DNA from: an uncultured virus (IMG/VR IMGVR_UViG_3300010338_000756)
Lineage: Duplodnaviria > Heunggongvirae > Uroviricota > Caudoviricetes
DNA: 20,000 nucleotides
Strand: one strand, 5' to 3'
IMG/VR virus record: IMGVR_UViG_3300010338_000756
In this document: positions 1 through 20,000 of the stretch, piece after piece
Position numbering within the stretch: position 1 is the first letter of the stretch
Layout: the number at the start of each line of letters is the position of its first letter
Translations under genes and position numbers: made by a program
Notes under the pieces: generated by a model
The model's database searches: none
The model's input: only the letters and a program-made list of their open reading frames with translations
Told to the model about the DNA's origin: nothing

Positions 1-222
1 CCTCGCCCATCCTGACCGCCACGCGGACGGCGCGCCCGGTGCTGTCGCGGTCACTGCAACGTCACCGGATACACGCCCCACAGGGCCTGCCGCACCCTGC
101 CCCAATGCGCGCGCTCCTGCCCGGTGTCCTGCCCTTCTGGCACCTCGCGAGGCTCAGGTCGCAGAGCTCACCGTGCTCGGCATGGCAGACGCTGTCCAGC
201 GGGGTCCACACCGGGGAGCCCG

Positions 223-462
223 TCACTCAGGCACCGCCACCCCGACGCGGCGCAGCAGGGCCTCAAGCATCTGGACTCGATCTAGGAGCCGATCTTCCTC
301 GCTGCGCTGGCTGGGAGCGATCAGCTCTTCCGCGATGGCCTTGCGCCCGGCTTCGATGGCCTCATTGAGGATGGCGAGCCGAGCCTCGATGACCGCCTGA
401 TCCTGCGCGAGCAGGGCGTCGCTGGCCTCACGGCCTTCGGGTGCGAAGGAAACCTTGTCCAC
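223..462 (-). CDS. Hypothetical helical protein (79 aa)
   Basis: GTG at 462 preceded by GGGGAGAG. Amphipathic helical sequence (AVIEARLAILNEAIEAGRKAIAEEL). 3' part of track ORF 223..579. Confidence 0.6.
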   Translation of the reverse strand: MDKVSFAPEGREASDALLAQDQAVIEARLAILNEAIEAGRKAIAEELIAPSQRSEEDRLLDRVQMLEALLRRVGVAVPE

Positions 463-608
463 GCAGTGCTCTCCCCTGCTGACCCAGCTCGGCCCGCCGA
501 TGGGCGATGCGGTCGCGCAGCGGCAGGGGCCGACCCGTCGGCCGGATGTTCTGCAAGCTCCCCCCGGAGGGGCTGCCAACTCCCATCAAGTTCCGTATCT
601 TCATGGCT

Positions 609-851
609 TCACCGAGTTTCCACTGACCGAATCCAGAGGGTCAATCCCCACACCACGAGCGCCAGCAGCGTAGCACCCACTGCCACGCCGCCGCACAGGG
701 CCGCCAGCGCGAAGTGCCACCGCCCGAAGATCAGCCCCGTGAGGAAGGCGAGCCACGCGAGGATCATCAGGCCCACGGGCGCCCACTCGGCGGGAATCTC
801 GTATCGCACCGGGTATCGCTTGCGAATCTCGCGCCGCTCAGACCGCTTCAC
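609..851 (-). CDS. Small membrane protein with two predicted TM helices
   Basis: Basic N-terminus followed by two hydrophobic stretches (VGLMILAWLAFLTGLIF; FALAALCGGVAVGATLLALVVWGLTLWI). GGGAG upstream of the GTG. Confidence 0.65.
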   Translation of the reverse strand: MKRSERREIRKRYPVRYEIPAEWAPVGLMILAWLAFLTGLIFGRWHFALAALCGGVAVGATLLALVVWGLTLWIRSVETR

Positions 852-1119
852 GGCTCTTCTCCCGCTCGGCCAGCAGTTCCCGGATCGCGGCGTGGAACTC
901 CCGGGCGCCGTACAGGCGTCGGCCCACGGCCTGCCACGTCTCGGGCTTCTGCCCCCGGCGTGCCGGAGCCATGGCGCCGTAGCCTGCCGCGATCACCTCC
1001 GCCGCAAAGCCCCGGATGAACCGCTTGCGACGGTCGGCCATGTAGGCGTCCACCGTGCGGCACAGCTCGATGTAGCCCGGTTCGTGAATGTGCGGCGCGT
1101 TCTTCCACTGCGGCATCAC
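838..1119 (-). CDS. Hypothetical protein (93 aa)
   Basis: GTGATG start overlaps the TerS stop codon. Protein-like composition. Confidence 0.65.
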   Translation of the reverse strand: MMPQWKNAPHIHEPGYIELCRTVDAYMADRRKRFIRGFAAEVIAAGYGAMAPARRGQKPETWQAVGRRLYGAREFHAAIRELLAEREKSREAV

Positions 1120-1784
1120 TGCGCTTCCAGCAACCGCCGGCCCTGCTCGTCCCCGGCCAGCAGTTCGGCGAACTGCGCTTCGAGCGCCACCAGCCGATCC
1201 TCGGACACCCCGGTCAGGTCGATATTGGCGTGCAGGTGCTTGTGCCGGTGCTCGAAGATCAGCTTGTCGTTGAACAGGCCGAGGTGCTTGCCGAGGTTGA
1301 CCAGTTGACCCTCGACATCAAGCAGCTCGTAGTCGAGGTCATCCCCCACGCGCTTGACTCGGATGGCTTCCATCTGGTCCCGGGTCAGCTCGTGCAATTC
1401 CTTGCGCCGAGCCCGGCGCACCACTTCACCGTCCGGCGTCTGCACCTCTTCGATCACGAGGTAGTCGTACTCGTTGGCGAATGCGATGCGAGCCAGCCTC
1501 CGGAGCACCTGCTCCTGATCGATGGCGATGCGCTCGGCGGACTCGACTGCGACGTGCGCCTGCAGCCACTTGATGTAGTCGGCGTACTTGCGCACGATCT
1601 CGTGGCAGCGGTGCCCGGCGTACTTCTCGGTGTAGCCCGCGCGCAGAGCGGCCTGCGTGATGTTGAAATCCCTGATGTACTCCTCGCAGAACACCCGCAC
1701 CCGATACGTGCGCGGCATCAGTCCGGGGAAGCCGAACCGATGCGCGGGCGGACGTGCCGATGAGGGTGTTGCAGTCTGTTTCAT
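1116..1784 (-). CDS. terS: Terminase small subunit (Terminase_2 / SF6 G1P-like); true start may be the ATG at 1718
   Basis: N-terminal HTH signature FCEEYIRDFNITQAALRAGY, then IDQEQVLRRLARIAFAN and LVNLGKHLGLF, all typical of this family. Confidence 0.88.
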   Translation of the reverse strand: MKQTATPSSARPPAHRFGFPGLMPRTYRVRVFCEEYIRDFNITQAALRAGYTEKYAGHRCHEIVRKYADYIKWLQAHVAVESAERIAIDQEQVLRRLARIAFANEYDYLVIEEVQTPDGEVVRRARRKELHELTRDQMEAIRVKRVGDDLDYELLDVEGQLVNLGKHLGLFNDKLIFEHRHKHLHANIDLTGVSEDRLVALEAQFAELLAGDEQGRRLLEAQ

Positions 1785-1797
1785 GTTGTGTTAGGGT
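1767..1797 (+). promoter_or_regulatory. Sigma70-like promoter, family A (TTGCAG-N17-TAGGGT, extended TGTG)
   Basis: tgTTGCAGtctgtttcatgttgtgtTAGGGT is 24/31 identical to the promoter at 14288-14318. It sits upstream of the plus-strand cassette. Confidence 0.6.
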
Positions 1798-1830
1798 GCG
1801 CCCAACGCTCGATCACAGAAGGAAACAGCC

Positions 1831-1947
1831 ATGCGCAATCTGCTCTCCCGCTTCAACGCCCTGCCCGGTTCCGTGACCTACGCGGCCGGATTCGTGGACG
1901 GCGTCATCGTCGCCCTGATTGTGTACCTGATCGCCCGCTTCGTCTAG
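1831..1947 (+). CDS. Small single-TM peptide, 38 aa (MRNLLSRFNALPGSVTYAAGFVDGVIVALIVYLIARFV); not in the ORF track
   Basis: AAGGA RBS, ATG at 1831, TAG at 1945-1947, GC3-rich codons, hydrophobic C-terminus. Confidence 0.7.
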   Translation: MRNLLSRFNALPGSVTYAAGFVDGVIVALIVYLIARFV

Positions 1948-1950
1948 GTC

Positions 1951-1988
1951 GCATCCTGATGCGGGTCGCGAGGCCCGCATCGGAATGC
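1951..1988 (+). other. Long intergenic RNA hairpin with a GCGA (GNRA) tetraloop
   Basis: GCATCCTGATGCGGGTC-GCGA-GGCCCGCATCGGAATGC forms a 17-position stem with two G-U pairs and one mismatch. No U-tract follows. Confidence 0.6.
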
Positions 1989-2040
1989 CACTTGGCATGA
2001 CGGTCGCCGGCCCGGAGTCCGGCAACACTAGGAGATGACC

Positions 2041-3141
2041 ATGACCACATTGACTCAGGCTTCCCACCAGTGGGCCACCCGTCCGGATGACCAGCGGTTC
2101 ACGTCGCTGTATGACATGCAGTCCTTCCTGCACGCGCAGCGCAGGATGTCGGCGGCCCGCGTGGTGCCCTCGAAGGCGCTCGAAGCGCATCCCGTCGATG
2201 GCGATTCCCGCGCCCTCGTCGTGACCGGCCCCAACGGCGTGCCCGTCGCGCCGACCCACTGGTCCTTCGGCCAGCTCGCGCAGCGTGCCGGCGCCCCGGC
2301 GTCGTACATCCGCGAGCTGCCGAGCGCGCTGGCTGCGGATTGCATCAACTACGGGCTCGTCACGCAGCGCGAAAACGATGATCTCGGCGTGCTGCTCTAC
2401 AAGCCCGAGGATGGTGCCGCGCAGCTCCGCGCCGTCACCGGCCCGAACTACGGGCGGGTGTGGAATTCCAGCATCGTCGATGCGCTCGTGCAGCGCGTGG
2501 GCGACGGCGTGAGCGGCGACTTCCGCGTGCCCGGCGAGTTCGGCGCGCGGGTCGAGGTCACGAAGGAAAACACCACCCTGTTCGCGAGCGACCGGGACAT
2601 GTTCATCTTCCTCGCGGACGAGGAAAACCGGATCGAGGTGCCGAACCGCCGCGACGGGCAACCCGGCTCTCTGGCGCGCGGGTTCTTCCTGTGGAACAGC
2701 GAGGTCGGCTCGCGCTCGCTCGGCATCGCGACGTTCCTCTTCGACTACGTGTGCAGCAACCGCATCGTGTGGGGCGCCCTCGACTACACCGAGGTCCGTC
2801 TCCGTCACACGTCCGGTGCCCCGGCGCGCTGGATCGACGAGGTGTACCCCGCCATCGAGAGCTACGTCCATAGCTCCGCGCAGCCGATCACGGCGCTGAT
2901 CGAGGATGCGCGCACCAAGAAGATCGGCGATGACGTGGACGCCTTCCTGAAGTCCCGCAAGTTCTCCGGCGCGCAGGCGGCGGCGATCAAGGCCGCGCAC
3001 CTGAGCGAAGAGGGCCGGCCCATCGAGTCGCTGTGGGACGCGAGCGTCGGCATCACGGCCTACGCGAAGGGCATCCAGTATCAGGATGCGCGCGTCGAGA
3101 TCGAGCGCGAGGCCGGCAAGGTTCTGGCGCTCGCGGCCTAG
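2041..3141 (+). CDS. DUF932-family phage/plasmid protein
   Basis: Motifs QWATRPDDQRF, LFASDRDMFIFL, RGFFLWNSEVG and DYVCSNRIVWG. AGGAG RBS spacing favours the ATG at 2041 over 2035. Confidence 0.8.
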   Translation: MTTLTQASHQWATRPDDQRFTSLYDMQSFLHAQRRMSAARVVPSKALEAHPVDGDSRALVVTGPNGVPVAPTHWSFGQLAQRAGAPASYIRELPSALAADCINYGLVTQRENDDLGVLLYKPEDGAAQLRAVTGPNYGRVWNSSIVDALVQRVGDGVSGDFRVPGEFGARVEVTKENTTLFASDRDMFIFLADEENRIEVPNRRDGQPGSLARGFFLWNSEVGSRSLGIATFLFDYVCSNRIVWGALDYTEVRLRHTSGAPARWIDEVYPAIESYVHSSAQPITALIEDARTKKIGDDVDAFLKSRKFSGAQAAAIKAAHLSEEGRPIESLWDASVGITAYAKGIQYQDARVEIEREAGKVLALAA

Positions 3142-3168
3142 CCGACGGCTCCGGAATCACGGACACTT

Positions 3169-3194
3169 GGGGCGCTTCGGCGCCCCTTTTTTTT
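3169..3194 (+). terminator. Intrinsic terminator after DUF932
   Basis: GGGGCGC-TTCG-GCGCCCC followed by 8 T. Confidence 0.92.
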
Positions 3195-3205
3195 CGGGAG
3201 GATGC

Positions 3206-3472
3206 ATGTCAGTCAAACGAGCCGCGATCCTCGCACTGCACGGCGAGATCACACTCATCACCACGCAGCGGCGCAAGATGATGGGCGAGCTGACGCGCCT
3301 CACGGCCGAGTTGCACGACACCAAGCGCCCGCCCACGCCGGAGCAGAAGCTGCGATTGCGCAAGGCGATCCGGCAGATGCGCGAGCAGATCGAAGAACTG
3401 CGCGATCACAACCGGGCGATCCTCGACCGAATCAATGATCTCAGGGGCCGGAAAGACCAAGGCCCGCAGTGA
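3206..3472 (+). CDS. Hypothetical basic coiled-coil protein (88 aa)
   Basis: GGGAGG RBS before the ATG at 3206. Heptad-like LRKAIRQMREQIEELRDHNRAILDRINDLR. Confidence 0.65.
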   Translation: MSVKRAAILALHGEITLITTQRRKMMGELTRLTAELHDTKRPPTPEQKLRLRKAIRQMREQIEELRDHNRAILDRINDLRGRKDQGPQ

Positions 3473-3552
3473 AGCGGGCATTGGGCGGCGTCCACGGGGC
3501 GATGAGCACGAATGGACATAGTGTCAGGCACAACACGCGCCGCGGAGTGAGT

Positions 3553-4020
3553 CTACCCCGAGCCGTACATCCAGCGCAACGCATCGGCCGGATCGAACAG
3601 CCGTTCACGCACCGTGCAGACCACAGCCGGAGGATCGCACGGCGGGCCCTCGCGCACCTCTAGCCGTCGCACCTGCCTGTCGTTGCGGATCAGGCGCCCG
3701 TTCGCGAGCGCGTCCAGAAAGGGCTTCACCCTGTTGTCGAGGTCCGAGATTCGCGCGAATCTCGGACTGAACTGCACCAGCATCTCCACCTCGACCGGAT
3801 TCGGGGAATCATAGACCGCCCGGGCTTCCCACAGTTGCTCGCGCACGGCCCGCTGGTAGCTCTTCCCGGGCCGATCCACGTAGGTCACGGAGACGTGTCG
3901 TCCCTGCTTTCTGGAGTAGATGACTGCGGTTCGCCAATATTCGTTCGCGGAGGGAGGCATCGGGAAGGCGACTCGCTCAAGTAGCGTGCGATGCGTGCCC
4001 GTACCAGCATCGAGGCCCAC
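3553..4020 (-). CDS. rusA: RusA-family Holliday junction resolvase (start uncertain: GTG 4020 or ATG 3960)
   Basis: FPMPPSANEYWR, SDLDNRVKPFLDAL and NDRQV match the RusA PPSxN / DxDNxxKxxxD / DDxQ(I/V) motifs. Confidence 0.88.
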   Translation of the reverse strand: MGLDAGTGTHRTLLERVAFPMPPSANEYWRTAVIYSRKQGRHVSVTYVDRPGKSYQRAVREQLWEARAVYDSPNPVEVEMLVQFSPRFARISDLDNRVKPFLDALANGRLIRNDRQVRRLEVREGPPCDPPAVVCTVRERLFDPADALRWMYGSG

Positions 4021-4439
4021 TGCCACGCCAGCGCCCACGGGCTGTACCCCAAGATGTCCTCGACCCTCGTCAGGTGATCCACTTGATCGCCGAAGGTCTG
4101 CTCCCACGTCACCGCACCAATCCCGCTGTCGATCCCGAAGCCCCCCACGTGATAGTGCGCGTGCAGCGGTATTTGCAGGCCCGGATTCTGCCTCTGACCG
4201 ATGCCGGGCACCCCGAACGGGGTCGCCGCCATGGACCCGCCCCGACAGTGATGCAGCGTCACAGGCCGCCGTCCACTGACCACGCAGCGCAGCGTTCGGA
4301 GTCTTGCTTCGTGTTCGGCGACCGAACTTGGCAAATGCACCCATTCGGCGATCCTCGCACAGTCCGGGTTCTCGCAGAACTCGCCGCGCGTGAACGGACA
4401 GGCGTCCGGTTCCATGCAGCGGCAGGTGAGCGCGGTCAC
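3885..4439 (-). CDS. Ref/DUF968-like HNH-type nuclease with a Cys-rich N-terminus
   Basis: CVVSG...TLHHCRGG...GIGQRQ...QIPLHAHYH...WEQTFGDQ follows the Ref/DUF968 pattern. GTGA overlap with the upstream ORF. Confidence 0.65.
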   Translation of the reverse strand: MTALTCRCMEPDACPFTRGEFCENPDCARIAEWVHLPSSVAEHEARLRTLRCVVSGRRPVTLHHCRGGSMAATPFGVPGIGQRQNPGLQIPLHAHYHVGGFGIDSGIGAVTWEQTFGDQVDHLTRVEDILGYSPWALAWQWASMLVRARIARYLSESPSRCLPPRTNIGEPQSSTPESRDDTSP

Positions 4440-4723
4440 TGCACTCTGGCCGGCATGTCCACGATATGCCCCAACCGACTCCCGAGTTCGGAGCGTTCGG
4501 CCGGGCGCAGGTCGCGCTTGAGGTATTCGTCCAGCATCTCGCGCACCTTGCGGTTCGCGGCCACGTCACGCGGGTGATCGTAGGCGTACTGGTAGGCGTC
4601 CACCACTCGCCGCGCGAGCTTGTCCCCGCGCATCGCCAGCGTGCCGATCTCCCGCCCGTAGAGGCGATAGACTTCGAGCACCTGCTCCCACGGCCACGAC
4701 AGGATCGTATTCGGCTCGCTCAC
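4436..4723 (-). CDS. Hypothetical protein (95 aa)
   Basis: GAGGGGG RBS before the GTG. Coupled to its neighbours. Confidence 0.7.
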   Translation of the reverse strand: MSEPNTILSWPWEQVLEVYRLYGREIGTLAMRGDKLARRVVDAYQYAYDHPRDVAANRKVREMLDEYLKRDLRPAERSELGSRLGHIVDMPARVQ

Positions 4724-4732
4724 GCTGCCCCC

Positions 4733-5425
4733 TCAGTTCACCCACAGCTCAAACGGTCTGCGAATCTCGGCGTCGAACTTTGCCGCAACAGCGGGGTCGG
4801 CGTCGAGTGCTGACAGCGATTCGATGCCGAGCGTCTGGCGCACGTACTCGCGCGCAGCGTCCGCAGTGACGCACGGGTCATCCCTGAGATCGCGCAGGTA
4901 GCCGAGGAATTGCGGCCCGGTGATCATCATGTGCGCCTGCTGAGACAGCGTGCGCGGCTTGCGGCGCTTGGCCTGCCGCTCGGCGCGCTCCACGACTTCG
5001 CGCGCGGCCTGATCCACCGGCGCTTCGTCGTCGTCCAGCTCCACGAATGCCGCTGCGAAAAACTCCCCCGGGAGTCCCCGCGCACGCCGCTGACAGCCAT
5101 CGAACGGATGCGAGTACGTCTCGTCGTCGAGCAGGAGCGTGATCGACTGCCCGGTCGGGCCATCCCGCCATCCCCAAAACATGCACTGCCCGTCGTAGCG
5201 CACCTCGCCGCTCGTGGACGATGCGATGGCGACGTGAAAGCGCGTGCCCATCTTGCCACCGCGCGCCTTCTGGAATCGCTTGAACGGATGTACGCGATCC
5301 AGCGAGTCCCCGGCGATCCCGAGTTCCACCGTGCGCCCCACGCCGAGCTCCCACCGCGCGTTCAGCAACTCGACTTCCCCGTGCCATGCGAGGTGACGTT
5401 CCACACCATGCTGTTCAGGCGACAT
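4733..5425 (-). CDS. Hypothetical phage protein (230 aa) with an internally duplicated N-terminal unit
   Basis: Start overlaps the helicase 3' end. The C-terminal LSQQA...AAREYVRQTLGIESLSALDADP segment resembles common phage hypothetical proteins. Confidence 0.75.
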   Translation of the reverse strand: MSPEQHGVERHLAWHGEVELLNARWELGVGRTVELGIAGDSLDRVHPFKRFQKARGGKMGTRFHVAIASSTSGEVRYDGQCMFWGWRDGPTGQSITLLLDDETYSHPFDGCQRRARGLPGEFFAAAFVELDDDEAPVDQAAREVVERAERQAKRRKPRTLSQQAHMMITGPQFLGYLRDLRDDPCVTADAAREYVRQTLGIESLSALDADPAVAAKFDAEIRRPFELWVN

Positions 5426-6947
5426 TTCGCTGCCTCGACTTGGCCGCGCGGATCATGCGACTGCGCACGTAGCGCATCGTCTCGATGGACGGCACAGTCG
5501 GCTCGTATGTGATCCACTGGCGCGGCGGCATGGACCCGATACGATCCCGATAGCAATAGGCGGCAAAGCCCGTGCGCTTGCCATACTTGACGCAATACCC
5601 CAGCAGCTCGGTGTAGAACCTCATGCGCTCGATTTCGCTCATCGCGGCCGGGCTCTTCGTCGAGATCGGCACGAGCAGTCCCTCGACCACCGTGTACTCG
5701 CGGCCCATGCGCTCGAAGTAATAGCCGCACTTCGGGCAGGTGAGCGAGCCCGAGAAGACCGTCTTGCAGTCCGGGCAGGTGAGCGAGCGCAACTCGCCGC
5801 GCTTTTTCTCGGCGGCGCGTCGCTCGCGCGCCTTCTGCTCGCGGCTGCCGTCGAGCGACCAATACCTGTCGTCGATGGCGTAGCCGTGCTCGTGTACGTT
5901 GCCGGCGTGATCGAGCACCAGCAGGTTGTGCTTGCCCGGGAACGTGCGCAATCCACGCCCGAGCATCTGCAAGTAGCGCACGACCGAGCGCGTCGGGCGC
6001 GCCATCACCACGCAATCGATCTCCGGAAGATCGAAACCATAGGTGGCGATGTCGCAGTTGCACAGCACTTGCGTCTCGCCGCTGCGGAAGCGTCCGAATA
6101 CCGCATCCCGGTGCGGCTCGCTCGCCGTGCCGTCGATATGCTCGGCCGCCACGCCAGCGGCCCGGAAGGACTGCGCGAGGTAGCTGGAATGCTCTACGTT
6201 CGTCGCGAACACCACGGTCCTGCGCCCCGGCGCGAGGTTCAACCAGTGCTGCACGATGTCGCCGAGCAGCGGTTGCATCCGCTCGCCAATATCCTTGAGG
6301 TTGTAGTCGCCGGCCACCGTGCGCACGCGAGCGAGGTCCGGCGCGGACGGCGCGTAGTATTCCGCGTCCACGAGATAGCCGTGCGTCGTCAGTTGCCGGA
6401 CGGTGCCGACTTCCTGCAACTCGTCGAACAGCACGCCGAGCGCGCGCCCGTCATACCGCCCGGGCGTCGCCGTGAACCCGATGATCCGGGCCTGCGGGTA
6501 GAGCTGCAACAGCTTGGTGCGCAACTCGGTGAGGTACAGGTGCGCTTCGTCCGCGATCACGATGTCCGCAGACGGAAGCACCAGACGATCCCGCTTCACG
6601 GCCCGGGACACGAGCGTATCCACGCTCGCGACCTGCACAGGCTGATTCAGGGCGATCAGGTGTTTGTCGGTCGCCGTGATCACGCCATACCGGAACGGCG
6701 CGTGTGCGTCGAGCTTGGCACGCAGTTGCGCAATCAGCTCGTGCCGGGGAGCGAGGAACGTCACTCGCGCGCCATCACGCCGCACCGCTCGCTCGGCCAC
6801 CGACATTGCGATGATGGTCTTGCCCGATCCGGTCGGGCTCGCGACGAGAATCCGGCGCGCGTTGCTGGCCTCGATGCGCAGCACGGCGCGCTTCTGGTAC
6901 GGCCTCAGCTCAAGGCCAGTGCAAGGCGTGGACGAACCTGCATCCAT
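5415..6947 (-). CDS. SF2 DEAD/DEAH-box helicase (RadD/YejH-like) with a C-terminal zinc finger
   Basis: Q motif LRPYQ, Walker A SPTGSGKT, DEAH, TAT, motif VI QMLGRGLR, and CPDC...CPKC. The ATG at 6947 is the likely start. Confidence 0.93.
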   Translation of the reverse strand: MDAGSSTPCTGLELRPYQKRAVLRIEASNARRILVASPTGSGKTIIAMSVAERAVRRDGARVTFLAPRHELIAQLRAKLDAHAPFRYGVITATDKHLIALNQPVQVASVDTLVSRAVKRDRLVLPSADIVIADEAHLYLTELRTKLLQLYPQARIIGFTATPGRYDGRALGVLFDELQEVGTVRQLTTHGYLVDAEYYAPSAPDLARVRTVAGDYNLKDIGERMQPLLGDIVQHWLNLAPGRRTVVFATNVEHSSYLAQSFRAAGVAAEHIDGTASEPHRDAVFGRFRSGETQVLCNCDIATYGFDLPEIDCVVMARPTRSVVRYLQMLGRGLRTFPGKHNLLVLDHAGNVHEHGYAIDDRYWSLDGSREQKARERRAAEKKRGELRSLTCPDCKTVFSGSLTCPKCGYYFERMGREYTVVEGLLVPISTKSPAAMSEIERMRFYTELLGYCVKYGKRTGFAAYCYRDRIGSMPPRQWITYEPTVPSIETMRYVRSRMIRAAKSRQRNVA

Positions 6948-7257
6948 CTTGGTCTCGCTTCTCACCCAAATCGTAGACGACATCCACGGACGCAGCACCG
7001 TCTCGGCGCAGCGCCTTCGTGAGCCTATCGCACAACCACTCGTTGCGCCCTTTCAAGCTCGCCAGCACCCAACAGCCACGCACGGGCCAGTGACACGTCG
7101 AGGGGTCGATGGAAGGGTCCACGATCAGGCCATCCGGGGTGAGCACGTCGCTCGCTTCGCGCAGGAACACCGCGTCGATCTCGCCACGCTCAACGAGCGC
7201 GCGAACACGATGCGCGTTGCGCGGGAGTCGTTGCCCGGGTTTCAGGGGTCTCGCCAC
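6910..7257 (-). CDS. Hypothetical protein (115 aa)
   Basis: GTG start just downstream of a good promoter and AAGG. Overlaps the helicase start. Confidence 0.65.
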   Translation of the reverse strand: MARPLKPGQRLPRNAHRVRALVERGEIDAVFLREASDVLTPDGLIVDPSIDPSTCHWPVRGCWVLASLKGRNEWLCDRLTKALRRDGAASVDVVYDLGEKRDQDGCRFVHALHWP

Positions 7258-7286
7258 CGGAATCGCCTTGTGTTGTGCCGTTTCGC

Positions 7287-7315
7287 AGTGTAACGGCGGC
7301 GGCCGGCAAGGTCAA
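7287..7315 (-). promoter_or_regulatory. Sigma70-like promoter, family B (TTGACC-N17-TACACT)
   Basis: Near-consensus boxes followed by ACGGCACAACAC, which is shared with the promoter at 9909. Confidence 0.7.
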
Positions 7316-7324
7316 CCGCAGCGG

Positions 7325-7588
7325 TTACCGGAACAGGTCACGCTGACGCGGCGACCGTCGCGACGGCGCGCGACTGAACATCGGCTTCGCCGGCGCCTTG
7401 GGCTCGGCACGCTCCGGCAGCTTGCGCACGAACTCGCGCACACGCCGCTCGTGATTCGCTTCCCACTGCTCCGGGTCGCCAACGCATTCCAGACGATGAT
7501 CGGCCCAGGTATGCGGATGCACGGGCACCCACCTGCCAGCGCGCAGTTCCCACGAGATCGGATCAGCACACCACTTGCAGCGAGCCAT
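7325..7588 (-). CDS. Small zinc-ribbon-like protein (87 aa)
   Basis: MARCKWC...ISW...WVPV...HRLEC (CxxC...HxxxC) with a basic tail. Confidence 0.7.
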   Translation of the reverse strand: MARCKWCADPISWELRAGRWVPVHPHTWADHRLECVGDPEQWEANHERRVREFVRKLPERAEPKAPAKPMFSRAPSRRSPRQRDLFR

Positions 7589-7594
7589 GCCTGC

Positions 7595-7622
7595 ATCATA
7601 GCGCAAAACAGCCGAGAAACAA
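7595..7622 (-). promoter_or_regulatory. Putative promoter for a leaderless transcript (TTGTTT-N16-TATGAT, 6 nt before ATG 7588)
   Basis: Strong -10 box, no RBS, and the ATG lies at the expected +1. Confidence 0.45.
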
Positions 7623-7702
7623 CGCGAATCACGAGAATGCTGCTGTGCCGCAGCGCGGCCCGGATTATGTCAAATCCCCGGGCCATGGGGAGGGCCGCCG
7701 CC

Positions 7703-7734
7703 CCGAGTCCGAGTCCCGAGTCCCGAGTCCGAGT
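7703..7734. repeat. Five tandem (C)CCGAGT units, giving five GAGTC sites
   Basis: ccgagt ccgagt cccgagt cccgagt ccgagt, followed by cccggg. Confidence 0.9.
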
Positions 7735-8329
7735 CCCGGGCGCCCCGCCGCCCCGGCTCCGGGGCCACCGCCCCGCCCCCTGCCCCGGGGGCCCGTCTCT
7801 CCGAACCCCAAGGATCGGAGGGAGGGAGGGAGCGGCCCGGCACGGCCAGAACTCCTGAGGCCGCCTGACGGACAGCGAGGGGTCTCGCAGCCGCAGCGGC
7901 GCTCAGGTTTCCGGCTTGCGCTTGCGCGCCCGAGGACCGTCGGTCGGTCGGTCACACCCGGTCGAGGCTGGCGCGTGTTCCGCCCCTCGCTGATCGGACT
8001 TGCCCCGGGAACGCCGGGTCTCTGCATGGTGCCGATAGTCAGCCACTCTTCCCGTCGTCCCGCACAGCCTAGCATTTCAGTGCCGGGCCGAGATCGACAG
8101 GCGACCGCCCCATATCCATCGCCCGCTTTGCAGCGCCCCATCCTGCGGGCTATGTCGCGTCGAGGCCGGATCGTGACCCCGGGACCAATCCCGGGAGAAC
8201 GCTTGAACCCCTGCGGCGACGGAGCGCCGTGAGGCGCCCTGTCGCGCTGGCTCGGTGATCAGGCATCACAGCATCGGCCAGCACACGAGGGGCGATATAC
8301 CGCCGCCTGATGCCCGGGGTCAACCGGCA

Positions 8330-8400
8330 TAGGTATAAATACCTACCCCGAGGGCGCAGGTGAGGGCACCGGCCCGGCCGATGTAGGTAGAAATACCTAC
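8330..8400. repeat. Two copies of the palindrome TAGGTA-(T/G)AAA-TACCTA, 54 bp apart
   Basis: 8330-8345 taggtataaataccta and 8383-8400 gtaggtagaaatacctac. Both are followed by C-runs. Confidence 0.9.
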
Positions 8401-8582
8401 CCGGCGCGGGCCGGCATGGCGACCGGGCGAACCTGCCGGACCATCGAGCAGTAGGACACCAGCTTGGTCGCGAGGTTGTCGATCTCGGGTTCCGAGCGAC
8501 GCTCACGCGCAGCCAGCACCAGCTCGCGCAAGCGTTCCAGTTCAGCCGTGGTGAAATTTGTCGGGAAGCCCATGCGTTCCAC
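8397..8582 (-). CDS. Small hypothetical helical protein (about 61 aa)
   Basis: GAGGAG 8 nt before the GTG at 8582, with a promoter upstream. Amphipathic TTAELERLRELVLAARE segment. Confidence 0.55.
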   Translation of the reverse strand: MERMGFPTNFTTAELERLRELVLAARERRSEPEIDNLATKLVSYCSMVRQVRPVAMPARAG

Positions 8583-8590
8583 GTGGAACA
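8575..8590. promoter_or_regulatory. parS-like palindrome (TGTTCCACGTGGAACG on the minus strand)
   Basis: Perfect 14-bp palindrome GTTCCACGTGGAAC, 15/16 identical to TGTTCCACGTGGAACA-type chromosomal parS. Confidence 0.6.
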
Positions 8591-8609
8591 CTCCTCTGCA
8601 ACTGGACCG

Positions 8610-8639
8610 ATTCTCTCACAGCGCGCAATCCGATGACAA
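8610..8639 (-). promoter_or_regulatory. Leftward promoter (TTGTCA-N18-GAGAAT, extended TGTG), related to family A
   Basis: Its -10 region is a 17/19 inverted copy of the rightward promoter's -10 region. Confidence 0.5.
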
Positions 8640-8669
8640 ACACGCGACGTATCGTGTATATCCCCGCTG

Positions 8670-8698
8670 TTGCGTCTTGTGTCGCGTTGTGGGAGAAT
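8670..8698 (+). promoter_or_regulatory. Rightward promoter, family A (TTGCGT-N17-GAGAAT, extended TGTG)
   Basis: 21/26 identical to 14286-14311 across the -35 box and spacer. Heads the plus-strand gene block. Confidence 0.65.
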
Positions 8699-8733
8699 CG
8701 GCCTGTCAGGCAAAAAACCGCGGGAGATCAACG

Positions 8734-8997
8734 ATGAAGGTCATGCGATGGCACACGCACGAGGGCTGGCGCTGCGCAATTGTGAAGCCCGGGCGCACCA
8801 AGCTGCATGTGCTGACGATGGAAGACTTCGGGGTGCGCCATCACGCCGTACCGCTGGACGAGGAACGGCACATGCTGCCGCTCACGCATCGCGGGCGGGA
8901 GTACCCGCTGGCCCGGGCGCGGCGCATCTTCTCCGCCTTCGGGCGTGAGCGCGGCATCACGGCCGCGGCCAAGGAAATTCTTGAGGAAGCGACGTGA
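8734..8997 (+). CDS. Hypothetical protein (87 aa)
   Basis: GGGAG RBS before the ATG at 8734. Coupled by GTGA to the next gene. Confidence 0.75.
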   Translation: MKVMRWHTHEGWRCAIVKPGRTKLHVLTMEDFGVRHHAVPLDEERHMLPLTHRGREYPLARARRIFSAFGRERGITAAAKEILEEAT

Positions 8998-9980
8998 TGC
9001 GATCCAGCAAGATGATGTTCTTGAGCGATTCGCACCGCCCTGCGCCGGTTGAATTCGCGCACGCCTTGCGCCGCTTCTCCGAGGATCAGAGCCAGTCGGA
9101 CGAACAGCGGGTGTTCTGGTCCGCGCTGGCCGCCAGCGCCGCTCGCGCGCAGGTCTTCGATTTCGGGCGGATGCCCGACGCGGTTGTGCGGTCTGAGGCT
9201 ATCCGCGGCGCACAATTCTGGTCGGCCGGCTTCCTGCGCCTGCCGTTCCCTTCGTCCCTGTTCTGGTACACGATTGACCTTGATCGAGACAGCGACCAGC
9301 CGCTCCGAGAGCACCACATCGACAAGTACCGTTACGCGACGCTCTGCGTCGATGTCGCCGCGGTCGGCGGATTCCCGCAGCTACCGGAGAACAAGCCCTC
9401 GGTTCTCGCGGTCGATTTCATGGTGGTCCCGCCCGAGTTTCGCGTCACTCAATCGGCCCGCACGACGATGGCTGTGAGTTGCGCCGGACATATCTGCGAC
9501 TGCGACGAGGGCCGATACAGGGGCGTCGCCTACTACTCCTGCGTCGACTCGAAGCACAACAGCACGATGCTCGGGTCGCTCGCGGACGGCATGATCAGCA
9601 TGTGCATGATCCTGTCCACCCGCGGGGTGCCCACGAGGGTCGCAGAGCCGCCTGTCCGGCTGAACGCCAAGCGTGCTCGCTCAGGCAAGCCGCCGCTGGT
9701 GCGCGTCACGCACGTCGATACCGGGCTGTACTACCGCGCGCTCGCCGAGGCGGATCGGCCTCGCGGCACGCACAAGAGCCCGGTCCCGCATCTGCGCCGC
9801 GGCCACATTCGCCGGCTGCCGTCTGGCGATACGTGGGTGCGCGACGCCGTGGTCAACGCACGCTCGTCCGCCGAGGTCGAGGCGCGCGACCACTATGACG
9901 TGTCTGCGTTGACACAGGTCGCCACACGGACTTACAGTGCAACCACGGCACAACACGAGGTACACCATGAGCAGGAATGA
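8994..9980 (+). CDS. Hypothetical phage protein with a C-terminal SPxPHxRRGHxR motif
   Basis: 328 aa ORF. The RLNAKRARSGKPPL...HKSPVPHLRRGHIRRL...WVRDAVVN motif recurs in phage proteins of unknown function. Confidence 0.75.
   Translation: MMRSSKMMFLSDSHRPAPVEFAHALRRFSEDQSQSDEQRVFWSALAASAARAQVFDFGRMPDAVVRSEAIRGAQFWSAGFLRLPFPSSLFWYTIDLDRDSDQPLREHHIDKYRYATLCVDVAAVGGFPQLPENKPSVLAVDFMVVPPEFRVTQSARTTMAVSCAGHICDCDEGRYRGVAYYSCVDSKHNSTMLGSLADGMISMCMILSTRGVPTRVAEPPVRLNAKRARSGKPPLVRVTHVDTGLYYRALAEADRPRGTHKSPVPHLRRGHIRRLPSGDTWVRDAVVNARSSAEVEARDHYDVSALTQVATRTYSATTAQHEVHHEQE
9909..9938 (+). promoter_or_regulatory. Sigma70-like promoter, family B (TTGACA-N18-TACAGT), for the recT operon
   Basis: Consensus -35 box, followed by ACGGCACAACAC, GAGG and the ATG at 9967. 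Confidence 0.7.
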
Positions 9981-10989
9981 TGATCGGCGCCCCGAGGCGC
10001 CGTCCGAAGCGGCACTGTCCAAGCAAATTGCGGTTGCCGCCCCCGCGTTTCGATCCGCCAGTGACGCGCTCGCGCGATCCGGCGAACTGCCTCCGCTGCA
10101 ATGGGAATCGGAGAGCCTGTTCGCCCTGCGTCGCATCATGGACGACCCGAACTTGCAAGCCGCTGCGCCTGACAGTCTCGTCGATGCGCTCACGACGGTC
10201 GGCAGCTTGGGCCTGACGCTGAACCCGGTGAAGCAGCACGCGGCGCTGCTGGCCCGCTATGACCGGAAGTCCGGGGCATATCAGGCGAGCGTCATGGTCA
10301 TGTATCGCGGGCTGCTGTGGCTCGCGCGCCGCGCCGGCGTCCACGACATCGTGGCAGACGTGGTGTACTCGGCCGACCGCTTCTCGCTCAAGCGCACGCA
10401 CGAGGGCGATCATTTCGAGCACGAGATCGCGTTCGCGACGCCCCGGGACGGGGAGCAGAATAAGTTCGTCGGCTGCTACGTCGCCGCCACGATGCCGGGC
10501 AGCACGCTGCCCAAGGTCGAATGGGTGCCGGCCGAGGACATCTACCGTATCCGAGCGCAGTCCGATTCCTACATCGACCGCAGGACCGGCGAGGTCCGGC
10601 AGAACTCGGGGTGGGTGCGCTGGTTCGATGAATTCGCGAAGAAGGCCGCCATCAAGCGCGCCCAAAAGCGATGGGAGAGCGACAAGGCCGATTCGCCCGC
10701 GTGGACGCACTTGCAGCGCGCCGTGGACATCGACAACCGCACCGAGAAAGTGGTCGAGGATGACAACGTGATCGAGGGCACGGTCATCCCGCCTGAGCCG
10801 TCGCTGTCGCCCGAACAGGTCGCCGAGATCACGGAATACGCTGGCCCGACACTCGTGCGCAAGATCGTCGCGGCCTACGATGTCACCAAGCTGGACGAGA
10901 TTCCGGCCAGCAAGTACGCCGAGATCAAGCAGCGAGTCGCCGCTGCAAAACAGATGATGGAGCAGCGTCGCCGGAGCGCCGCCCAATGA
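9967..10989 (+). CDS. recT: RecT/Red-beta-family ssDNA annealing protein
   Basis: SLGLTLNP, MYRGLLWLARRAG, ADVVYSADRF, VGCYVAA, IYRIRAQS and WVRWFDEFAKKAAIKRAQKRW. GAGG RBS before 9967. Confidence 0.9.
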   Translation: MSRNDDRRPEAPSEAALSKQIAVAAPAFRSASDALARSGELPPLQWESESLFALRRIMDDPNLQAAAPDSLVDALTTVGSLGLTLNPVKQHAALLARYDRKSGAYQASVMVMYRGLLWLARRAGVHDIVADVVYSADRFSLKRTHEGDHFEHEIAFATPRDGEQNKFVGCYVAATMPGSTLPKVEWVPAEDIYRIRAQSDSYIDRRTGEVRQNSGWVRWFDEFAKKAAIKRAQKRWESDKADSPAWTHLQRAVDIDNRTEKVVEDDNVIEGTVIPPEPSLSPEQVAEITEYAGPTLVRKIVAAYDVTKLDEIPASKYAEIKQRVAAAKQMMEQRRRSAAQ

Positions 10990-11645
10990 GCCGCGCCGTA
11001 TTCGATGATTCGCCGCAGGGATCGCCGGGCTGGCACCGCGCCCGCCGCGGCAAGATCACGGGCACCCGGATCAAGACCATCATGCACGGCACCCCGAAGG
11101 GCTGGAACACGCTGCTCGACACCCTGCGGCACGAGATCGAGCACCCGGACGCCGAGGTCGCCGATGCGCCGTTTGTGTCCGCGGACGTGGAACACGGTCG
11201 CAAGTACGAGCCCGTGGCTCGCGCCAATGCTGAGCTGCAACTGTGCGAGGACTTCGAGCTGGTCGGATTCGCGCAGCATCCCGACTTTCCGTTCCTCGGA
11301 GTGTCGTCGGACTTCATGGCGCTGGACCGCACCGTGAACGGCGAGATCAAGTGCCCGCGCGACATCCGCAACTTCAACGCCGTGCGCTTCTCGCAACGCC
11401 TGCCGGACGAATACTACCCGCAGGTGCAGCTACAGATGTTCGTGCATGGCGTGGATCGCACGATCTTCGTCTGCCATCACCCGGACGCGGGCGACTGGCG
11501 AATCAATACCATCGTGCTGAACGTCTACAGCGACGCCGAATATCAGGCCGCGATGCTGGATCGCTGCCAAGCGTTCATGGCCGCCGTGCGAGGCGCCGCG
11601 CCCATGATCACGGACGACACGCCCGGCGTGCCGCTCATTTTCTGA
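10986..11645 (+). CDS. YqaJ / lambda-exonuclease-family nuclease (copy 1)
   Basis: QGSPGWHRARRGKITGT, HGRKYEPVAR, GVSSD, EIKCP and YYPQVQLQM. Confidence 0.92.
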   Translation: MSRAVFDDSPQGSPGWHRARRGKITGTRIKTIMHGTPKGWNTLLDTLRHEIEHPDAEVADAPFVSADVEHGRKYEPVARANAELQLCEDFELVGFAQHPDFPFLGVSSDFMALDRTVNGEIKCPRDIRNFNAVRFSQRLPDEYYPQVQLQMFVHGVDRTIFVCHHPDAGDWRINTIVLNVYSDAEYQAAMLDRCQAFMAAVRGAAPMITDDTPGVPLIF

Positions 11646-11658
11646 AGGAAGGACTGCG

Positions 11659-12429
11659 ATGAATACCGAGAATACCGAAGCTGCTGATTTCACCCCGATG
11701 TCGCCGACCGCCATGCTGGCGGCGTCCGATACCATTTCCATCGCCCCGGCCTTCGAGATCGCCCGCTCGCTGGCGCCGATGAAGACCGCCGCGGATTCGC
11801 TGCTGGAACAGGCCAAGCGCGCCGAGGTTCACGATCAGGAATCCGCGGACAAGGCGTCACTGTTCCTGAGCGTGGTCAAGAACAAGGCCGACCGACTCGA
11901 AAGCTACCGGCGCTCGGTCAAGAAGCCCGTAGACGATTACGCTGCATTCATCCAAAGCCTGTTCCGGCCCATCTCGGACTGCCTGTCCGATGCGAAGAAG
12001 CTCGTGTCGTCCAAGGCGAGCGACTACCTCGTCGAGCAGGAGCGCAAGTTGCGCGAGGAACGCGAGGCCGAACGTCGCCGGCAGGAAGAGGCCGCGCTGA
12101 AGATCGCCGCCGAGGCCGAGGCCGCTGGCGATGCGGCCGGCGCCGAGATGATCCTCGATGCCAGTCTCAAGCAGAAGCCCGAGCCCAAGTCGGCGACCCC
12201 GCCGCAGGTCACGAACAGTCTCGGCGGCAAGCTCGGCCTGCGCCGGACGTGGAAGGGCACTGTCGCGAGCCCCGAGACCGTACTGCGCGCCATCCTCGAT
12301 GGCCGCCTGCCGTGGTCCCTGATCTCGTGGAATCAGGCCGCACTGAATGAGGTCGCCCGCGGGATCGGGCAGGAAGGCGTGTTCGTCGGCGTGCGCTGCG
12401 ATCACGTCGCGTCGGCATCCGTTCGCTGA
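11659..12429 (+). CDS. Phage coiled-coil protein in the recombination module (DUF1351/Gp157-like architecture, family uncertain)
   Basis: Long helical N-terminal region (RRSVKKPVDD...F), charged linker, and C-terminal RRTWKGTV...NQAALNEVAR...GVR. Confidence 0.7.
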   Translation: MNTENTEAADFTPMSPTAMLAASDTISIAPAFEIARSLAPMKTAADSLLEQAKRAEVHDQESADKASLFLSVVKNKADRLESYRRSVKKPVDDYAAFIQSLFRPISDCLSDAKKLVSSKASDYLVEQERKLREEREAERRRQEEAALKIAAEAEAAGDAAGAEMILDASLKQKPEPKSATPPQVTNSLGGKLGLRRTWKGTVASPETVLRAILDGRLPWSLISWNQAALNEVARGIGQEGVFVGVRCDHVASASVR

Positions 12430-12451
12430 ATTGTTCTGAGAGGATCGAATC

Positions 12452-12904
12452 ATGTCACGCGGAGTCAACAAGGTCATTCTGGTCGGTCACGTCGGTCGCG
12501 ACCCCGAGGTTCGGGTTCTCGCCGCATCCGGTTCCAAGGTCGCCGATTTCTCCCTCGCCGCCACTGAGCAGTGGAAGACGCGCGACGGCGAGAAGAAGGA
12601 ACGCACGGAATGGGTGCGGATCGCGGCATTCGGCACGCTTGCCGAGATCGTCGAGAAGTACGTCACGAAGGGCACGCAACTGTTCTGCTGCGGACGGCTG
12701 CGCACCGAGAAGTGGCAGGACAAGGGCGGTAATGACCGCTACACCACCAAGGTCTATCTCGATGAGATGACGCTGCTCGGCGGCGGGAACCGCGCCGACC
12801 GCCCGCCGCGCGACGATGACCGTCACCCCCCGGTTGTCACGCATGGCGCCAACGCGCCGGACGAGGACGCCGAGGACGACTTCGATGACGATGTGCCGTT
12901 CTGA
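12452..12904 (+). CDS. ssb: Single-stranded DNA-binding protein
   Basis: RGVNKVILVGHVGRDPEVR, ERTEW, GRLRTEKWQDK and the acidic tail DFDDDVPF. Confidence 0.97.
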   Translation: MSRGVNKVILVGHVGRDPEVRVLAASGSKVADFSLAATEQWKTRDGEKKERTEWVRIAAFGTLAEIVEKYVTKGTQLFCCGRLRTEKWQDKGGNDRYTTKVYLDEMTLLGGGNRADRPPRDDDRHPPVVTHGANAPDEDAEDDFDDDVPF

Positions 12905-13173
12905 TGGAGACGCCCATGGCCTACCGCAAACAGTACGCCGACCCGGACATCCGGATGATCTCGACTGACGACACGCCGCCGCCGCCGCGTGAGAAGTGGC
13001 CATTCCGGCTGCTCGACGTGGGTCAGGGATTCGAGACGACCGAGCTTGGCTACCACATGGCGCTGCGCTCGGCCGCGACCCGCTACGGCAAGAAGCTGCG
13101 CCGCAAGTTCTCGGTGCGCAAGATGCTCAACGTCGAGAATGAGCTGGTGATCGCAGTGTTTCGAGAGCGATGA
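12904..13173 (+). CDS. Small basic putative DNA-binding protein
   Basis: KWPFRLLDVGQGF...LRSAATRYGKKLRRKFSVRK matches a pattern common in small phage proteins (KYPF..meVGDSF). Confidence 0.7.
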   Translation: METPMAYRKQYADPDIRMISTDDTPPPPREKWPFRLLDVGQGFETTELGYHMALRSAATRYGKKLRRKFSVRKMLNVENELVIAVFRER

Positions 13174-14171
13174 TTCTCATGGCGGCTACCAAGATCATCA
13201 TCAATGTCATCGATTCGAGCGATGCGGCGAGTGAGACGATTCACGGCGCGACGCTTTTTCCGGACGCGCAGTATGCCGTGCTCTACGACCCGTCGCCTGC
13301 GGAAGTGCGGTATCCGGTGCGCGTAGGTAACGGCGAGCGCGCGTGGCGCTCATTCCGCTACGTCTCCCCGCTCGCAGTCCGTGGTCGTGCCCCCACGTAC
13401 CTGCACAGCACCGTCACCGTGGACCCGGTTCGCCTGATGGACGAGATTTACGCCCATCGCGACCATCGCCCCATCGTGTACATTCACCCCGATGCGCCGC
13501 TCGTGATGCCGCCGCTGCCGAGCCACTACGAGCGCCTGCGTCGCTCGCGTGAGCCCGCGGCATACAGACCGACCGCGGCCTCGATCTTCCAGTGGAAGGA
13601 CATGCTCGCTCACGAAGTCCTGCCCCACGATAACCACTTGTTCGGCCGGGGCGAGCGTGCGCGCTTCGAGTTCTATCGCGCCGCGCTGGACGGACTGAGC
13701 AACGTCGTGCGACTGAGCACCCTGTCGTCCATGAAGAGCTATTCCCTGCGGCTGTCCAGCGTGTACGAGATGGCTGACCATCCGTCCGGCCCTGACAGTG
13801 GAATGCGAGGGGCGCACAAGGTTCTGAGCACACTGCCGGATCGAGAACTGAGCGACGCTACCGCGTACTACGTCACCCGCCTGCGCTCGACAGCGAAGAC
13901 CGACGTGCGCGACTTCGCACACAAGGTCGCGGCGATGGCGTCCGATGACCTGTGCGGCGACGGCAACACGGCCATGCAGTTGCCGGGGAGAATGGTGCTC
14001 GTGCTGACCGGCGTGGACGAAGTGACCGATGACCTGTTCATCTTCATGGACACCATCGAGGCCCACCCGTTCTTCAAGAAGCTCAGATGGCCCGATGAGA
14101 CGTACATTCAGGACACAAGTGGTGTGATCCGCGTGGTCCGCTCGTTCCGCTATGGCACCGCCGAAGCGTAA
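13170..14171 (+). CDS. Degenerate adenylosuccinate synthetase (PurA/PurZ)-like protein lacking catalytic motifs
   Basis: Colinear similarity to PurA: AQYAVLY~AKYVVRY, NGER~NGEK, VTVDPVRLMDEI~VVLSPAALMKEM, APLVM~CPLIL, YYVTR, LTGVDEV~LTKLDVL. No GDEGKG or GHT motif. The ORF is solid; the fold call is by eye. Confidence 0.55.
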   Translation: MILMAATKIIINVIDSSDAASETIHGATLFPDAQYAVLYDPSPAEVRYPVRVGNGERAWRSFRYVSPLAVRGRAPTYLHSTVTVDPVRLMDEIYAHRDHRPIVYIHPDAPLVMPPLPSHYERLRRSREPAAYRPTAASIFQWKDMLAHEVLPHDNHLFGRGERARFEFYRAALDGLSNVVRLSTLSSMKSYSLRLSSVYEMADHPSGPDSGMRGAHKVLSTLPDRELSDATAYYVTRLRSTAKTDVRDFAHKVAAMASDDLCGDGNTAMQLPGRMVLVLTGVDEVTDDLFIFMDTIEAHPFFKKLRWPDETYIQDTSGVIRVVRSFRYGTAEA

Positions 14172-14286
14172 CCAGCGGCGCACACCGCCGCGCCCGCCGC
14201 CGCTGATCCGCTCGGTTGAGGGCAGGGTCATGCTGATCCTGCTCGGCGCATGGATCGCGTTCCTCGTGTGGGAGATCATTCGATAG
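14152..14286 (+). CDS. Small single-TM peptide, 44 aa (MAPPKRNQRRTPPRPPPLIRSVEGRVMLILLGAWIAFLVWEIIR); not in the ORF track
   Basis: ATG at 14152 (alternative 14230) to TAG at 14284-14286. Basic/Pro-rich N-terminus and a hydrophobic helix. Confidence 0.45.
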   Translation: MAPPKRNQRRTPPRPPPLIRSVEGRVMLILLGAWIAFLVWEIIR

Positions 14287-14289
14287 CTG

Positions 14290-14318
14290 TTGCCTTCTGT
14301 TTCGCGGTGTGATACGGT
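14290..14318 (+). promoter_or_regulatory. Promoter, family A (TTGCCT-N17-TACGGT, extended TGTG)
   Basis: Homologous to the promoters at 1769 and 8670. Followed by a CACTAGGAGA leader/RBS that also precedes DUF932. Confidence 0.62.
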
Positions 14319-14355
14319 CACGCATAGCTTCTCGATAGGCACTAGGAGACGCACC

Positions 14356-14580
14356 ATGCACCTCACCGATGCTGTCGCGATCATGTACGCCACGCGCGAC
14401 CGCGACCTGAACCCGCCCGCTGGCATGACCGAATCCGAGGAACGCTACGAACAGCGCCAGTTCCAGCTCTACGTCGAGCAGGAACGCGAGCGTCTGGTGC
14501 GCGAGTTCCTGCGCGCTTACGATGACATGTTCGTTGACTTCTGCCTCGACAAGTTCGAGGCTGAGGAAGGAGGTGCGTGA
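14356..14580 (+). CDS. Small acidic protein, paralogue 1 of 3 (74 aa)
   Basis: AGGAG RBS. Shares an F-x2-Y-x6-RL-x3-F-x7-F-x2-F-x4-F/Y pattern with the ORFs at 15193 and 15872. Confidence 0.78.
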   Translation: MHLTDAVAIMYATRDRDLNPPAGMTESEERYEQRQFQLYVEQERERLVREFLRAYDDMFVDFCLDKFEAEEGGA

Positions 14581-14819
14581 TGGCCCGTCCGAGCTACCGC
14601 GAAGCCGTGAAGTGGCTTTCCAACTTCCGCGATTCCAAGATCGACCGCGACACGAATGCGGACCTGTCTGACGTTCCGTTCGTCGCCGGCCAGCTCGTCA
14701 CGATGCTGGTCGCCGACCTGTGGGGCCAGTCGGCGGAACGAGTCGCCAACGACGTGCTGCGCTACGAAGGAACAGGACGTGACGACCCCGTTGCGACGGT
14801 TAGGAGCTACGGCGAATGA
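14577..14819 (+). CDS. Hypothetical phage protein (80 aa)
   Basis: GGAGG RBS and GTGATG coupling. SYREAVKWL...LVADLWG...VANDVLR. Confidence 0.75.
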   Translation: MMARPSYREAVKWLSNFRDSKIDRDTNADLSDVPFVAGQLVTMLVADLWGQSAERVANDVLRYEGTGRDDPVATVRSYGE

Positions 14820-15196
14820 CTGACTCGCTCGGCCACTTCGTGGCTCTTGAGGTCGCGCGCTGCGTCGATGAGACGAGAGGCTCGCCTGATTCCGCCAGCG
14901 GCGACTACAGCAAGGCCGCGAGCAGCGGCGATGGCAGCAAGGCCGCGAGCAGCGGCGACTACAGCAAGGCCACGAGCAGCGGCGACGGCAGCACGGCCGC
15001 TAGCAGCGGCGCGGACACGATCTCCATGGTCGCGGGGCTACGTGGCCGCGCCAGTTCCGGTAAAAATGGCTGCATCGCTCTCTGCTGGCACGACGGTAAG
15101 CGCAATCGCATCGTCGTCGGCTACGTCGGCGAGGACGGCATCAAGGCCGACACCTGGTATCGCGTCGAAGCCGGGAAACTCGTGGAGGCCGCATGA
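14816..15196 (+). CDS. Phage protein with 9-aa (SGDxSKAAS) repeats and a C-terminal VGEDGIKADTWY domain; lacks the usual N-terminal domain
   Basis: The repeat array plus GYVGEDGIKADTWYRVEAGKLVE is typical of a widespread phage repeat-protein family. Confidence 0.78.
   Translation: MTDSLGHFVALEVARCVDETRGSPDSASGDYSKAASSGDGSKAASSGDYSKATSSGDGSTAASSGADTISMVAGLRGRASSGKNGCIALCWHDGKRNRIVVGYVGEDGIKADTWYRVEAGKLVEAA
14897..15004 (+). repeat. Four in-frame 27-bp tandem repeats
   Basis: agcggcgactacagcaaggccgcgagc and variants, alternating Tyr and Gly forms. Confidence 0.92.
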
Positions 15197-15573
15197 ACGC
15201 TATCTGCAACGAGCCGATCAGCAACCGCGACCCGCGCTATGCCGGCGCCATGGCCGAACTCGAAACCGACTATGCCCGCGAGGATTTTCTCGCCTACCAG
15301 CGCGCGAACTTCATGCGGCTCGCGAAGCTGTTCTTGATCGACCGCGACTGCGAGTTTGAAGCGTTTTCATGGCAGCAATACGCGGAGGCGCGGAGGTGCG
15401 CATACCTGGCCGGCGTGAGCATCGAACAGTCGCGCGGCTGGATGAATCGTGCGCGTGACGCGAAGCTGCACGGCGACTCGCCCGAGACGATCTGCACACT
15501 GGTGAAGATTGCACGCGCGCGTCGCCGCGACTATCGCGCGCATCTCGGACTTGCTCTCGGAGAGACATCATGA
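15193..15573 (+). CDS. Hypothetical protein, paralogue 2 of 3, with a C-terminal extension
   Basis: GGAGG RBS and ATGA coupling. NRDPRYAG...DFLAYQR...FSWQQY. Confidence 0.78.
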   Translation: MNAICNEPISNRDPRYAGAMAELETDYAREDFLAYQRANFMRLAKLFLIDRDCEFEAFSWQQYAEARRCAYLAGVSIEQSRGWMNRARDAKLHGDSPETICTLVKIARARRRDYRAHLGLALGETS

Positions 15574-15875
15574 GCGCTTACCACGACGCGTGTCTCGACA
15601 TCGCGCGCGATCCCGATCGCATGAGCCGGCACGGCCGATTCATCGGCGCGCTGACAGACGACGAAATCGGAATCTACTGGCGCGATCCCGACAACGCGCG
15701 CGACAGCAGCGAGCCGGTTGCCGAAATCTGCATCGAAGCCGGCATCAGCGAGTGGGATTTCGCACAGCGGCCGGATGCGCTGCACGAATGGCGCACAGCA
15801 CTGAGACGCTACGCAGTTGTGCAGATGGTGCGCGACATCGAAGTGGCAGCGACCGACGAATTGAGCGCGGCATGA
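15570..15875 (+). CDS. Hypothetical acidic protein (101 aa)
   Basis: GGAG RBS. ATGA coupling at both ends. Confidence 0.72.
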   Translation: MSAYHDACLDIARDPDRMSRHGRFIGALTDDEIGIYWRDPDNARDSSEPVAEICIEAGISEWDFAQRPDALHEWRTALRRYAVVQMVRDIEVAATDELSAA

Positions 15876-16069
15876 TCGACTGCATCACCAACCGCGATCC
15901 GCGCTGGGCCGGAATCATGGCGCAGATCGAGTCGGACGACGACCCGCGCGCTGATTTTCTCGCGTGGCAGCGCCGGGAATACGTGCGGCTCGCGCAGTTA
16001 TTCGTAGTCGAGCGCTTCGAGGAATTCGAACAGTTCAGTTGGCAGATGTACGCGAAGGCGAAGGAGTAG
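15872..16069 (+). CDS. Hypothetical protein, paralogue 3 of 3 (65 aa)
   Basis: The ATG at 15872 overlaps the upstream stop. NRDPRWAG...DFLAWQR...FSWQMY. Confidence 0.78.
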   Translation: MIDCITNRDPRWAGIMAQIESDDDPRADFLAWQRREYVRLAQLFVVERFEEFEQFSWQMYAKAKE

Positions 16070-16072
16070 ACG

Positions 16073-16300
16073 ATGACAATGGTGGAATCAACGAGCGAAG
16101 CGCGCACCGTGAACAATACGATGCGGCATCAGTATCGCGTCCTTGACGAACTCGAAAAGGCGCAGATGCAAGCCATCAAAGACAAGGGGCTTGAACTGCA
16201 CGAGCTGATCGAATCTATCGGTCAGTCGCGTGAACTCTCTCTCGCGAAGACGAAGACGGAAGAAGCGGTCATGTGGGCCGTAAAACACATCGCGCGATAA
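16073..16300 (+). CDS. Acb2/Tad1-like helical-hairpin anti-defence (signal-sponge) protein
   Basis: YRVLDELEKAQMQAIKDKG resembles Acb2 YRDLSQEEIDMMNRVKELG. SRELSLAKTKTEEAVMWAVKHIA matches the second helix of the Acb2/Tad1 hairpin. AAGGAG RBS. Confidence 0.75.
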   Translation: MTMVESTSEARTVNNTMRHQYRVLDELEKAQMQAIKDKGLELHELIESIGQSRELSLAKTKTEEAVMWAVKHIAR

Positions 16301-16459
16301 CCAGTCATGGCCCCAACCAGTGAGACCGCTCCCGCCCTGCAAGCCAGCACAGATTACGCAGCAACATGCTGGACAGGCATCTGTCTCCGCAGGTGGCGCA
16401 CACGCCTCACACGGGTACCCCTCTCTGCGCGGGGCCTCCATTTCGGTAAGGAATGAATC

Positions 16460-16651
16460 ATGCGCATCCTGAACTTCTGGCACCGCCTGCACACCGAACT
16501 CGCCGCCCTGCAAACGGCATGGCGCGAGGACCGCGAACGCGCGCAGCAGATCAAGTACCGGCGCGCGCTGCGGAAGCGCCGCGTCGTGCTGCCGGCGCCG
16601 AGGCCGGATGCCGTCGCCGGCAACTGGTACGGCGACAGGAAGGCGCAGTAA
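16460..16651 (+). CDS. Small basic hypothetical protein (63 aa)
   Basis: TAAGGA RBS and GC3-rich codons. Fills the gap before erf. Confidence 0.65.
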   Translation: MRILNFWHRLHTELAALQTAWREDRERAQQIKYRRALRKRRVVLPAPRPDAVAGNWYGDRKAQ

Positions 16652-16668
16652 TCCCAATGGAGACTCAC

Positions 16669-17406
16669 ATGGCGAAATCAACCCAGGTTGTCGCGGCCGA
16701 GCCGCCGACCGAATCCGGAAACGTTCTGCAGATCATCAGCCGCGCGGCAGCCGACCCGAGCGTGGACATCGAGAAGCTGGAACGGCTGCTCGCGATGCAG
16801 GAGCGCATCGTCGCCAAGCACGCCGAGAGCGACTTCAACGCGGCGCTGAACGCTGCGCAGACCGAGATCGGCACGATTTCAGCCGACGCCGAGAACAGCC
16901 AGACGCGCAGCCGCTATGCGACCTACGCGAAGCTCGACAAGGTGCTGCGCCCGATCTACACGCGGCACGGCTTCTCGCTCAGTTTCGACGAAACCGACTC
17001 GCCGAAGCCGGACCATATCCGTGTTCTGGCGATCCTAGCGCATCGTGGCGGTCACAGTCACACGTACCAGAAGGACATGCCGGCTGACGGCAAGGGCGCG
17101 AAGGGCGGCGACGTCATGACCAAGACGCACGCCGCGGGCGCCGCTGCCAGCTACGGCATGCGATACCTGCTGAAAGGCATCTTCAACGTCGCAATCGGCG
17201 AGGAGGATACCGATGGCAATGAACCGCGCGACGAGCCGCGCATCAGCGAGGACCAGGCCGCGACGTTGCAGGCGCTGATGGAGGAAGTCGGCGCGGACAA
17301 AGCGCGATTCTTCGCCTACCTCAAGATCGGCGCACTCAAGGAAATCCACGCGCGCAACTATTCGAGCATCGTGAAGCTGCTCGAATCGAAGCGGAGACGG
17401 GCATGA
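16669..17406 (+). CDS. erf: ERF-family ssDNA annealing protein
   Basis: DIEKLERLLAMQER, FNAALNAAQ, SRYATY..L...RPIYTRHGFSLSF, HRGGHS and GAAASYGMRYLL..IFNVAIGEEDTDG. GGAG before the ATG at 16669. Confidence 0.9.
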   Translation: MAKSTQVVAAEPPTESGNVLQIISRAAADPSVDIEKLERLLAMQERIVAKHAESDFNAALNAAQTEIGTISADAENSQTRSRYATYAKLDKVLRPIYTRHGFSLSFDETDSPKPDHIRVLAILAHRGGHSHTYQKDMPADGKGAKGGDVMTKTHAAGAAASYGMRYLLKGIFNVAIGEEDTDGNEPRDEPRISEDQAATLQALMEEVGADKARFFAYLKIGALKEIHARNYSSIVKLLESKRRRA

Positions 17407-18044
17407 GCGCGCACGACGTCACCCAGGGAACTGACGATTGGCAGGCGCTGCGCCTCGGCAAGGTGACGGCCTCGCGCATCGCGGACCTCATGGCACGCAC
17501 GCGCAACGGTTGGGGAACGTCGCGAGCCAACTACATGGCCGAGCTGGTGGCCGAGCGGCTGACCGGCGTGAAGACCGAGGGGTTTTCGAACGCGGCTATC
17601 AAGTGGGGCTTGGAAATGGAGCCGCAGGCGCGCGACGCCTACGCCTTCTTTGCCGATGTCGATGTCGCTCAGATCGGTTTCATCGACCACCCGCGAATCG
17701 CGATGACCGGCGCATCGCCGGACGGACTCGTAGGCGACGCCGGGCTGGTCGAAATCAAGTGCCCGCTCACTGCCACGCACATCGAGACTCTGCTGACCGC
17801 CTCGGTGCGGGAGAAATACCTGTATCAGATGCAGTGGCAGATGGCCTGCACCGGCCGGCAGTGGTGCGACTTCGTCAGCTACGACCCGCGCATGCCGGAA
17901 CGCATGCGCTATTTCTGCCAGCGCGTGCCGCGAGACGACCGCCTGATCGCGACCTTGGAGCGCGAGGTCTCGGAATTCCTTCGAGAGGTAGCAGATAAGG
18001 TCGCCTCCCTGCAATCGAAGTATCCAGAGAGGTTGGCCGCATGA
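17403..18044 (+). CDS. YqaJ / lambda-exonuclease-family nuclease (copy 2)
   Basis: QGTDDWQALRLGKVTAS, WGLEMEPQAR, GASPDGLV, EIKCP, YLYQMQWQM and WCDFVSYDPR. Confidence 0.95.
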   Translation: MSAHDVTQGTDDWQALRLGKVTASRIADLMARTRNGWGTSRANYMAELVAERLTGVKTEGFSNAAIKWGLEMEPQARDAYAFFADVDVAQIGFIDHPRIAMTGASPDGLVGDAGLVEIKCPLTATHIETLLTASVREKYLYQMQWQMACTGRQWCDFVSYDPRMPERMRYFCQRVPRDDRLIATLEREVSEFLREVADKVASLQSKYPERLAA

Positions 18045-18259
18045 CCGGCGGACGCGGCAAGACGGGCGTGACGGCTGCGCAAGCGATGCTGCTTGCGGGC
18101 CGTGGCCGCCTGCGACGTCGTCTCAAGGCGCGCATTCGCACACTGCGCGCGGCGCTGGACGCCATCCCGACGCAGGCCGAAACGGCGCGCCACCTCGGAC
18201 TGAGTGAGTCGACAATCTCGCGCTACGAGCGCGGCCAGCATATCAAGGCGCACCGATGA
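18041..18259 (+). CDS. Small XRE/Cro-type HTH protein with an Arg-rich N-terminus
   Basis: TQAETARHLGLSESTISRYERG. Confidence 0.75.
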   Translation: MTGGRGKTGVTAAQAMLLAGRGRLRRRLKARIRTLRAALDAIPTQAETARHLGLSESTISRYERGQHIKAHR

Positions 18260-18738
18260 CCGTCCCCCATCAACTGCTACCGCGCCAGTGGCTGCTGCCG
18301 AAACAGCTATCCCGCGACCGCGTGGCCGCGCAGATCGCAACGTTCGTCGCAGCCCTGGACGCGGGGAGGCCCTACCGCGTCACCATCGAGGAAGCGAAGT
18401 CGACGCGCACGAATCAGCAGAACCGCTATCTGTGGGGCGTCGCGTACAAGCTGATTGCGGATGCGGTCGGTTACGAGGTCGACGAAGTCGCAGAGTTCTG
18501 CTGCGGCCAGTACTTCGGCTGGACCGACAAGCGTGTTCCGAAGAAGCCGAGTAACCCTGAGGGCATCGAGTCGGTTCCCGTGCGCACCACGACTCGCGAC
18601 GCAGACGGCAAGCGGCGCGTGCTGAACAAGCACGAGTTCGCCGACTACGTCGCATTCGTGCAGCGCTTCGCGGCCAAGCGCGGTGTGCATGTGCCCGACC
18701 CGGACCCGGACTATGCCGAGCACGAGGAAGCCGCGTGA
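18256..18738 (+). CDS. NinB/Orf (YbcN)-like recombination mediator
   Basis: VTIEEAKSTRTNQQNRYLWG...RTTT...LNKHEFADYVAFVQRFAAKRGV. Confidence 0.7.
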   Translation: MTVPHQLLPRQWLLPKQLSRDRVAAQIATFVAALDAGRPYRVTIEEAKSTRTNQQNRYLWGVAYKLIADAVGYEVDEVAEFCCGQYFGWTDKRVPKKPSNPEGIESVPVRTTTRDADGKRRVLNKHEFADYVAFVQRFAAKRGVHVPDPDPDYAEHEEAA

Positions 18739-19079
18739 AACACAGCACCGGCGCGCCGACCAAGGCCGAGCGCGAGCGCTTCGACGCATTGCGTCTCATT
18801 GGGTGCCTATGTTGCAGATCGCGTGGCGCCTGGACATTGCCGGCTGAGATCCACCACCTGCTTTCCGGCAACCGCAGGCGCGGACATGAATTCACAATCC
18901 CGCTTTGCCCGTGGCATCACCGAGGCAAAGTGTTTCGCGGCATGACTGCGCGCGAGATGACCGAAGATTTCGGCCCGTCGCTCGCGCTCGGGTCCAAGCC
19001 CTTCCATGCCGCATTTGGCAGCGACGAGGAATTGCTGGCTGCGGTCAATGAACTGTTGGCGCAGAGGCGGGCGGCGTGA
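18735..19079 (+). CDS. ref: Ref-family RecA-dependent HNH nuclease
   Basis: GCLCC...AEIHHLLSGNRRRGHEFTIPLCPWHHRG...GPSLA.GSKPFHAAFGSDEELL. Confidence 0.85.
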   Translation: MKHSTGAPTKAERERFDALRLIGCLCCRSRGAWTLPAEIHHLLSGNRRRGHEFTIPLCPWHHRGKVFRGMTAREMTEDFGPSLALGSKPFHAAFGSDEELLAAVNELLAQRRAA

Positions 19080-20000
19080 TGCAGGCCGCGTACCGTGAGT
19101 TCCTGGTATCGAAGGCCGCTGCGGCGCCGTGCCGGGGATTCGAGAACATCCCGGCGCTATCCTCGCATCTATTCGACTTCCAGCAAGCCAGCGTTGCGCA
19201 CTTGCTGCGCGTCGGTTCCGGTGGACTATTCCTTGATACCGGCCTTGGAAAGACGCTCTGCCAATTGGAATGGAGCGAGCACGCACGAGCGGCCAGCAAT
19301 GGCCGCGCGCTGATTCTCACGCCGCTTGCAGTCGCCCGCCAGATCGAGCGCGAGGGCAAGCGATTCGGCTATCCCGCGAGAGTGATTCGCGACGCAAGCG
19401 AAGTGCAAGAAGGCATCAGCATCTGCAACTACGACAGGCTGCACCTGCTCGACCCGGATGCTTTCGGGGCGGTCTCGCTCGATGAGAGCAGCATCCTGAA
19501 ATCCTTCACAGGCAAGACGACGCGCACCCTGATTGACGCGTTCGCAGGCCATCGGTGGCGACTGTCGGCTTCTGCTACGCCCGCCCCGAATGACCACATG
19601 GAACTCGGCCAGCACGCGGAGTTCTGCGGCGTGATGGCCTCCAACGAGATGCTGTCCCGCTTTTTCATCAACGATACGGCGACCGCCTCCCAACAATGGC
19701 GACTCAAGGGTCACGCCGTGGAGCCGTTCTGGAACTGGATGGCGTCCTGGTCGCGCATGGCGCAGATGCCGTCCGACCTTGGTGGATCCGATGACGGATT
19801 CATCCTGCCGCCGCTGAAAGTGCACCGGCACCGCGCGCACGAGTCTGCGCCTTCGATGACGGGTGGGCTGTTCGGCGATGAGATCGTCTCGGCCACCACG
19901 TTGCACGAACTCAAGCGCCGGACTGCCGACGAGCGTGCCCGCGTAGCCGTCGAGTTGGTCACGGCGGACAGCGATCCATGGGTGATTTGGGTGGATAGTG
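19079..20000 (+). CDS. SNF2-like SF2 helicase, N-terminal part (runs off the window; absent from the ORF track)
   Basis: Manual translation from ATG 19079: MQAAYREFLVSK...LFDFQ...FLDTGLGKT...TPLAV...NYDRL...LDESSILK...SATPAPND..ELGQHAEF...WRLKGHA, with no stop seen. Confidence 0.9.
   Translation, partial: MQAAYREFLVSKAAAAPCRGFENIPALSSHLFDFQQASVAHLLRVGSGGLFLDTGLGKTLCQLEWSEHARAASNGRALILTPLAVARQIEREGKRFGYPARVIRDASEVQEGISICNYDRLHLLDPDAFGAVSLDESSILKSFTGKTTRTLIDAFAGHRWRLSASATPAPNDHMELGQHAEFCGVMASNEMLSRFFINDTATASQQWRLKGHAVEPFWNWMASWSRMAQMPSDLGGSDDGFILPPLKVHRHRAHESAPSMTGGLFGDEIVSATTLHELKRRTADERARVAVELVTADSDPWVIWVDS

Follow-up and report, generated by a model that had tools for sequence, protein, structure and literature searches.

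The 20,000-nucleotide stretch of DNA analysed here (the window), which derives from an uncultured virus, contains a 333-codon open reading frame that raises the question of whether a phage gene of the PurA/PurZ family can persist after its catalytic residues have disappeared. The original prediction regarded the product as a PurA/PurZ-fold protein with selectively lost catalytic motifs. The reading favoured here, to which we assign a probability of about 45%, is that the target is an early gene for a non-enzyme and a strongly diverged remnant of a gene of the PurZ/PurA type from a phage. Its descent from PurZ/PurA, as well as any retained fold and any function, is what we infer from the comparisons described below.

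Coding status and genomic context

The target is a real gene but an orphan, and it comes from an uncultured wastewater phage. It and the gene immediately preceding it are arranged as follows:

12904–13173, plus strand: upstream gene of 89 aa, phrog_10287 (unknown function), with a TGA stop that runs into the target ATG
13170–14171, plus strand: target ORF of 333 aa, a sequence orphan, defined by translation and codon-position GC

Translation of the target is open throughout all 333 codons. The GC content at codon positions 1, 2 and 3 (0.63/0.46/0.81) resembles that of the adjoining genes, with the gene-like GC3 of 0.81 spanning the whole ORF, and the start codon overlaps the preceding stop as ATGA (13170–13173). 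The codon-position GC and this overlap uphold the earlier description of the ORF as intact, coding in appearance and translationally coupled. An antisense ORF at 13350–14426 is longer than the target (358 aa), but it was dismissed as a gene because of its codon-position GC pattern (0.75/0.49/0.67) and its lack of family matches. The upstream gene has a single phage homologue, gp47 of Rhodobacter phage RcHartney (E 6e-3), which has no adjoining PurA-like gene.

The predicted location in a recombination operon is likewise borne out, with genes for RecT, a YqaJ exonuclease, a second exonuclease and SSB on the 5' side of the target, and Acb2-like, Erf, YqaJ, NinB and Ref-like genes on the 3' side. 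The Acb2/Tad1-hairpin gene (E 4e-20) lies 1.9 kb downstream. In the favoured reading, the target would be a genuine early gene of a high-GC phage of sludge-type metagenomes, probably expressed within this long plus-strand operon through translational coupling to the small upstream gene.

Distribution and sequence variation

A word-index search found the target on three contigs, the longest of 65,732 bases, and matched no other sequence; a copy with 100% identity is present in a viral record (G001). The phage recurs at about 100% identity in metagenome runs of four other studies, where pieces of the target are nearly unchanged and the contigs show no indel or stop within it. Only two variants are listed, M90L and D91E, both conservative and both from one X4 contig (depth 5.3), with one further, unlisted difference in an X3 contig. 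No RNA run is listed among the datasets that carry the target.

Homologues were sought on a large scale. Among 1.84 billion representatives, phmmer retrieved only the target itself, and tblastn and megablast left it unmatched in 50,697 phage records. An IMG/VR locus search with the target and two neighbours returned only the same contig, and hence supplies no synteny evidence. Given the lack of homologues and only two listed variant positions, a dN/dS estimate is impossible.

Similarity to PurA and PurZ

Colinear similarity to PurA/PurZ, judged by profile comparisons, appears to exceed chance only at about residues 30–114. The protein can accordingly be divided into the following parts:

13257–13511, plus strand: residues 30–114, the sole stretch with above-chance PurA/PurZ likeness (hhalign, hmmsearch)
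13512–14171, plus strand: residues 115–333 and the stop codon, with no detectable similarity to PurA/PurZ or another family

In the hhalign comparison, residues 30–114 correspond to about residues 30–109 of Escherichia coli PurA, and the core of the segment reads TVDPVRLMDEI ... VYIHPDAPLVMP. Against a mixed PurA/PurZ profile, the target ranked first of 62 (P 4.4e-4, probability 33%), a P value of about 4e-4 that applies to a preselected family and, by our estimate, would lose significance across some 20,000 families. With our own PurA/PurZ profile, hmmsearch --max gave the target 5.5 bits and first rank among 202 sequences including shuffles, aligning residues 76–114 with profile positions 70–112. 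The same profile placed it first among 100 window ORFs and first among 24 genes, and made it the top non-member among 310 natural ORFs, whereas true PurA/PurZ members (10, one left out of training) scored 232–510 bits. A global profile alignment of our own gave z 4.7 for residues 1–118, a value reached by none of 100 shuffles.

Two phage profiles that share no sequences yielded concordant results. A profile of the S-2L PurZ clade (27 sequences; P 7.6e-4) and one built from eight further PurA/PurZ-like phage proteins (P 1.5e-3) aligned target residues 82–114 and 62–114, respectively, with none of 60 shuffles scoring higher in either case. A cellular-only PurA profile aligned residues 70–115 at a level that is not significant (P 0.026, 3 of 60 shuffles higher), and the target is not in the six best HMM scores listed for that profile. 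Every profile, the cellular one included, nevertheless puts the segment at the corresponding position. What would still be recognisable in the putative relic is one buried segment (about residues 60–114), predicted to consist of a strand, a helix with D-x-x-L-x-x-E-I and a strand with H-x-x-A-x-x-V.

The remaining two-thirds of the protein behave differently. For residues 115–333, hhalign scored 15.2 compared with up to 19.9 for shuffles (n=40), and the global profile alignment of the C-terminal part gave z -0.03, with 48 of 100 shuffles as high. At 89 conserved PurZ columns the target had 21 identities, where shuffles averaged 22.5 and 67 of 100 had at least 21. All peptide strings quoted in the original prediction are present in the translation, but those assigned as C-terminal PurA motifs (SGMRGA, YYVTR, LVLTGVDEV and the terminal YG) stand at chance in these three tests. 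The proposed colinearity with adenylosuccinate synthetase thus holds for about residues 30–114 in the profile tests and fails for the C-terminal motifs.

Catalytic motifs

The place at which the phosphate-binding loop of PurA would be expected is the N-terminal end of the protein:

13170–13256, plus strand: residues 1–29, putative place of the PurA P-loop, reading KIIINVIDSSDAASE

We infer this placement, because residues 1–29 lie outside the statistically supported alignment. The loop motif G-[DS]-[ET]-G-K-G is absent; the target has D-S-S-D-A-A-S-E, with neither Gly nor Lys, and the three invariant G/K/G columns are unmatched. A PurZ-type Ser within an intact loop is also absent, since the serines of D-S-S-D are present and the G-K-G that should follow is missing. 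The N-A-G-H-T motif is similarly lacking: mafft --add puts Q and Y into the invariant G and H columns; alignment A1 sets the motif against A-E-V-R-Y-P or a gap; and hhalign places the catalytic-His motif within target residues 30–60, where no His was found. At the IMP/dGMP loop, G-[ST]-T..G.G, and at E-G-x-Q-G, all invariant columns show gaps or mismatches; the alignment of this region does not rise above chance, so that neither motif has a colinear counterpart.

The predicted loss of the P-loop (GKG) and GHT motifs is therefore confirmed by translation and alignments. Its selectivity is not: of 24 family-invariant columns, taken from our own PurA/PurZ alignment, the target keeps nine, which is the chance level (9 of 40 shuffles keep at least nine), and the loss is not confined to catalytic motifs because similarity is gone everywhere outside one segment of 50–85 residues. 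The target sequence lacks every catalytic signature, which rules out a functional synthetase for adenylosuccinate or 2-aminoadenylosuccinate. If it has an activity, this would be binding, to protein or nucleic acid, rather than catalysis.

Library searches and structure prediction

Searches of the whole protein and of fragments found no family in Pfam at E <= 10 (hmmscan, 24,736 models) and no match in NCBIfam or PDB sequences (E <= 10) or in PHROGs (E <= 1). The proposed search against PF00709 accordingly gave no significant family match in the library. BLASTP against E. coli PurA (b4177) produced only scattered, non-colinear fragments, with a best E of 2.3. On the other hand, the ten best feature matches of ESM Atlas that carry a family are all PF00709, at a feature score of 0.78 that, per the tool, lies in the range reached by shuffled proteins. 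The Atlas's own model (pLDDT 0.53) aligns 231 residues (span 6–325) to a 421 aa PurA with a TM of 0.52; residues 125–333 alone did not retrieve PF00709/PurA.

AF2 models of the target had a pLDDT of 39 unseeded and 42 when seeded with PurZ, and in the seeded model only the 10-residue blocks covering residues 81–120 reached a mean pLDDT of 60–83. One feature recurs in both runs:

13857–14153, plus strand: residues 230–328, a predicted beta-alpha-beta-alpha-beta-beta unit (AF2, low confidence)

Its matches are weak and generic, namely IF3-C/Alba/Pop-like folds and methylase C-domains (Foldseek E >= 0.087; VIA Z <= 6.3, below the tool's stated background of typically 7–8). For the models as a whole, the top rows of the fold searches are methyltransferases, IF3-C, Alba and Pop6/7 (TM about 0.18 by query, or Z <= 6.3), and no PurA/PurZ appears among the listed Foldseek and VIA-align matches. 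Since models of this quality are too poor, these searches speak neither for nor against any fold, and the AlphaFold and Foldseek check suggested earlier yielded no more than low-pLDDT models with no PurA among the matches listed. The original prediction had made the PurA/PurZ fold depend on a significant profile or structural match, and on that measure the idea is close to refuted. What stands in its favour is the sub-threshold N-terminal signal and the ESM Atlas lead.

Origin and possible roles

The N-terminal likeness could quite possibly, at somewhat less than even odds, be chance or convergence on a common strand-helix-strand arrangement over 50–85 residues, in which case the target would be an unrelated orphan phage protein, an early accessory factor whose C-terminal unit perhaps binds nucleic acid, encoded among genes that otherwise serve recombination and counter-defence. 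Such an origin agrees with the emptiness of every unbiased sequence search, the restriction of the signal to one short segment with a non-significant cellular profile, the chance-level retention of invariant columns, the failure of PurZ-seeded AF2 to take the PurA/PurZ fold and the recurrence of the C-terminal unit with its weak IF3-C/Alba/Pop-like matches. However, those fold matches lie under the tool background (Z 6.3 versus 7–8), PF00709, the family backed by the targeted tests, is also the one that the unbiased ESM Atlas search picks out, and the target ranks first in every phage-profile control, at an aligned position that is identical across three disjoint profiles. These considerations argue for descent from a PurZ/PurA-type gene, as do the restriction of confident residues in the PurZ-seeded AF2 model to 81–120 and a genomic setting like that of genuine phage purZ genes, although the original prediction, hhalign and the language model may not be independent lines, as the same short motif may drive all three.

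If descent is accepted, the present state of the gene may be read in other ways. A decaying former purZ/purA gene, functionless now and with a frame just not yet broken, would account for the loss of nearly all family-conserved residues and for the lack of Z-genome partner genes within the 46 kb visible, and conservation of the target cannot be demonstrated because no homologue was found. We nevertheless consider decay unlikely: 333 codons are open, with a GC3 of 0.81 along the full length and a coupled start, the contigs of four studies carry neither indel nor stop, with conservative changes at the two listed positions (M90L, D91E), and divergence this extreme with no frameshift at all is hard to square with neutrality. 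Equally improbable is a repurposed PurA/PurZ-fold pseudo-enzyme directed against the host, whether as a poison of PurA dimers, a sponge for nucleotide signals or a decoy for a defence sensor. The Acb2/Tad1-hairpin gene downstream, the run of small genes of unknown function, as is usual for counter-defence regions, and the N-terminal PurZ-like trace are in keeping with it, as is the dimeric state of PurA and PurZ, in which an Arg from the partner subunit enters the active site (PMC8342488). Against it, AF2, Foldseek and VIA-align give no support for the PurA/PurZ fold; none of the residues that contact nucleotides can be recognised in the target, which speaks against a sponge; and past residue 114, where the alignment is no better than random, the dimer interface cannot be located. 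The more specific idea that the phage kept the PurZ/PurA ligase shell, stripped of catalytic and nucleotide-binding residues, as a binding protein of early infection, for example one that caps host PurA dimers or distracts a defence sensor watching purine enzymes, is a similarly long shot.

If the favoured descent from a PurZ/PurA-type gene is correct, the target would represent an enzyme of phage nucleotide metabolism that has become a non-catalytic protein, and would hint that lineages can drop 2-aminoadenine DNA and reuse the gene. No such conversion was found in the literature searched, as far as its available text extends. Should the ligase-shell reading hold, it would be the first pseudo-enzyme from the Z-base pathway. 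The practical value is small at present because the evidence consists of one local similarity below threshold and the protein has no relatives, and the target is best treated as a flagged orphan in a counter-defence-rich early operon.

Comparison with PurA, PurZ and Z-genome genes

Companion genes of a Z-genome pathway, namely datZ (HD dATPase) and mazZ (MazG-like) or dutZ/dmtZ, were not detected. No match to PF00709, MazG or HD was found in 29 window ORFs, in 20 ORFs of the structural module or in the viral record with the identical copy; the search for purZ/datZ/mazZ called for by the original prediction therefore came up empty in the roughly 46 kb visible out of a contig that extends to as much as 65.7 kb. 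The 29 window ORFs also contain no vWA domain. Theresita gp52, considered as a truncated precedent, was set aside because it is a full-length protein of 418 aa scoring 260 bits.

Compared with PurA (EC 6.3.4.4; E. coli b4177), the target shares the segment alignment at about residues 30–109 and the ESM Atlas TM of 0.52, but it is about 100 residues shorter and lacks all catalytic motifs. In PurZ (S-2L, phiVC8; PF00709), a Ser replaces the catalytic Asp of PurA in an otherwise intact loop (PMC12884076), whereas the target has no GSTGKG loop, NAGHT, GST..G.G loop or EGCQG, and also lacks the TTVT aspartate loop and the FLNF.Q base pocket, the residue roles being those given in PMC8342488. The likeness to PurZ lies in the alignment of about residues 60–114 to the equivalent PurZ segment, in its being a phage gene with a product of 333 aa, against 359–442 aa in the phage proteins compared, and in its surroundings: genuine phage purZ genes adjoin those for SSB, DNA polymerase or annealing proteins, and the target sits in a similar module.

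Genomic setting and occurrence

The 333 aa target ORF belongs to a tightly packed plus-strand operon starting about 7.1 kb into the window, which has a G+C content of 62-70% and carries phage genes.

Genes of the window that frame the target (position, strand, product)
Minus strand: small terminase, RusA-domain protein and helicase
9937-10989, plus: RecT, in the recombination operon
Between RecT and SSB, plus: YqaJ exonuclease, then a second exonuclease (phrog_10477)
12452-12904, plus: SSB
Directly upstream of the target, plus: 89 aa phrog_10287 protein
13170-14171, plus: target
14290-15875, plus, downstream of the target: five small ORFs of no assigned function
16073-16300, plus: Acb2/Tad1-hairpin protein, 75 aa (PF24729, E 4e-20)
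3' of the Acb2-like gene, plus, in this order: Erf, second YqaJ exonuclease, HTH protein, NinB, Ref-like nuclease, SNF2-type helicase

The Acb2-like protein belongs to a family whose annotation is that of sponges of cyclic-nucleotide immune signals, and together with the five small ORFs its gene may form a counter-defence stretch. The recombination toolkit is unusually redundant, with two annealing-protein/exonuclease pairs in one operon, both complete and from different families (RecT and YqaJ, 9937-11645; Erf and YqaJ, 16453-18044), accompanied by the phrog_10477 exonuclease as a third, SSB, NinB and the Ref-like RecA-dependent nuclease, and RusA on the other strand. In the 338 aa ORF at 3553-4569 (minus strand) the RusA domain is confined to residues 203-306, so that either the N-terminal extension is long or the true start lies further downstream. 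The helicase shares at most 37% identity with that of the nearest cultured phages.

An identical copy of the target is carried by G001, a 41.5 kb IMG/VR viral record that continues for 26.4 kb beyond the window on its upstream side, into a structural module (large terminase, portal, major head and ejection proteins). The phage is widespread and varies remarkably little: several studies of activated sludge, sludge, biogas fermenters and rivers have yielded metagenomes with near-identical pieces of it (window 11600-15900). One contig of the metagenome run X4 skips 208 bases inside the SSB gene (12502-12709) and may represent a variant or the SSB of another organism. One contig of a second run, X3, lacks 27 bases at 14975, an in-frame loss of nine codons from a phrog_27197-like protein (ORF 14816-15196, plus strand), and also has A>C at 14913, which recurs in one X4 contig.

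The target as a gene

As far as its sequence can tell, the target is a gene. Its GC content by codon position (0.63/0.46/0.81) is constant along the ORF and follows the pattern of RecT, SSB and other neighbours, and its start codon overlaps the TGA of the upstream gene (ATGA). Short contigs from four other studies (sludge, biogas and river metagenomes) cover parts of it and show no indels and hardly any changes, the differences listed being M90L and D91E; an assembly artefact is thereby excluded. These observations bear out the original prediction of an intact, translationally coupled ORF. In the flanks, no candidate promoter or terminator exceeded the level expected from shuffling. The 118-base gap 3' of the target holds an 18-codon ORF (14230-14286, plus strand) for a strongly hydrophobic peptide, which may be a chance ORF. 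A longer antisense ORF (13350-14426, minus strand, 358 aa) was rejected as the antisense shadow of a GC-rich gene, given its GC pattern (0.75/0.49/0.67) and its lack of a family match in Pfam and NCBIfam.

Similarity to PurA and PurZ

The target had been described as colinear with adenylosuccinate synthetase (PurA) and its phage relative PurZ, a claim that holds for an N-terminal part and fails for residues 115-333. BLASTP against E. coli PurA (annotated K-12 record) found no more than scattered pieces that were not colinear (best E 2.3). With a first family profile, built from E. coli PurA, eight phage PurA/PurZ-like proteins and 30 of 120 S-2L-like PurZ proteins, hmmsearch --max placed the target first among 202 sequences (itself, 200 shuffles and its reverse) at 5.5 bits, the best control reaching 2.3, with residues 76-114 aligned to profile positions 70-112. 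By hhalign, residues 30-114 were aligned to E. coli PurA 30-109 (P 4.4e-4, probability 33%), and the target ranked first of 62 (34.5; reversed 27.2, shuffles at most 22.3). Real sequences gave the same order: the target led 100 window ORFs (next 0.7 bits), led 24 genes by hhalign (next 19.5), and, of 310 natural ORFs taken from all fetched loci, scored highest among those outside the family.

Phage profiles reproduced the signal, but with cellular PurA it did not reach significance. Profiles of 27 S-2L-clade PurZ proteins (residues 82-114, P 7.6e-4) and of the eight other phage proteins (residues 62-114, P 1.5e-3) were each matched as highly by none of 60 shuffles, whereas with 78 proteobacterial PurA proteins (residues 70-115, P 0.026) three of 60 shuffles exceeded the target, and the list of the six best HMM scores did not include it. 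End-to-end profile alignment of residues 1-118 gave z 4.7 (0/100 shuffles).

Similarity in the C-terminal two-thirds is at chance in every test. Residues 115-333 scored 15.2 by hhalign against up to 19.9 for 40 shuffles, with a non-colinear best alignment, and global alignment of residues 119-333 gave z -0.03 (48/100 shuffles). MAFFT did yield a colinear chain with PurZ (target first: SMKSYSLRL/SMRTYPIRV, SGP..DS, TLPDR/KLPRR, GVDEV...FIFM/GVDEV...FLNF). Shuffles match it equally well, with 21 identities at 89 conserved columns for the target, a shuffle mean of 22.5 and 67 of 100 shuffles at 21 or more, so the motifs YYVTR, LVLTGVDEV and terminal YG, once read as homologous, carry no weight.

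The absence of catalytic motifs was correctly predicted. Among 24 columns at least 95% conserved in a 39-sequence family alignment, the target agrees with nine, as do 9 of 40 shuffles; the P-loop G, K and G, the G-H of the His motif, the G-S/T...G loop and the Q-G of EGxQG are all unmatched. The PurZ-type enzyme is described in PMC8342488 as a dimer in which an Arg from the partner subunit lies at the substrate. The target cannot function as a working PurA/PurZ enzyme.

Structure models and search for relatives

ESM Atlas contains the target, and its feature search places clusters of PF00709, the family profile, best, at a score (0.78) that the tool grades as a lead only; its model (pLDDT 0.53) aligns 231 residues (span 6-325) to a 421 aa PurA at TM 0.52. 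Residues 125-333 alone retrieved no PF00709 cluster (best TM 0.38, unrelated folds). AlphaFold2 reached pLDDT 39 without an alignment and 42 when seeded with 27 PurZ sequences, and even this biased run did not adopt the PurZ fold; mean values of 60-83 were confined to 10-residue blocks over residues 81-120, the segment similar to PurZ in sequence. No PurA or PurZ was listed by Foldseek, run on both models, or by VIA-align, run on the first; the models (pLDDT 39-42) are too poor to speak for or against any fold. The matches listed were methyltransferases and IF3-C, Alba and Pop6/7-like domains, with a query-based TM near 0.18 or, in VIA-align, a Z no higher than 6.3, which is under the background stated for VIA-align. 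Both runs predicted a beta-alpha-beta-alpha-beta-beta order for residues 230-328.

The target is without relatives. It matched only itself in phmmer against 1.84 billion cluster representatives and in a word-index search, nothing by tblastn and megablast in 50,697 phage records, and only G001 when IMG/VR was scanned for patterns of the target and two neighbouring genes. The PF00709 search advised earlier was negative, the whole target having no match in Pfam, NCBIfam or PDB sequences (E <= 10) or PHROGs (E <= 1); residues 1-125 had none in Pfam, NCBIfam or PDB sequences, and residues 25-125 and 201-333 none in Pfam.

Competing explanations

We tentatively favour, at a probability of roughly 45%, descent from a phage PurZ/PurA-type gene of which one structural segment is still recognisable, the same segment being found at the equivalent position in three disjoint profiles. 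It is almost as likely that the target is an unrelated orphan whose PurA/PurZ-like motif arose by chance or convergence. The P values refer to a pre-chosen family and, by estimate, would not be significant over some 20,000 families; ten true members, including Theresita gp52 from outside the training set, scored 232-510 bits in the 310-ORF test, so the target, at 5.5, lies far outside recognisable membership.

Smaller odds are given to neutral decay, which the lost motifs might suggest and the intact frame does not; the metagenome contigs hold too few changes for selection to be judged. Similar odds apply to the host-directed roles proposed originally, namely nucleotide sponge, poison of PurA dimers or decoy for a defence sensor, the sponge being the least likely because no nucleotide-contacting residue of PurA/PurZ is recognisably kept. 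Nearness to the Acb2-like gene makes a counter-defence role conceivable but counts as no evidence for it. The papers listed for PurZ, adenylosuccinate synthetase and phage included no account of a catalytically dead PurA/PurZ-like protein from a phage, which is not proof of absence; the match listed for adenylosuccinate synthetase pseudoenzymes was unrelated, and the words inactive and truncated occur in the main text of neither PMC12884076 nor bioRxiv 10.1101/2025.10.22.683976.

Comparison with purZ-bearing phages

The search for purZ, datZ or mazZ elsewhere in the genome, as suggested earlier, was negative in the visible part (about 46 kb of up to 65.7 kb): none was found among 29 window ORFs and 20 structural-module ORFs, and G001 has no PF00709, MazG or HD match. 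Nor did the window ORFs include a neighbour with a vWA domain. In Burkholderia phage Bm1 and cyanophage S-2L, purZ stands beside an SSB, DNA polymerase or annealing-protein gene and is followed by datZ, and in S-2L also by mazZ. The position of the target is similar to that of purZ in these phages, whereas its neighbours are different.
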